Source of the DNA: Cyanobacteria bacterium P01_D01_bin.156
GTDB lineage: Bacteria > Cyanobacteriota > Cyanobacteriia > Phormidesmidales > Phormidesmidaceae
Length of the DNA: 64,000 bases
Reading direction: 5' to 3'
Assembly: GCA_039024555.1 (NCBI GenBank)
Contig: JBCCQQ010000011.1
Location: 1-64,000 of the forward strand
Positions 1 through 64,000 of the stretch are shown in pieces. The notes under the pieces are model-generated. The model worked only from the letters and a program-made list of their open reading frames with translations. It ran no database searches and was not told the DNA's origin. Position 1 is the first letter of the stretch. Each line of letters begins with the position of its first letter. Position numbers and translations under genes: made by a program.

Positions 1-357
1 GGTTCCTTTTTGGCACCGTTGCCACAAACACGTTCAGGCGTTGATGAGACTCGACCGAAACAAAATTGAGTATCATTTACGAGGGCTAAGAGCTATAGAA
101 GCTGTCCTAGATACGCTTTAGCTGTTGTGTCTCCCTTTCAGTCCTGCTTTACCTCACGTAAACTTATGGACGTTATTAAATCCTCATACCGTATAGCCTG
201 GGCCATTTCCTTACAATGCTCTTGCGTGGTGAAAAAGAAATGGCGTCGCCGCTGGCAGTTTCTATAGTTCTCTAGCCAGGCATCTGCTTGATAGACTCGG
301 AAGTTCTGTCAACATATAACCATGTCTCTCATCCAACTTCACTGGATTGTTGTCCCC

Positions 358-2280
358 CTAGACATTGCAAGCTGCAATGGTTTCCAATAGAGCCCAAGCT
401 GAGCGGCTGTCCAAAGGCTGAGAAAAGAAATAGCCCTGGCCATAGGTGCAACCAAGAGCAATTAGCCGTTCTGCCTGCCAGCGGGTTTCAATACCTTCAG
501 CCACTACCTCAAGATTAAGTACCTGGGCTAGGTGAACAATGGCTTCAACTATTTTGAGGTTGTCGTGATCGGACTGAATGTCTTTAATAAATGCCCGGTC
601 AATCTTAAGGGTATCCACCGGTAGCTGTTTAAGGTAGCTCAGGGACGAATAGCCAGTACCAAAGTCATCAATACTTACTTGAATTCCCCAGCGTCGTAAC
701 TGAGATAGGGTTTCTAGTATAGTTTGAGTATCGTCAATTAATAGGTTTTCAGTAATTTCAAACTTGAGCCAGGCGGGATCAACTCGGGTTTGTTGCATAA
801 CAGCATGAATCTGTTGGGTAAACTGCTCATCCCGCAGGTGGCGCACTGAAAAGTTAACACTGACAAACGGCATTTGCTCAGAGGGTAAAATCTGTGACCA
901 CTGATTTAGCTGTTCACAGACCCGACGAAAGACCCAGTTACCCAGCTGAGAAATTAGATCGCTCTCCTCCGCTAAAGGAATAAAATCAGCCGGGGATAGA
1001 AAATCAGAGGTTCCCTCCGGTTGCCAGCGCACCAACGCTTCGTATCCTGAAATTGAACAGGCCGCTGAATTCGATTCTAGGGCAACAATGGGCTGATAGA
1101 AGATTTGTAATTGTTGTTGACGTAGGGCTTGACGAAGCTTTCCTTCCAGGGTGAGTCGATGCAGCGCCTGTTCATGCATCTTAGGATGAAACAGACGCCA
1201 ACCACAGGTTTTTTGTTTGGCCTGCAGCAGTGCTAAAGAGGCATCTCTCAGTACATGTTCTGCTTGGCGGTATGTAGAACTGACTAATACGATGCCAACA
1301 TTGGCTCTCATGGTTACTTCATGATCGCCTATGTTAATCGGTTCTTCTAGACGATGTTGCAGATGTTTGACTAGAGAGGCAATTGTGGGAATCTCTCCAT
1401 GGGTATCCGCCATTAGGGGCAACAGAATCGCAAACTTATCGTCTGCCAGTCTGGCAGTTACACTTTTATCAGGTACCAAAGTAGTAATTCGATTTGCCAC
1501 TTCAATCAGTACCTGATCTCCACAGAGATGTCCTAGGGTATCGTTAATGTTTTTAAAGCGATCGCAATCTAACATCAAGAGTGCAGATCCCTGATGAGAC
1601 TCCGACTTTTCCGATTCAAAAAGATCTTCTAAACTCTTTATCAACAGTGTCCGATTAGGCAATCCCGTCAGTGAATCGTACATTGCCAAATGCATGAGCC
1701 GAGTTTGAGCCAACCGACGTTCTCGCATCTCTTGTTGCAAGTTGTGATTTGCATCCTTGAGTGCTTTCGTGCGTTCTAATACTCGCCGTTCTAACTCTTG
1801 ATTAATCTGGTAAACCTGTGTCTCCGATACCTCATACTGTCGTAGTATGATGCGCAGTTTTTGATTCTGCGCCTTTAAATGTTGCCTCAAGGTGCGCAGT
1901 TCCAACTGATGCTCAATACGGGCAAGCACTTCAGCCATTTGGAACGGCTTAGTAATATAGTCCACAGCTCCCAATTCAAACGCCCGCAGCTTACTGGGCA
2001 CTTCAGAGAAGGCACTCATGAAGATAATGGGAATATCCGCTGTCAATGTGTTCCGATGCAGCTGACGACAAACGGAAAACCCGTCGAGTGCCGGCATTTG
2101 GATGTCGAGCAAAATCAGATCGGGAAGACTTGTGGCAACATCCATAATAGCCACAGTCCCATCATGGGCATTGCGCACATCGTATCCAGCCTGTTCTAGC
2201 TCTCTAGACAGAAACCTTAGATTGCTAGGGGCATCATCAACAACTAAAATTTTGGCGGGGCTAGGAGCTTTCTGAACCAC
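358..2280 (-). CDS. Response regulator with degenerate GGDEF and EAL domains (probable c-di-GMP phosphodiesterase)
   Basis: REC (ILVVDD, PDLILLDIQMP, DYITKPF), coiled-coil linker, DSLTGLPNR, GGDEF position reads ADDKF, EAL (YEALVRW, DDFGTGYSS). Confidence 0.92.
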   Translation of the reverse strand: MVQKAPSPAKILVVDDAPSNLRFLSRELEQAGYDVRNAHDGTVAIMDVATSLPDLILLDIQMPALDGFSVCRQLHRNTLTADIPIIFMSAFSEVPSKLRAFELGAVDYITKPFQMAEVLARIEHQLELRTLRQHLKAQNQKLRIILRQYEVSETQVYQINQELERRVLERTKALKDANHNLQQEMRERRLAQTRLMHLAMYDSLTGLPNRTLLIKSLEDLFESEKSESHQGSALLMLDCDRFKNINDTLGHLCGDQVLIEVANRITTLVPDKSVTARLADDKFAILLPLMADTHGEIPTIASLVKHLQHRLEEPINIGDHEVTMRANVGIVLVSSTYRQAEHVLRDASLALLQAKQKTCGWRLFHPKMHEQALHRLTLEGKLRQALRQQQLQIFYQPIVALESNSAACSISGYEALVRWQPEGTSDFLSPADFIPLAEESDLISQLGNWVFRRVCEQLNQWSQILPSEQMPFVSVNFSVRHLRDEQFTQQIHAVMQQTRVDPAWLKFEITENLLIDDTQTILETLSQLRRWGIQVSIDDFGTGYSSLSYLKQLPVDTLKIDRAFIKDIQSDHDNLKIVEAIVHLAQVLNLEVVAEGIETRWQAERLIALGCTYGQGYFFSQPLDSRSAWALLETIAACNV

Positions 2281-2437
2281 AGTGGTTTAAGGAATATCTG
2301 GACTTTTATAAATATGTATAAATGGGATAACACCGCTCTGTTGTTTATTGTTATCCATTCGGTTAAGGATTCCAAGCAGAACCCAAAAGAGTTATGTAGA
2401 ATTTATAACAGTCGCCATGGACTCATCGTAAATTCAC

Positions 2438-3388
2438 TTAGGTGTATGCCTCTGCTGCTGGGAGTTTAATCACGATTACAGCGGATTGATCTGCCACAGG
2501 CAAGATCAGTTCTCCTTTAAGAGATTTAACCATTTCTTTAGCAATTGACAGGGTCAATTCTGTGGAAAGATAAACTGACGCAAGATTGCTTAAATCTACT
2601 TCACGCCCATACAGAGAAGTATCTAATCGAATGTTTAAATCACTAACCGGGCGATCGGCTGTCAAGGTCAGCTGCACGTAGTCGCCATCAGTAACAGCAT
2701 CTAGTGTAATCTCCCCCAACTGGGTGGCTGTAATCGCATCATCAATGAGACTCAAAAGCATCATTCGTAGCCACTTAAGGTCGGTAGCGACAATCAGGTC
2801 AGTGGGCTTAAAAACAAGTCGTAGATTGTGATTAGCGGCCTGTAGATGGGTGAGTTCCTGTAATGTTTCGAACAGGGTGGACAGGGCTACAGGCTCTAGG
2901 ATGGGAACCTCACGACCAATATCGAGCTTGGATGTGGCAATAATCGTGTCAAACAGCTGTAAAACTTTATAAGAGGCTTCCTTCGCTTCACCAACAAATT
3001 GTTTTTCTTCTTCCGGATTTTCACACAGCCCCTCTAAAATCAACTGGTGGAGACCAATAATACTGTTGATGGGCGATCTCAACTCGTGGGCGGTTCGGGC
3101 CAAAAAACCACTCTTAAATCGCTCTAACTGGCTCAGACGCTCATAGGCAAGGCCCTGAGGATTCTCTGGCGGCACACCTGCAACAACTTTTGAGGGGTTT
3201 GCCCCCCCATCACCTAAGAGATTAGGGGTATCAATTGTTGCCCCTATCTCATCAGTGTTACTGACAAATGCTTTGGATCGCGGGGACTTAGCCATACCCC
3301 CAACGATTCGCGGTTTCTGAACCAGCCGCGATGTGACTGTGCCTAAAACAAAGCCACCGCTGGTTAACAATATCGCTTGCCAGTTCAT
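2438..3388 (-). CDS. Membrane-anchored HisKA protein with degenerate HATPase (probable pseudo-histidine kinase)
   Basis: N-terminal hydrophobic segment; H-box AHELRSPINSIIG; N-box reads LSLIDDAI; no DxGxG or GxGLG recognisable. Confidence 0.75.
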   Translation of the reverse strand: MNWQAILLTSGGFVLGTVTSRLVQKPRIVGGMAKSPRSKAFVSNTDEIGATIDTPNLLGDGGANPSKVVAGVPPENPQGLAYERLSQLERFKSGFLARTAHELRSPINSIIGLHQLILEGLCENPEEEKQFVGEAKEASYKVLQLFDTIIATSKLDIGREVPILEPVALSTLFETLQELTHLQAANHNLRLVFKPTDLIVATDLKWLRMMLLSLIDDAITATQLGEITLDAVTDGDYVQLTLTADRPVSDLNIRLDTSLYGREVDLSNLASVYLSTELTLSIAKEMVKSLKGELILPVADQSAVIVIKLPAAEAYT

Positions 3389-3454
3389 AAGAGATTTGTA
3401 TATGTACTTTGGTTTATAAGATAGTCACGGAAAACTATTCCCACTACTTATACT

Positions 3455-4060
3455 TTACAAATGTACAGTTCCCTGACGTAAAATCTCCCAGCCATGGGGC
3501 TGCCAACGAGCTACGGTAGATGGTGATCCAGACGGAACTAGTGATTTCTCTGGGAAATTACCGAGCTCCAAAAACATTTTCAACGCTTTCTCCGTAAATC
3601 CATAAACTTGTGGAAATTGGGTCAAAACTTCATCAAGACTCATTAAATTGGGTTGGCCAGATATATTGGCACTGGTAGTGGCTAAAGGCCCCGTCAAGGC
3701 TAAAATCTGTCGTGCTACTGGGTGATCTGGAACTCGTACCCCGATGGTTTCAGGCGTTTGAGGATGCATCCCTAGGGGCACCCGGTCACTGGCCGGTACC
3801 ACTAAGGTGAGCTGCCCTGGCCAGTAGCGCGTTGTTACAGACTGCCACTGAGCCTTATCCATCACCACATAGGGCCATAGATCAGCAGCGGTTGCTCCCA
3901 TCAGAATTAAGGATTTCTCTAGACTGCGTTGCTTCAACGCATAAAGTTTAGAACTGTGCTCAGGGACGACTGCCACCCCCCAAACCGTGTCCGTCGGTAA
4001 AGCAACAACGTGGCCAGTCCGCGCTGCTTCAACATAGGCTTGATCGGAAACACAGGGCAT
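3455..4060 (-). CDS. tsaC: L-threonylcarbamoyladenylate synthase (Sua5/YrdC family)
   Basis: ALPTDTVWG, LKQR, WPGQLTLV, GVRVPDH, ATTSANISG; start placed at ATG 4060 behind an AAAGGAG RBS (ORF track extends to 4117). Confidence 0.9.
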   Translation of the reverse strand: MPCVSDQAYVEAARTGHVVALPTDTVWGVAVVPEHSSKLYALKQRSLEKSLILMGATAADLWPYVVMDKAQWQSVTTRYWPGQLTLVVPASDRVPLGMHPQTPETIGVRVPDHPVARQILALTGPLATTSANISGQPNLMSLDEVLTQFPQVYGFTEKALKMFLELGNFPEKSLVPSGSPSTVARWQPHGWEILRQGTVHL

Positions 4061-4073
4061 TGCCAATTCTCCT

Positions 4074-4991
4074 TTAGGCAGGACGATACTGCTGTAGGGC
4101 CTGGCGAAGATTGCCATCGTACTTATCCAGGGCCTGCCGAGCAGTTTTTTGATCTAGACTGGCCCAGTGCATCAACAGGGCCAACTTTACGTTTTGATCG
4201 CTCTGACTCAACAGAGTATCTGCGGCTTCTCGCGATAGCTCCGTTAGGGCAGAAATAATCCGCAGAGCTCGGTCATGCAGTTTGGTATTGGTTACGGAAA
4301 CGTCCACCATACGATTGCCGTAGACCTTGCCTAGCTTGACCATCACTCCGGTGGACAGAATGTTTAAAGCCATTTTGGTGACGGTACCAGCCTTGAGTCG
4401 CGTGGACCCAGCTAACACCTCTGGCCCGACCGGTAATCGCAGATCGACATCGACATCGATGGCCACCTGCTCGACGGGGACACAGGTGATAAAGATAGTT
4501 GTTGCCTGACGTAAATTTGCCTCCTGCAGAGCGCCGTGGACATAGGGCGTGGTCCCTCCTGCGGTAATGCCGACTACCACATCTAGAGCTGACACTTGGT
4601 GAGTTGCCATGGCGGTGGCCCCGTCCGCCGGTAAATCTTCTAGGGCTTCTGAACTGCGTAAGAGGGCAGGGGGTCCCCCCGCTAAAATCCCTTGCACAAG
4701 TTCGGGAGGGGTACAAAATGTGGGCGGACATTCTGCGGCATCTAATACCCCCAATCGACCACTGGTGCCCGCACCGATATAAAAGAGGCGGCCCCCCTGG
4801 CGCAGGGCCTCAGCCGTACGGTCAATGGCCTCAGCTAAGAGCGGGGCGGTGGCTGCGATCGCATCTATCGTCCGCTGATCCTCTTGATTAAACACCTTGA
4901 CCATATCCAGAGTGGATAGCTGGTCTAGGTTTTGACTGTGGGGATTAATCTGCTCAGTGAGCAGATACCCCCGATTATTGGGGCTGTTCAT
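4074..4991 (-). CDS. murQ: N-acetylmuramic acid 6-phosphate etherase
   Basis: LTEQINP, GAGTSGRLGVLDAAECPPTF, GSTRLKAGT, GKVYGNRMVDV. Confidence 0.97.
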   Translation of the reverse strand: MNSPNNRGYLLTEQINPHSQNLDQLSTLDMVKVFNQEDQRTIDAIAATAPLLAEAIDRTAEALRQGGRLFYIGAGTSGRLGVLDAAECPPTFCTPPELVQGILAGGPPALLRSSEALEDLPADGATAMATHQVSALDVVVGITAGGTTPYVHGALQEANLRQATTIFITCVPVEQVAIDVDVDLRLPVGPEVLAGSTRLKAGTVTKMALNILSTGVMVKLGKVYGNRMVDVSVTNTKLHDRALRIISALTELSREAADTLLSQSDQNVKLALLMHWASLDQKTARQALDKYDGNLRQALQQYRPA

Positions 4992-5392
4992 AGAAGATTC
5001 TCTAACTGTTGACGAATGCGATCCAATTCCTTTTGGGACATATCCTGGGCCGAAGAGGCTGAATCAATGGTCTCGGGTAGGTCCTCTGGACGAGTATCTG
5101 GGTCCCAGTCTGTCGCTTCTAAATTTTGTTCTGGAGGCATCACCAGGGTACCGGTTTCCACCATTTTGGCTTCGTAGCCCGCACCGCGACAAAACTCCTC
5201 AATTTCCTCTGATTCAAAGCCTTCTACGCTACAGGATGGGAAGTCCTGGGCCTCTAATAATCCACCAAATCGGGTGGCATCATCTTCATTTTCAAACATC
5301 AGCACGATGTTGCGATCGCCCACCTTGAGGGAATGGATGCCCTCATTTTCCGTACGGGCATTGAATAAAACCACATAAACACGCATGGCCAT
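4988..5392 (-). CDS. DUF3110 family cyanobacterial protein
   Basis: VLFNARTENEGIHSL, MFENEDDATRFGGLLEAQDFP, C-terminal ELDRIRQQLENLL; 4-nt overlap with murQ. Confidence 0.85.
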   Translation of the reverse strand: MAMRVYVVLFNARTENEGIHSLKVGDRNIVLMFENEDDATRFGGLLEAQDFPSCSVEGFESEEIEEFCRGAGYEAKMVETGTLVMPPEQNLEATDWDPDTRPEDLPETIDSASSAQDMSQKELDRIRQQLENLL

Positions 5393-5744
5393 TTTCGAGC
5401 TGTAGAAGGTTTGCTAGCTACGGCAATTTGCAAAATCAGCAAATTGCACCGCCCATAGCCGTTGTCTAACGGGCTCTCAACGATTACCCTCGACACCAAC
5501 TAACGGAGGCAAAGCTTATATTATCAGCCCTCTAAATTCTGCCCCACAAAGTCACCCCCACCCCAGGCGTATCGACTCATTCCAAATCCCCCGAACTGCC
5601 TCTATCGACGGGCTAGTTTTTGCTCGTTTCCGTAGCACCCAGCGAATGAAAAATAAATGTTACATCTGTTCTATCGGTAACCACGTAGACAGACGATGGA
5701 AAAGTCAAAGCTTTTCACTAGGATTTAAGCTACACACTACTGTT

Positions 5745-7130
5745 ATGTCTGACCAATCGGGGAATATTTCACAGCCATCGGGGCTAGCGGGGAGCATTGC
5801 TAAGTTTTTTCACTTCGATGCTCTAGGTACGGACTTATCTACAGAGTTATTGGCTGGGGCGACCACGTTTGTCACCATGGCCTATATTCTGATTGTCAAT
5901 CCGGCGATTTTGTCGGAAGCGATTTTTCTGAATGAGTCCGGCGACTTATTTAGTGAGCTGGTCATGGCTACCGGAGTTTCAGCCGCCATCGCCACTCTGA
6001 TTATGGGACTCTATGCCAAGCTCCCCTTTGCCCTAGCGCCGGGAATGGGCATTAATGCCTTCTTTGCCTTTAGCGTTGTTCTGGGTATGGGTGTGGACTG
6101 GCGGATCGCTCTAGCAGCGGTCTTTATTGAGGGAATCATTTTTATTATTCTCACCCTCACCAATGTGCGCAGCAAAATTGTTGCCGCCATTCCCGATGCC
6201 GTTAAACATGCAACAACGGCAGGTATTGGTCTGTTTATTGCCTACATTGCCCTGAAAGGGGCCGGGATTATTGCCGCCTCTGAAGCCACCTTTACCACCC
6301 TGGGCGATCTGCGCTCACCCCAGGCGGCTATGACCCTACTGGGTCTGGGCATCACTGCATTTTTGTTTGCTCGCCGCGTCACAGGTGCACTGCTGTGGGG
6401 CATCTTAGGCACGGCTTTGTTAGCCTGGGTATTTGGGGTTGCCCCCTGGCCCGAAGGGATTGTTGCCCTGCCTACGGCCCCCACCCATCTATTTGGTCAG
6501 GCCTTTGTGGGTCTGGGGGAGCTATTTAAGCTCAATTTCCTACAGATGGTGAGCATTATCTTTGTATTTTTGTTTGTCGATCTGTTTGACACCATTGGTA
6601 CTTTAACGGGGTTAGGGGCTAAGGCAGGCTATATCAACAGCGATGGTAAGTTTCCCGGTGTTGAAAAAGCGTTTATGGCCGATGCCGTGGGGACCACCGC
6701 AGGCTCCATCCTGGGTACCTCGACAGTGACAACCTACATCGAATCAGCCTCTGGTATTTCCGAAGGGGGACGTAGCGGATTTACGGCGGTTGTGGCGGCT
6801 GTTCTCTTTTTTCTGGGGTCTATCCTGCTAATTCCGTTATTCTCTGGCATTCCGGCCTTTGCGACCGCCCCTGCGCTGATTATGGTGGGCGTACTGATGA
6901 TGTCCGGTGCTCGCTCTATCGATTGGGACGATCCGGCGGCTGCGATCGCAGCATTTCTCACCATCATCATGATGCCCCTGTCTTATTCCATCGCCGAAGG
7001 TCTAGCCATGGGATTAATCGCCTATCCCTTAGTTAAAGCCTTCCAAGGCAAGGCTAACGAAACAACTATCGGCATGTGGATTTTAGCGGCCATCTTTATC
7101 CTGCGCTACATCTTTGTCGCAGGCGGATAA
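5745..7130 (+). CDS. NCS2/AzgA family nucleobase (purine) permease
   Basis: AGATTFVTMAYI, ALAPGMGINAFF, DLFDTIGTL, TYIESASG, GGRSGFTA; many TM segments; likely start ATG 5745 (ORF track from 5646). Confidence 0.93.
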   Translation: MSDQSGNISQPSGLAGSIAKFFHFDALGTDLSTELLAGATTFVTMAYILIVNPAILSEAIFLNESGDLFSELVMATGVSAAIATLIMGLYAKLPFALAPGMGINAFFAFSVVLGMGVDWRIALAAVFIEGIIFIILTLTNVRSKIVAAIPDAVKHATTAGIGLFIAYIALKGAGIIAASEATFTTLGDLRSPQAAMTLLGLGITAFLFARRVTGALLWGILGTALLAWVFGVAPWPEGIVALPTAPTHLFGQAFVGLGELFKLNFLQMVSIIFVFLFVDLFDTIGTLTGLGAKAGYINSDGKFPGVEKAFMADAVGTTAGSILGTSTVTTYIESASGISEGGRSGFTAVVAAVLFFLGSILLIPLFSGIPAFATAPALIMVGVLMMSGARSIDWDDPAAAIAAFLTIIMMPLSYSIAEGLAMGLIAYPLVKAFQGKANETTIGMWILAAIFILRYIFVAGG

Positions 7131-7287
7131 AGAGCTTTAAATGGCTTACCTTAAGAAGACACGCTGTAAACTCGGCTCACCGCCGATTTAGGGAATGGGC
7201 CAGGCCCGTAAGGCTACTATCTAATGCTGATAGGTAAGGCCATCCTGAGCAGCCACGTCCGGCGATTCAATAGTCAAGAGGTTTTCC

Positions 7288-8301
7288 ATGCGCGGTTGGC
7301 AGATGGTCTTATCTGGAATACTTGCCCTTACCTGTGGTTTTAGTACCCTAGGCTGTAGTAGTACCGTAGAGGCCACTGTCTCACCGCGCATTACCTTTGC
7401 GGGTGAACCACCGAGCTGGGCAGAGTCCGCCAGTGACGTCATGGCTGAGCTAGAACAATGGCGAGGACTACCCTTCAAAAACGATTTAGAAGTCACCTTC
7501 GCACCTCAAGATAATCCTCGTCTCAACGGCTGGTACAACTCTGAAACAAAACAGCTGGTCGTAACCACAGGCGGGTCTGATGAGCTAGGACGGGGGGTCA
7601 TGCTCCACGAAATGTTCCATGCCCTCCAAGATCAGCATTTTGATCTCTACAACCTTCATCTCGAAACCCAAGAGAATTCGGACTACGACAAAGCCGTCAC
7701 CGCCATCATCGAAGGAGAAGCGATGCTAGCGGTCAGCGAGCTTCTGAACTACGATTTTCTGGCCCACGCCAAGCTGCCGGCAGAGGGGGAGATTAGCGAA
7801 CAACGGTTTGAAAATATCTTTCTCTACGGTGCCGGACTAAAATTTATCAAAGCCATACGCGACGAAGGCGGCTGGGAAGCGGTGTCCCAAGTTTTTACCG
7901 ACCCTCCCCAGGCCAGCACTCTGATTTTGAATCCGCAGCGCTACTTGGCTGGAGAACGCACTGTTTCCCCATTAGAAATCCCCCTTGGAACCAATGAAAC
8001 GTTAGCTGGTAAGACTATCCAGGGAGAATATGCCATCCGGCTGTTGCTCGCACGCCAGCCAGAAACACGGTCCCTAATGAACAACCTAGATGGCGTTTAC
8101 CAAAGCGACACTTTGGGTGTGATTAATACTGATAATAAGACTCTCCATCGCTGGCTCATTCAGCTAAACCAGTCTAACAACATTAATGCACTGGCAACAG
8201 CCCTCAAGACGGCATTAAAAGATACCTTTGAGGCAGAGCTTTCCGTAGAAATAGAGCAAACGACTATTACGCTTCAATGGTCAGTCAACGATTTTAATTA
8301 A
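7288..8301 (+). CDS. Putative lipoprotein zinc metallopeptidase
   Basis: Signal peptide with lipobox-like TLGC; HEMFHALQDQHF (HEXXH) and downstream EGEA. Confidence 0.65.
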   Translation: MRGWQMVLSGILALTCGFSTLGCSSTVEATVSPRITFAGEPPSWAESASDVMAELEQWRGLPFKNDLEVTFAPQDNPRLNGWYNSETKQLVVTTGGSDELGRGVMLHEMFHALQDQHFDLYNLHLETQENSDYDKAVTAIIEGEAMLAVSELLNYDFLAHAKLPAEGEISEQRFENIFLYGAGLKFIKAIRDEGGWEAVSQVFTDPPQASTLILNPQRYLAGERTVSPLEIPLGTNETLAGKTIQGEYAIRLLLARQPETRSLMNNLDGVYQSDTLGVINTDNKTLHRWLIQLNQSNNINALATALKTALKDTFEAELSVEIEQTTITLQWSVNDFN

Positions 8302-8348
8302 CTTTCCAATAGCAAAAGTCTCCTTTTCTCAATTCTAGAAGAGATAAC

Positions 8349-8385
8349 ATCGCTGTTACTGATTGGGATCTACAGCAACAGCGAT
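8349..8385. terminator. Hairpin between convergent genes (possible bidirectional terminator)
   Basis: ATCGCTGTTACTG...CAGCAACAGCGAT near-perfect stem. Confidence 0.5.
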
Positions 8386-8392
8386 TGCCCTG

Positions 8393-8833
8393 TTAGCAAA
8401 AAGTAGCCACCGGTTCTCGTTCACATCGAACAATCAGCGTGCGCCCTTCATGGCCATGGACTTGCTTAACCATGGCAACGCTGGGATACCAAAATGTGGA
8501 GCCTTGGGCATCTAGCCAGTGGAGAACAGTCCAGTGGTCAAACTCAAACCCAACAGCTACGACACCAGTTCCACTAATGCCGCTCCAGTCTTCATTGCGC
8601 TGGAGATAAAAGGTTCTGGCACAACCAATGGCCGTCAAGGGAGCCGGTATTTGTCTCACGGTTCGCCCTGGGCGTTTATCCTGCATAGCTTTGAATACAT
8701 CAAAGCTAGGAAATACACCGTGACTATGACAGTGGCCATGCCAGCTAAGGGCAAATTGACCAGACGGCAACTTTACCCCTGAAGCGATGGGGTCTACATT
8801 CTGACAAACCTGAAAATAATCTAGATGCTGCAT
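8393..8833 (-). CDS. Hypothetical protein with two degenerate internal repeats
   Basis: Open frame from ATG 8833; C-half RTFYLQRNEDWSGISGTGVVAVG...VHGHEGRT; N-half aligns loosely with it. Confidence 0.65.
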   Translation of the reverse strand: MQHLDYFQVCQNVDPIASGVKLPSGQFALSWHGHCHSHGVFPSFDVFKAMQDKRPGRTVRQIPAPLTAIGCARTFYLQRNEDWSGISGTGVVAVGFEFDHWTVLHWLDAQGSTFWYPSVAMVKQVHGHEGRTLIVRCEREPVATFC

Positions 8834-9027
8834 AAATAGTGCACTCCAAATGACACGTGATGGGGATAAGTACAAAGGGGTTAGACCCATCACTCGCCAC
8901 AAGATGCCCAGACAAGGGTATTACGTATCAACTTTGCTTGATGGTCGTTTACATCATTAAGAAGATGCTGTGATCTTGCATATCTTGGCTGATCGGTGCG
9001 TAATTCACAATCAACAAACTGAACGGG

Positions 9028-9111
9028 AATCACTAATGCAACGCTGGCGCTGGGTAACGCGGCTAATGCAGCCATCATGGCAAAAAGCGTAGCTATTTCG
9101 ATCAGGCCCAT
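9028..9111 (-). pseudogene. 5' remnant of a LysE-family translocator
   Basis: MGLIEIATLFAMMAALAALPSASVALVI resembles a LysE/RhtB first TM helix with the PS/PG motif; then turns into non-hydrophobic unrelated sequence. Confidence 0.55.
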
Positions 9112-9267
9112 TTCAAAGAAATCCCCTAAATCAGTAATGGCACATGCAATTCTTAAGATTATGTGAGAATTTTACAGTGCCAGTTATAAAACCCACATTG
9201 TCAAAAAAATCTCATACTCAATGAGTGTTAAGACACGTGGATACAAGCCGCACGATAGGACGATAAC

Positions 9268-9311
9268 TGTAGTTTGTTGTACAGTAAATTCTTGCTCTTC
9301 ACCGATAAGCT
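9268..9311 (+). promoter_or_regulatory. NtcA-activated promoter upstream of glnN
   Basis: TGTA-gtttgttg-TACA (GTA-N8-TAC, 9269-9282) then TAAGCT (TAN3T) at 9306-9311, 23 nt downstream. Confidence 0.85.
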
Positions 9312-9668
9312 GCTGCCTATCAAGCATTATTCACAAATGTAATTACTCCGATGCTTGAGGCGTTGCTAATTGGCAGGGATACATTACATTTGCTCTAAGG
9401 TTGTGACCATATCATTTGTGATATTGAAGTTTATGACTTCGGAGTTCCTTGTACAGATTCCTGGCTTTAGTAGCGCCATTTTTATTTACAAAAGTATTTT
9501 ATTAGCACGAAAGAGAGTGCCGTTTATAGCAATTTACTCAATGATTCTCATTGGTTAATTCAAGGTTGCGTTATATTGCCGTTACATAATTTCTATTTGG
9601 TATAGTTGCTATCTATTTCTAGCGTCCTTGTTCAGTACCATCAAGCGGTTGGTCCCCAAGGAAAAGTT

Positions 9669-11843
9669 ATGAGTGGAAATACAGCCCGACTTCAAGCGAT
9701 TAGTCAGATTATTAGTCGAGCACCCATGCCGCCTAAGGCACCCTCTAGTCTCGAAGATATATGGGCGGAGAATGTCTTTGACTTAGCCAAAATGAAGGCG
9801 ACTCTTCCCAAGGCGGTGTTCAAATCGATTAAGAAGACGATCTTAACTGGAGAAAAGCTGGATCCTTCCATTGCTGATACAGTCGCAACAGCAATGAGAG
9901 ATTGGGCAATGGCAAAGGGAGCCCTTTACTATGCCCACGTATTTTATCCAATGACTAACCTCACGGCTGAAAAACACGATGGCTTTATTGCTCCCCAGGG
10001 CGATGGGACCGTTATCTCGGAATTTTCAGGAAAACTCCTAGTTCAAGGAGAACCTGACGGGTCTTCGTTTCCCAATGGTGGTATTCGCGACACATTTGAA
10101 GCTCGAGGCTACACCGCTTGGGATGTAACCAGTCCGGCCTACATCATGGATACGGACAATGGTTCTACCCTGTGTATCCCCACGGTGTTTGTTTCTTGGA
10201 CAGGGGAAGCTCTCGACAAAAAGGTACCGCTTTTGCGCTCCATTGCGGCCATGGACAAAGCGGCTAGCAAGGTTCTGTCACTTTTAGGACATTCGGATAT
10301 TGCCCATGTGAACTCTAGCTGTGGTGCTGAACAAGAGTATTTTTTAGTTGATACTAACTTTGCAACCCAGCGCCCCGATCTTCTATTGGCAGGGCGCACT
10401 CTGTTTGGTAAAGCACCTGCTAAAGGTCAACAATTTGACGACCATTACTTTGGGGCTATTCCAGAGCGCGTGCAGGTCTTTATGCAGGATGTAGAGGAAA
10501 CTCTATACAAATTGGGTATTCCTGCTAAAACTCGCCACAATGAGGTAGCTCCAGGACAGTTTGAAATTGCGCCCTTTTTTGAAGCGGCGAATGTGGCTAG
10601 CGACCATCAGCAGATGATTATGACGGTGCTGCGCCACACGGCTAAAAAGCACGGCTTTATATGTTTGCTGCATGAGAAGCCCTTTGCAGGAATCAATGGT
10701 TCTGGAAAGCACGTTAACTGGTCAGTTGGCAATTCTACCCAGGGTAATTTATTAGATCCTGGTGACTCTCCCCACGAGAATGCTCAGTTTTTGGTATTTT
10801 GTGGAGCGGTAATTCGTGGTGTACATAAGTACGGCCCACTAATGCGGGCTGCGATCGCAACCGCCAGTAACGACCATCGCCTTGGCGCAAATGAAGCACC
10901 TCCCGCCATTATGTCGGTGTATTTGGGGACTCAGCTCGAAGATGTGTTTGAGCAGATCAAGACCGGTTCAGTCACTGAATCTAAGAAAAAAGGCGTGATG
11001 GATCTGGGTGTGGATGTATTACCCGCGCTCACCAAAGACGCAGGGGACCGTAACCGCACATCTCCGTTTGCATTTACCGGTAACCGCTTTGAGTTTCGTG
11101 CCGTAGGCTCCAGCCAATCGGTGTCAGGACCTTTAATTGTTCTAAATACCATGCTTGCCGACTCCTTAGACTGGGTGGGCAACCGATTGGAAAGCGAGCT
11201 AGCTGGTGGCAAAGAACTCAATACTGCCATTATTAGCGTCCTGAAGGAAATCATGGAGCAGCATGGTGCTGTCGTCTTTGGGGGTAATGGCTATTCCGAA
11301 GAATGGCATAAAATGGCCGTTGAAGAGCGGGGATTGGCTAACCTACCGACCACTGCCGATGCTTTGCCAGTACTACAGGAAGAGTATATTGGCGATCTCT
11401 TTCAAAAGACGGGGGTATTAACTCCAGTGGAATTGGAAAGTCGTTTTGAGGTCTATGCCGAACAATATATTCTCTCCATTGACGTGGAAGCTAAATTGAT
11501 CATTGACATCGCCAAAACCAAGATTTACCCAGCTGCTGTTGAGTACTTATCTAAGCTATCGTCTACTATTGCTACCCTGGACGGCTTAGGCGTGTCCCTA
11601 GATAAGGCAACTGCCCAGACAGTAGCCGACCTTAGTAGCTCTTTAATGGGTGTGGTTACTAAGCTAAGCGACGCCCTAGGCAAGCACGACTTTGGCAGTA
11701 CAAGCGAGCACATGAGTTATTGTGCGTCTACTCTGCGTCCGCTTATGGATGAGGTTCGTGAGTATGCAGATGCCCTTGAAGGGGAAATTGCCGATGAGTT
11801 TTGGCCCCTACCTACCTACCAGGAGATGCTATTCATCAAATAG
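9669..11843 (+). CDS. glnN: Glutamine synthetase type III
   Basis: [86 protein letters not shown]; likely start ATG 9669. Confidence 0.97.
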
Positions 11844-11851
11844 GTGGCGTT

Positions 11852-11961
11852 GCTGATTCTGGGGATGGTTTTAGGCTTTTGAGCCTGCCATCCTCTCAAT
11901 CAGCGTCTGTTCTGCAAATAGACTGACATGCTTGAGGCAGGATTTCCTTGCCTCTTTTTTT
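11852..11961 (+). terminator. Long hairpin followed by Rho-independent terminator of glnN
   Basis: Imperfect stem GCTGATT...AATCAGC (11852-11904), then GAGGCAGG-attt-CCTTGCCTC-T7 (11934-11961). Confidence 0.75.
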
Positions 11962-12205
11962 ACTCAAAGCTACACCTACACACGACTTGGCAGGTTAAGC
12001 ATCGGACCATAGAGAAAAGAGTCGCTCAGGACTTTCCCTCCTGAAACCTCCCTGATCTGGGGACCTCAACGTCCCCAGGCCCCTCGCACAAGACAGCATT
12101 GGTTAACTGCTATAACGATTGATATGGGTACTCAGTTAGGTGGGTTACGCTGTTTCGCATCCGCTCCACACCGTAAAAAATAAGGTGTCTAACTTTTCTT
12201 GTCAA

Positions 12206-12247
12206 ACGTTCTTTTTACAGAAAATCAAAACTCTGTAAAAAGAACGT
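12206..12247. repeat. 16-bp perfect inverted repeat, 10-nt spacer
   Basis: ACGTTCTTTTTACAGA-aaatcaaaac-TCTGTAAAAAGAACGT. Confidence 0.9.
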
Positions 12248-12375
12248 CCTTTGAAACAGCACAATCATAGTCCTCGCACTCAAAATTTGAGGAGTCCAAA
12301 TTTTCAAAGTACTTGAAAATAAAGTCTTTAACTTTTCTCTGCTCATAACCTTTCAAGTCGTGACCTACACCTAGT

Positions 12376-12407
12376 TCAACGTTATCAACGTTATCAACGT
12401 TATCAAC
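12376..12407 (+). repeat. 9-bp tandem repeat, about 3.5 copies
   Basis: (TCAACGTTA)x3 + TCAAC. Confidence 0.9.
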
Positions 12408-12528
12408 TTGTCATAACAGCGCGATTTATTCACAGGGCCAGAGTTGGGATGCCATGTGTATTTCGGGCAATAAACTTTTTGGTAATCAGCACTCTCGCCA
12501 ACAACCATGACCCGCCGAATGACGGTGT

Positions 12529-14220
12529 TTGCCACCTAAATGCCATGGTCTAATAGGTAAACGTTTGCCCGCTGCCCTGCCTATGTCCCCCCGTGGTTCC
12601 CTGCGGCCCGACCGTTTTTTATATTTGCTATCGGCAGTGGTTTTAATTGTGCTGCTGTTCAACCTACACCTGTGGGTCATCACCACCGGCACTGAGGGTG
12701 TCATTGCTGACAGCAGCCGTGACATGCTAGCCCAGCAAAATTTTATGCATCCCCGGCTGTTGGGGGGCAACGATTTTAGCCAACTGCCCATTCCCCTGTG
12801 GTTTACCAGTTTGGGCATGAAACTATGGGGCGTGAATGTTTTTGGCGCTCGCTTTTTTGTCCAAATCAGCATTTTGGCCCAGGTCCTGCTGACGGCCCGC
12901 ATTGCCATGCGACTGTTTGGGTCCACACCCATTGGTCTATTTGCCGGGCTGATCTATCTGGCCTGCCCTCTCACACTGATGGGTAGCCGGTATCTAGGGG
13001 CCGATGTCTTTTTAGCCACATTTGAGCTAGGTGCTATCTACTGCATCTTGCTCTATCACCTAGAAAAGCTACCCGTTGCCCTGTATGGCCTTGCCGCAAT
13101 GCTTGCCTGTGGAGCACTGTGCGGCGGCTTGCGCAGCCTGGTACTGCCGCTAATGGTAGGCTCCTATGTTCTGATTTGGGGTCCCCGTAACTACTGGGTC
13201 CACTGGCGTCATGGGGTGGTAGCACTGCTGCTGGGATTGGCGCTAGTGAGTTTTTGGTTTATCCATGCCAGCAATCATCTACCTGATTTTTGGGCGTTTA
13301 CCCGTCAAGTATTTTGGCAAGAAACGTTTTGGGAAACTCCTATGCATCCCCGCTGGCAGTATGGAGCTGTTTTTCTAGCAGGCAGCCTGCCCTGGTGGAT
13401 CTTGGTAGTCCCCCACATAACCGCCAGCGTTGTTTGGGAAAATCCCACGGTGCCGCCAGTTACGCTCTGCTGGTTGGTCATGCCGCTATTGTTTTATACC
13501 CTGACTGGCTGTACCTCTTTAGCCGGATTGTTGCCTCTGGTGGCTGGCTTTTCCATTTTAGTGAGCTATCTCCTCCATCTGTTGTCCCCCCAGCAAGTAT
13601 GGATTTACAGTCGTTGGTTTGCTCAGATTTATGGTTCTCTAGGTATCCTCGCCCTAATTGTTCCCCTGGGCTATCAGGTGTTAGGACAACCCCTACGCAC
13701 CAGCTGGCCCATGGTGGCAACATCCTTGGGGACCTTGGCATTAGTTGTTTTGTTGTCGCGGTTTATTCAAGCTGGGGTGCGGTTACGACTAGTAGCCATG
13801 GCCCTGGTGCCATCGTTGATGCTATTGGTTTACGGTGGCTACTACGGGCAGGCTAACGGGCCGTGGAAAGAGAGTATAACGAGTATCTCTCAAGTCATTC
13901 ACCAACGGCAGTTAGACGACTTGCCAGTGCTGGTTTATAACGAGGCATTACCGTCTTTGGCTTTTGACCTAAATACGGACACCATTACCATCAACGATGG
14001 AGTCGTTAATGAAACCTATCTACAAGCAGGGCAGTACGGAGAAAACCGATGGATTCGATTGAGCACGCCTAGGGCTAACCGCTATCTGCGACGGCTGATG
14101 ACGGATCCATCGGTTTTGGTGGTACCGGGGGAACTACCGGCTCAGTGGAACTGGGTAAAAATGAATTATCCCAATATGGAATGGGCTGGTCGTTGGCTGG
14201 TGATGTATCGCTCCCAGTAA
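12529..14220 (+). CDS. ArnT/PMT-like (GT39/GT83-type) membrane glycosyltransferase
   Basis: Polytopic membrane protein; QQNFMHPRL..PIPLWFTSLGMKLWGVNVFGARF, GSLPWW pattern; true start may be ATG 12583. Confidence 0.75.
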   Translation: MPPKCHGLIGKRLPAALPMSPRGSLRPDRFLYLLSAVVLIVLLFNLHLWVITTGTEGVIADSSRDMLAQQNFMHPRLLGGNDFSQLPIPLWFTSLGMKLWGVNVFGARFFVQISILAQVLLTARIAMRLFGSTPIGLFAGLIYLACPLTLMGSRYLGADVFLATFELGAIYCILLYHLEKLPVALYGLAAMLACGALCGGLRSLVLPLMVGSYVLIWGPRNYWVHWRHGVVALLLGLALVSFWFIHASNHLPDFWAFTRQVFWQETFWETPMHPRWQYGAVFLAGSLPWWILVVPHITASVVWENPTVPPVTLCWLVMPLLFYTLTGCTSLAGLLPLVAGFSILVSYLLHLLSPQQVWIYSRWFAQIYGSLGILALIVPLGYQVLGQPLRTSWPMVATSLGTLALVVLLSRFIQAGVRLRLVAMALVPSLMLLVYGGYYGQANGPWKESITSISQVIHQRQLDDLPVLVYNEALPSLAFDLNTDTITINDGVVNETYLQAGQYGENRWIRLSTPRANRYLRRLMTDPSVLVVPGELPAQWNWVKMNYPNMEWAGRWLVMYRSQ

Positions 14221-14226
14221 CCTCAA

Positions 14227-15267
14227 TTAAAAGGAAGAGGGCACCATCCGTTGGGTTTCCCGAGGAGGCCGCTGGTAATCAATCGCTCCCTGGCGTTGTG
14301 GCAACACAATGGGATCATACGGGAGTTCCTCATAGGGAATCAGACTCAGCAGATGGTTCATACAGTTGAGCCGCGCTCGCTTTTTGTCATCGGCATCCAC
14401 CACGTACCAAGGAGAACTTGTCGTATCCGTCATAGCAAACATATCGTCCTTGGCTTTGGAGTATTCCACCCAACAGGCACGTGCTTCTAAATCCATGGGA
14501 CTTAGTTTCCAGCGCTTGGCTGGGTCATTAATGCGGTCCTGAAAACGCTTTTCCTGTTCCTTATCACTGACGGAAAACCAATATTTGATCAAGATAATCC
14601 CCGAGCGTTGGAGCATATGCTCAAATTCCGGGCAGGTGCGCATAAATTCGGTATATTCGCTATGGGTGCAAAAGCCCATTACTCGCTCTACACCGGCTCG
14701 GTTATACCAGCTACGATCAAACAGAACAATCTCACCAGCCGCTGGTAGCTCACTCACATAGCGCTGAAAATACCACTGAGTTTTCTCTTTTTCGGTGGGT
14801 TTACCCAAGGCTACGATCTTACAACCGCGAGGGTTTAGGCATTCAGAAATACGTTTAATAACGCCACCTTTACCAGCTGCATCGCGACCTTCAAACAGGA
14901 CAACAACCTTGAGGCCAGCGTGCTTAACCCACTCCTGCATTTTGACTAGTTCTAACTGCAGCCGTTCTAGCTCAGCTTCATAAACAGCTTTGCTAAGCTT
15001 GCCACTGGCTTTCTTCTTAGGGGATTTCTGTTTTTTCTTACATGGGTGTTTTACTAAGGGGATAGTTTTTGGTGTTTTAACTTCAATCTCAATGTTTTTG
15101 GCTGATTTTGGTTGGTCATTCTTGCCGGACTTACGCTTTTTACCGGTTTGATTTAGAGGTTTTCCTTTAGCTGCCCTACGTTTAGCCGCCTTTGTTTTTA
15201 TTGGCTGGGTTGACTGGGAACCAGCAACAGCTGATTTAAGGCTTTTTGGGGTCGTTTTCTGAGCCAT
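14227..15267 (-). CDS. ppk2: Polyphosphate kinase 2 with Lys-rich N-terminal extension
   Basis: FEGRDAAGKGG, WYFQRY, FDRSWYNRAGVERVMGF, WKLSPMD. Confidence 0.96.
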   Translation of the reverse strand: MAQKTTPKSLKSAVAGSQSTQPIKTKAAKRRAAKGKPLNQTGKKRKSGKNDQPKSAKNIEIEVKTPKTIPLVKHPCKKKQKSPKKKASGKLSKAVYEAELERLQLELVKMQEWVKHAGLKVVVLFEGRDAAGKGGVIKRISECLNPRGCKIVALGKPTEKEKTQWYFQRYVSELPAAGEIVLFDRSWYNRAGVERVMGFCTHSEYTEFMRTCPEFEHMLQRSGIILIKYWFSVSDKEQEKRFQDRINDPAKRWKLSPMDLEARACWVEYSKAKDDMFAMTDTTSSPWYVVDADDKKRARLNCMNHLLSLIPYEELPYDPIVLPQRQGAIDYQRPPRETQRMVPSSF

Positions 15268-15487
15268 AGGATATGCCCGTCGATATTATTTCTAACCGTA
15301 GAATAGGGGAACTTACAAAGAAATTGGCTGGGCTTTGGCTCCTTTAAATAATTGAGTTAAAAGAAAAATAAACTGTAATGTTTTGCTAAGTTTTTTCACT
15401 ATGAGATCGCACCCCATCGAGGCAATTATCCCACTTTGCATTCTTACTCCCCATGGCATTACTAGGGATTCGCTGTTATGCAAACCT

Positions 15488-18136
15488 CTAAATTAGCAAT
15501 GGCAACAGTTCAGTACCTTCAATCTGCTGAGTAAGCCCCTGTTTTAATAGCTCAGTTGCCTGTTTTGTCGGGACAGGTTGGGAAAATAAGAACCCTTGCC
15601 CCAGGCTACATCCAAGCATTTTTAACCACTGACATTGTTCAAGAGTTTCAATCCCTTCGGCCACGGTACTTAGCTGTAGCAAATTACTCAAGGCAATGAC
15701 TGATTCAGCAATAACTTGATTGCGAGTATCCTGTTTAGTCAAATTGACAAAGGCTCGATCAATTTTGAGCGCATTCACCGGTAACTGATGCAGATACCGT
15801 AGAGATGAATACCCTGTGCCAAAATCATCAATGCTCAAACAAATTCCCTGAGCCCTAATCTGATTAAGCAAGTCATGCATGGCCTCTACATTCTCGACCA
15901 GCATACTCTCAGTAATTTCGAGGATTAAGCTATTCTGGCGAAGACCATATTGGGTCATCACAGCTTCAAGTTCTTGTAACAGCGACGTTTGCAATTGTTT
16001 AACCGACAGGTTGACGCTAATACTTAAATCGTGATCTGGAAACTGTGCTTGCCAAACCGCTAACTGCCTGCAAGCCTGGTGTAAAATCCACTGCCCGATG
16101 GGGATAATTAGCCCCGTATCCTCACTAATATCAATAAACTCATTGGGAAATACTAGACCTCGCTGGGGATGTCGCCACCGAATTAGGCTTTCAAAGCCTT
16201 TTATCTTTAAAGTTTCTAGATCAACAATAGGCTGATAATAAAGAACAAATTCTTTGTTATCTAATGCTTTTCGGAGATCGTTTTCAATTTGTAACCGCTT
16301 CATTGCCTGCTGGTGCATATCGGGACTAAAAATGGCATAGCGGGCACGACCATTATGCTTAGCCCAATACATGGCAGAATCAGCATCTCGCAGTAAGTCA
16401 GTGGGGTGTTTGTGGGCCTCCGACCGTAACACAATGCCGATACTGGCACTTGAAAATACTTTATGGTTACCCACTTTTATGGGAACCTGCAGGGTTTTGA
16501 GAATACGCTCTGCCACCATTACGGCTTCTGAAACATCGTTAATTTCTTCTAGGAGCAGAACAAATTCATCTCCACCCAAACGGGCTGCTAGATCTGTTTC
16601 TCGAGTTAATAGTTTGAGCTGGGTGGAGACCTTAAGCAGCAGTTCATCGCCCACTAAGTGGCCAAGACTATCATTGACTACCTTAAAATTATCTAGGTCT
16701 AAGAAGAGAACGGCAAACTGAGTCTGAGGACGACGTTTTGTACGTTTTAGGGCCAATGCTAATCGTTCCATTAGGAGGCTGCGATTGGGTAGCCCGGTGA
16801 GGTCATCATGGTACATATCGTGCTTTAGCCGCTCTTCCGCATTGACGCGATCGCTAATGTCTCGAATCATAAATAAGACTTCATCTGGACCGCTGCGCAC
16901 TACCCTAACTTCTTCATATTGGTGGCAGTCTCCGTTTTGAATCTGTTGTTCATAAATTTGTACATCACCGGTCTGGAGTGTTTTTCGCAGATAGTTAAGC
17001 TGGCGTGCAGCTAGTTCAGGGGACAAAAGATCGTTCATATGCTGACCGGTCAGCGTAGTGTTATGAAACAAACTAAAGTTGCGTGGTTCACTAATAAACT
17101 CACGGTAACAACCGTCGGCACCGACTCGGAACATTAGATCGGGTATGGCTTTTAGGATGGCTTGATTGTGAGTTTCACTTTGTTGTAAGGCCAGCTCGGA
17201 CTGTCTTTGTTCAGTAATGTCTTGAACCAGCATCAAAACTTCATCGTGGCTGTAGGGAACAACTCTCACCTGCTCAATTTGTTGATGTCCATCAATGGAC
17301 AGCGTTTGTTCATAAATTTGGATCGATTGGCTTTCTAGCGCTTTTTGAATAGCTTCTAGGCGCTGCTTTGCCAAGTCTGACGGTAGCTGATGAGAAATAT
17401 ATAGACCGACCCAGTCAGTGAGATTGCCCAGTACCTGGAATTCAGGCGAGGCTAAAAATTCAAGGTAAATGCCCGCCCGGTTGACCCGCATAATCAGATC
17501 TGGCAAAGCATTGATCAGGGCTCGATAGTGGGCCTCGCTCTGTTTTAGAGATTCTTCTGAACGTTTGCGATCGCTAATATCTGTAAGCGTTCCTATATAA
17601 CCAGATACTTGTCCATAGGGATCTCGCTCTGCAATACACTGACCATACACCCAACGGACCGTGCCATCGGCATGGACAAACCGATATTCCATATCAAAGG
17701 GCTGGTCAGTTTGAATAGTCTGGAACCAGGCAGTCAGGACTCGCTCTCGATCGTCTGGATGTAGGGCTTGACTCCAACCATTTCTAGCCACTGATGCTGC
17801 TGGCATACCAACAATTTTGCAATAGTGGGGGTTAACATAGACCACTTGCCCTGAAGCATCAGCGCAAAAAACCCCTACTAGAAGAGTATTGGCTAAACTT
17901 GCATAGCGTTCTTCACTGGCCTGCAGACGAGCCTCAACGATCTTTCGCTGCTTGATTTCTCGATCTAAAAAGAAATTTCGATAGAGTAGGACAACGGCTC
18001 CAGCTGCCAGACTACAGGTCATAACGCATTGGAGAGTATCGTCCAGTTCCCAACCAGCAATGAATATTGGCCCTAACCAACCGTCCAGAAAGTAACCCAT
18101 CCAGTAGGGCAGAGCAAACGATAAAACAAGAGTCAT
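15488..18136 (-). CDS. Membrane-anchored PAS(x3)-GGDEF-EAL protein
   Basis: N-terminal TM segments, PAS/PAC repeats, RLGGDEF, FESLIRW, DDFGTGYSS. Confidence 0.93.
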   Translation of the reverse strand: MTLVLSFALPYWMGYFLDGWLGPIFIAGWELDDTLQCVMTCSLAAGAVVLLYRNFFLDREIKQRKIVEARLQASEERYASLANTLLVGVFCADASGQVVYVNPHYCKIVGMPAASVARNGWSQALHPDDRERVLTAWFQTIQTDQPFDMEYRFVHADGTVRWVYGQCIAERDPYGQVSGYIGTLTDISDRKRSEESLKQSEAHYRALINALPDLIMRVNRAGIYLEFLASPEFQVLGNLTDWVGLYISHQLPSDLAKQRLEAIQKALESQSIQIYEQTLSIDGHQQIEQVRVVPYSHDEVLMLVQDITEQRQSELALQQSETHNQAILKAIPDLMFRVGADGCYREFISEPRNFSLFHNTTLTGQHMNDLLSPELAARQLNYLRKTLQTGDVQIYEQQIQNGDCHQYEEVRVVRSGPDEVLFMIRDISDRVNAEERLKHDMYHDDLTGLPNRSLLMERLALALKRTKRRPQTQFAVLFLDLDNFKVVNDSLGHLVGDELLLKVSTQLKLLTRETDLAARLGGDEFVLLLEEINDVSEAVMVAERILKTLQVPIKVGNHKVFSSASIGIVLRSEAHKHPTDLLRDADSAMYWAKHNGRARYAIFSPDMHQQAMKRLQIENDLRKALDNKEFVLYYQPIVDLETLKIKGFESLIRWRHPQRGLVFPNEFIDISEDTGLIIPIGQWILHQACRQLAVWQAQFPDHDLSISVNLSVKQLQTSLLQELEAVMTQYGLRQNSLILEITESMLVENVEAMHDLLNQIRAQGICLSIDDFGTGYSSLRYLHQLPVNALKIDRAFVNLTKQDTRNQVIAESVIALSNLLQLSTVAEGIETLEQCQWLKMLGCSLGQGFLFSQPVPTKQATELLKQGLTQQIEGTELLPLLI

Positions 18137-18216
18137 TGAGTCACGGCTAAATAAACAGCCTGGAGTCGGTAGTCACTATTCTTTAGGATAGACACCAGCC
18201 GCACAATCCAAACTAA

Positions 18217-18313
18217 GGGCTTGCTAAAAGTTAGAATCATGGCCTTGTGTATTGAAATCATGGCTTCACAAGCTTTTCAGGCTTAAACCGTGAAGTCGTT
18301 TCTTAGCAGCTCC
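18217..18313 (+). mobile_element. 97-bp MITE-like element, copy 1
   Basis: Near-identical to 51858-51954; imperfect terminal IR GGGCTTGCTAA...TTAGCAGCTCC; flanked by TAA/TTA. Confidence 0.8.
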
Positions 18314-18525
18314 TTAGCCATCGTTAAATCAGCAATTTAGCTCTATGGAACGCGGAGTGTATGCACCTAACTAATATTAGTCCAGTGAACCTGTTACAGG
18401 CGCGTCCATAGAATTTACTAGCTTCATAATCTGACAAAATTCATCAAACGAATAAGGGGCAAAAGTACATGACTTCTGGCTTCATTTTACCGTTACGATC
18501 CGTAAAGCTTTTCAAGTGTATCCTT

Positions 18526-19920
18526 CTAAGATTTGTCATTGGATTGGCCAGTATTACCGGCCATAAACTTAGGCCGCCAATCCTTCACCACCCGACGCTC
18601 TCCACGGGTAACAATTAGACAGTTATCCTCTACATCTTTGGTCACAATGGCACCAGCGCCAACGGTGGCATTCTCACCTAGGGTGACAGGGGCCACTAAA
18701 ACACTGTTGGAGCCCGTTTTAGCCTGATTTTTAATTGTTGTGGGGTGTTTATTAACACCATCATAATTGGCCGTAATGGTGCCTGCACCGATATTCACTT
18801 TATCGCCCAGGGTGGCATTACCCAAATAAGACAAATGGGCTGCATTGGTGTTGTTACCAATTTGCGTCTTTTTAACTTCAACAAAGTTACCAATGCGGCA
18901 TCCTTCACCGATAATTACTTCACCTCGCAGGTGAGTGTAGGGACCAATCTGGCCTGCTCCTGCAATCGTGCTGTCATTAATAACAGAGTAGCGAACCGTG
19001 GTATTTTCTCCGATAGTGCTGTTTTCAATCAGTGTGCTAGGACCAATGCGACAGCCTGCAGCAATAGTAGTAGTGCCTCGCAAATGTGTTTCTGGTTCAA
19101 TCACAACATCGGGTTCGACCTTAACGGTGGCATCGATGGTAATGCTATCAGGGTTGATCATGGTAATTCCAGATAGCATCAGCTCGTCCTTGATTCGGCG
19201 ATGCAAGATTGTTGCTGCATCGGAAAGCTGTTTACGATTGTTGATCCCTGAAATCTCTTCGATGTCCTCTACATCTAAGGCCATCACTGGAGAGAGATCT
19301 TTGACCACATCGGTTAGGTAATACTCATTTTGGTCATTGTCAGATTTTAGATGGGGTAGCACCGTCATTAACTTTTTCCAGTTAAAGCAGTAGATTCCCG
19401 AATTAATGCGCTGGTTATAACGCTGCTCAGGTGTACAATCTCGGTGCTCAATAATTTCAGAGACGATGTCGTTGTCATCGCAAAAAACCCGACCGTAGCC
19501 TGTGGGGTCATCAAACTGAGCCGTCAAAATGGTAGCGGCGTTGTTATTCTCCACGTGGGTTTGGACCATTTTGGCAATGGTTTCGGGGCGTAGCAGGGGG
19601 ACATCGCCATTGAGTACCAGCAGATTACCGACAAAGCCTTCTAGGGCTGGAATGACCTGCTGTACTGCATGGCCAGTGCCCAACTGTTCGGTTTGTTCAA
19701 CAAACTCCAACCCGCTGACGTGGGCCAGAGTGGTGCGCACCTGCTCGGCCGCGTAGCCGACAATGGCAATTTGGCGTTCTACCTGGACTTGCGCCAAACT
19801 AGCCAGGACATTCTCCACCAGGGTACGACCGCCTAGGGGATGCAGCACTTTAGGAAGCTGCGATCGCATCCGAGTCCCCTTGCCTGCCGCCAGGACTGCC
19901 ACCGCCAATGGATAAGTCAT
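18526..19920 (-). CDS. glmU: Bifunctional UDP-GlcNAc pyrophosphorylase / glucosamine-1-P acetyltransferase
   Basis: [37 protein letters not shown], hexapeptide repeats, [13 protein letters not shown]; likely start ATG 19920. Confidence 0.97.
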
Positions 19921-20131
19921 AGGAATTACAACGCCAAAAGTTAGAGTAAAAATTACGGAAGGAGTATACCGCGCAGCGGCTGGCCTACCCAAGTCGGCTG
20001 GCCTACTTTAAGGGCTTACTAAAGCTAATTGCCACCGATACTAGAGTTTTCCCAGAGAGGAAACCACCTACGGCAATGCATCAAATTGTATGGTCGCCAA
20101 AGCACCACCTGCGTTTGGCACGTATCAGAAT

Positions 20132-21034
20132 TCAACGTCTAGGCCCCGTTAACCAACGTCGTCGCCAGGCACCTGTTGGTTCCAACGAACAGTGCTCTTG
20201 CTCCTGCTGCCGCTGGGCCACAATCGCCTCTGCAGTAGCGGTCAGCGTGGGGTCACGGTAAGGTACCGCTGCCCGAGTTTGCAGGTGCTCCTGTTCTTGC
20301 TGAGATAGCGCCGGTAGGCACCGCCCATCTTTAGTGGCAATGGTGCAGGGCCAGTTACGTCCAGTACCGGGCAGGGAACCAATGGTTAGCCCTGCCAACC
20401 CCATGGCAGTGCGTACAGCTGCAGCGCAAGAATACGTAGCCAAGATTCCACGGTCTGCTAAACACTGCGCCGTTAGCTCAAAAAACTCCACTGTCCAAAG
20501 CTGAGGACAGCGGGTGGGGGAAAACGGATCAAACAGGATCGCATCGGCGCCCCATCCCTGGTCAAGGATTGACTGTATGGTTTGACGGGCATCGCCAATA
20601 ACTAACTGAATATCCACATGGGGGCTGCGGTAGCTGTGTTCAGTAGCCAAGGTTTTGAGAATTTGCTGAGTGGTAGGGCTCCAGTGGTGAATCAGATTTG
20701 CGGTAACGGCCTTTTGGGGTACCAGCGCATTGATTTCCAATGCGCGAATGGTGACATGACAGCTGGGATTCACCTGAAAAACAGTATCCAAAGCCGCCGC
20801 CGTGTTATACCCCAGGCCGTAGCAAACATCCAAAATAGCCAGCCGATCGGCCTTGGCCAGTTCGGGAATATTGGCCGCATCCACATAATTTTTCTGAGCA
20901 TCGGTATAGGCACCGCTACGATTATGGAACCACTCGCCAAACTCCTCTGAGTAGAACGTCGCCGAGCTATCCCCCGTCATTTCGAGGGTTAACCCATCGG
21001 ATGAATTATGAGGTTCACGATTCACTATCCCCAT
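20132..21034 (-). CDS. MnmC/MnmD-like tRNA mnm5s2U methyltransferase
   Basis: TGDSSATFYSEEFGEWFH, LDVCYGLGYN, FDPFSPTRCPQLW, ATYSCAAAVR. Confidence 0.85.
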   Translation of the reverse strand: MGIVNREPHNSSDGLTLEMTGDSSATFYSEEFGEWFHNRSGAYTDAQKNYVDAANIPELAKADRLAILDVCYGLGYNTAAALDTVFQVNPSCHVTIRALEINALVPQKAVTANLIHHWSPTTQQILKTLATEHSYRSPHVDIQLVIGDARQTIQSILDQGWGADAILFDPFSPTRCPQLWTVEFFELTAQCLADRGILATYSCAAAVRTAMGLAGLTIGSLPGTGRNWPCTIATKDGRCLPALSQQEQEHLQTRAAVPYRDPTLTATAEAIVAQRQQEQEHCSLEPTGAWRRRWLTGPRR

Positions 21035-21118
21035 CGAGCCTGCTGGCCTGGATTACACACTGTTGCTGATGCTCAGGGATAAAACGCGCCCGTAAAATTG
21101 ACTAGGCAGCCCTAATAG

Positions 21119-22018
21119 ATGGATAAAATCCTTCCGAGGATCAGCAACGCCCACTACAATATCAGCGTCTTACTACAGGGTAGAACCTTGCAGACCTCCA
21201 TTAACCCAGCTACCCATATTGTTAGTTCCCAGTGGTTAGCCAAGCATTTAGACGACCTAGTGATTATTGACTGTCGATTTTCGCTACCAGAACCGAACCT
21301 AGGGCAGCAACAGTATGAGGCTGGCCACATTCCAGGGGCCTACTATTTGGATCTTAATCAGCATCTTTCCAGTCCGGTGCAGCCCCATGGCGGTCGTCAT
21401 CCGCTGCCGGACTGGTCTACGTTTGTCGATACCTTAAATTTGCTCGGCATTCAGTCCAGTCCCCAGACGCCCATTGTCATCTACGATGCTTCGCGGTTTG
21501 CCTTTGCCGCCCGACTGTGGTGGATGCTGCGTTACCTAGGCCATGACCATGTTGCCCTGCTAGATGGGGGCATACCCGCATGGATTGAAGCTGGTTTACC
21601 TCTGAGCCAAGACATTCCCAAAAATCAGGTGGGCCAGTTTGTACCCCAGTTTCAGGATGGCTGGATCGTAGATATCGACTATGTGCGTCAGCACCAGGAT
21701 AAAGCTGGCACCGTGGTGATTGATTCTCGATCTGCGGATCGATTTCGCGGTGAGCGAGAACCCATCGATCTAATTGCGGGCTCTGTACCAGGAGCCGTGA
21801 ATTATTTTTGGAAAGACATTAGTCATGAGAACGGTCAGCTTAAGTCTCCTGAAGCGTTAGCCACCCACTGGCAAGCTGTGGATGCTGCTGAGGAGGTCAT
21901 TGTTTACTGTGGGTCCGGCGTTACAGCCTGTGTAAATCTCTTTTCTCAAGTAGTTGCGGGTAAATCCATGGGGAAGCTGTATCCCGGCGGCTGGAGTGAC
22001 TGGTGTTCTTATTTGTAA
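21119..22018 (+). CDS. Two-domain rhodanese / sulfurtransferase (SseA-like)
   Basis: GHIPGA, GGRHPLP, RLWWML, LDGG, VYCGSGVTAC, YPGGWSDW; start uncertain. Confidence 0.93.
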   Translation: MDKILPRISNAHYNISVLLQGRTLQTSINPATHIVSSQWLAKHLDDLVIIDCRFSLPEPNLGQQQYEAGHIPGAYYLDLNQHLSSPVQPHGGRHPLPDWSTFVDTLNLLGIQSSPQTPIVIYDASRFAFAARLWWMLRYLGHDHVALLDGGIPAWIEAGLPLSQDIPKNQVGQFVPQFQDGWIVDIDYVRQHQDKAGTVVIDSRSADRFRGEREPIDLIAGSVPGAVNYFWKDISHENGQLKSPEALATHWQAVDAAEEVIVYCGSGVTACVNLFSQVVAGKSMGKLYPGGWSDWCSYL

Positions 22019-22021
22019 GTT

Positions 22022-22573
22022 ATGTCCATTCGCATCTACGGTAACCGTGCTATCAAAACTCTCCCAGGACAGGCCACACGACCCACACCCGCTAGGGTAC
22101 GGGAGGCGTTATTTAACATTTGGCAGGGGCGCGTGCAGGGGTGTCGCTGGCTAGATCTCTGTGCAGGCAGCGGAGCCATGGGGGCAGAAGCCCTATGCCG
22201 AGGGGCCAGTGTTGTCGTAGGCATTGAACAATCAGGGGCTGCCTGTCGGATTGTGCAGACTAACTGGAAAATGGTTGCTAAACCCGAACAAACGTTTCAA
22301 ATCTTACGGGGAGATGTGACTAAAAAACTACAGAGTTTGACGCTAGAACCATTTGACCTCGTGTATTTTGACCCCCCCTATGCGGCTGGGCTTTATGACA
22401 ACGTGCTCAAAACCTTGGCAAAAAAGTCTCTCTTAGCACCAGGAGCCACCGTCACGGCAGAATATACGCCTGATCACTGGCAACCCAAATCTATTCCGGG
22501 GTTAGAGCTCGCACGTACCAAACGTTATGGACTGACCCACCTAGCATTTTTCGATTTCGATGGCTCGGGATAG
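22022..22573 (+). CDS. rsmD: 16S rRNA m2G966 methyltransferase
   Basis: TRPTPARVREALFN, LDLCAGSG, FDPPY. Confidence 0.93.
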   Translation: MSIRIYGNRAIKTLPGQATRPTPARVREALFNIWQGRVQGCRWLDLCAGSGAMGAEALCRGASVVVGIEQSGAACRIVQTNWKMVAKPEQTFQILRGDVTKKLQSLTLEPFDLVYFDPPYAAGLYDNVLKTLAKKSLLAPGATVTAEYTPDHWQPKSIPGLELARTKRYGLTHLAFFDFDGSG

Positions 22574-22743
22574 CCGGTGATTTATGCAGTCAAACACACG
22601 ATGTTCTAGAGGCCATGCCTTCTAAAGAAAGTGAATTATACAACGTATTAAAAACACCAATCAAAAAACTCTTTTGAAGGTGACTCGAATATTTTTGTAG
22701 TTGTTATATTGAGGGTGGACATACTTTTTGGGAGCTAATCTCC

Positions 22744-22950
22744 ATGAACTACGCTATAACCTCTTCATCCAAAACAGGTTCTGACCAGCTAACAGCAGGC
22801 TTTCTAGCAGCTGGCGTTTTATTTATTGTTGGCTACACACTTACACGCACCTTGCTTGCTCAGCCTACCCCTCAGAGTGAAAATGTTGTCGTCAATTCTG
22901 TTATTCCCCATGAAGCCACGCTGTGGAATGCGGACATCGAAAGCTTTTAA
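22744..22950 (+). CDS. Small single-TM hypothetical protein (68 aa)
   Basis: GGGAG RBS upstream, one hydrophobic helix, followed by a terminator hairpin. Confidence 0.6.
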   Translation: MNYAITSSSKTGSDQLTAGFLAAGVLFIVGYTLTRTLLAQPTPQSENVVVNSVIPHEATLWNADIESF

Positions 22951-22989
22951 CAAGCGCTCTGACAACTAGCATATCTGTCTCCTGCCGCA

Positions 22990-23032
22990 CAGTCTTCCCC
23001 TAGGCAATTGCTCAATGGGAAGACTGTTTCTT
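22990..23032 (+). terminator. Rho-independent terminator-like hairpin
   Basis: CAGTCTTCCC...GGGAAGACTG followed by TTTCTT. Confidence 0.6.
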
Positions 23033-23440
23033 GCGTTAATTTATCTAGTCACGCAGTGAGGGTATTAATTGGTCAAACTTTATCGCGTCGCCTATTTGGC
23101 CCTGTTTTTATTGAAGCCAGGATATGGCTAATGCTCAACATGACGTCACCTGAGAACTTCGGATAAGGCCCATGATTATCAGCTCATAAACAGTAACCGT
23201 AAATAGGATTGCCTAGGCCACGCCCGGTTCTGACCATTAATTCAATTACGAATAAGGCTGACTTATATAGATATTGCTTATCCCTACTAGCCAACCTGGG
23301 AAAATGATCTGCGAAAGCGAATATTTTGCGACACAATATTAATAAAGCAACATAGGTGTTGTTTTAGTCGCGCGATCGCAGCCCAAAAGGCCCAGCGGTA
23401 ACGCTAGACAACTTTTACAGGACACTCGTTGAGGTACCCC

Positions 23441-25180
23441 ATGGTCGTAGCTGCTCCAAACCCTGCCAAACCAGCCGAAAAGCGTCTTACCATCACCAGT
23501 AGTGAGATCGCTGAAAACACTACTTCCATTCGCTCCCTAGACTGGGACCGCGACCGGTTTGACATTGAGTTTGGCCTACAGAACGGCACTACCTATAACT
23601 CCTACCTGGTACGTGGGGAAAAGACAGCACTGATCGATACCTCCCACGCCAAGTTCCAGCAGCTCTACATGGATGTGCTGAAGGGGTTAATTGACCCGAC
23701 AGAAATTGACTACATCGTTATTAGCCACACTGAACCGGACCATAGTGGTCTAGTCAAAGATGTGCTGGATATTGCCCCCCAAGCGGTAGTTGTAGGTGCC
23801 AAGGTAGCGGTTAAATTCCTTGAAGACCTGGTACATCAGCCCTTCGAATCTCAGCTGGTGAAGAGTGGTGACACCCTAGATTTGGGCAATGGCCACGTGC
23901 TGGAATTTGTCAGCGCCCCTAACCTCCACTGGCCCGATACAATTTTTACCTACGACCAAAAGACCGGCATTCTCTATACCTGCGATGCCTTTGGTGCCCA
24001 CTACTGCAGCAATGACGACTTTGATGAGGACTTAGAGTCCTTGACCCCTGATTTTCGCTTTTACTACGAATGTTTGATGGCTCCCAATGCCCGCTCGGTG
24101 ATTTCGGCCATGAAGCGCATGGATAAGCTGGGGGAAATTAACACCATCGCCGTGGGTCACGGTCCAATTATTCGCCATAACTTAGAAGAATTAACCGAGC
24201 GCTATCGCCGCTGGAGCAATGAAAAGAGCAAGGCGGAAAACATGGTGGCGGTGTTCTATGTATCTGACTATGGATATTGCGATCGCATCTCCCAAGCCCT
24301 AGCCAAGGGGATTACCAAGACCGGCGTTGCCGTTGAAATGATGGACATGCGTTTGGCCGACCCCCACGACGTTACCGAACTGGTAGGCCGCGCCAAAGGT
24401 ATTCTCATGGGCATGCCCCCCTCCTCTGGACAGGGAGCAGAAGAAATCCAAACCGCGCTCAGTGCCATCCTGGCAGGAATTACCAACAAGCAAACCTTCG
24501 GACTGTTTGAGTCCTACGGTGGCGACGACGAGCCCATCGATACCCTTCAGAGTAAGCTACAGGACCTAGACCTCAAGGTGGCCTTCGACCCGATCCGCGT
24601 TAAAGATACGCCCTCCGAAGCGCTCTACCAGCTGTGTGATGAAACCGGCACTGACCTTGGCCAGGAGCTAGCTCAGGCTAAGAAAATCAAAAAGATTAAG
24701 GGGCTGGATGCTGACCTACAAAAAGCGTTAGGCCGCATCAGCAGCGGCTTGTATATTATTACTGCCGCCAAAGGTGAAGTCACCAGTGCAATGCTTGCGT
24801 CCTGGATCTCCCAGGCTAGCTTTAAGCCCCTTGGCTTCACCATTGCCGTTGCAAAAGATCGAGCCATTGAATCCCTGATGCAGGTAGGAGACACCTTTGT
24901 ACTCAACATTCTTGAGGAAGGTAACCATCTACCCCTGATGAAGCACTTCCTAAAGCGCTTTCCCCCCGGTGCTGACCGATTTGCCGGCATTCGTACTCGT
25001 CCTGCCAGCAACAAATCCCCCATCCTGGCAGACGCTTTAGCCTACCTAGAATGCAACGTTACGACTCGCATGGAACTAAGCGATCACTGGCTAGTGTACT
25101 GCACCGTTGATGATGGCAAGGTTTCTAAGGATGAAAGCACCACCGCAGTTCACCACCGTAAGATCGGTAACTACTACTAG
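23441..25180 (+). CDS. flv3: Flavodiiron protein with canonical di-iron ligands (Flv3/Flv4 type)
   Basis: FDIEFGLQNGTTYNSYL, HTEPDHSG, PNLHWPD, flavodoxin and flavin-reductase domains, AVHHRKIGNYY; assignment to flv3 rather than flv4 is a judgement. Confidence 0.85.
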   Translation: MVVAAPNPAKPAEKRLTITSSEIAENTTSIRSLDWDRDRFDIEFGLQNGTTYNSYLVRGEKTALIDTSHAKFQQLYMDVLKGLIDPTEIDYIVISHTEPDHSGLVKDVLDIAPQAVVVGAKVAVKFLEDLVHQPFESQLVKSGDTLDLGNGHVLEFVSAPNLHWPDTIFTYDQKTGILYTCDAFGAHYCSNDDFDEDLESLTPDFRFYYECLMAPNARSVISAMKRMDKLGEINTIAVGHGPIIRHNLEELTERYRRWSNEKSKAENMVAVFYVSDYGYCDRISQALAKGITKTGVAVEMMDMRLADPHDVTELVGRAKGILMGMPPSSGQGAEEIQTALSAILAGITNKQTFGLFESYGGDDEPIDTLQSKLQDLDLKVAFDPIRVKDTPSEALYQLCDETGTDLGQELAQAKKIKKIKGLDADLQKALGRISSGLYIITAAKGEVTSAMLASWISQASFKPLGFTIAVAKDRAIESLMQVGDTFVLNILEEGNHLPLMKHFLKRFPPGADRFAGIRTRPASNKSPILADALAYLECNVTTRMELSDHWLVYCTVDDGKVSKDESTTAVHHRKIGNYY

Positions 25181-25211
25181 AAGTTAAACTGTTAGTCCTT
25201 GGCAGGGAGCC

Positions 25212-25247
25212 GAGCAGGTGAGAGTGGCTAGCCACTCTCACCTGCTC
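25212..25247. repeat. Perfect 36-bp palindrome with no spacer, downstream of flv3
   Basis: GAGCAGGTGAGAGTGGCT|AGCCACTCTCACCTGCTC. Confidence 0.95.
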
Positions 25248-25767
25248 ATCAAAATTTAAGTTCCAATTGAAGAGTACTTTATGCTCATGTCATTGGCTAA
25301 AACTGAGGACATCCAAAATAAGAAATGTAGTACATCCTTTTCAAAGCTGAAAGATACTCGAGTCTGACTCAAAGTTTGCCAAAACTGCTACATGTTGCGA
25401 TCGCACCTAAAAGTCGCAACATACTTAAGTACCTATCCTGTAGAGGTTTAGTTGAGCGGCGAAGAGGGTTTAAGGCTTGCCAGACAAAGGGTTGAACCTC
25501 CTCAAAGATGACTTGCTGATGACTCAGATGGTCTGACTGACACCCAAATGACGTCAAAGAAATTTGAACCATAGCAATGATTATCTAAGAGATCGAGGTT
25601 ATTAGTCTCTAGTATCCATTGATCCTGTTTTTAGAACTTGAAATAAAATACTGTATTATTTAGAGAACATAAAATTAAGATTTGCTCCAGGTTCTAACAG
25701 TTCTCTTCGTTAGAGCTTGAGGGTTGTTGTGGCTATCTCGACAACAGTTTTTTATTGAAGTGCCTCT

Positions 25768-28700
25768 ATGATAGTTCAGCTACGTTTTTGCACCTCGTTA
25801 CTAGTTCCTCTCTTAGCGTGGTCTGGATTTTTTCAATCTGCAAGTTTTGCTAGTTCTAAGACTGGAGCAACAGATCGGACTACTCCGGCTCAAATTTTAC
25901 AAAATCATGTAGGCATTCAAAACACTGGGCCTAGGAATCAGCAGGCAAGTAATTTATTATCACTATCGCCGGAACAAGTAGAAGTTCTACCTTTTCAGCC
26001 GGATTGTCAGAGCAACGATCAGTCATGTACCGTATGGTCTGAGTTCCGACGGCCATACCCCTATCCGACTCAACGAATCGCTGCAAAAATTGTCAATGAT
26101 GAGGAAATGATCCTCGTCATTTCTGAACCCCCGAATAATTTAGACAAACAACAATGGCGTCGTCTCATTGAGTCCACATTTAAACGCGATTTGCTTGAAT
26201 ATCAAACATTCAAGTGGATGATTGGAGTCGATGGTTGGGTTGAAGATATTGTTTTAAGGGTCAAAAAGCCAGATGTTGAGCAAGAAGAAGATCTACTAAA
26301 CGATAGGCTTACTCGCGATCGCATTGCCTTGTTAAATATTGCCATGTTTGGTTCCAGTCTAGGGGCGACGATAGAGCCCATAGATGCTAATGGTTCGATG
26401 CAAAATCTCGTTAAAATTCCAAATCTGCGTCTATCTGCAGATGAAGTTTTGGGTTGGGTAACAGATAGGCAGATTGATTGGCAGCCCCTCAATACCTCTG
26501 CTACCCCTAGCAGCCACTGGCTGGAAGAGTCAGCTACTGGCACCCGACAAGTCATGGTGTCTGCCGATAAAACGCTGGTATTACTCACATTTCCACTGTC
26601 GGATATTTTGGCCGCTCGGCAAAGGGGGGCATTACCCGAAGACTTGAAAGTCGCATTTCGAGAGTTTGTCGTCAGCTCAGACATTATTCTGAGTGGTGCT
26701 TGGAGCGATCAGCAAGTGGCCATTGTGGCGCGAGCGCGCCAGGTTCCTGTGACAGATTTTCCACCACTGCGGGTTGAAACCTTTGAACTCCTGGCCGCAC
26801 AAAAGACAACTGAGCTGGCCCAGAGCTATGAACGCACTAACCTATTCGCTGGCAAACTGTTTACCGGGGAGTATGAGCTTAGAGACTGGGCTCCCATCTA
26901 TCTGAGCCCAGCACTGATCAACACTGAACTGGGTGGGCTGCTCAATATTACCGATCAGATGCTCAAGTCCTGGTCTATGGCAGGCAAGGTTGAATACTTA
27001 TATTTTGACTATCCTCTTAAACCTAATCGGTTCCCATTCAATGGCGTGCCTCTCAGTGAGGTGGTTTTTGAAGAAACTGGCAGCCCACAGGTCCTATTTA
27101 ATTGGAATACTACAGGCATGGGTTCGGTTATTTCTGGAGAACCCTCCATTCTAATACCCACTCAAACCGGAGCCTTACCCGTTACCTATGGGTCTGAGCT
27201 TGAACAAGGGGGAGAGATCGAAACTGGGCATCTCCAGCGGTATGAAGAAGAAGCCTATGACTACTTTGCAAATTTACAAGACCCCAGCCTAGCCACCGTT
27301 GTTCAATACACGTTGCTCTATCAACTAATGCTGGCAGCCGCCCCCCTGCAGTCTAGTGAGTTTACGTCTGAAGCTAACGGAGGGGCTCAGGTTCTAGACG
27401 ACTACGCACTCAACTTTATTAGAATCCTAGATACAGCTACTGAAAGCGATTTGGCAGATGCCAGAGAACTCTTGTCAACTTTTCGCGCAGACCACCCCGA
27501 CATAGATGACTCACAATTAGCTGCTTTACTGGCTAATCCCAGAACAGGTCGAGCTCAGTTTCTAGACGGGTTCGATCAGGATTTTGCCCTGTTATCTGAC
27601 TTGGACAATTCATTGTCAGAACGGATCACCGCATATATTGAGCTATTTGCCGAAATTGATGCCAGAGACAAACGTCTACAGGCGGAAGTTAACCAATTTA
27701 ATCGTGAGGTAGACCGTCTAAATCGCCAGGGGGGAGCTAGCCCCAGTGAAAGTGCCAGGATGGAAGAGTGGCGTGCCTCCATAATTGCTACCGAAAACGA
27801 GTTAGCAGCGTTGAGTGCCACACTGGGACAACGTCAAACCGAGATTGAACAAATTCAACAAAGGCAAGCCAACATTAGCCAATCAATTGACCAAGCCGCT
27901 GCAGGGATTAATGCGTTATTAACTCAAGTTCAACCGTTGGTGGCACAACTAAAGGAGTCTGTGTATCTGGTGAATGAGCTGGACGAGGTCAGACTGGCAT
28001 TTAGTAACGCCCATTCAGTTTCCGCCAATAGCTGGATAAAAACCCCTGCAAGCGTACTTTCTTGGCAAAGGGAAAGGGGAAGTGTATCCCTCTTTAGTGT
28101 AGGTGGCCATAATCTTGACTCCCAAACATTACGGTTTGAAGAAAATCCTGGTATAAGCAGCTTACAAGTTGTTGACACACCGTCAGGCCAAGTATTACAG
28201 TACCCGCCTAATCAGCGTTCTGGGGTTTTATCCAATGCGTCTGAACTATCGCGGCAGATAGAACATCGAGGCATTACCGATCCTCAGGTTTTGTCTAGAA
28301 CGATCCAGGGTCCTGGCAACATTCGTCCCCGACGGGAAGCCTTAGCCATGAGTCAATCCCCGGCTCCTGAAATAGGCAGGCCCGTCAGCAACAATGTGGA
28401 ACTTGTTAGTGAGCTACAGGGCCTAGTTGAAATGAATGGTTGCTGTAGATTTGTTGCCAATGATGCCGATGGTGTTGCGTATCTAGCGTCTATGAATCCT
28501 TCGCCCCCGCCCCCGGTCAGGATCTCAAGCTATGGGGATACGCCATCGCTACTAAATGCTTTAGATACTCGATTTCGTTCTCCCCTCGACTCCAATGAGC
28601 CAATTGTACTGTTAGGAGATACTGGACGGGCTGATGCGATCGCACGAAGCCTTAGGGCAAATACCCAACAATCGGCATCTCTCCTTGGAAGAATGCCATG

Positions 28701-29289
28701 GTTAACTAAACTTGCCGAGATAGTTAATCTTCCCATAGGTCCCGTTCCCCGCCAGCCAAAGTCAGTCACTGTTCTCAAATACAGAGGTAATAACAGATTA
28801 GACTCCTTACAAGTTTCTTTAACAGACCAAGCTAACCCCGCGATCTCAGTTAATCAAGTGGTGGATGGGTTATCAGCCCGCATTCAACCGAATACCGCAG
28901 GTGTTCGAGAAGTTCCTAACCCAGGGCTTGATCTGAACCTACCGTCAAGATGGCAACAGGCCGCTAATGAAGGGAAACTGGCGGTCATCAACTTTTCCTA
29001 CGCCGAACAAGGCCCTCTGGGAACTTCAACAAACGTTTACTTTTCTAGCCTGGTCAATGAACCGGCCCAAGTTCCAACGGCACGGACAGAGATGGTAAAT
29101 GTTACGAACAGCTTTATTGACACTAGCCTGACTCAAGAGACACCAACCTTTGATGCTTTAACCGATATTAGGCAACAGATTGAAGAACAGTTGAAATTAC
29201 TGTCGGACGATCAGGTCGATATGCTGCTTGAGCGTAAGCTAGATACTTATTACATTACTGATGACAATCACAGCAACGACAATAGTTAA
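25768..29289 (+). CDS. Large secreted hypothetical protein (1173 aa) with central coiled coil
   Basis: Uninterrupted 3.5-kb ORF; N-terminal signal-like segment; heptad-rich region at about aa 600-745; no family recognised. Confidence 0.85.
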   Translation: MIVQLRFCTSLLVPLLAWSGFFQSASFASSKTGATDRTTPAQILQNHVGIQNTGPRNQQASNLLSLSPEQVEVLPFQPDCQSNDQSCTVWSEFRRPYPYPTQRIAAKIVNDEEMILVISEPPNNLDKQQWRRLIESTFKRDLLEYQTFKWMIGVDGWVEDIVLRVKKPDVEQEEDLLNDRLTRDRIALLNIAMFGSSLGATIEPIDANGSMQNLVKIPNLRLSADEVLGWVTDRQIDWQPLNTSATPSSHWLEESATGTRQVMVSADKTLVLLTFPLSDILAARQRGALPEDLKVAFREFVVSSDIILSGAWSDQQVAIVARARQVPVTDFPPLRVETFELLAAQKTTELAQSYERTNLFAGKLFTGEYELRDWAPIYLSPALINTELGGLLNITDQMLKSWSMAGKVEYLYFDYPLKPNRFPFNGVPLSEVVFEETGSPQVLFNWNTTGMGSVISGEPSILIPTQTGALPVTYGSELEQGGEIETGHLQRYEEEAYDYFANLQDPSLATVVQYTLLYQLMLAAAPLQSSEFTSEANGGAQVLDDYALNFIRILDTATESDLADARELLSTFRADHPDIDDSQLAALLANPRTGRAQFLDGFDQDFALLSDLDNSLSERITAYIELFAEIDARDKRLQAEVNQFNREVDRLNRQGGASPSESARMEEWRASIIATENELAALSATLGQRQTEIEQIQQRQANISQSIDQAAAGINALLTQVQPLVAQLKESVYLVNELDEVRLAFSNAHSVSANSWIKTPASVLSWQRERGSVSLFSVGGHNLDSQTLRFEENPGISSLQVVDTPSGQVLQYPPNQRSGVLSNASELSRQIEHRGITDPQVLSRTIQGPGNIRPRREALAMSQSPAPEIGRPVSNNVELVSELQGLVEMNGCCRFVANDADGVAYLASMNPSPPPPVRISSYGDTPSLLNALDTRFRSPLDSNEPIVLLGDTGRADAIARSLRANTQQSASLLGRMPWLTKLAEIVNLPIGPVPRQPKSVTVLKYRGNNRLDSLQVSLTDQANPAISVNQVVDGLSARIQPNTAGVREVPNPGLDLNLPSRWQQAANEGKLAVINFSYAEQGPLGTSTNVYFSSLVNEPAQVPTARTEMVNVTNSFIDTSLTQETPTFDALTDIRQQIEEQLKLLSDDQVDMLLERKLDTYYITDDNHSNDNS

Positions 29290-29303
29290 TCAGAGGGGCA
29301 ACC

Positions 29304-30662
29304 ATGGGCAACGTTGCCATTCTGTTTGGTATTCCTATCCACGAGGCAAGCTTTCTTTCCAGGGTCGCTGAGTCCGATTATTTGAGGCTATACCGCAGTT
29401 CTTTAAAAAACCGCGACGAGTACGATAAATATATAGCTGAGCCATTTCGTGACATGGCGACTCAAGTCGACCAACATAGTAATTTTGAGGTTCGAACAGG
29501 AGCTACCTTAAAGGATCTCCAAGAGGTCTCTAAAACAGCCAATGTCATCATTGTGGTCTCTCACTGGAAAAACTATGGCTTTTCCAACAATGACATTATT
29601 AGACCCGTTAATAAAAACAGCTTTGCTAAAGCGGCCTCTCAATCAGACGACCCTTTAGCACAATGGCTTGCCCACAGGTTAAACCGTCATCTAGAGGCTG
29701 GCAAACATCAAAAATCGACTTTTATGGCTAGTTGGCTTGACTCTATAAGGAATTTATGGAGAACTGAGCTGACCTTACGTGACATCCTAGAGCAAGCTTT
29801 AGATGTTCCGTTAGAGAATGAGTTACCCCAAATAGAAGAAGTTTCGCAACATGTTGAATCGGACTTAACTCGCCGCACTAGACGTCGTCGCTGGATGGAT
29901 ATGCTGTTTGCTAACCTAGTCTTACCAGGCAATCGGCTAGAGTTGTTTGACGGCCTACATAATAGTGCTGCTATTGCTCAGTCAATAGACAAAAGTTTTA
30001 ACGGTGTGCTAGACCTGACGGCCTGCACGTCCACCGCTCTCGCCGACTATATCAGCAATTATCATCAGTATCGCTTTCGCGTAGTTCAGTTTAGTGAAAA
30101 CCAAGAACCTGTATGGGCTGCGACTGTCTTAAAAATTACTCTAAAGTCACTTTTGGGTTATCGTGACCCTGCAGATTCTGCTCATTATCTAGATGCTCGT
30201 CAGCATGCTATTCAACTGACTCGTCAAACCTTACAATCCAGGTGGCTTGCCCAACATAAAAAGAAAAATTCAAGATTTTTAGGAGGAAAGCTGATAATGG
30301 CGCTAAAGGCAGTACTCAGTAGACAGGCAAGTCAATGGCAGCAGCTAGGGGGAGAGCCCGTCCGGGCAATCAATGCTTTATTTGCTTACAAAAAAAGTAT
30401 CGTTAAACAACTGTTGGTCAAGACTATTGTTTCGTCAGTTCTACTGGCCGGTGCTGCATACTTGGCAATCACCTTATTCTCAGATCAATCAGCACTAGCC
30501 GTTGTCATTGTGGCCATTTTTCCAATTGCCTCAGGTTTAATCACGGACTTATTTGGCACATGGAAAGAACTCCACTATTCCAACTTGCTCCTGTTGCTGA
30601 TTCAAGATGCCAACGACGAGCAAATCAAGGATATTATTGATACCCTATTAGACAAGCTATAA
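29304..30662 (+). CDS. Putative divergent CHAT/caspase-like protease fused to a C-terminal 2-TM module
   Basis: GAGGGG RBS, 14 nt after the upstream stop; ATLKDL..VIIVVSHW (H87), LELFDG, VLDLTACTS (C241); two hydrophobic helices near the C-terminus; internal AGGAGG + ATG 30297. Confidence 0.6.
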   Translation: MGNVAILFGIPIHEASFLSRVAESDYLRLYRSSLKNRDEYDKYIAEPFRDMATQVDQHSNFEVRTGATLKDLQEVSKTANVIIVVSHWKNYGFSNNDIIRPVNKNSFAKAASQSDDPLAQWLAHRLNRHLEAGKHQKSTFMASWLDSIRNLWRTELTLRDILEQALDVPLENELPQIEEVSQHVESDLTRRTRRRRWMDMLFANLVLPGNRLELFDGLHNSAAIAQSIDKSFNGVLDLTACTSTALADYISNYHQYRFRVVQFSENQEPVWAATVLKITLKSLLGYRDPADSAHYLDARQHAIQLTRQTLQSRWLAQHKKKNSRFLGGKLIMALKAVLSRQASQWQQLGGEPVRAINALFAYKKSIVKQLLVKTIVSSVLLAGAAYLAITLFSDQSALAVVIVAIFPIASGLITDLFGTWKELHYSNLLLLLIQDANDEQIKDIIDTLLDKL

Positions 30663-30759
30663 ACCCATAATCTTCAATCAAGGTCAATATCCACCACGAG
30701 AAAACAGTTTTACTAAAACCGTATATTACTGCTCAGCTGATTCCGCACTGTTAGCTTCA

Positions 30760-31100
30760 CCCTGAGACTGCACATTTTGAGCAAGTTCTAGATGGATAGT
30801 TTCTTGGAACTGTTCTAACGCTTGTAACAATCTCAGCTGCGGTAGCGTAGGATTTTGGGCAGTCAATCGAGCGGCGTTCGCCAGGTTTCTCAATGCAGCG
30901 GTCTCCCCGCGAGCCCGTTCTAGCTGGGCTAATCCTTCTTGACGTGCCTGTACTACTACCTAGGCATAGAGCTTTTTGAGTTCACTTGGCAGCAGGATAT
31001 CACGAGCCGATAACATCTCTAAGCACTGTTTGCACCGTTAAGTAAAGTCCCTGACGATAGTCCGCTACCTGGTTCAAGGCCTGGGGAGGTTTGTCATTCG
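30760..31100 (-). pseudogene. Decayed SPFH/band-7 (slipin-like) gene
   Basis: Minus strand reads QALNQVADYRQGLYLTVQTVLRDVIG, then in another frame RDILLPSELKKLYA*VVVQARQEGLAQLERARGETAALRNLANAARL..NPTLPQLRLLQALE; internal deletion/frameshift and in-frame TAG; boundaries approximate. Confidence 0.8.
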
Positions 31101-31273
31101 ACCATTGAAGGGGTAATAAGCAACCCTCAGCCAGTTGATACTGACCCAAGGTGCTAACGATCCCTCAATAGAGTTAGGGTTTCCCAAACCCGTGTAGTTG
31201 TGTATCAAACTCGACGGTTAACAAGCAAAAGTTAGCATCGCTCATACAGAAGAGAAGCCGAGCGGTTACCAGC

Positions 31274-31340
31274 GGAGTTGGGAGTTTTGAATTCGGAGTT
31301 CGGAAACCTCCCTTTCTAACTTCCAAACTCCGAATTGATT
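31274..31340. repeat. Degenerate heptamer (STRR-like) repeats arranged as an inverted pair
   Basis: GGAGTTG GGAGTTT TGAATTC GGAGTTC ... AACTTCC AAACTCC GAATT. Confidence 0.6.
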
Positions 31341-31374
31341 CATAGCCGAGTTTTTCTGGCTTAATCGATACCCT

Positions 31375-32187
31375 TTAGCTCGCTGTCTTGACTTTAGTGG
31401 CCAATCCTAACGTTTGGAGCAGCTGAATCACCATCCAAACCAGATCAATTTCCCACCAATTCTTTTGGAAGCAGGCAGAAGACTGACAAGCATGATGGTT
31501 GTTGTGCCACCCTTCACCATAAGTGATTAGGGCAACCCACCAGCAGTTAGTAGACATATCGTTGGTCTCAGTGGGGCGATAGCCAAACTGATGACAGGCA
31601 CTGTTAACAAAGCAGGTACCGTGAAAGCTCACAAACAGTCTTACAAAGACTCCCCACACCAAAAAGGGCATACCGCCCAACAGATAAAGGGCTAACCCTA
31701 GGGCCACCTGCAGGCCAATGTAGTTGTTGTGGCAAAACTGGTAAAACTTATCGTCACGGATATCTTGGGTCATGCGAGGCAGCATCGAGTGGGTGGGCAC
31801 CGTATGCATTAACCAGTTGATATGACTCCACCAAAAGCCCTTAGTAGCACTGTGGGGATCTAAGTCTTGATCCGTGTGCTGATGGTGCAAACGATGGTAG
31901 CCGACCCAACCATAGACACCGCCTTGGAAGGCTAGAGTACCTAACAGAATAAACAGATGCTCTAACCATTTAGGAACACGCAGGCTGCGGTGGCTAGCCA
32001 TGCGGTGAAATCCCAGGGAAATACCAAGGCCCTGAGTTAATGCATGCAAACCAACGGCAACACCGATAGCGCTCCAACTAAAATTACTTGGCAGCAGCGC
32101 TAGAAGAGCTAAAACATGAAGAATAATTGTTGAAATTACCACCGACCAGCGTAGCCGGGGCGTGGGTAAGGCTGCTGTAGAAACCAA
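31375..32187 (-). CDS. desC: Delta-9 acyl-lipid desaturase family protein
   Basis: His boxes HRMASH, HRLHH, HNNHH; GEGWHNNHH; WWEID. Confidence 0.88.
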   Translation of the reverse strand: MVSTAALPTPRLRWSVVISTIILHVLALLALLPSNFSWSAIGVAVGLHALTQGLGISLGFHRMASHRSLRVPKWLEHLFILLGTLAFQGGVYGWVGYHRLHHQHTDQDLDPHSATKGFWWSHINWLMHTVPTHSMLPRMTQDIRDDKFYQFCHNNYIGLQVALGLALYLLGGMPFLVWGVFVRLFVSFHGTCFVNSACHQFGYRPTETNDMSTNCWWVALITYGEGWHNNHHACQSSACFQKNWWEIDLVWMVIQLLQTLGLATKVKTAS

Positions 32188-32397
32188 AGACTTATTACCT
32201 GATTCAAGATAGATATGGCAGGGTATTCCCCTTAGGGCAGGGTAACATATCCCTTTTGCTGTAGCGTGATATCACGGGCATTGCGCCACGGCTCTATGTC
32301 GCCCATTGCCTTATTCAATTGCTATTAGCGACCCTATGGCTTGGCAAGAGGAATGAAAGCGATAAGCTAGTTATGCAAAGTCGCCTCGCTCCGTTGC

Positions 32398-33765
32398 ATG
32401 CAGACGTCAGAAAACGATACCAACTCAACCCTCAAACTGGATACTAGCCTAGCATCCAATACCGCTGGGTTTGATGCCCATGAACCACCCGACCCGTCAT
32501 TGATTAATGCCTGTGTTCACTGTGGTTTTTGTCTGACCACCTGCCCTAGCTATCGGGTAATTGGTAAGGAGACTGACTCTCCGCGAGGGCGAATTTATTT
32601 GATGGATGCCATCAACCAGGGGGAAGCTCCTTTATCAGAGGTGGCCGTAAGTCATTTTGAGTCATGTCTAGGATGTTTAGCCTGTACCACGGCCTGTCCA
32701 TCGGGGGTTCAATATGACCGGCTAATCGATTCGGTGCGATCGCAGGTAAACCGCAACCATCAGCGCCCTCTGCCTGTTCAACTATTGCGCCAATTAATCT
32801 TCTCCCTATTTCCCTATCCAGATCGAATTCGGCTACTGCTGAGTCCCCTGGCCCTGTACCAATGGTCAGGGGTTTCTAGACTAATTCGTAGAACTGGCCT
32901 ACTTGACCGCTTTACGCCTCAGCTAGCCGCGATGGAGTCCCTGCTGCCCACTGTGACCCCCCAGTGTTTTCAAGATAATTTGCCAGATATCGTTCCAGCC
33001 CAGGGCCAACAGCGCTATCGCGTAGGCATGATTTTAGGCTGTGTGCAACGGGTCTTTTTTTCTAATGTCAACGAAGCCACTGCCCGAGTGCTCAGCGCCA
33101 ACGGCTGTGAAGTGATCATCCCCAAAAGCCAGGGATGCTGTTCAGCGCTGCCTGCCCACCAGGGAGAAACAGCGCAGGCCGAGGCACTGGCCCGCCAGAT
33201 GATCGACAGCTTTGCCGACACCGATGTCGACTACATCATCATCAACGCCGCTGGCTGTGGCCACACACTTAAGGATTACGGTCACATTTTGAAGGACGAT
33301 CCAGCCTACTGTGACCGGGCTAAAGCCTTTAGTAATAAGGTTAAGGACATCCAAGAATTTTTAACAGACGTAGGGTTAACGGCTAAACTATCGCCCCTTA
33401 CTCAGGAGCCCCTAAAGCTGGTTTATCAAGATGCCTGTCATCTCCGCCATGGTCAGGGAATTACCCAGCCTCCTCGACAGCTACTCAGGCAAATCCCCAA
33501 CGTTACTGTAGTCGACCCTATCGATGCTGAACTGTGTTGCGGCAGTGCAGGCGTGTACAACATGCTGCAACCCGATGTGGCCAACCAACTGGGACAAATG
33601 AAGGCCGCTAACCTAGTCAATACAGGGGCAACTCTAATTGCCTCATCAAACCCTGGCTGCGCTCTCCAAATTAAGAAGCATCTGCCTAATCAAAGCCGAG
33701 TCTTACCTCTGATGCATCCCATTGAATTGTTGGACAAGGCGATTATGGGTGAATCTTTAGACTAA
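32398..33765 (+). CDS. glcF: Glycolate oxidase iron-sulfur subunit
   Basis: CVHCGFCLTTCP, DSPRGRI, CLGCLACTTACPSGV, two cysteine-rich CCG-type domains. Confidence 0.92.
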   Translation: MQTSENDTNSTLKLDTSLASNTAGFDAHEPPDPSLINACVHCGFCLTTCPSYRVIGKETDSPRGRIYLMDAINQGEAPLSEVAVSHFESCLGCLACTTACPSGVQYDRLIDSVRSQVNRNHQRPLPVQLLRQLIFSLFPYPDRIRLLLSPLALYQWSGVSRLIRRTGLLDRFTPQLAAMESLLPTVTPQCFQDNLPDIVPAQGQQRYRVGMILGCVQRVFFSNVNEATARVLSANGCEVIIPKSQGCCSALPAHQGETAQAEALARQMIDSFADTDVDYIIINAAGCGHTLKDYGHILKDDPAYCDRAKAFSNKVKDIQEFLTDVGLTAKLSPLTQEPLKLVYQDACHLRHGQGITQPPRQLLRQIPNVTVVDPIDAELCCGSAGVYNMLQPDVANQLGQMKAANLVNTGATLIASSNPGCALQIKKHLPNQSRVLPLMHPIELLDKAIMGESLD

Positions 33766-33919
33766 GCTCCTCCAGCTTGTGCTCCCAAATATTGATAACG
33801 AAACAACTCTCTCTGGCCATAGGTTAGTGCTGTTTCTCTCCAACGTTTTCAAATTCTCTCCTGCACCCTGGGTATCCTAAGCCAGGAATACACCCTATAG
33901 GTGTTGAGGAGCTAGGCAT

Positions 33920-36070
33920 TTGTGGCAGTGGTTTTCATCCAATCAATACATGCCCCATGGGCATTGTTACCTATGGCAAACGCCGTTGGTGAGCTTACAT
34001 GTGGTCAGCAATATAGTGATTGCCCTGGCCTATTTTTCCATTCCATTGACCTTATTTTATTTTGCATTTAGGCGCCGCCACGAAATTGCCTCTGTTCAGG
34101 TATTCTGGCTATTTGGAGCTTTTATTACTCTTTGTGGCACAGGTCATCTCTTAGATGTTTGGACTCTATGGTATCCAGACTATTGGGTATCAGGCATCGT
34201 TCGAGCCTGTACGGCTCTTGTATCAGCACTTACAGCTGTTGAGCTGATCACCCTGTTACCTAAATTTTTAACCCTCAAATCACCCTCTGAACTGGCCCAA
34301 GTCAACCAACAATTAAAAATAGAAATCAACCGTCGCCGTAATGCCCAAATCGCTTTTCAAAGCTTAGTTGCCTGCACCTCTTTAACCACAAGCGAAGAAT
34401 TCTTTTCGACGCTTGTGGTCAGTTTGGCGATGCTGCTAAATGTGAAAACTGTTGTCATGGCAGAGCGCGCTGACTTGGAGACTTTTGAGCTGCGGGCCCT
34501 AGCCATATGGCACCATAACAAGCTACAGGCCAATAGGTCTATGGCGGCGGCTCAAGTGCTCTGCACAGAGGTCCTCGAAACGGGCAAAATGTTGCACTGT
34601 CGGTCTTCTCAACCCGATGAGAACTTGCCCATAGAACAGTTTGAAGCCACCACATATCTGGGAGTTCCCCTACTAGATAATCAAGGTCAGGTAATTGGCG
34701 TACTGTTCATTCTCCACAGCAAGCCTTTGGAAGATCTTGACCTAGCACAATCGTTTTTACAGGTGTTTGCGGCTCGTTCAGCGGCAGAACTTAAACGTAC
34801 CCATGCCGAACGAGCGTTACAAAATGCCCATGATGATTTGGAAAATCGGATTCAACAACGTACGGCTGAACTACAAACTGCTAAAGATACTGCCGAGGTA
34901 GCCAATCGCGCTAAAGGTATATTTTTAGCAAAAATCAGCCACGAGCTACGCACTCCCCTCAATGCAATTTTGGGCTTTACCCAAGTTATGGCTCAAGATG
35001 CTGCTCTGTCTACAGAACATAGTCGTTCCCTAGAAATCATAGAGTCTAGTGGTTCTCACCTACTCGATTTAATTAACAATATTTTGGACTTTATTCAGTT
35101 AGACATGGACCATGCTCAGCTCCAGCTCCATGAAATCGATTTGTCGAGGCTTTTTTATCAGTTGGGGGGAATGGTTCAGCTAAAAGCTCAAGACAAAGGG
35201 TTAAAGCTACGGGTAGAGTGCGATCGCACTTTACCCAAACGTATTCGTATCGATGCCAGTAAACTAAGGCAAGTTGTTCTAAATCTGCTGGATAATGCCA
35301 TCAAATATACCGACGTGGGCCATGTGTCGCTCAAAGCCCACTCCATTCATCAAGCCAGTACTGTTTACTTAGGCATAGAAATCTCTGACACCGGCCGAGG
35401 CATTAATGACCGTGAACAAAAGAGAATCTTTAATCCCTTTTACCAAGCCACCCTACCCTCTACAGTACATGACGCCAGCGAGCAGGGGGTAGGGCTAGGA
35501 CTCGCGATCTGTCAGAGCTTGATCAAACTCATGGGCGGTGAAATCCGCTGCCACAGTACCCTTAACAAAGGCTCCACATTTTATATTCAGCTGCCAATAG
35601 AGGTAGTCCAGCCAACGACTACTCAGCCCCCCAAACAACCCTTAGCCCCATCTGCAAATATCGTCCAACACCACCATGAGATTTTGGTTGTTGAAGATGC
35701 CCCCACCAACCGTCTGCTATTGCGCAACATATTGGGTGCCTCGGGTTTCCAGGTGCGCGAGGCTGAAAATGGTCAACAAGCGATTGAACAATGGCAGATT
35801 TCCCGACCATCCCTTGTTTTAATGGATATCCAGATGCCGGTTATGAATGGCTATGATGCCACCACCCATATCAAAAAGAAGGATCCCAATTTACCCATCA
35901 TTGCCCTAACCGCCAGCACCTTCTCCGCTCAGTTAGAAGAGATTTTCGCTGTCGGCTGCGATGCTTGTATTCACAAACCCTTCAAACGGGGGCATCTGCT
36001 AAAAGTTATTCAAGCACATCTGCCAAAGGTTGCTCCACTGGAAACGCCCCCCATCACTCAATTGGCATAA
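33920..36070 (+). CDS. Hybrid histidine kinase with ethylene-receptor-like TM domain, GAF, HisKA/HATPase and REC
   Basis: MPHGHCYLW..LAYFSIP..FGAFITLCGTGH; SHELRTPLN; N and G boxes intact; LVLMDIQMP. Confidence 0.9.
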   Translation: MWQWFSSNQYMPHGHCYLWQTPLVSLHVVSNIVIALAYFSIPLTLFYFAFRRRHEIASVQVFWLFGAFITLCGTGHLLDVWTLWYPDYWVSGIVRACTALVSALTAVELITLLPKFLTLKSPSELAQVNQQLKIEINRRRNAQIAFQSLVACTSLTTSEEFFSTLVVSLAMLLNVKTVVMAERADLETFELRALAIWHHNKLQANRSMAAAQVLCTEVLETGKMLHCRSSQPDENLPIEQFEATTYLGVPLLDNQGQVIGVLFILHSKPLEDLDLAQSFLQVFAARSAAELKRTHAERALQNAHDDLENRIQQRTAELQTAKDTAEVANRAKGIFLAKISHELRTPLNAILGFTQVMAQDAALSTEHSRSLEIIESSGSHLLDLINNILDFIQLDMDHAQLQLHEIDLSRLFYQLGGMVQLKAQDKGLKLRVECDRTLPKRIRIDASKLRQVVLNLLDNAIKYTDVGHVSLKAHSIHQASTVYLGIEISDTGRGINDREQKRIFNPFYQATLPSTVHDASEQGVGLGLAICQSLIKLMGGEIRCHSTLNKGSTFYIQLPIEVVQPTTTQPPKQPLAPSANIVQHHHEILVVEDAPTNRLLLRNILGASGFQVREAENGQQAIEQWQISRPSLVLMDIQMPVMNGYDATTHIKKKDPNLPIIALTASTFSAQLEEIFAVGCDACIHKPFKRGHLLKVIQAHLPKVAPLETPPITQLA

Positions 36071-36169
36071 CCCTGCTTCATCCTTGCCAGAATACCAAAA
36101 GCACCCAGCAGGAATTAGAAAAACCCTTTACACTACGAGCAGAAAGCAGCCTTAGCTCCATTTTCATTC

Positions 36170-36595
36170 ATGGCCAACTGGAAAATTAAGCTCCTGTACG
36201 ATAGCGATTGCCCCCTATGTTTGCGCGAAGTGAGTTTTTTGCAAAAAAAGGATAAGGGGCGCGGTCTTATTAACTTCGTTGATATTGCAGCTGACGATTA
36301 CGACCCTCAAGATAATGGAGATGTCTCCTTTGAAGCAGCTATGGAGCGAATCCACGGCATTCTTCCTGATGGTAGCGTCATTCAGAACGTTGAAGTTTTT
36401 CGTCAGGTTTACAGCATTCTCGGTATGGGCTGGATTTATGCTCCCACCCAATGGCCCGTGATCGGACCTGTTGTGGATCAGCTCTACAACATTTGGGCCG
36501 TTTGGCGCTTAAAGTTAACTGGCCGCCCGGACCTAGCTACCATTGTGGCCCAGCGCAACCAACGCTGTTCAGTAGCCGCAGATTGTCGACTCTAG
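36170..36595 (+). CDS. DCC family thiol-disulfide oxidoreductase (DUF393)
   Basis: LYDSDCPLC (DxxCxxC), AMERIH. Confidence 0.9.
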   Translation: MANWKIKLLYDSDCPLCLREVSFLQKKDKGRGLINFVDIAADDYDPQDNGDVSFEAAMERIHGILPDGSVIQNVEVFRQVYSILGMGWIYAPTQWPVIGPVVDQLYNIWAVWRLKLTGRPDLATIVAQRNQRCSVAADCRL

Positions 36596-36635
36596 CTTTT
36601 CACCTGTGGGACTTTTCAATGCCCCTTAGCCCCTT

Positions 36636-37664
36636 ATGCCCATTGATCTTAGAAGCGATACAATCACTCAGCCAACCTCTGGCATGCGGGAAGCCATCGC
36701 CACTGCCCAGGTGGGAGATGATGTTTTAGGAGATGATCCAACCGTACAAGAGCTAGAGAAGTTAGTAGCCAGCTTGCTAGGAAAGGAAGCGGCTGTCTAT
36801 ATGCCCTCTGGAACCATGACCAATCAGGTAGCCCTGCGTGCCCATACGGAACCTGGGGATGAAGTGGTGTTAGAGTCTCAAGCTCACATTTATTATTATG
36901 AAGGGGGGGGACCAGCTGCCCTTTCAGGCGTGATGTGCCGTTTGATCAAGGGGGAAAACGGCATTTTTACAGCGACGGAACTCCAAAAAGCATTACGCCC
37001 CAACGACGTACACTTTCCAAGAACTAAGCTGGTCTGCTTGGAAAATACCCACAATCGTGGTGGTGGAAAGATCTATCCACTTTCCGACATTGCAGACATT
37101 GCCCAAGTATGCAAAGCAAACCAACTCAAATTGCATTTGGACGGGGCCCGGTTCTGGAATGCTTGTGTAGCCACAGGTATTTCTGAAGCTAGTTACAGTG
37201 AGCCCTTTGACTCCATAAGTGTCTGTTTTTCTAAAGGGTTGGGGGCACCTGTCGGTTCTGCTCTAGTGGGCTCTCAGGCATTTATCGATCGAGCCCGACG
37301 GTTTCGCAAAATGTTTGGTGGTGGCATGCGCCAAGCAGGCATGATGGCGGCTGGTGCTATCTATGCCCTTAAACACCATCGAGCTCGTCTAGAAGACGAT
37401 CACATTAATGCAAAATATTTGGCTGAGCGTTTGCAGGCCATTCCCGGCATTGAGATTGATGCCAGAAGTGTACAAACCAACATTGTTGTTTTTAAAACAA
37501 CCACGGTACCTGCCGCTGTATTGGTTGAACGCCTTCGACTTAAAGGTGTTTATATGTTAGCTATCGGCCTGGGGTCTGTTAGAGCAGTTACAAATCTCAT
37601 GGTCAATGACCAGCAAATCCAAAAGGTCCCAGCACTGATTGAGCTAGCATTGAACGGAGAATAA
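36636..37664 (+). CDS. ltaE: Low-specificity L-threonine aldolase
   Basis: DLRSDT, GDDV, PSGTMTNQ, LENTHN, HLDGAR, CFSKGLGAPVGS, GGGMRQAG. Confidence 0.95.
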   Translation: MPIDLRSDTITQPTSGMREAIATAQVGDDVLGDDPTVQELEKLVASLLGKEAAVYMPSGTMTNQVALRAHTEPGDEVVLESQAHIYYYEGGGPAALSGVMCRLIKGENGIFTATELQKALRPNDVHFPRTKLVCLENTHNRGGGKIYPLSDIADIAQVCKANQLKLHLDGARFWNACVATGISEASYSEPFDSISVCFSKGLGAPVGSALVGSQAFIDRARRFRKMFGGGMRQAGMMAAGAIYALKHHRARLEDDHINAKYLAERLQAIPGIEIDARSVQTNIVVFKTTTVPAAVLVERLRLKGVYMLAIGLGSVRAVTNLMVNDQQIQKVPALIELALNGE

Positions 37665-37721
37665 CCGACTAGGTGTACCTAGCAAGCTGCAGAATATATT
37701 CCGCAGCTCAGTGTCCCATGG

Positions 37722-38282
37722 CTAGAAGTAAACAGCACCGACAGTGTCGTAATAAACAACTGTGGACGTCTCTAAAATACTGGGCCATTTAGCATCTGCT
37801 TTAGCAATATTTCCAGGAACATCCCCTTGCCACTGCCGTTGTACATCCAGGCTGTAATTGAGGTATAGCTTACCCTCTACAATATCCCAAGCTTCCGGTA
37901 CTGTAGATGCCATATTTCCTTCACTGAGTGCCTTTGCGCAATACCCTCCATACTGGGGGGCATAGGCGTCAGGATTGTTAGCAAACAATTGCTTATGGGC
38001 AGCACTGGAAAACCGCCAAGTTGCACCATTCCATTCATATTCGTAGTCACTGCTGCCTTCTACTGGAGCACCCACAGTGAAATAAGCAACCGGATCGTAC
38101 CCCCGAATAGCTAGGCTATCACCGGTCTGGGGGTCTGAAAATACAGCTGGAATATCGTCACTTGTTTGAGTCTCAATAACAGCTGCACAGGGATTGGCCT
38201 GGGCGGTTGTAAATTGAGCAGGCACAGCCATCAAACTGACTAAAGATGCCGCAATTAAAGTGGATAGATAAGTAATTTTCAT
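37722..38282 (-). CDS. Secreted YHS-domain protein
   Basis: Signal peptide; AIRGYDPVAYF, YAPQYGGYCA, GKLYLNY; likely start ATG 38282. Confidence 0.88.
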   Translation of the reverse strand: MKITYLSTLIAASLVSLMAVPAQFTTAQANPCAAVIETQTSDDIPAVFSDPQTGDSLAIRGYDPVAYFTVGAPVEGSSDYEYEWNGATWRFSSAAHKQLFANNPDAYAPQYGGYCAKALSEGNMASTVPEAWDIVEGKLYLNYSLDVQRQWQGDVPGNIAKADAKWPSILETSTVVYYDTVGAVYF

Positions 38283-38668
38283 GGACCTAACAATACATAG
38301 CAACCAAACCAGATAACCGCTCAATTCGCCGCTAGCAACAAAATCAACCGGTACACGGCTATCCTGACATCAATGTCTGTCTTCAACCTGAGAGTCTGCT
38401 GAATTGAACCTAAACTTTTTCGCAGTTGAATAATTAGCTGTTACTCATACCCGGCTGAGTCACGCCGTTGGTATCTACTTTGGTGGGTGTCCCAGCAGGA
38501 AACCTTGACGGCTGCTGCCGCCGCGATGGGTCTCGGCTATGATGACCGCTCGTCGCATCGTGGGCACTTTCACCAGGGAATTCATTGTTGTCAAAAACAC
38601 TCACGGACTCTCTTCTCAACTAAGGGTGTAAGGAAGGACTCTATCTCAATCAGAGGAATTGAGTGAGA

Positions 38669-39160
38669 CTACATGTTATGACAGGATTCCTGGCTCTCTT
38701 TCTGATATTCGGCAACCTTGTAAGTGGCTAACGACTGTTGTACCATCCTACGTGTTGTTATCTCTGGAAATATGCGATAACTCGGCGCAATAATTTCCTC
38801 AATCGCGGTTGGCTCAACCTCAATTACGGCAAGAATTCGAAAGGTATCTCCCACTATTTTTGCTAAGGTAACCGATGGCTCTAGATAGCGCTTGTGAGAT
38901 TCTCGAAGCACCATAGCCGTCCCACGAACTTTGTACCCTTTTTGCGTAAACACATCAATGAAACTGAGACAGACGCATGGATTGTTTTCTATATTTTGAA
39001 TAGTTTGAGGTGAGGTAATATGGGCAACAATAATTTTTCCTTTTCCATCATGCGTAAAAGCCTCTTTGGGCGATACGTTTGGGCTCCCATCCGGTGCAAC
39101 AGTTGCAAACCAGCAGAGCACGCTCGATTCTATTGATTGTGCAACTTCTCTGGAAATCAT
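38669..39160 (-). CDS. Pyridoxamine 5'-phosphate oxidase-like FMN-binding protein
   Basis: SVLCWFATV..DGSPNVSPK, TIQNIENNP, QKGYKVRG. Confidence 0.85.
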   Translation of the reverse strand: MISREVAQSIESSVLCWFATVAPDGSPNVSPKEAFTHDGKGKIIVAHITSPQTIQNIENNPCVCLSFIDVFTQKGYKVRGTAMVLRESHKRYLEPSVTLAKIVGDTFRILAVIEVEPTAIEEIIAPSYRIFPEITTRRMVQQSLATYKVAEYQKESQESCHNM

Positions 39161-39288
39161 AATTTCACCAAAACATTAAACCGGCCGACCTGAGCAATCT
39201 TAAAATCAACCTCTAGTTATAGAGCGGCCTTAGATTTTCTTGCTAGGTTGATGCTGAATGTAGCAATCCCTAACTATGGAGTCAACAG

Positions 39289-40245
39289 ATGGTCAGTGTA
39301 GTTAAGTTTGGCAACGGCGATCAAATGCCCATGTTGGGATTGGGTACATGGAAATCTGGCCCTGGTGATGTATATAATGCTGTAAAGCATGCGATCGCAG
39401 CCGGGTATCGCCACATTGACTGTGCCCACATCTATGGCAACGAAGCCGAAATTGGTCGTGCCCTCTCAGAGTCTTTTCAGAGCGGTATGGTCAGTCGAGA
39501 ACAACTGTGGATCACCTCCAAACTGTGGAACGATGCTCATGCACCGGAGGATGTACAACCAGCTCTAGAAGTGACCCTCTCAAATTTGCAACTAGACTAT
39601 CTGGACTTATACCTTATCCATTGGCCTGTCGCTATGAAAAAGGGCAGCTCATTTCCCCTCACACCAGAGAAGTTAATCTCCTTAAATGAACTATCCCTTT
39701 TGGCTACCTGGCAGGCAATGGAACCTCTTGTAGATAAAAGGCTTTGCCATCACATTGGGGTGTCTAATTTTAGCGTTGCAAAATTACAAAATCTGTTAGA
39801 TGACGCCAAAATCAAACCCGAAATGAACCAGATTGAGCTGCATCCTTACCTGCAACAGTCCGCAATGTTGGATTTTTGCAACGCCAACAATATCCATCTG
39901 ACCGCCTATTCTCCGCTGGGATCTTCAGATCGTCCCAGCAGCTTAAAAGCAGAGGATGAGCCAGTTTTACTAGAAGAACCCACTATTGCTGCCATTGCTG
40001 AACGCCATGGGGTAACTTCCGCCCAGGTTCTTTTAAGCTGGGCTATGCAGCGAGGGACTGTAGTGATTCCAAAATCAGTAAATCCGGACCGAATTCGACA
40101 AAATTTAGCGTCAGCTGATGTTGTTTTAACTCCGGAAGACATGCAAACAATTGCCAGCCTCAATTTAGATCGTCGCTATGTTGATGGAGCATTTTGGCAG
40201 GTCGAAGGAGGTCCCTATACGATGGCAAACATTTGGGATTTATAA
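39289..40245 (+). CDS. Aldo/keto reductase
   Basis: GLGTW, GYRHIDCAHIY, TSKLW, DLYLIHWP, IGVSNF, IPKS. Confidence 0.95.
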   Translation: MVSVVKFGNGDQMPMLGLGTWKSGPGDVYNAVKHAIAAGYRHIDCAHIYGNEAEIGRALSESFQSGMVSREQLWITSKLWNDAHAPEDVQPALEVTLSNLQLDYLDLYLIHWPVAMKKGSSFPLTPEKLISLNELSLLATWQAMEPLVDKRLCHHIGVSNFSVAKLQNLLDDAKIKPEMNQIELHPYLQQSAMLDFCNANNIHLTAYSPLGSSDRPSSLKAEDEPVLLEEPTIAAIAERHGVTSAQVLLSWAMQRGTVVIPKSVNPDRIRQNLASADVVLTPEDMQTIASLNLDRRYVDGAFWQVEGGPYTMANIWDL

Positions 40246-40431
40246 TTTTGCGCGTTATCTATCGGCCAAAAGGCGGATTTAATCTAGTGAAAACTAGCAG
40301 CATATTGAACATAGGCTTAAATGGAGTAATGAGAGTAAGCCATCCAAGTTGACGGGAGACGACCCATAAGACAACCGAGACAAATTCAAAATTCAGTAAT
40401 CAGCGGGTTAAGGTTATCTACACCATTACCG

Positions 40432-42282
40432 TTGCGCCTTGTCTTACTCGTACCCATTCTACTGCAGATTGTAATTGCTGTTGTTTTAACAGGATATTTC
40501 TCCTGGCGTAACGGGCAAAAAACAGTCGATGACCTAGCCAGTCATTTGAGTCGGGAAATTACGGCCCATGTAGAAGACCATATCCAGAGCTATACAGAAA
40601 TACCGCCATTGTTAATGCAAATCAACAAGTTAGCTGTTGAGAATGGCAACCTGGATGTGAACAACTACCCGGTGATGACCCAGTACTTCTGGAATCAAAC
40701 TCAGCTATCGCCAGCGGCCCCCTACATGTATTTTGCTAATTCGGCAGGAGATTTTGTTGGCGTTTGGCGCGAAATCGATCAACTGACGACATTACGATTA
40801 AGAACTGAACAAACTGCCCCAAACCGTGAAATCTATCGCCTCGATCGCCAAGGAAATCGTCAAGAACTGCTCAGGCAAGAAACCTTTGACCCAAGAATTC
40901 GTCCCTGGTATCGGGTGGCCCTAGCAAGCCAACAGCCCACTTGGTCAGACATCTACGTCTTCGCCTATCCACCGAGACTGGGCATGACCTATGCTTCTCC
41001 AGTTTACGATGATGCCAATTCCTTACTTGGGGTATTGGCCATTGATTTAACCTTGGCTGATATTAGCAAGTTTCTGCAGCAGCTACATGTAAGCCAAGCC
41101 GGTCAGGTGTTTATCATTGAGCGCTCAGGTAATTTGGTGGCAAGCTCCACCATAGAGCTCCCCTTTGTTCAAGTGGGGAATCAGGAAACTCGCCTGGCCT
41201 CTACAGAAAGTGACAATCCCTTAATTCGTGAGACAACCCAAGCTCTGATTACAAAGCATGGCAATCTAGCTAACCTAACAACAGATAAACAGTTTATTCA
41301 TAGTATTGCAGGGCAACATCAATTTATTCAGGCTGTTCCCTTTAGTCCACAGCCCGGTCTAGATTGGTTAATTGTTGTAGTAATTCCTCGATCAGAGTTT
41401 ACTGACTATATCCAAGCGAACAATTACACCACCTTAACGATTTGTTTTCTCACCCTAGTGATTGCATCAATCTTAGCGATTGTGACAGCCCAATGGATTG
41501 CTCGACCTTTACATTTCCTTAGCAAAATATCTGAGTCATTTGCCCAACGGGCCATTGCTACGGATTTTATGGAGAATAAGACATTTTCTACGCCAGTGTC
41601 ATCTGTTATTCGAGAAGTTCAATTGCTAGCCTTGGCGTTCAATAATATGTCTCAGCAGCTAAGAACCGCTCTGCAAGATCTCGCAAACAATAATGCTGAA
41701 CTTGAACAGCGTATTGCACAACGCACTGAAGAGCTTGAAGCGGCCAATAAAGAGCTACAGCAATATGCCACTATAGATAGCCTGACCCAGGTTGCAAACC
41801 GGCGTCGATTTGATGAATATCTCGACTATGTGTGGCGGTGGTTAATACGCGAGCAACAACCCTTGGCTTTAATTTTTTGTGATGTTGATTATTTCAAGTT
41901 ATATAACGATACCTATGGCCACCCGGTAGGAGACAGCTGTCTGCAACAGATAGCAAAGGCTATGCTGGCCGTGGCTGAACGTCCCACAGATTTAGTAGCA
42001 CGGTATGGAGGTGAAGAATTTGCAATTATTTTGCCCAAAACTCAGTTTGAAGGAGCTGTAAAAGTGGCTGAACAATTACAGCAACATATTCAACAGCTTA
42101 ATATTCCTCACTCAGCTTCTGAGGTTAGTGATCGGGTAACGGTGAGCATTGGCGTTGCCTGGATTTTTCCACACCCCCACCAACTTCCGAAGACGTTAGT
42201 GACCTATGCCGATCAATCGCTGTATGAGGCTAAGGCTCAAGGGCGAGATCAGATTATTAGCGTTTGTGTTGTGTCTGAGTAA
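40432..42282 (+). CDS. dCache-HAMP-GGDEF diguanylate cyclase
   Basis: Two TM helices around a Cache domain (FDPRIRPWY); RPTD I-site; RYGGEEF. Confidence 0.92.
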   Translation: MRLVLLVPILLQIVIAVVLTGYFSWRNGQKTVDDLASHLSREITAHVEDHIQSYTEIPPLLMQINKLAVENGNLDVNNYPVMTQYFWNQTQLSPAAPYMYFANSAGDFVGVWREIDQLTTLRLRTEQTAPNREIYRLDRQGNRQELLRQETFDPRIRPWYRVALASQQPTWSDIYVFAYPPRLGMTYASPVYDDANSLLGVLAIDLTLADISKFLQQLHVSQAGQVFIIERSGNLVASSTIELPFVQVGNQETRLASTESDNPLIRETTQALITKHGNLANLTTDKQFIHSIAGQHQFIQAVPFSPQPGLDWLIVVVIPRSEFTDYIQANNYTTLTICFLTLVIASILAIVTAQWIARPLHFLSKISESFAQRAIATDFMENKTFSTPVSSVIREVQLLALAFNNMSQQLRTALQDLANNNAELEQRIAQRTEELEAANKELQQYATIDSLTQVANRRRFDEYLDYVWRWLIREQQPLALIFCDVDYFKLYNDTYGHPVGDSCLQQIAKAMLAVAERPTDLVARYGGEEFAIILPKTQFEGAVKVAEQLQQHIQQLNIPHSASEVSDRVTVSIGVAWIFPHPHQLPKTLVTYADQSLYEAKAQGRDQIISVCVVSE

Positions 42283-42471
42283 ATACAGGGTTATCGATGT
42301 GGTAAACGCCCATAGGCACACCATAAAGACGTACAGGCAATGACAACAGCGAAGGCTAAACCTGTAGCCATTCATATCCGACCCAATTTCACCATAAACC
42401 TATTCCCGTTTTATAAAAAGCCGTCATTAGAATAACGAAGTAATCTGATATCAACCTGAGAGCGCCTACAT

Positions 42472-45400
42472 TTATGTCGCAACTCCTTCTAATGCTTCAT
42501 CGGCCACATCGTAGAGATTTTGTAGCTTCTCTAGGGTCTCCTCTTCAGCCTGCCACAAACCACGACCATTGGCCTCAATCATCCGCCCAACAATGTTACG
42601 AAAAGCTTCTGGATTAGCCTCCCGCAGACGATTAGCCATAGCCTCATCTAGGGCATAGGTCTCGGCGGCCTGGTCATATACCCAGCTGTCTTTAAATCCG
42701 GTAGTGCCCCCCCAGCCAATCAGGGCCGTCATTCGTTGAGAGATTTCATACGCTCCACCAGAACCCTGGTCTGCCATGGCTTCAGCCCATTTAGGATTGA
42801 GCAACTTAGTGCGGTATTCCATACGCAACACATCCTCCAGTTTGCGGGGTGTTGTATCTTTAGAAAAGCTCTCCACAAAGCTGGCGGTGACCCGTTTACC
42901 CTGACGTTTCTCTGCGGCCTTTTTGAGGGCACCGGTATTGGCGTAATACTCTTGAATATCGGTGAGACCATATTCCACCGAGTCGATTTGCTGCACAATG
43001 CGTCCAGTGCTTTGCAACAGTGTGTTCAATACCTCCGGACGGGCCTGCCCTTTGTCACTACGGCCATAGCTAAAGGCGTTGCGATCGCGCCATGTATCCG
43101 CCAGTTCATCCCCTGTTTCCCAGTTAGAATCCACCACTCGGTCATTGACTAGAGAACCATAGTCCCCAGCCGGGTTAGAGAACAACCGCGCCGATATATT
43201 TTCCACTCCCTGAGCCTTGAGTTCCAGAGCGTGTTTCCGAATAAAATTCTGTTCCGTTGGTTCATCGGCTTCCGCCGCCCGCAGGAACAGATCGTCCAAC
43301 AGCTCAATGATATTTACAAAGCTGTCGCGAAAGATGCCAGAAAGATTGCCCAAAATATCGATTCTGGGATGATGCATCTGTTCCAAAGGTATCAGCTCGT
43401 AGCGCACAATCCTGCCTGTACCTTCCTTGACCGGTTCTGCGCCCACCAGCTCTAGCAAAATTCCTAGGGACTCTCCTTTAGTTTTAATCGCATCTAACCC
43501 CCACAGCATCACCGCCACTGTTTCAGGATAATCCCCTAAATCTTCTAGATTTTGAGCAATGAGCTTACGACCAATGGCGCGCCCCCGTTCATAGGCAGCA
43601 GGGGAGGGCATTCGGTAAGGGTCCAGCGCGTGGATATTACGCCCCGTAGGGAGGGCACCGGGACCATCCCGCAACAGATCGCCACCGGGGGCAGGTGCAA
43701 TATATTCACCATTCAGTCCACGCAATAGATTAGTGAGTTCATCCGTCGTTTGAGTCAGTCCCTGACAGATAATCTGGGCTTCTTCCAGCAAAGCTACGGT
43801 GAGGGGTTCACTGGCTGGGTAGCGCTTGGCCAGGCCTTCAACCTGGGGTTTATCTGGCAAGGTGTCGGTGGCAATTTGTTCTAATAGCTCAGGGTGTAAC
43901 CGCTCACCAAAGTAGGCGGCAAGATAGCTGATAATCTCTTCTGTCGTAGGCTGCTGCCCCAGCACATGGAGACCGCTGGAAAATAGACGATTTTCTAAAA
44001 CCTGTAGATACTCATAAACGGCAACAAAATAACTATCTAATACCGCATTGCTAAACAACTTAGCATTGTCGGATGTGAACTCCAGCCCCTGAGCCTTTAA
44101 CTCCGGTAGCGGGCAGTCTGTGGCTAAGCCCGTGTCAGTGATTTTTGTAAGAATGGTATTCTGCAACACTCGGTTTGCGTGAGGATCTTCTCGAAACTCA
44201 GCGATCAGCTCCCGTAAGGTCATCAGTTCTTTGTAAAGTCCGGCTCGACCGTAGGGGGGAACATTGTGGGAGACCAGCACCCCATAGCCCCGACGCTTTG
44301 CCAGAATTGACTCCGACGGATTGTTAGCGGCATAGGCATACAGATGGGGTAGATTCCCCAATAAAATATCAGACCAGGAATAGCCGGTATTGCCTAGAGG
44401 AGAACCCGGTAGCCACTCCACAGTGCCGTGCATGCCAAAGTGTAATACAGCATCCGCCTGAAAATCTTCCTGCAGCCAGGTGTAGAATGCGGCGTACTGG
44501 GGATGGGGCGTTAAATCCCGCTCAAACATCAGACGCATGGGGTCTCCGGTCAGTCCCAGCGGCGGCTGCACACCAATCCACACGTTACCCAGATGAATTC
44601 CTCCCACATAAAAGTCTTCTCCTACAGTTTTGATACCACTCTGGGTGAGAGACTGCCACTGCTTTTCAATTTTGGAGGTTTTTAGATATCCTAGCCACTT
44701 TTCTAGGGTTCTCACATTAACGGTGGCTGGTACCGACTGTTCGGACAGGCCGTCGCCGTTTGCCTTCCGTTGACCTTTACACACCAGCCACTGATTCTCA
44801 TCATCTGCCGTTTTTACCCAGTCAATGATAGTTTCTCCGTCCTCAGGTAAATCTCCTACCTGGTACCCTTGGTTTTTCAAAGCATGTAAAAGCGATAAAA
44901 GAGATTTGGGTACATTGAGCAATGCCGCTGTGCCAGTGGCTCCGTAGCCGGGTGGAAATCCGTAGAGAATAATGGCTAGCTTGCGATCGCGCCGTTCTTT
45001 TCGTCTCAGCTCAATCCACTTTTTCACCCGTCCGGTCAGTCGACGCACCCGTTCTGGCACCAGATAAATCTTGTCTCCCACCAATCCCCCCAGAGGTATG
45101 GGGTCAATGGCTCCATCCAGTTCTGGCAGAGCATAAAGCACCACACTTTGCAATCCACCCACCCCTTTGCGTGTCCAGGAGTGAATATCTTGAATCAACA
45201 ATGGTGCTGCCACAAAGTAGGGAACATTCTTAGCACCTAAAATCTTTTTAGCTACTGCTACCTGGCGTCCAGCTTCCATGGAACCTGCTGGACCACCTAC
45301 TAGGGGAAACCCAATGGTGGAAACAATAGCATCCACCTGCACCGCTTCTTTGGAAAGAGAAGGGCATTCCACATGGCCCAATGTTCGCTGAGCTTGCTCG

Positions 45401-46281
45401 TAGCCCGTGGTCATCAGGTCCCGTACGGCTACATGACCTTCCACCCCGTTAATGAATATGGGTACCGGAACTAGCCCTGCTACTTCAAAGTAGCGAATCA
45501 GCTGCGGGATATAGGCCTGCTTGGTAATGACATGTTTGCGATAGAGCAAAATGCCTACGCGGGGCTTTTCTTCCTTTACCCCTTCCCCTGTTGTCCTTTC
45601 CCCGTACCATTCAGCATATGCCTTTGGTGACTCAAAATACCCCTCATACTCTGGATGTAACAGTCCAATATTAGGGGTTTCGATTACCGCTGGAATATCT
45701 CCTACGGTCAACCCCAAATACTTTTCTGCCAGTACCCACAGCATGGAGGCAACATTCTCAGTACCGCCTGCATTCCAGTAGCTGTAGATGATTAACCAGT
45801 TGCGCAGATCCTGCACCTTCCGTGCAGGAATATATTTCAGTAGCTTGGGACCAACTTTGAGAAAGCTAAGATATCCAGCCAGTTTGTCTTCTTCTTTACC
45901 ACTGCCAAACTTGCTAAGGATAAATTTGACGGGTTTGGGCATGCCGCCCCCTTGCTTACCTGGCTTTTCGCCGATAACAAATTTGCCCAGCTGGGTGAGG
46001 GCCATTAGCTCCAGGGCTGATTCGAAAACTAGACGAATGGGAATTTGCTGTGCCCGCTCTCGTAGCCAGAGGACTTGGTCATAGTCAAAGATAAGACTGG
46101 CAAAGAAGACATCGGCACTGTCCAAGGCAGCTGCAATGGCATCAGGCTGGGTGGTGAGGTCGCGATCGCAAAATACTCGAATGTCCAAATCGGGACAGCG
46201 CTGCTGGGCCAGATCTGCCGCCTGCTGATACAGCTGTGTATTAAAGGCTTCAAACCCGGCAATTAGAACAATTCGAGGCAT
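42472..46281 (-). CDS. bchH: Magnesium chelatase subunit H (CobN/ChlH family paralogue)
   Basis: GFPLVGGPAG, LPELDG, HFGMHGTVEWLPG, NNPSES..AKRRG, LPTGRNIH, RTKLLNPKW. Confidence 0.92.
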   Translation of the reverse strand: MPRIVLIAGFEAFNTQLYQQAADLAQQRCPDLDIRVFCDRDLTTQPDAIAAALDSADVFFASLIFDYDQVLWLRERAQQIPIRLVFESALELMALTQLGKFVIGEKPGKQGGGMPKPVKFILSKFGSGKEEDKLAGYLSFLKVGPKLLKYIPARKVQDLRNWLIIYSYWNAGGTENVASMLWVLAEKYLGLTVGDIPAVIETPNIGLLHPEYEGYFESPKAYAEWYGERTTGEGVKEEKPRVGILLYRKHVITKQAYIPQLIRYFEVAGLVPVPIFINGVEGHVAVRDLMTTGYEQAQRTLGHVECPSLSKEAVQVDAIVSTIGFPLVGGPAGSMEAGRQVAVAKKILGAKNVPYFVAAPLLIQDIHSWTRKGVGGLQSVVLYALPELDGAIDPIPLGGLVGDKIYLVPERVRRLTGRVKKWIELRRKERRDRKLAIILYGFPPGYGATGTAALLNVPKSLLSLLHALKNQGYQVGDLPEDGETIIDWVKTADDENQWLVCKGQRKANGDGLSEQSVPATVNVRTLEKWLGYLKTSKIEKQWQSLTQSGIKTVGEDFYVGGIHLGNVWIGVQPPLGLTGDPMRLMFERDLTPHPQYAAFYTWLQEDFQADAVLHFGMHGTVEWLPGSPLGNTGYSWSDILLGNLPHLYAYAANNPSESILAKRRGYGVLVSHNVPPYGRAGLYKELMTLRELIAEFREDPHANRVLQNTILTKITDTGLATDCPLPELKAQGLEFTSDNAKLFSNAVLDSYFVAVYEYLQVLENRLFSSGLHVLGQQPTTEEIISYLAAYFGERLHPELLEQIATDTLPDKPQVEGLAKRYPASEPLTVALLEEAQIICQGLTQTTDELTNLLRGLNGEYIAPAPGGDLLRDGPGALPTGRNIHALDPYRMPSPAAYERGRAIGRKLIAQNLEDLGDYPETVAVMLWGLDAIKTKGESLGILLELVGAEPVKEGTGRIVRYELIPLEQMHHPRIDILGNLSGIFRDSFVNIIELLDDLFLRAAEADEPTEQNFIRKHALELKAQGVENISARLFSNPAGDYGSLVNDRVVDSNWETGDELADTWRDRNAFSYGRSDKGQARPEVLNTLLQSTGRIVQQIDSVEYGLTDIQEYYANTGALKKAAEKRQGKRVTASFVESFSKDTTPRKLEDVLRMEYRTKLLNPKWAEAMADQGSGGAYEISQRMTALIGWGGTTGFKDSWVYDQAAETYALDEAMANRLREANPEAFRNIVGRMIEANGRGLWQAEEETLEKLQNLYDVADEALEGVAT

Positions 46282-46435
46282 TCATTAGGACCAGTGGCGG
46301 CCCTTTGATTTTAACGAATTTTAACACTGCGAGCTTAACCCAATAACCATATCTGAAAGGCCGTAAATTACCCTCAGATAACGCCACCACCGATGACACG
46401 ACAGTTAACCTTTAAATTACTGTATTGATCAATGC

Positions 46436-46710
46436 TTAGAATAAGCTCAATACATCAATACCCACTCCTAGAACAACACCAATATCCGTTTCATCATCAA
46501 AGGCTGCATTAACCCGAGCAGTGCCAGTTATCAAATCATTAATAGGCACATCCACACCAGCCATAACCAGTGGACTGATCTCAAAATCATCCACTTCTAC
46601 ACCAATTCCAGCACCAACAAAGGGAACTAAGGTAACTTGCTCACCAATGCCCACCTGTGAAAAGCTATTAGTTAATGCAAACGATGCAAAACTATCACCC
46701 CCAAGACTGA
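46436..46710 (-). pseudogene. 3' remnant of an outer-membrane beta-barrel protein
   Basis: PFVGAGIG, PLVMAGVDVP, IGVVLGVG amphipathic strands; no signal peptide or N-terminal half; abuts the upstream CDS. Confidence 0.55.
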
Positions 46711-46743
46711 AGCAGAAGGGATAGCTACCAGTAACATTAGTAG

Positions 46744-48516
46744 CTATATGTTGGCATCATTATCAGCAACAATTGCAAGTACAACTTTATTGCGTCCTGT
46801 TCGTTTCGCTTGATAGAGTGCTTGATCAGCTCTGATTAAGGTTTCGGTTAGGGACTGTGGTGTATTTGCCAAGCGCACAGCCACCCCGCAGCTAATACTG
46901 ACATAGGCGCTGACTTTGGAGGCAGCATGAGGAATTCGACAGTTTTGAATTCCCTCTCGCATACGTTCGGCAATTTCATACGCCTTACTGCTAGAAACAG
47001 ATTGTAGAATGATGGCAAATTCTTCTCCACCATAGCGAGCCACCAGATCGTGACCATGTACCGATTGCTGAATTGCTCTGGCTACTCTTTGCAAACAGCT
47101 ATCTCCCACGGGATGCCCGTAAAAGTCATTAAATCCTTTAAAGAAATCAATATCACATAGAATAATCGCTAAATCCTTTGACTGCTGCTGAGCCTCTACC
47201 ATGTGCTGATTAAAAGACCGACGGTTTAATACATTGGTTAAATCATCTACATAAGCTTCTTTGAGTAGTTTTAGATTATTGGTAGTCAACCCCACCGTCA
47301 CAGATGTAATCAAACCCAGTAGCGCTGGTATAGTTGGCACCCACCAACCATTCAGAAACCAGATACCATTAATGACAACTAAGCTAAGGCTAAGTCCTAG
47401 AACTGGGATTATTAATGCTAACAAGGCATTGAACCCTCTGAGTTTTTGCCAACGGGACATTAAGATTAGCCTGCTACCGAGACTACACCAAAGAAAAGCC
47501 CACCCCCATTCCATTATTGTTATCCATGTTCGAATAAGAGAACGACCCTCCAAAACAGTACTAACAATTTGGCTAGCAATATGAGCATGAATAGCAACGC
47601 CAGGACTCTGGGTGGTATTTGTGAGATGACTTCTGCTGTAAGGGGTATATACAAAGTCGTTGAGACTAGGAGCAATGGAACCTATGAGTACAATGCGATC
47701 TCGGATTAAGTGAACGGGAACCCGATCTTCTAAAACATCAATAATAGAAACTGTGTCAAACCGACTCTCCGCTCCCCTAAAGTTGAGCAGTATCTGATAG
47801 CCTCGAACATCAGCACGAATATATCCCCCATCATTCATCTGCAGCCTTGGAAATAACGTATCTCCTAGACGGGTTAACTGTTTGCTTGGTAAACTCTCCG
47901 GTGAAATTCCTTGGGATTCTAAATAATGCAACGCAACAGCAGAGCCCAATGACTGTCGAACTTTACCCTCATCACTAATGGATAATAGTGCTCGCCGCAC
48001 CTTACCATCATCATCCATTACAAGATCGGCCATAGCTACTTGCCCTTGTTTTGCCAATATAGGCGGTGGCGGTACAGGAGTTCCTCCAATTTTCTCCACA
48101 CCGTACAAGTGAGGCATGGTTCTAAACAGCGTTTCTAACGTAGACGTGCCTGGTGGGATAGGAAAATCACGGTAAAGATCTAAACCAATTACTGTAGGAC
48201 GATACTGATCAATCTGAGCTAAGGCATCAGCCAATAGATAATCTGAGAGGGGCCATTGGCGAAGCTGTGACAAATCTGGCTCATCGATAGTAACAATCAG
48301 TAGGCGAGGCTCAACACTCTCCTCAGGACGTAGACGAAAGTATTGATCAAAAATTAGCCATTCAAGAACCTGAAAACAGCCTGTTGAGTTCAGTAACAGT
48401 AAACAGATAGTAACAACAAATGAAATAATTAACGATACAACCTGAGGCGATAGAGACGTCTGTCTTCGCGATTGCCATTGCGAAAAGAGTAGTAAATCGC
48501 TAAACCGGATGGCCAT
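46744..48516 (-). CDS. CHASE2-GGDEF diguanylate cyclase
   Basis: LIVTIDE, QWPLSD, IGLDLYRD, DDDGKVRR, PGVAIHA, TM helices, RYGGEEF. Confidence 0.93.
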   Translation of the reverse strand: MAIRFSDLLLFSQWQSRRQTSLSPQVVSLIISFVVTICLLLLNSTGCFQVLEWLIFDQYFRLRPEESVEPRLLIVTIDEPDLSQLRQWPLSDYLLADALAQIDQYRPTVIGLDLYRDFPIPPGTSTLETLFRTMPHLYGVEKIGGTPVPPPPILAKQGQVAMADLVMDDDGKVRRALLSISDEGKVRQSLGSAVALHYLESQGISPESLPSKQLTRLGDTLFPRLQMNDGGYIRADVRGYQILLNFRGAESRFDTVSIIDVLEDRVPVHLIRDRIVLIGSIAPSLNDFVYTPYSRSHLTNTTQSPGVAIHAHIASQIVSTVLEGRSLIRTWITIMEWGWAFLWCSLGSRLILMSRWQKLRGFNALLALIIPVLGLSLSLVVINGIWFLNGWWVPTIPALLGLITSVTVGLTTNNLKLLKEAYVDDLTNVLNRRSFNQHMVEAQQQSKDLAIILCDIDFFKGFNDFYGHPVGDSCLQRVARAIQQSVHGHDLVARYGGEEFAIILQSVSSSKAYEIAERMREGIQNCRIPHAASKVSAYVSISCGVAVRLANTPQSLTETLIRADQALYQAKRTGRNKVVLAIVADNDANI

Positions 48517-48721
48517 AGCACATCGTCCTAATTACCTGAGTTATCAACAGATACTAAAAGATTCCCTAATTTTTTCTTAACCACGATGTAACTAATTTGG
48601 GCTACGACAACGAAAATCAAACGATGTAAGTCCAGTCAATAATTGTTGCTACCTAGAAAAGATGAGGAGTTCAAAAAGCAACATCATCCCAAAATTTTCA
48701 TCATAAACAAGTCAACATATT

Positions 48722-49492
48722 TTAAGGAAGACTGCACAGAGAATCTCTACAGTCACTGACTGGAGCAGCATTTAAGGTCAAATCAAACTGTGTTAGCTCT
48801 CCAATAGCAAGCAGCATATTCCAAGCTGCATTGACACTCCCAAAAGTAGGATCATCACGTAATGTTTGTTCTAAGAGCACTAATGTGTCATACCAAATAC
48901 CAGACTCTGCGTACATCATCGCTTCTTCAAAAGCAGATCTAAAGGAGTTAGTACTCTGAAATGGGAGATTTGAAATCCGTTTTACATAGCCAACTAAAGC
49001 TGGATCATCAGGACGCAAAATATCTGCGCAGACAGGCACAACAGTGATCTTATAAATGATATTCGGAGTAAGACTAGATGCATCTTCAGGAAAGATTATT
49101 CTGATGAGTCCTGTATCTGTCGGCAATGATTGATATCCAGAATATGCAACCTCTCCCCGCTCGTTCTCAATATTAACAAAAACCTTTTGCGCCAACGTAG
49201 CCTCAGCATAAAGAAAGAAAGCAGGCTGGGCTGAGATTGTGTGCCCCATAAAAGAATTAGGAGCTAGTAAGGTAATATTTGATGCTTTAGTTGCTGTTTC
49301 TTGATGACGACAACGATCAGGGTTACGAGATGCACCACCTGTAGTGTTATCTGGAATACCATCCTTAGGAGGATTAAAATGGAAACTTTCTATATCGGTT
49401 GGCAACTCCGCTGCGTAAATCGCTGAGGCATTTAACGTACCTCCTATATAAACAAGGCTAGACAATAAAACAAGTGCGATAGATCGAATCAT
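48722..49492 (-). CDS. DUF928 family secreted protein
   Basis: FNPP, TTGGASR..C, TISAQPAFFLY, YAESGIWYD, WNMLL. Confidence 0.88.
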   Translation of the reverse strand: MIRSIALVLLSSLVYIGGTLNASAIYAAELPTDIESFHFNPPKDGIPDNTTGGASRNPDRCRHQETATKASNITLLAPNSFMGHTISAQPAFFLYAEATLAQKVFVNIENERGEVAYSGYQSLPTDTGLIRIIFPEDASSLTPNIIYKITVVPVCADILRPDDPALVGYVKRISNLPFQSTNSFRSAFEEAMMYAESGIWYDTLVLLEQTLRDDPTFGSVNAAWNMLLAIGELTQFDLTLNAAPVSDCRDSLCSLP

Positions 49493-49564
49493 CGTAGAGT
49501 TTCTGGAACATACAAGTCATATAGTACAGCTAGCTAAATTACCCAGAAATCTTTTTGCAGATCA

Positions 49565-50755
49565 TCAACAAACCAATGGTAACTCTTCTTTACATAAGGG
49601 TCTTACAGTTTGTTCCTGCGCAGTACATGGATAAAATTTTGATAAGAAATCAACTACGGCATTAGCCCTTAAAGGACGAGAGAAATAGTAGCCCTGCATA
49701 TACTGAAAGCCGATTTCTTTCAGCATATCAACATCTTCCCGAGACTCAATCCCTTCAACAATCACACTTAGACTTAGCTTTTCCGCTAAAGCATAGATAA
49801 TCTCACAAATATCCCAATTTTGATTCACGACAAATGAACGATCCACTTTTAGGGCATTGAGTGGCAGGGATTTTAATCGTGAAAGAGCTGAGTAACCAGT
49901 TCCAAAATCATCTAAATGAAGTCTAATTCCAAGATCTCTGAGCTTTTGCAGTACCAATGTCACTATGTGGCTATTTTCAACCAAGGCACTTTCCGTAATT
50001 TCCAGTTTGAGATGACTGGGATCCACATTACTGGATTGAAGCACTTGCTCAACATGATCGGCTAATGCCAGCTGACCAAGCTGTAAAGGAGATAAGTTCA
50101 CACTCATCGTCAAAGGTTGAGCCTGGGGAAACGCACGTTGCCATTGACTTAACTGATTACAGGCCTTAGTAATCAAGTCTTTTCCCATTTGATGAATCAA
50201 ACCATCTTCTTCTGCAAGCGGAATAAAGACAGTCGGCGAAATTTCTCCATAGGTGGGATGATCCCAACGGGCTAAAGCTTCGAAACCATATACGATTGAC
50301 GTTCTATTACAAACAATGGGTTGATAAACCAGGTATATTTCTTTTTGCTCGATAGCTATAGGCAAATCTTGCTTTAACTTGAACAAACGCACTTGTTCTG
50401 GGGAAAGTAAAGCCGACAAAGCCGATGGTTGAGCCTCAACAGCATTAGCTAAACGGATCAACCGATCTAAATCCATCATAGCGGCCATGAGCAGATGATT
50501 ACCTTCGCCAGAGAGCTTCCCAAATCGTCCAGAACTCAATCTTTGAACTACACCTTGTAAGCTACTCAGGGGATGCTTAAGTTCATGCTGCACTAAGGCA
50601 GACAAATCACCAAGATAATTACTAGAAGACAACGTAGTTAGAGATTTCATAGTCTGACCCGATGTGGACGGCGTTGATAGAGCCGCTTTCTTTCTATGGC
50701 CGATACCATTGGTGGTGGTAACTGTTCCTTTTTCTGGCTTCGGCACATTATTCAT
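49565..50755 (-). CDS. HisKA-like hairpin fused to an EAL phosphodiesterase
   Basis: VQHELKHPLSSLQG H-box then FEALARW, EITES, DDFGTGYS, LKVDRSFV; no HATPase or GGDEF. Confidence 0.85.
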   Translation of the reverse strand: MNNVPKPEKGTVTTTNGIGHRKKAALSTPSTSGQTMKSLTTLSSSNYLGDLSALVQHELKHPLSSLQGVVQRLSSGRFGKLSGEGNHLLMAAMMDLDRLIRLANAVEAQPSALSALLSPEQVRLFKLKQDLPIAIEQKEIYLVYQPIVCNRTSIVYGFEALARWDHPTYGEISPTVFIPLAEEDGLIHQMGKDLITKACNQLSQWQRAFPQAQPLTMSVNLSPLQLGQLALADHVEQVLQSSNVDPSHLKLEITESALVENSHIVTLVLQKLRDLGIRLHLDDFGTGYSALSRLKSLPLNALKVDRSFVVNQNWDICEIIYALAEKLSLSVIVEGIESREDVDMLKEIGFQYMQGYYFSRPLRANAVVDFLSKFYPCTAQEQTVRPLCKEELPLVC

Positions 50756-51857
50756 AAGTTATCGCTATTAACACCTTGATAACCTGAAGTAAAAAATACT
50801 TCCATAATACTTTTACAATCTTTTTATCACCTTTGAAAAAGAGAACCAATTACGTAATATCACTCAGATATTTTGTTAGAGTCTTTCTTGATATAACCTG
50901 AAAATTACGTACAAATAGACCCCTTTAACTCAAAACATATAACAACAGAATGCAGTAATCACTAATACACGTATTTTTCAAAGCAGAGCGTAGCAGATAA
51001 AAAATACAGCACACTCTAGAATTCCCAAGAAAAAGGCTTACTAAAACTGCTGAATGAGCACCTAAACTTCTCAATATCCCTTAGGCAGTTTAGTTTAAAT
51101 TTGAATATTATTATGCATAGTTTTAGCCAATCTACTTATTTAAAGTAAGCGCTCAGCCACCTATTAATAAATATCCTGAAATTTCACTTAGGTTTAAGCC
51201 ATAACATTTAGCAACTAAGCTGATTAGCTGACTTAGCTCAATGACACCACAATGGCTTGAAGTAAGCTATAGCAAGGTCTAACAGCCCTTTTAAGTATTG
51301 ATTTAGAAAGATATATTCTCAATAAGTATTTTTAACAATTCAAATAAAAGCACTCTTACTTATTTTCACTTTTGCTTACAACAATAATGTCTTGAATGCA
51401 ATAGTTCACTAAGCACTTTGCTGTAGTAACATTACTATACAGAAAAATATACAAAACACGTCAATATGCTGAACAGCATGCAAAAAATGCATGTCAATTA
51501 ATTATTTATTTATTTTTAATACGATCTTGAGCACTAAGGTTTGAAACGGCAACTATTTCACTTAAGTGAAGAGAGTTAAAGTAGCCACTGATTATGTTTA
51601 AACGGTATTCCATATTTATCTTCGCTATGGAATTCAATTGTTTAAAGAGAATAATTAAATTAGTATTAAATATTGTTTATTTGTGCAGAAATATCAAAGC
51701 ATTAGTCACACAACAACAGCTGATTTAAGCAATTTGGAAAATTTAGTAGTGTAAGATACAAAATCTATCATCTACTTCTTTAGGGGGGAAGTGACACCGT
51801 TACTGACTTAAGGGTGCATCTAAATAATATCTATTGGTTATTTGATCAGCTAGCTAA

Positions 51858-51954
51858 GGGCTTGTTAAAAATTAGAACCATGACCTTGTGCATTTAAATC
51901 ATGGCTTAACAAGCTTTTCAGGCTTAAATCGTGAAGTCGTTTCTTAACAGCTTC
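51858..51954 (+). mobile_element. 97-bp MITE-like element, copy 2
   Basis: Homologous to 18217-18313; GGGCTTGTTAA...TTAACAGCTTC; TAA on both sides (possible 3-bp target duplication). Confidence 0.8.
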
Positions 51955-52078
51955 TAAGCATTTCAGAAGAAATTTGCCGTTGCTGATTATGCATATGAAA
52001 TGCTCCATAAAACAAAGTATGTGTCAGCATCGTTTGCAAAAAAGCATACCGGGGGTCAGCAATGCCCAAAAATCTCTA

Positions 52079-52375
52079 CTACTCATCAAACTGCTCTAGA
52101 ACCTCTGGTTGCAGAGTCAGTAGAGGGTGTATTGATTCATCATCATCACCAGCTGATAGCTGGTGAATAGCTTGCTCAAACTGGGCTTTACCTTCTTCAA
52201 AGAATCGCCGAGCATTATTTGAATAGAGTAGAGCAGATGTGACGTTAGCTGGTAGTTGAACAGTTTGGATGGGTTCAGTTATAACTGTTTGGGCCTGAGC
52301 CCATGAAGCGGCATTTAAGGTAACCAGCATGCCCACTACTGCGAAGTTTACGGTACGTAAATTAAAGAACATCAC
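52079..52375 (-). CDS. Small secreted hypothetical protein (98 aa)
   Basis: AAGGA RBS; signal peptide ending AQA; NNARRFFEEGKAQFEQAI. Confidence 0.7.
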   Translation of the reverse strand: MMFFNLRTVNFAVVGMLVTLNAASWAQAQTVITEPIQTVQLPANVTSALLYSNNARRFFEEGKAQFEQAIHQLSAGDDDESIHPLLTLQPEVLEQFDE

Positions 52376-52806
52376 ATTTTCCTTTTCCGAAATTGCATTA
52401 GTAATTGTTCTAGTAGTCCATACCTATCATAACAATTGCCATGGGCCGACTTCCCAAGTTTTAATCGTACTTACTGCGCCTACTTACAAAACTGAAGTAG
52501 GTGCTACTAGGGTGATGGGATTATCCACGCTATCTTCAATCACCTGTCGCAGATTAGCCTGGTTTTCTATTGTTTTTCGAGAAGAAGTTCTGACAAGTTT
52601 CCCCTCTCACGAGTCTCAGAAGAATCCAGGTGACCAACAAAAGCATCTAAAATCTCCATTATTCAAAGCAGTAACAACCATCAACAAGCTCCTTAATAGA
52701 CTACGTTTAAGCTGCTGAATTAAGCATTTAGGCGTCAGAGGCTAAGGTGCTCAAGGAATAGGGACTTTTATCTCAAAAATGTACGGCTTTGCAAAAGTTT
52801 CTTCAT

Positions 52807-53151
52807 CTATTGGACCTGACCTTTCATTTTTTCCAAATGTTGTAAGCCCCAGGTTCGAAGAGCACAAATTATAGGTTCTAAGGTCTTTCCGTACTCTGTT
52901 ATCGAATATTCGACCTTGGGTGGAACTTCAGCATAAACTTTCCTCGAAATCAGGTTCTCAGCTTCTAGTTCACGCAGTTGTTTTGTCAGCATCCGCTGGG
53001 TGATGTCCGGCATTAACCGACGCAGCTCATTAAAACGACTGGTCTCCGATAGTAGGTGGTATAAGATAACACCTTTCCACTTACCACCAATCACATGTAA
53101 AGTTGCCTCTACAGGACAACCTTGGGCGCAGTCATATCTAGTATGAGCCAT
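52807..53151 (-). CDS. HxlR-family winged-helix regulator
   Basis: CPVEATLHVIGGKWK, RFNELRR, MLTKQLRELE, VPPKVEYS. Confidence 0.95.
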   Translation of the reverse strand: MAHTRYDCAQGCPVEATLHVIGGKWKGVILYHLLSETSRFNELRRLMPDITQRMLTKQLRELEAENLISRKVYAEVPPKVEYSITEYGKTLEPIICALRTWGLQHLEKMKGQVQ

Positions 53152-53164
53152 TAGTAGAATCCAA

Positions 53165-53210
53165 TAGTATACAAAAGGGTACTACGTATCAAAAAAGTGC
53201 GTACTTACCT
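53165..53210. promoter_or_regulatory. Probable HxlR-family operator in a divergent promoter
   Basis: GTATACAAAAGGGTAC TAC GTATCAAAAAAGTGCGTACTT: repeated imperfect palindromes between the regulator and its divergent targets. Confidence 0.5.
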
Positions 53211-53261
53211 AAGGTGTTTGCATAGTTTATGCTCGTTATGCCCTGACAGCAACACAGTGAA

Positions 53262-53555
53262 ATGAGCACACCACTAACCATCGTGGCGAAAATCGAAGCA
53301 AAAACCGGCAAGGTTGAATTTGTTAAAGCTGAACTCCTCAAGCTGATTCCCATTACGCTTAAAGAAGCTGGCTGTATTCAATATGATTTGCACCAGGACA
53401 ATGATAATCCAGCGATCTTTTTGTTTTATGAAATCTGGGAAAGTCGTGAGCTTTGGCAACAGCATATGAACAACACTCACCTGGTCGAGTATATGAAGGC
53501 AACAGAAAATGCGGTTGCAGCCTTTACCTTAAACGAGATGACAAAGACCCCATAG
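53262..53555 (+). CDS. ABM-family (putative quinol) monooxygenase
   Basis: EAGCIQYDLHQD, FLFYEIWES..WQQH. Confidence 0.9.
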   Translation: MSTPLTIVAKIEAKTGKVEFVKAELLKLIPITLKEAGCIQYDLHQDNDNPAIFLFYEIWESRELWQQHMNNTHLVEYMKATENAVAAFTLNEMTKTP

Positions 53556-53604
53556 CTCTAGATAAACTCTGTGAATTGTAATTGTCTGCACCTGGAGATT
53601 AACT

Positions 53605-54615
53605 ATGAAGGCCATTGCCTACAAAACCGCTGGTCCCATTGACCGTGACGATGCCCTACTGGACATTACCCTGGATATGCCCACAGCCCAAGGCAAAGAT
53701 TTACTCGTTAGGGTAAATGCGGTGTCAGTTAATCCAGTGGACACCAAAGTGCGTAGGCAGATGAAGCCCGAGGGTGAATGGCGGGTTCTAGGATTTGATG
53801 CTAGCGGCATTGTTGAAGCCGTGGGACCTGATGTGGAGAATTTCCAACCCGGTGATGCAGTCTTCTATGCGGGATCTTTGGTACGTCCTGGCACCAACAG
53901 TGAATACCATCTGGTGGATGAACGCATTGTTGGCCGCAAACCCAGCAGCCTAAGTGATGCAGCCGCAGCCGCCCTACCGCTAACGTCAATCACTGCGTGG
54001 GAAATGTTATTTGACCGTCTAGAGGTCAATCGCCCCACCCCTCAAGGCGGCGACGTTATTCTGATCATCGGTGGTGCTGGCGGTGTGGGTTCTATTACCA
54101 TTCAGCTGCTAAAGGCATTGACAGACCTGACCATTGTTGCCACCGCTTCACGGCCTGAAACCCAAGATTGGGTAAAGGAATGCGGCGCTCACCACGTGAT
54201 TAACCATCGCCAGCCCATGGCTCCCCAAATTAAAGAGCTGGGTCTGGACGCACCTGGCTTTGTGTTTTCCACTACCCATACCGACAAACATTTAGCCGAT
54301 ATCGTTAAGCTGATTGCTCCCCAGGGACGTTTTGGTCTAATTGATGACCCAGAAACCCTGGATGCCAAAGTTCTAAAAACCAAAGCCATATCGCTGCACT
54401 GGGAACTGATGTTTACGCGATCGCTATTTGATACGCCCGATATTGCAGAACAGGGCAAGCTGCTCAACGAAGTAGCTGATTTAGTAGATGCCGGACGTAT
54501 CCGTTCCACGGTTACTGAGGTAGCCGGTAAAATTGACGCAGCCACTTTGCGCAGTGCCCATGCCCAAATTGAAAGCGGTACGGCACGGGGCAAAATTGTG
54601 CTGGCAGGGTTTTAA
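53605..54615 (+). CDS. MDR-family quinone oxidoreductase-like (zinc-binding ADH family) protein
   Basis: VSVNPVDTK, LGFDASG, AAALPLTSITAWE, GGAGGVGS, WELMFTR, GKIVL. Confidence 0.93.
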   Translation: MKAIAYKTAGPIDRDDALLDITLDMPTAQGKDLLVRVNAVSVNPVDTKVRRQMKPEGEWRVLGFDASGIVEAVGPDVENFQPGDAVFYAGSLVRPGTNSEYHLVDERIVGRKPSSLSDAAAAALPLTSITAWEMLFDRLEVNRPTPQGGDVILIIGGAGGVGSITIQLLKALTDLTIVATASRPETQDWVKECGAHHVINHRQPMAPQIKELGLDAPGFVFSTTHTDKHLADIVKLIAPQGRFGLIDDPETLDAKVLKTKAISLHWELMFTRSLFDTPDIAEQGKLLNEVADLVDAGRIRSTVTEVAGKIDAATLRSAHAQIESGTARGKIVLAGF

Positions 54616-54720
54616 GGTGTGGCGGAAAAATGTTTCACAGTTGCTCAAGCTCAAACGCTGTGGAGCGCTAGCGACCATAGCATCTGGTGACAGACCGACG
54701 CGGTTCATTCACCGGCTGCA

Positions 54721-57156
54721 CTAGGCAAAATTTACCGGCTCAGCATTTTGCACTAGATAATTTTCGGCTTTTGCAGCTGGTAGGGGTTTAGAAAATAGAT
54801 ATCCTTGGCTCGCATCACAGCCGAGCATTTGTAACTCGGTTAATTGGTCGAGAGTTTCCACCCCCTCTGCAATGGTTTTAAACCCTAATGCTTTGGCTAG
54901 ATTCACAATCGCACTCGTAATTCTAAAATTGCGATCGCTACTATTTAGCTTATTTACAAAAGAACGATCAATTTTGATGGTACTTATGGGAAATTGCTGC
55001 AAATATCGTAACGATGAAAACCCAGTCCCAAAGTCATCAAGACTAAGCTCAATCCCTCGACTGCGAATCAAGTCCATAATCTCGGTAGCCGCTTGAATAT
55101 TATGGATAAGACTACTTTCAGTGATCTCTAATTTAAGACATTGTGGATCTAATTGAGTCTCCATCAGAATAGTATCAAGGGTATCAATCAGAGAAGGATC
55201 TCGAAACTGCTGTCCAGACAAATTCACACTGAGGTATAAATCTGTTGAGGCTTTACCTTCGACCTGCCAAGTTTTGAACTGTTGGCAAGCATTACGTAAA
55301 ACCCAAGTACCAATAAAATGAATCTGTCCTGTTTCTTCAGCAATGGGAATAAATTCAGAGGCTGGTATCATGCCCTTTTCTGGCTGATACCAGCCCAGTA
55401 AGACCTCAAAACCTTCAAGCTGATGGGAGTTGTCTAAGTTAACAAGGGGTTGGTAGTACAGGCAAAACTCTTGCTTATCAATCGCTTTACGTAAAGCCGT
55501 TTCGGTTTCTACTAAATGTAGCGTTTGCAAATACATGGTCTGATCAAACACAACATAGCTGGCTTTTCCCTGACTTTTGGCCTGATACATAGCAATGTCA
55601 GCATCACGGATAATTTCATCCACTGATTGATACGATAAATTGGAAAAAACAACACCGATACTGGCACTGGTAAAAATCTCCCGAGCCTCTAAGTGAAACG
55701 GTTTTTGTAACTCATTTTGCAAGCGATACACCGTCTTTAGAGCATCTAAATGATGCTCTAGATTCTCTAATAGAATCAGAAACTCATCCCCCCCCAAGCG
55801 GGCTACGCTATCGACGCCTCTAACCATCGCCTTCAGCCTTTGGGAGACCTGAACCAGAAGCTGATCGCCCACCAAGTGCCCAAGACTGTCATTGATATGT
55901 TTAAAGTTATCGAGATCTACAAACAGAACAGCAAAATGTTTATGGGAATGCCGTTTCAGATGCTTGATTGCCAGTCCCAATCGATTTAGACAACAGACTC
56001 GGTTATCCAGACCTGTCAGGCTATCGTGTAGTGTTTCGTAGGTTAAACGAGCTTCAGAAGCCTTTTGCTGAGAAATATCACGCCCACTGCCATACAGTAA
56101 ATTCTCTTGGGGAAATGGCACTAAATTCCATGCTATCCAATGATAATATCCGTCTGTTGAACGCACTTTGCATTCCAGAGCGTTAATTTCTTGTCCTTGG
56201 GCTAGGGTGTCTTGCAACCTGCGTTTACTATTCTGATCATCTGAAAGCATTAATTGCCAGAAGGACTGGCCTAACAGATCATCAGCCGCATACCCCAATG
56301 TGGTAGCCCAAGAAGGATTGATGCGCCTAAATATACCGTCCGCATCTGCAATAAATAACAAATCAATAGCGATGTTAAAAAAACGATCACGCTCTAGTTC
56401 GGCTTGCTTACGTTCGGTGATATCATGAATCATCCCAAATCGTAAGGTTTGTTGTTGCGCTTTTACCCACGACTCAGATAACAATACCGTTCGATCGAGT
56501 CCTATGGAAGACTTTAGGGAAAGTTCAGTTTGGAATATTGTGGACTTTTGCGTTTGACGCTTTCGGTTTCCCTGAGATAATATTTTTTGTAGTATTGGAT
56601 ACTGGGATAATTCTGCCCCATGTCCCAGTGTAGTTTTAGGAGAAAAAGTACAGAGCTGTCTGAGAGATTGATTTAAAAATAGCAACTCTCCTTCTTCGGT
56701 GGTCATGTACACACCATCATGAATACTCTGTAGCACATGGGTCAATAAACATATTTCAGCCGCTGCTTGAGTTCGTTCTATCGCATGTAGAATCGAACGT
56801 TCCAGCAGTGGCCCCGTCAACAGATCCCCTTTAACTAAATAATCTGAAGCCCCCATAGCCATACATTGACGATCAATGTCATAGTTACCCAACCCTGTCA
56901 ACAGGATTATCGGCTTACGTAGACCAGACTCTACAGCAGTTTGCAACAGCTTTAACCCCGTTTCTGCCCCCAAGCGATAGTCTAATAAGTAAACATCATG
57001 AAAATCCTTATGCAGTGCTTCAAGTCCGGCCTGAAACGTGCTTACCCAGGTTAACTCAAAGGATGCTTGCTCCGATTCTTGTAACAAGTCTCGGGTAACA
57101 ATGTAATCATCTTCATCATCGTCGATTAGTAAGACTCGGTAAGCTAAATCACTCAT
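54721..57156 (-). CDS. REC-PAS-PAS-GGDEF-EAL protein
   Basis: LLIDDDEDD, LLDYRL, PAS motifs, RLGGDEF, FEVLLGW, DDFGTGFSS; likely start ATG 57156. Confidence 0.92.
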   Translation of the reverse strand: MSDLAYRVLLIDDDEDDYIVTRDLLQESEQASFELTWVSTFQAGLEALHKDFHDVYLLDYRLGAETGLKLLQTAVESGLRKPIILLTGLGNYDIDRQCMAMGASDYLVKGDLLTGPLLERSILHAIERTQAAAEICLLTHVLQSIHDGVYMTTEEGELLFLNQSLRQLCTFSPKTTLGHGAELSQYPILQKILSQGNRKRQTQKSTIFQTELSLKSSIGLDRTVLLSESWVKAQQQTLRFGMIHDITERKQAELERDRFFNIAIDLLFIADADGIFRRINPSWATTLGYAADDLLGQSFWQLMLSDDQNSKRRLQDTLAQGQEINALECKVRSTDGYYHWIAWNLVPFPQENLLYGSGRDISQQKASEARLTYETLHDSLTGLDNRVCCLNRLGLAIKHLKRHSHKHFAVLFVDLDNFKHINDSLGHLVGDQLLVQVSQRLKAMVRGVDSVARLGGDEFLILLENLEHHLDALKTVYRLQNELQKPFHLEAREIFTSASIGVVFSNLSYQSVDEIIRDADIAMYQAKSQGKASYVVFDQTMYLQTLHLVETETALRKAIDKQEFCLYYQPLVNLDNSHQLEGFEVLLGWYQPEKGMIPASEFIPIAEETGQIHFIGTWVLRNACQQFKTWQVEGKASTDLYLSVNLSGQQFRDPSLIDTLDTILMETQLDPQCLKLEITESSLIHNIQAATEIMDLIRSRGIELSLDDFGTGFSSLRYLQQFPISTIKIDRSFVNKLNSSDRNFRITSAIVNLAKALGFKTIAEGVETLDQLTELQMLGCDASQGYLFSKPLPAAKAENYLVQNAEPVNFA

Positions 57157-57344
57157 TGTTACGACTTCCCTAATATCTATGACGATAAGCACTGCGTCTT
57201 TAAGATGGGCATCTCTACCAGGAAAACTTTTAATACTTTAGACCTTTAAAGAGCTCTGGAAAGTCGTAAAGTTTTAACGTATGGGAGATTAAATTAGCCT
57301 TGACATATTATTCAAAGAGTTGCTCTAAGTAGTCCTTAAAACCT

Positions 57345-57809
57345 CTAAGCTGAGCTGACCTCATCTGGTAAATGTACAAGTTGAAACCAGTATGTGCCAA
57401 GAATTTTTACAATATCAACCATGGATTGAAAGTTTACAGGTTTAGTAATAAATGAACTAGCACCTAAATCATAGGTTTTCAGAATATCTTCTTCGGCTTT
57501 GGAGGTGGTTAATACTACAACTGGGATGCTACGTAACTCAGGATTATTTTTAATCTCTTCTAGAGCTTCACGACCATCTTTTCGAGGCATATTAAGATCC
57601 AATAAAATTATCGAAGGGCGAGGGGCAATGCCAGGTTCACTATAATTTCCCCGTCGATATAGATAATCCATAAGGTCTTCTCCATCTTCAACGAAGTACA
57701 GTTCGTTGACAAGTCGATTTTCGGCTAAAGCCTCCCGAGTAAGAAGGCGATCGTCTTCATCATCATCAGCCATTAGAATAATGACAGGTTTACTCCGTTG
57801 TTGAGACAT
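57345..57809 (-). CDS. Single-domain response regulator (Rcp1-like)
   Basis: ILMADDDEDD, PSIILLDLNMP, VVLTTS, FITKP, YWF; start ATG 57809 overlaps the kinase 3' end. Confidence 0.92.
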   Translation of the reverse strand: MSQQRSKPVIILMADDDEDDRLLTREALAENRLVNELYFVEDGEDLMDYLYRRGNYSEPGIAPRPSIILLDLNMPRKDGREALEEIKNNPELRSIPVVVLTTSKAEEDILKTYDLGASSFITKPVNFQSMVDIVKILGTYWFQLVHLPDEVSSA

Positions 57810-60800
57810 TCTCTTCTCCTTGAAAATGATGAACTGGGAGGGTAGCAATAAAAATTGATCCCTCTCCAGGCTGGCTTTCTGCTCGGAGCGTGCCCCCGTG
57901 GCGACGAATCACCTTACGACAAATTGCTAAACCAATACCGCTGCCTTCATAGACTTTCCGCCCATGGAGGCGCTGAAATGGTTGAAAAATGCGATCGCAA
58001 TACTTAACATCAAAACCTATACCATTATCGATTACCCTCAATTCACAAACCTCCTTTTCTCCTACAAGTGAATGTAATACCCTCACCTGAATCTCGGGTA
58101 TTACATCAGGTTTATGAAACTTGAGGGCATTACTCAGAAGATTTTGAAAAACCTGTTGCATTTGCGTACGGTCAGCATCGATCGTCGGTAGCGGATCTAC
58201 ATCTACGGTAGCTCTAGTTTGCTCAATACGAACCTCTAAATCTGATAAAACCCCCGCCATAACTTGTGCTAAGTCCGTAGGAGTAAAGGGTTTAGCTTGC
58301 GTTGTCACTCGCGAAAAACTCAGCAAATCATTAATAAGTGTCTGAGCACGTACTGCCGCATTTAGCATTCGGGCTAAATAGTCTTGCCCCCTTTCAGACA
58401 GTCCATCTTGGCAGGTATGGCTTAACCGATCGCCAAAGGCTTGCACTTTTCGTAAGGGTTCCTGAAGATCGTGGGACGCCACATAGGCAAAGTCCTGAAG
58501 TTCCTGATTACTTTCCTCTAATCGTTCGGTAGTATGCTGCAGAGTCTTAATTACTTGCTGACGCGCTATGATTTCAGTCTTAAGTTTTTGCTCTGCTACC
58601 TTACGCGCAGAAATGTCCCGCATGATTGTTGAGTCACCAATGATCTGACCAGACCGATCCCTAAGGGGAGAAATGGTGAGCGAGACGTCTAACAGTTTAC
58701 CGTTTTTATGGCGTCGCGCTGTTTCAAACTGTTCAATGCCCTTACCTTGTTTGAGCTGTTCAAAACTTTGACTAGCTTCAGCAACGTGATCCATCGGAGA
58801 AAGCATGGTCACCGGTTGCCCAATGGCCTCTAATGCCGAATACCCCAATAGTTTTTCGGCCCCCGCATTCCAGCTGGTCACAACCCCACTGAGATCTTTT
58901 GTGATAATGGCATCTTCGGTAGACTGAACCACTGCTGCCAGCAACCGGGACGTTTGTAACGCTCGATAATGCTGCACCGTGCGCCAAACCAAGTTGGCAA
59001 TTAACTGCACCGTTTCAACATCCATATCGGTGTAGTTATTGTTCTTGATGCCCACTCCTGTGAGCATCACAACTTTGCCATTTTCAATAACAGGAACACT
59101 CAAGAGACGATTAAGCTGCTCATGTTCTTTAAGTTCCCGTTCTTTAAGAAGCCCTTGGTCATGTGAAGAGGGATCACAGGGGCAATTGTAGATCACAGGC
59201 TGACGCTGATGTAGAACATCGGCCAAAATCCTCGCCTGATCAATAGAAGGTTGAGGCTTACAGACAGTATTCCCCAAGGCAGTTAATGGTCTTTGTTCCC
59301 CATTCACCAGTTCAAACGTTTCTTGATCCCCATGCACCAGATACAGAAATGTCATCTGGCTACCCGTTAGGGTCTTAGCAATGTCCTGAGCCTGCTGCAT
59401 AAATTCCTGTTCATCCAACTGCTCAGCTAACTGTGGTAGCTCTAATAAAGCCTCTGCCCGACGTGCCTGGTGGGTCAGAGCTAACTCAGCGGCATAAATT
59501 TTTGAGATATCTCGCACGCTAACTACGGCCCCGGTAATGGTTCCATCTTCTTCGCAATAGGGAACATAGGTAACATCCAGATACTCCTGTAGCTCATCGG
59601 TCAGGGAAAATAGGCTCTGATAGTTAACTTTGTCCCCGGCAAAGGTACGGTCCAAATTAGGTTTTACAGTTTGCAAAAATGCATCCTCGCCTAGAAGCTC
59701 CGCCACTGAATGACCAATAATCTCGGCTTTAGATTTACCAAACTTTCGAGCATAGGCATCATTGACCATGGAATAGATATAGTTGCAATCTATAAACGAC
59801 ATATGGTCAGGCGTGGTACAAATTGCTCTCTCATAGAGGCGCAACATCTCTTCCGTTTGCTTTCGAGCATTAATATCTTCAACAATGCCAATCAAGTAAC
59901 CTGGTTTACCACTGTGTCCGCTTACTAATGAACAGGTCAAATTAGTCCAGGTTACAGTCCCATCTTTGCGAAGATAGCGTTTTTCCATGCGGAACGTGTC
60001 AACCTGACCGGTAAGTAGCTGTTGCACATTATCCAAATCAGTCTCCAAATCCTCTGGATGCGAAATATCTTGGAACGAAAGATTTAAAAGTTCTGCTTTG
60101 GCATAACCAACAATCTCGCAAAAGCGCTGATTGACGCGCAAAAGCTTGCCAGTAAGAGAAACATGACCAATTCCTACAGCCGCTTGCTCAAAGGTATTTC
60201 GGAACAGGGCCTCTTGTTGTGCGACTTCATTTTTAGCCGCTTTCAGTCGGATTTCTGTTTGTTTACGCTCAGTAATATTAGTGAGGCATCCTATATAGCC
60301 AACCGCTTCATGGGCATGGTTGAATTCTGGGACAGCTTCCTCATATACCCAGGTTACTGGCCCCGATGGACGGCCAAACCGATATTCCAACTTAAAGGGA
60401 AGATTCTGGCTAGTAGCTTTATGCCATTCTGCCAAAATGTTGTTTCGATCCTCTGGATAAAGCCCCTGGGTCCACCCCGTCCCTAACATTTGCTCACGAG
60501 ATAACTGAGCAATACTACACAGATGTTCATTAACGTAGATACAGTTGCCATGAGTATCTGCACGAAAAATTCCTACCGGGGCAGTAGCCGCAAGGCTAGT
60601 AAAGCGTTTTTCAGTCTCTATCAACAGGTTTTCGGCGTTTTTACGAGCGGTGATGTCGTAGTTAGTTCCAATCATCCGCATGGGGGTTCCTTGGTCATCC
60701 CATTGAACTAGACCATCTGCTTTTCGATAGTGGATTGTGCCATTGGCATGAATAACTCGATATTCAATGTCATAAATAGCTTCATCACGTAAAGCACTCT

Positions 60801-61440
60801 GTATAGCAGCTTCTACGGCTGTGCGATCCTCTGGATGAATACGCCTAACCCAAGCGTCGTAATCTTCCCCAAATGTCTCTGGAGAAGTGCCGTATAGTCT
60901 GTGCAGCCGATGATCCCATACCACCCTATTGCAAGGGATATCCCAATCCCAAATACCAATACCTGCGGCTTCTAAAGCTAAGTCCAATCGGGTAGATAAT
61001 TCTCGCAACTCAGCCTCAGTGTGTCGATGTGCAACGATTTCCTGCTCCAATTGTTGCCTTAAAGCCTCTAGTTCAGCGGGAGTGCGCAACTCTAACGCTT
61101 TGGGAATCAACGGAATGATGGCAATCGCTGCATATGCAGAGATCCCGGCTGTTATCGCTTTAAGAATACCGGCAACCCAGTAGCCCGAATGCCATAGATT
61201 CGAAACTCCAACCAAATGCGTAGTTCCACAAAAAATGATAACTACCGCAAAAAGTAGAAAATATTTCGAAAAGATCACATTGCGGCGCTTTCTGAGGAAA
61301 TATAAAAGAATAATGAGAATAAAATAGTAAACCAGCCCAATCAGGGTATCGGATACTAAATGTAATCCAACCAAGCTAGATGTCCATAAATTACAATAGC
61401 CACGGGGTATGTACTGGCTAAGCAAAAGGATACTGAACAT
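57790..61440 (-). CDS. Multi-PAS/GAF histidine kinase with ethylene-receptor-like N-terminal TM domain
   Basis: YIPRGYCNLW..LHLVSD..FCGTTH; about five PAS domains, GAF, ASHDLQEPLRK, NLLSNALKF, DNGIG, GSGIGL. Confidence 0.92.
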   Translation of the reverse strand: MFSILLLSQYIPRGYCNLWTSSLVGLHLVSDTLIGLVYYFILIILLYFLRKRRNVIFSKYFLLFAVVIIFCGTTHLVGVSNLWHSGYWVAGILKAITAGISAYAAIAIIPLIPKALELRTPAELEALRQQLEQEIVAHRHTEAELRELSTRLDLALEAAGIGIWDWDIPCNRVVWDHRLHRLYGTSPETFGEDYDAWVRRIHPEDRTAVEAAIQSALRDEAIYDIEYRVIHANGTIHYRKADGLVQWDDQGTPMRMIGTNYDITARKNAENLLIETEKRFTSLAATAPVGIFRADTHGNCIYVNEHLCSIAQLSREQMLGTGWTQGLYPEDRNNILAEWHKATSQNLPFKLEYRFGRPSGPVTWVYEEAVPEFNHAHEAVGYIGCLTNITERKQTEIRLKAAKNEVAQQEALFRNTFEQAAVGIGHVSLTGKLLRVNQRFCEIVGYAKAELLNLSFQDISHPEDLETDLDNVQQLLTGQVDTFRMEKRYLRKDGTVTWTNLTCSLVSGHSGKPGYLIGIVEDINARKQTEEMLRLYERAICTTPDHMSFIDCNYIYSMVNDAYARKFGKSKAEIIGHSVAELLGEDAFLQTVKPNLDRTFAGDKVNYQSLFSLTDELQEYLDVTYVPYCEEDGTITGAVVSVRDISKIYAAELALTHQARRAEALLELPQLAEQLDEQEFMQQAQDIAKTLTGSQMTFLYLVHGDQETFELVNGEQRPLTALGNTVCKPQPSIDQARILADVLHQRQPVIYNCPCDPSSHDQGLLKERELKEHEQLNRLLSVPVIENGKVVMLTGVGIKNNNYTDMDVETVQLIANLVWRTVQHYRALQTSRLLAAVVQSTEDAIITKDLSGVVTSWNAGAEKLLGYSALEAIGQPVTMLSPMDHVAEASQSFEQLKQGKGIEQFETARRHKNGKLLDVSLTISPLRDRSGQIIGDSTIMRDISARKVAEQKLKTEIIARQQVIKTLQHTTERLEESNQELQDFAYVASHDLQEPLRKVQAFGDRLSHTCQDGLSERGQDYLARMLNAAVRAQTLINDLLSFSRVTTQAKPFTPTDLAQVMAGVLSDLEVRIEQTRATVDVDPLPTIDADRTQMQQVFQNLLSNALKFHKPDVIPEIQVRVLHSLVGEKEVCELRVIDNGIGFDVKYCDRIFQPFQRLHGRKVYEGSGIGLAICRKVIRRHGGTLRAESQPGEGSIFIATLPVHHFQGEENVSTTE

Positions 61441-61940
61441 TTTGGAGAATAACCTTTGGATTTCTCAAATCAGCTCAATGCACTCCTAATTATTAATTAT
61501 TTTTGATTAGTATTCTCGTCTGAAAAACGGTTTAAATCTGTCAATATCAATCTCATAAAATCGACTTATTTTTATTCAAAAGCTATATTCAATAGTCACT
61601 TCACGCTCTAAGAAACCATTTTTCCCCTTGCAAACATTCAAATAAGTTTACAAGAGGAAATGTACGCCAACAGGGAGTTAAGAAACCTCTGTTGACAGCC
61701 AACAGAGAATAGTTGATGGATACCAATAGATAGCCAAAACATCTAAAAATGAAGTGTTCTAGGGAATCAGAAAAAGACTTTTCACTGAGTCATCCAAATC
61801 CTTAAATTATTAAAAAAATGTGAAACAGATTTACAGACCATCCATTTGTAAAAGGATTCGATAAACGTTCTATCTATAATGATATTGTTAGGGTCTGAAC
61901 ATAATTCTATAAGTGAGTTGTTAATTTTCCTTAGCTTGTG

Positions 61941-62004
61941 AACGAAATGTTGTTAATTAACTTATAAGGGTGCACTGCCAGAAGTTAATTAACAACATTT
62001 CGTT
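61941..62004. repeat. 23-bp perfect inverted repeat, 18-nt spacer
   Basis: AACGAAATGTTGTTAATTAACTT-ataagggtgcactgccag-AAGTTAATTAACAACATTTCGTT. Confidence 0.95.
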
Positions 62005-62234
62005 TTATCGATATCTTTAAGCCATTAAAGAAGCTTTTGAAGATATAAGAAAGTTAGCTAAGTCACCTCGTATTTTTATCTGTACACGTTTATAACAAAG
62101 TACATAGGCTTGCTACAAAGGCTCAGATCTTACTGGCAAAGTTTCACATGCGGCGGAAATTTGTGTGGCTAAAGTTACCATTGGCGAGGTAAACCTACGC
62201 TAAAGTCACACTTAATCGTTAAGCTAGCTCTGCT

Positions 62235-63341
62235 GTGCCTAATCTTACATCCCAGGATTTGGATGTTTCTCGCTTATTGTTTGATCTTAAGCGCTGTGGA
62301 GAGCTGGTGAGCAGATTTACAGGCTGGTTAGATCCGGATGCGATCGCAACCTGTGTCACCAACGGATTAGTAGAGCAATTTGGCTGTGCCTTTAGCCGCA
62401 TCTGGCTAGTGGAGCCTGACCGCACCACGCTGCGACTGGTATCTTCGTCGGGGTTATACACCCGCCTGGATGGGGACTTTGCTCGGGTCCCCATGGGCGC
62501 CTTTAAGGTGGGCAAAATCGCCCAGCACTGCATCCCTTTTTTAAGCAACTGCCTACCGGACGAAGACTGGGTCAAAGACCGGGAATGGGCCATCGCCAAT
62601 AATATCCAAGGATTTGCCGGACTGCCCTTGATGGTAGACAAGCAGGCCCTGGGGGTACTGGCAATCTTTAGCCATCAACCCATGGCACCGGAATTTTTAG
62701 AGGTGTTGCAAATCCTCTGTTTGTCTGTGTCTGGGGCGCTGGCCAGTGCCGTTAACCACCAAGCCCTATTACAAACACCGGAAACCGCCCACCTATCGGA
62801 ACAGATGGCCGCCATTTTGGGAGGACAACGGCTCAGCTTATTGGGAACAGAACAACCCCTGACGCTACCCGTTACTCAACTACTGCTCCAGATGGCCGAA
62901 CGTTTAGTACAGCTATCTTGCCAATACTGCCGTCTGGTGTACGACAACGACACAGTGGTGCTAGAAGCCATGGTGGCAACAACTCTGCGGCAGCCCCTCG
63001 ATCAAAGAGAGCTATTGGAGACGTTTCAGGACATTTTACTCACAGGACAGGCCCTAGGGGGTGAATTACAGCTACAGACGGGGCCTGACGTGGCTCAGCT
63101 ACGGTTACAGCTACCGCAGAAGGTTAGCCAGCCGGTTCGGATGCCGTCTCCACTGTCTGAACGGGAGTTGGAAGTGATGCAGCTATTGGCCCAGGGACAT
63201 CGCGATCGCGACATTGCAGAACAGTTATTTATCAGTGAGCGAACAGTTAAGTTCCACGCAAAAAATATGCTGGAAAAATTGGATGTACGGACACGGATTC
63301 AAGCCATCTTTGAAGCCACCCGCAAAGGGTGGTTAAGCTAA
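62235..63341 (+). CDS. GAF-domain LuxR-family transcriptional regulator
   Basis: GAF (SRIWLVEP, FAGLPL, GVLAIFS); C-terminal LSERELEV..RDIAEQLFISERTVKFH HTH. Confidence 0.9.
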   Translation: MPNLTSQDLDVSRLLFDLKRCGELVSRFTGWLDPDAIATCVTNGLVEQFGCAFSRIWLVEPDRTTLRLVSSSGLYTRLDGDFARVPMGAFKVGKIAQHCIPFLSNCLPDEDWVKDREWAIANNIQGFAGLPLMVDKQALGVLAIFSHQPMAPEFLEVLQILCLSVSGALASAVNHQALLQTPETAHLSEQMAAILGGQRLSLLGTEQPLTLPVTQLLLQMAERLVQLSCQYCRLVYDNDTVVLEAMVATTLRQPLDQRELLETFQDILLTGQALGGELQLQTGPDVAQLRLQLPQKVSQPVRMPSPLSERELEVMQLLAQGHRDRDIAEQLFISERTVKFHAKNMLEKLDVRTRIQAIFEATRKGWLS

Positions 63342-63353
63342 GCACGAATTCAC

Positions 63354-64000
63354 TTAATATCCCTGTTGTCGATTCACCGCTGTTGGCATCGTCCCCTTGG
63401 ATAGAAACACCATAATGTTCTCCATGGCAATTTTTGACGCTGTGGTTTTGTTGGTAGGTGCAGAAATGTGGGGTAAAACCGTAATCTGCGGATGGCTCCA
63501 AAATACATGGTCCTTGGGTAACGGTTCTTGGGAAAAAACATCTAGCACAGCATGATTGAGCTGGCCTGCATTTAAGGCATTGAGCAACGCTGTGTCATCA
63601 ACAATGGGTCCCCGAGCAAAATTAATTAGAGATGCCCCCTCTGGCATATTGTTAAAGGCATTCGCATCTAACAAACCGTGGGTTTCATGGGTCAGCGGCA
63701 GAAGAATCACCACAATATGGCTACTTTGCAATACGTGTCGCAGACCGTTAACACCAGAACAACTATTAATGCCCAGACAATTGCCTCCACTGCGACTCCA
63801 ACCATAGACGGTAAATCCATTGTCAATCAATCTAGACGCTGCTTTTATCCCCAGCTTGCCAAGGCCAAGGATGCCAACAGTGCGGTCTTGAGGTAACGGC
63901 ACACAATGCTGAGCCCAAATATGTTGTGCTTGCTGCTGACGATATGTGGGCATATCTCGATGCAAATAGAGCACCCAGGCCAACACTGCCTCAGCCATGG
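63354..64000 (-). CDS. ghrA: Glyoxylate/hydroxypyruvate reductase A-like 2-hydroxyacid dehydrogenase (5' end outside window)
   Basis: GILGLGKLG, LLPLT, INFARG, LDVF..EPLP, LPHISA. Confidence 0.85.
   Translation of the reverse strand, partial: MAEAVLAWVLYLHRDMPTYRQQQAQHIWAQHCVPLPQDRTVGILGLGKLGIKAASRLIDNGFTVYGWSRSGGNCLGINSCSGVNGLRHVLQSSHIVVILLPLTHETHGLLDANAFNNMPEGASLINFARGPIVDDTALLNALNAGQLNHAVLDVFSQEPLPKDHVFWSHPQITVLPHISAPTNKTTASKIAMENIMVFLSKGTMPTAVNRQQGY

Follow-up and report, generated by a model that had tools for sequence, protein, structure and literature searches.

A rare three-part bacterial module combining a predicted exported protein, a caspase-fold protein and an exchangeable candidate effector

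By comparison of homologous loci, two neighbouring genes in a cyanobacterial genome encode a rare but conserved three-part bacterial module. It consists of a large protein predicted to be exported (A), a predicted protease with a divergent CHAT/caspase fold (B) and a third protein in an exchangeable effector slot. We propose a protease-gated suicide module in which the activator A is kept across the inner membrane and B would cut the effector at a Leu-Gly-type site, a reading that in our judgement stands about evenly between right and wrong. A literature search, with the supplementary tables of defence-discovery papers outside its scope, found no description of an A-B-effector module.

Locus and flanking DNA

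The module lies in a window of 64 kb, meaning the whole 64,000-nucleotide stretch of DNA that was analysed, the rest of which holds housekeeping and signalling genes. The ORF listing contains two co-oriented genes separated by 14 nt, as the first-pass annotation had described, and two further elements belong to the flanks.

25768–29289, plus strand: ORF1, gene A (1173 aa)
29304–30662, plus strand: ORF2, B and C fused (452 aa)
25212–25247, no strand: perfect palindrome, assigned to the flv 3′ end, outside the module
30732–31100, minus strand: decayed SPFH/Band_7 gene, a resident gene of the flank, outside the module

A flavodiiron gene (flv) lies on the left and a fatty-acid desaturase gene (desC) on the right; the paralogue name flv3 is a label from the first-pass annotation only. 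That annotation had taken the palindrome and repeat-like DNA for the left border of an insert. The palindrome is indeed perfect over 36 nt, but it does not mark a module boundary, because a similar hairpin directly follows flv in 5 of 6 congeners. We dropped the boundary reading; the element is probably terminator-like and part of the flv 3′ end. The DNA from 25181 to 25767 has no second copy in the genome, and a genome-wide copy search places a dispersed repeat to the right of the module instead, at ∼31275–31375. Decay of the SPFH gene, also claimed earlier, is plain from stops and a frame change at ∼30732–31100, and an intact Band_7 gene lies behind desC in both congener loci examined.

The first-pass annotation had suggested looking in related genomes for flv and desC side by side without the insert. 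The two genes are not adjacent in any of 6 congeners, and the DNA 3′ of flv varies among the 6 examined. The site is thus a variable junction rather than one where an insert simply split a conserved flv-desC pair. A contig from a sequencing run, which may be that of the source sample, is identical over 25218–31744. Promoter and terminator scans of the locus gave signals at chance level.

Co-occurrence and distribution

The 68 GTDB loci with A span 11 phyla. We treated a locus as informative when at least 1400 nt of sequence was available downstream of A, which left 61 GTDB and 61 metagenome loci. B stands beside A in 57/61 of the former (4/61 lack it) and 59/61 of the latter, and the spacing is tight: B starts within 150 nt of the A end in 110/113 cases, and C lies within 100 nt of B in 83/85 unfused cases. 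The third slot is occupied by C in 45 GTDB and 49 metagenome loci and by an alternative protein, D, in 12/61 and 9/61, respectively; C and D occur together in no locus of either set and are thus mutually exclusive. The earlier expectation that ORF1, the protease and the two-helix part co-occur across phyla is therefore borne out in GTDB and metagenome loci alike, although the counts include near-duplicates and kin and so overstate independence. When the third slot is mapped onto a quick tree built from A cores, the distribution of D calls for 5 changes, of which no fewer than 4 hold on starred branches.

Carriers of the A family include cultured, non-pathogenic strains of Paraburkholderia, Methylomonas, Bradyrhizobium, Sorangium and Almyronema. 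A is absent from all 21 congeners examined and B from all 400 other cyanobacteria examined; a search for B without A, covering 401 genomes from the phylum to which G419 belongs, gave a true B in the centre genome only, and 4 weak matches looked unrelated.

Predicted protease B

The N-terminal part of ORF2 is covered by a structure model of high confidence (pLDDT 94.7). The B family comprises 872 representatives.

29304–30260, plus strand: B, divergent CHAT/caspase-fold domain in the structure model (ORF2 residues 1–319)
29562–29564, plus strand: His87, predicted catalytic from the alignment
30024–30026, plus strand: Cys241, predicted catalytic from the alignment

ORF2 was said to belong to no recognisable family, and this stands: Pfam and PADLOC gave no match, and NCBIfam gave one weak match (E 0.023). 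Even the Pfam CHAT profile (PF12770) matched neither ORF2 nor 12 close B sequences at E values up to 1. Searches of PDB sequences with ORF2 yielded nothing under E 0.1, and the ESM Atlas returned unnamed clusters under 0.9 plus CHAT/DUF6642 leads only, with a hint of an archaeal cluster. In VIA-align, every one of the top 25 rows is a fold of the caspase clan (clan CD), the closest being SAVED-CHAT 8tl0 (Z 14.8, rmsd 3.2, 161 aligned); Foldseek also puts this entry first, but only at E 0.04. Both tools report aligned ranges rather than residue pairs. The His and Cys motifs do come in caspase-fold order, as originally noted. His87 and Cys241 are invariant in 131 sequences, each ending a predicted strand; in the locus sequences they are conserved in 100/101 and 98/101, the remaining 3 in the latter case being gaps. 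At model level, then, this part of ORF2 has a caspase/CHAT fold, and protease activity is predicted. Between His and Cys sits a helical insertion of ∼115 aa that is missing in short homologues. In one locus (L065), a true CHAT protein occupies the B position.

Signal-like stretches occur in 3/158 B proteins, and the present copy carries no signal peptide; B is thus presumed cytoplasmic.

Effector slot and the Leu-Gly motif

The first-pass annotation had recognised a membrane module in ORF2, and two hydrophobic helices are present at about residues 370–392 and 398–418. ORF2 joins what are normally two separate genes, B and C.

30297–30662, plus strand: C, membrane protein of 121 aa with two helices, joined to B in one reading frame, proposed pro-effector
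30281–30299, plus strand: internal AGGAGG (Shine-Dalgarno-like) and ATG (Met332), at the point where gene C begins in homologues
30345–30350, plus strand: Leu348-Gly349 (Leu17-Gly18 of C), predicted cleavage site

The internal start could also yield C as a separate protein. An assembly error was considered as the origin of the B-C fusion and rejected on the strength of independent fusions (P0003, P0170, L061, L062, L102). A search for longer C fusions found only ORF2 itself, which is weak evidence. By charge bias, an N-in/C-in topology fits 53/53 C proteins. Pfam scanning of 53 C members found no family in more than 2, and the C profile matched no PDB sequence under E 0.1.

That the two-helix part is a substrate or effector had been proposed, and in part this gains support: C is usually its own gene and carries a likely cleavage motif. 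The aligned Gly is present in 93/96 C proteins and forms one of two columns conserved at ≥90% in 53 C sequences. The preceding residue is less constant (L 36, F 18, A 18, M 12, other 9) and is small in about a quarter; its covariation with B columns did not rise above noise.

D, which replaces C in some loci, comprises a β-domain plus TIR/DUF4062, with TIR_2 or DUF4062 above Pfam cut-offs in 10/10 proteins scanned. DUF4062 is a TIR-like NADase according to the accessible text of 10.64898/2026.05.01.722283. All 22 distinct D proteins have a Leu-Gly dipeptide no more than 60 aa ahead of the D domain (background 0.34), and 13/13 B-D fusions have one within ∼12 aa (background 0.075). At the sequence level, the unrelated candidate effectors C and D thus both carry a Leu-Gly-type motif shortly before their effector portion. 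There is precedent for such a site: in the available portion of 10.1101/2021.06.07.447441, a CHAT protease cuts Runella gasdermin after Leu247 and requires the Leu-Gly dipeptide.

Genomic context

The neighbours of the module are mostly non-defence genes, and defence-island context is weak. A PADLOC match (E 1e-12) was seen in 9/118 nearest neighbours, a figure that has no matched control; several of these are generic domains (2 kinases, a 2OG enzyme), and ∼4 are plausibly defence-linked.

This weak context would suit a non-lethal role, in which cutting of C or the TIR protein by B would relay an envelope or developmental signal, as a second messenger or a released peptide, much as in HetF-type or DdvA-type regulatory proteolysis. 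Likewise, searches found no A relative in viral contigs and no A core or B in plasmids, and TIR domains can make signals (10.64898/2025.12.03.692087, in the text accessible to us). We nevertheless hold such a role to be decidedly unlikely. No conserved regulator was seen adjoining the module; the interchange of TIR/DUF4062 and two-helix proteins in one slot fits executors better; and the patchy distribution and lower GC3 of the module (0.42 versus 0.52–0.60) fit a mobile conflict gene set.

Protein A

A belongs to an unannotated family of about 1000–1200 aa, for which we found 359 homologues; its structure model has a mean pLDDT of 86.3.

25768–25848, plus strand: signal-peptide-like N-terminus by the hydrophobicity rule (residues 1–27)
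26005–26028, plus strand: Cys80-Cys87 pair, a pattern present in 100/120 A proteins
26755–27342, plus strand: most conserved core in the alignment (residues 330–525)
27574–27972, plus strand: coiled-coil hairpin in the model, inserted in the core (residues 603–735)
28396–29262, plus strand: variable C-terminal module, predicted B binder (about residues 877–1165)

As the first reading held, ORF1 has no recognisable family. It reaches no curated cut-off in Pfam or NCBIfam; the weak matches in Pfam, NCBIfam and PADLOC are mostly coiled-coil, and in PADLOC-DB 2.0.0 they are weak coiled-coil profiles only (E 0.003 or worse). No Pfam family consistently matched the 43 A members scanned, the A profile matched no PDB sequence under E 0.1, and the ESM Atlas gave no usable match.

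We called signal peptides and topology with our own hydropathy and charge rules rather than a dedicated predictor. An N-terminal hydrophobic stretch is present in 104/120 A proteins, behind a net positive region in 94 of them; internal TM-like stretches (4/120) and Tat-like motifs (1/120) are rare. The signal-like N-terminus reported for ORF1 is thus a family-wide trait, although this copy, at 1.92, falls just below the 2.0 hydrophobicity cut-off. Together these data predict export of A, or its anchoring on the far side of the inner membrane. The Cys80-Cys87 pair likely forms a disulfide.

The core resumes at residues 757–782, past the coiled coil, and the alignment of 119 A sequences has 31 invariant columns. 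Its motif may resemble DUF1598, a family that turned up in none of 3 genomes searched, nor in the controls. The long coiled coil of the first-pass annotation appears in the model as an antiparallel hairpin at about residues 603–735; it is poorly conserved and varies in length among homologues. It also dominated the fold searches. Those with the whole A model returned coiled-coil matches only, with no named fold for the core, and hence do not demonstrate that the core fold is new. A lacks a canonical membrane-crossing segment, and none of these coiled-coil-dominated searches matched it to the fold of a known pore or translocase.

The tails of A sort into 6 BLAST groups and 7 singletons; most groups retain B as partner, and the tails may be divergent homologues. 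A pseudo-caspase identity for the tail was dropped, since no profile match to B was found. A single natural A-B fusion with a signal-like N-terminus exists (P0126). In two loci without B (L042 and L121), the A tail has His and Cys motifs in caspase order, as judged by eye, and is followed by a two-helix gene with a Leu-Gly site.

A constant N-terminal part with a variable tail recalls cell-to-cell delivery, in which released A would carry C-terminal cargo (a B-binding module or a fused protease) into kin that hold B and the pro-effector, as a death or danger signal. Both the A-B fusion and the two loci without B would fit this. On the other side, many A N-termini resemble uncleaved anchors or lipoprotein signals, the L042 and L121 tails have no Pfam match and no profile match to B, no translocase fold was found, and no immunity gene was recognised, the genes next to A being B and the effector. 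We regard delivery as unlikely.

Predicted contact between A and B

A complex model of the A C-terminal module with B scored 0.67, compared to 0.00 for the best of 3 controls. The score mark is reached by 116/157 solved complexes and 2/215 mismatched pairs, counts that are only rough with our own alignments. Runs share at least 29% of contacts and partner pLDDT is at least 78, although confidence for chain A within the complex is low (pLDDT 52–57). The predicted interface pairs A strand 917–927 with B 179–189 and A 1134–1154 with B 244–311. The model therefore predicts that the A C-terminal module binds B directly.

ORF1 had been cast as the extracytoplasmic partner. Its export-type N-terminus agrees with this, but a purely extracytoplasmic role is at odds with the predicted contact, as such a partner could not bind B in an intact cell. 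One way around the difficulty is that A acts only outside, sensing a cue and passing it across the membrane by way of the short external loop in C, or of the D anchor, so that B is activated at the membrane without touching A. A does look exported and C spans the membrane. Yet in Bacteroidales versions B is fused to a soluble effector with no membrane partner, the complex model favours direct contact whereas its controls are at zero, and nature has joined A and B in one protein; we consider an outside-only A very unlikely.

Predicted A-B binding could also inhibit rather than activate. The interface on B at 244–311 adjoins Cys241 and could either block or activate, which leaves room for A, or a cytoplasmic fragment of it, to hold B inactive until loss of A frees B in the manner of a toxin-antitoxin pair. 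An exported inhibitor could not hold back a cytoplasmic protease, however, the large invariant A core would be left unexplained, and one locus (L021) has lost the A tail and B together. Such a guard is, to our minds, highly improbable.

DISCUSSION

In the suicide module that we favour, A would be exported or anchored beyond the inner membrane, with B and the Leu-Gly sites in the cytoplasm, so that the partners are kept apart in a healthy cell. Envelope damage, blocked export or a triggered self-translocation by the conserved A core and coiled-coil hairpin would deliver the A tail to B and switch it on. Activated B would then cleave the third protein after Leu. C would shed its 17-residue N-terminal helix, oligomerise and form a membrane lesion; in other lineages, release from B or from a membrane anchor would let the β-domain plus TIR/DUF4062 fragment consume NAD+. 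The outcome would be cell death or arrest, limiting phage or another attacker. A bolder version is a compartment-breach alarm, in which the tail of an outside-parked caspase activator enters the cytoplasm through phage entry, a toxin or its own translocation, and a Leu-Gly-specific caspase fires the death effector of that lineage, be it a membrane pore or an NADase. This version we hold only tentatively, as rather doubtful.

The nearest parallel is the gasdermin-CHAT pair of Runella, which likewise combines a caspase-like protease with a membrane pro-effector and a Leu-Gly dipeptide, the cut being predicted here. As far as the accessible text of 10.1101/2021.06.07.447441 goes, the differences are that the motif here lies at the N-terminal side of the effector and that B, with no fused TPR/LRR/NACHT sensor, is partnered by a large exported protein; moreover, the substrate is a 121-aa two-helix or TIR/DUF4062 protein and no gasdermin. 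The MBL, α/β-hydrolase, Pepco and EACC1 modules follow the same logic of latent-effector proteolysis and modular swapping, and in the α/β-hydrolase module Gly follows the cut, as in the motif here (10.1101/2025.11.14.688446, accessible part). There a constant effector is combined with varying protease-fused sensors, whereas the present module keeps A and B and exchanges the effector; no family mentioned in that part matches A, C or the D β-domain. EACC1 itself, in the available text of PMC7159879, has a single TM with α+β extensions and precedes the gene for a caspase that carries variable fused domains, whereas C has two helices, lies downstream and has no consistent Pfam family.

Among solved folds, B is closest to SAVED-CHAT of type III CRISPR, at about 12% identity in the aligned part, and also matches Csx29/TPR-CHAT (Z 9–10). 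Unlike with either, no SAVED, TPR or CRISPR link was seen in the module, and B has its helical insertion. Type IV Thoeris couples a caspase-like protein with TIR, as do some homologous loci; in the accessible accounts, TIR there makes the signal and the caspase executes, whereas in the present family TIR follows a Leu-Gly site, can be swapped for a membrane protein and is missing from most loci, this one among them. DdvA-DdvS of Myxococcus ties extracytoplasmic sensing to a CHAT fold in anti-phage defence (PMC11506125, in the text available), and 8rot is a VIA-align fold match of B (Z 9.2). That text places the CHAT domain of DdvA in the periplasm, describes its active site as incomplete and has it regulate a sigma factor; B, by contrast, lacks a signal and keeps both predicted catalytic residues. 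In polymorphic toxin systems, a constant exported N-terminal part carries variable C-terminal cargo and an immunity gene lies adjacent; A tails do vary, but most tail groups keep B and may be divergent homologues, and no adjacent immunity gene was recognised.

In the cytochrome c-Apaf-1-caspase-9 pathway, a membrane-sequestered protein activates a caspase once the barrier fails. We claim no homology, no STAND ATPase is involved here, and the analogy holds only if the trigger that we envisage is right. Should the breach alarm be true, the module would be a prokaryotic counterpart of apoptotic cytochrome c logic, and A would possibly hold a new protein-translocating fold.

Bacterial immunity includes a growing number of protease-gated effector modules. 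In the described modules compared here, as far as their accessible texts go, sensing falls to a cytoplasmic domain that forms one protein with the protease; in this module the constant partner is a large, predicted exported protein outside all known families, which raises the question of how a protein beyond the membrane would switch on a caspase within the cell. What varies is the effector, apparently recruited by addition of one short cleavage motif. This points to a possible Leu-Gly substrate code common to unrelated effectors, and makes C a candidate for a new two-helix pore.

Locus and flanks

The module consists of two neighbouring genes, 14 nt apart, with a flavodiiron gene on one side and a desaturase gene on the other; a repeat and a pair of kinase genes elsewhere in the window are listed after them:

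25768-29289, + strand: gene A, a large predicted-exported protein (1173 aa)
29304-30662, + strand: ORF2 (452 aa), a divergent CHAT/caspase-fold protease part (B) fused in frame to a 121-aa two-helix membrane protein (C, the proposed pro-effector)
31275-31375: dispersed repeat directly after desC, with a 16-nt inverted pair (31290-31336)
33920-36070 and 57790-61440: ETR1_N, two ethylene-receptor-like histidine kinases

Neither A nor ORF2 reaches a curated family cut-off, in agreement with the first-pass annotation, which had recognised no family in either. Judging by gene content, the host is probably an oxygenic, cyanobacterium-like phototroph; its genome measures 6.6 Mb, and the source record is a marine metagenome. 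GC3 is 0.42 in A and ORF2, lower than in flv (0.60) or the downstream Fe-S gene (0.52). A was detected in 0 of 21 congeners searched, and B in 0 of 400 other genomes of the host phylum.

The borders first proposed for the pair are partly wrong. The palindrome on the left belongs to flv, a similar hairpin being present in five of six congeners, and the repeat-like DNA also placed there gives way to a dispersed repeat on the right. A remnant of an SPFH gene does lie on the right, but it derives from a resident gene, which in congeners comes after desC. Adjacency of flv and desC without the insert, which had been put forward as a comparison, was seen in none of six congeners examined: the two are non-adjacent in all.

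Elsewhere in the host genome, partial copies of the repeat turn up on no fewer than 10 further contigs. The window, in which the ETR1_N kinases lie, is rich in GGDEF/EAL genes, ordinary cyanobacterial signalling.

ORF2 joins a predicted protease and a membrane protein

ORF2 is two genes joined. Ten of its 11 close homologues span 304-328 aa and stop where the membrane part starts; only P0003 (60% identical) is fused like ORF2, and the B-C junction carries AGGAGG and an ATG. A second Leu-Gly in this linker, Leu326-Gly327 (30279-30284), overlaps the internal Shine-Dalgarno-like sequence; as it is absent from the P0003 fusion, it may be a chance occurrence.

At 50% identity, B is represented by 872 proteins; across 131 aligned sequences, His87, Asp97, Arg195 and Cys241 are the only invariant residues. 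The caspase/CHAT fold originally suggested from motif order is borne out by the structure model (pLDDT 94.7), for which the best match was SAVED-CHAT (Z 14.8, rmsd 3.2, 161 residues) and the first 25 matches were all caspase-clan folds. Foldseek likewise placed SAVED-CHAT first, but with an E value of 0.04, short of significance. His and Cys are 37-39 residues apart in short homologues, mainly from Bacteroidota, versus ~115-155 in the long form, indicating that the latter carries an insertion. By features, the ESM Atlas cluster nearest to ORF2 (score 0.86, no more than a lead) is an unnamed family of 333 aa whose records are mainly archaeal (Bathyarchaeota); B-like proteins without A may exist.

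A, B and a proposed effector co-occur across phyla

A is a widespread unnamed family: residues 60-600 retrieved 359 proteins, and the named members looked up are all annotated 'hypothetical protein'. The 68 A loci from a GTDB scan carry tree labels of Acidobacteriota (22), Bacteroidota (20), Pseudomonadota (14), Myxococcota (3), Cyanobacteriota (2), Gemmatimonadota (2) and five other phyla (1 each), which we take to be all diderm except for the single Bacillota record. From a metagenome scan, 80 of 150 confirmed loci were kept. Excluding loci with <1400 nt 3' of A (7 GTDB, 19 metagenome) left 61 per set, near-duplicates included. B was found in 57 and 59 of these, respectively, and C in 45 and 49. 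The A-to-B gap has a median of -4 nt (≤150 nt in 110 of 113), and the B-to-C gap is ≤100 nt in 83 of 85.

In 12 GTDB and 9 metagenome loci, C's slot holds an alternative effector type, D; C and D occurred together in 0 of 61 loci in either set. D comprises a beta-rich domain of ~135 aa, without a Pfam match and at a guess Ig-like, followed by TIR_2 or, in Bacteroidales, DUF4062, described as a TIR-like NADase in 10.64898/2026.05.01.722283. The TIR_2 type usually sits behind an N-terminal membrane anchor, while the DUF4062 type is fused to B. A quick tree built from the cores of A requires five changes for D, at least four going by starred branches, so the effector slot has been swapped or lost repeatedly.

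Exceptions include L021, L056 and L138 (A shortened, B absent) and L100 (a divergent C). L042 and L121 lack B; by eye, His and Cys motifs can be made out in the tail of A, arranged in caspase order, and a two-helix protein different from C comes next. In L065, a true CHAT protein follows A.

L042:9911-13721 and L121:6812-10507 represent a Bacteroidota variant, whose two-helix protein (~210 aa, with a Leu-Gly site) had no Pfam match and is perhaps SLATT-like. In L065 (9890-15369), A has a weak PG-binding match and a long, different tail, and the CHAT protein has a C-terminal beta-rich region of no recognised family, starting after a Leu-Gly site, a possible further effector. A second caspase-clan gene (CHAT; Peptidase_C14) adjoins the module at L025:13992-14957 and L066:15482-16426, and L004 has a TPR-CHAT gene upstream. 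At L063:12854-13951, A and B are separated by an additional gene; its product has a signal-like N-terminus of its own and a coiled coil and is similar to the tail of A, which makes it look like an orphan tail cassette.

Among the 118 nearest neighbours, only 9 matched PADLOC at E 1e-12 (without a matched control), and ~4 look defence-linked. With so few matches, the module cannot clearly be assigned to an island.

A Leu-Gly motif marks the predicted cleavage site

C is poorly conserved apart from two glycines. Gly18, on the predicted cytoplasmic side, is kept in 93 of 96 sequences, preceded by Leu (36), Phe (18), Ala (18), Met (12) or another residue (9). D proteins are unrelated to C, yet all 22 distinct ones have Leu-Gly ahead of their beta domain (background 0.34 per 60 aa), and all 13 B-D fusions have it where that domain begins, within ~12 aa (background 0.075). 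The partners in L042, L121 and L065 have it in a linker-like place, by eye. For a Runella gasdermin, 10.1101/2021.06.07.447441 reports that a CHAT protease cleaves after Leu247 and requires the Leu-Gly dipeptide. We infer from these sequences that Leu-Gly is the predicted cleavage site of B, putatively Leu348-Gly349 in ORF2 (30345-30350).

In some loci, the effector gene is encoded on the other strand and runs towards B, yet the Leu-Gly site is kept (L006:14243-15313, L008:14535-15527, L011:14727-16742, L043:13596-14336, L079, L080 and L082).

Predicted A-B contact poses a topology puzzle

By our own simple hydropathy, charge and motif rules, 104 of 120 A proteins have an N-terminal hydrophobic stretch, preceded by a positive region in 94; a lipobox-like motif (19), an internal TM-like stretch (4) and a Tat-like motif (1) are rarer, and a Cys pair is present in 100. 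The A model (pLDDT 86.3) has globular domains, among them a conserved core (330-525, resuming at 757-782) that is interrupted by a coiled-coil hairpin; the C-terminal module is variable. Searches for related folds matched the coiled coil only, which leaves the core without an assigned fold. Two homologues, P0069 and P0073, have a long extension ahead of the hydrophobic segment, ~490 aa and helical in the former, Cys-rich and zinc-ribbon-like in the latter; these are possibly cytoplasmic sensor parts.

With A 787-1165 and B 1-319 given as alignments, the complex scored 0.67, versus 0.00 for the best of three controls; the mark for this score, attained by 116 of 157 solved complexes and 2 of 215 mismatched pairs, is rough with our own alignments. 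Runs agreed in at least 29% of contacts, with pLDDT at least 78 for B and only 52-57 for A. Predicted A contacts take in B 244-311, adjoining Cys241. These models support direct binding of A's C-terminal part to B.

This predicted contact, the natural fusion of A to B in P0126, whose N-terminus is signal-like, and the Bacteroidales versions without a membrane partner together create a puzzle: A, which has no second membrane helix, looks exported, whereas B and its putative sites look cytoplasmic. The simplest reading is that separation of A from B by the membrane is itself the control. The trigger would then be arrival of A's tail in the cytoplasm, through damage, failed export or self-translocation, and it may act within a single cell or from one cell to another.

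Relation to known systems

The module would work like gasdermin-CHAT pairs and EACC1-caspase modules, but falls outside both on substrate and sensor. A possible role in conflict is argued from what the effectors are, from their swapping and from the patchy spread of the module. The module was set beside published work in 10.1101/2025.11.14.688446, 10.1101/2021.06.07.447441, 10.64898/2026.05.01.722283, PMC7159879, 10.64898/2025.12.03.692087, PMC8195603 and PMC11506125. The locus does not appear to be a characterised system, no description being listed by full-text searches that covered the main text of openly available papers; large candidate-defence tables could already list it. The A-B-effector module is real and apparently undescribed, of the protease-gated effector kind. 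If the compartment model is true, its activator family and topology would be categorically new.
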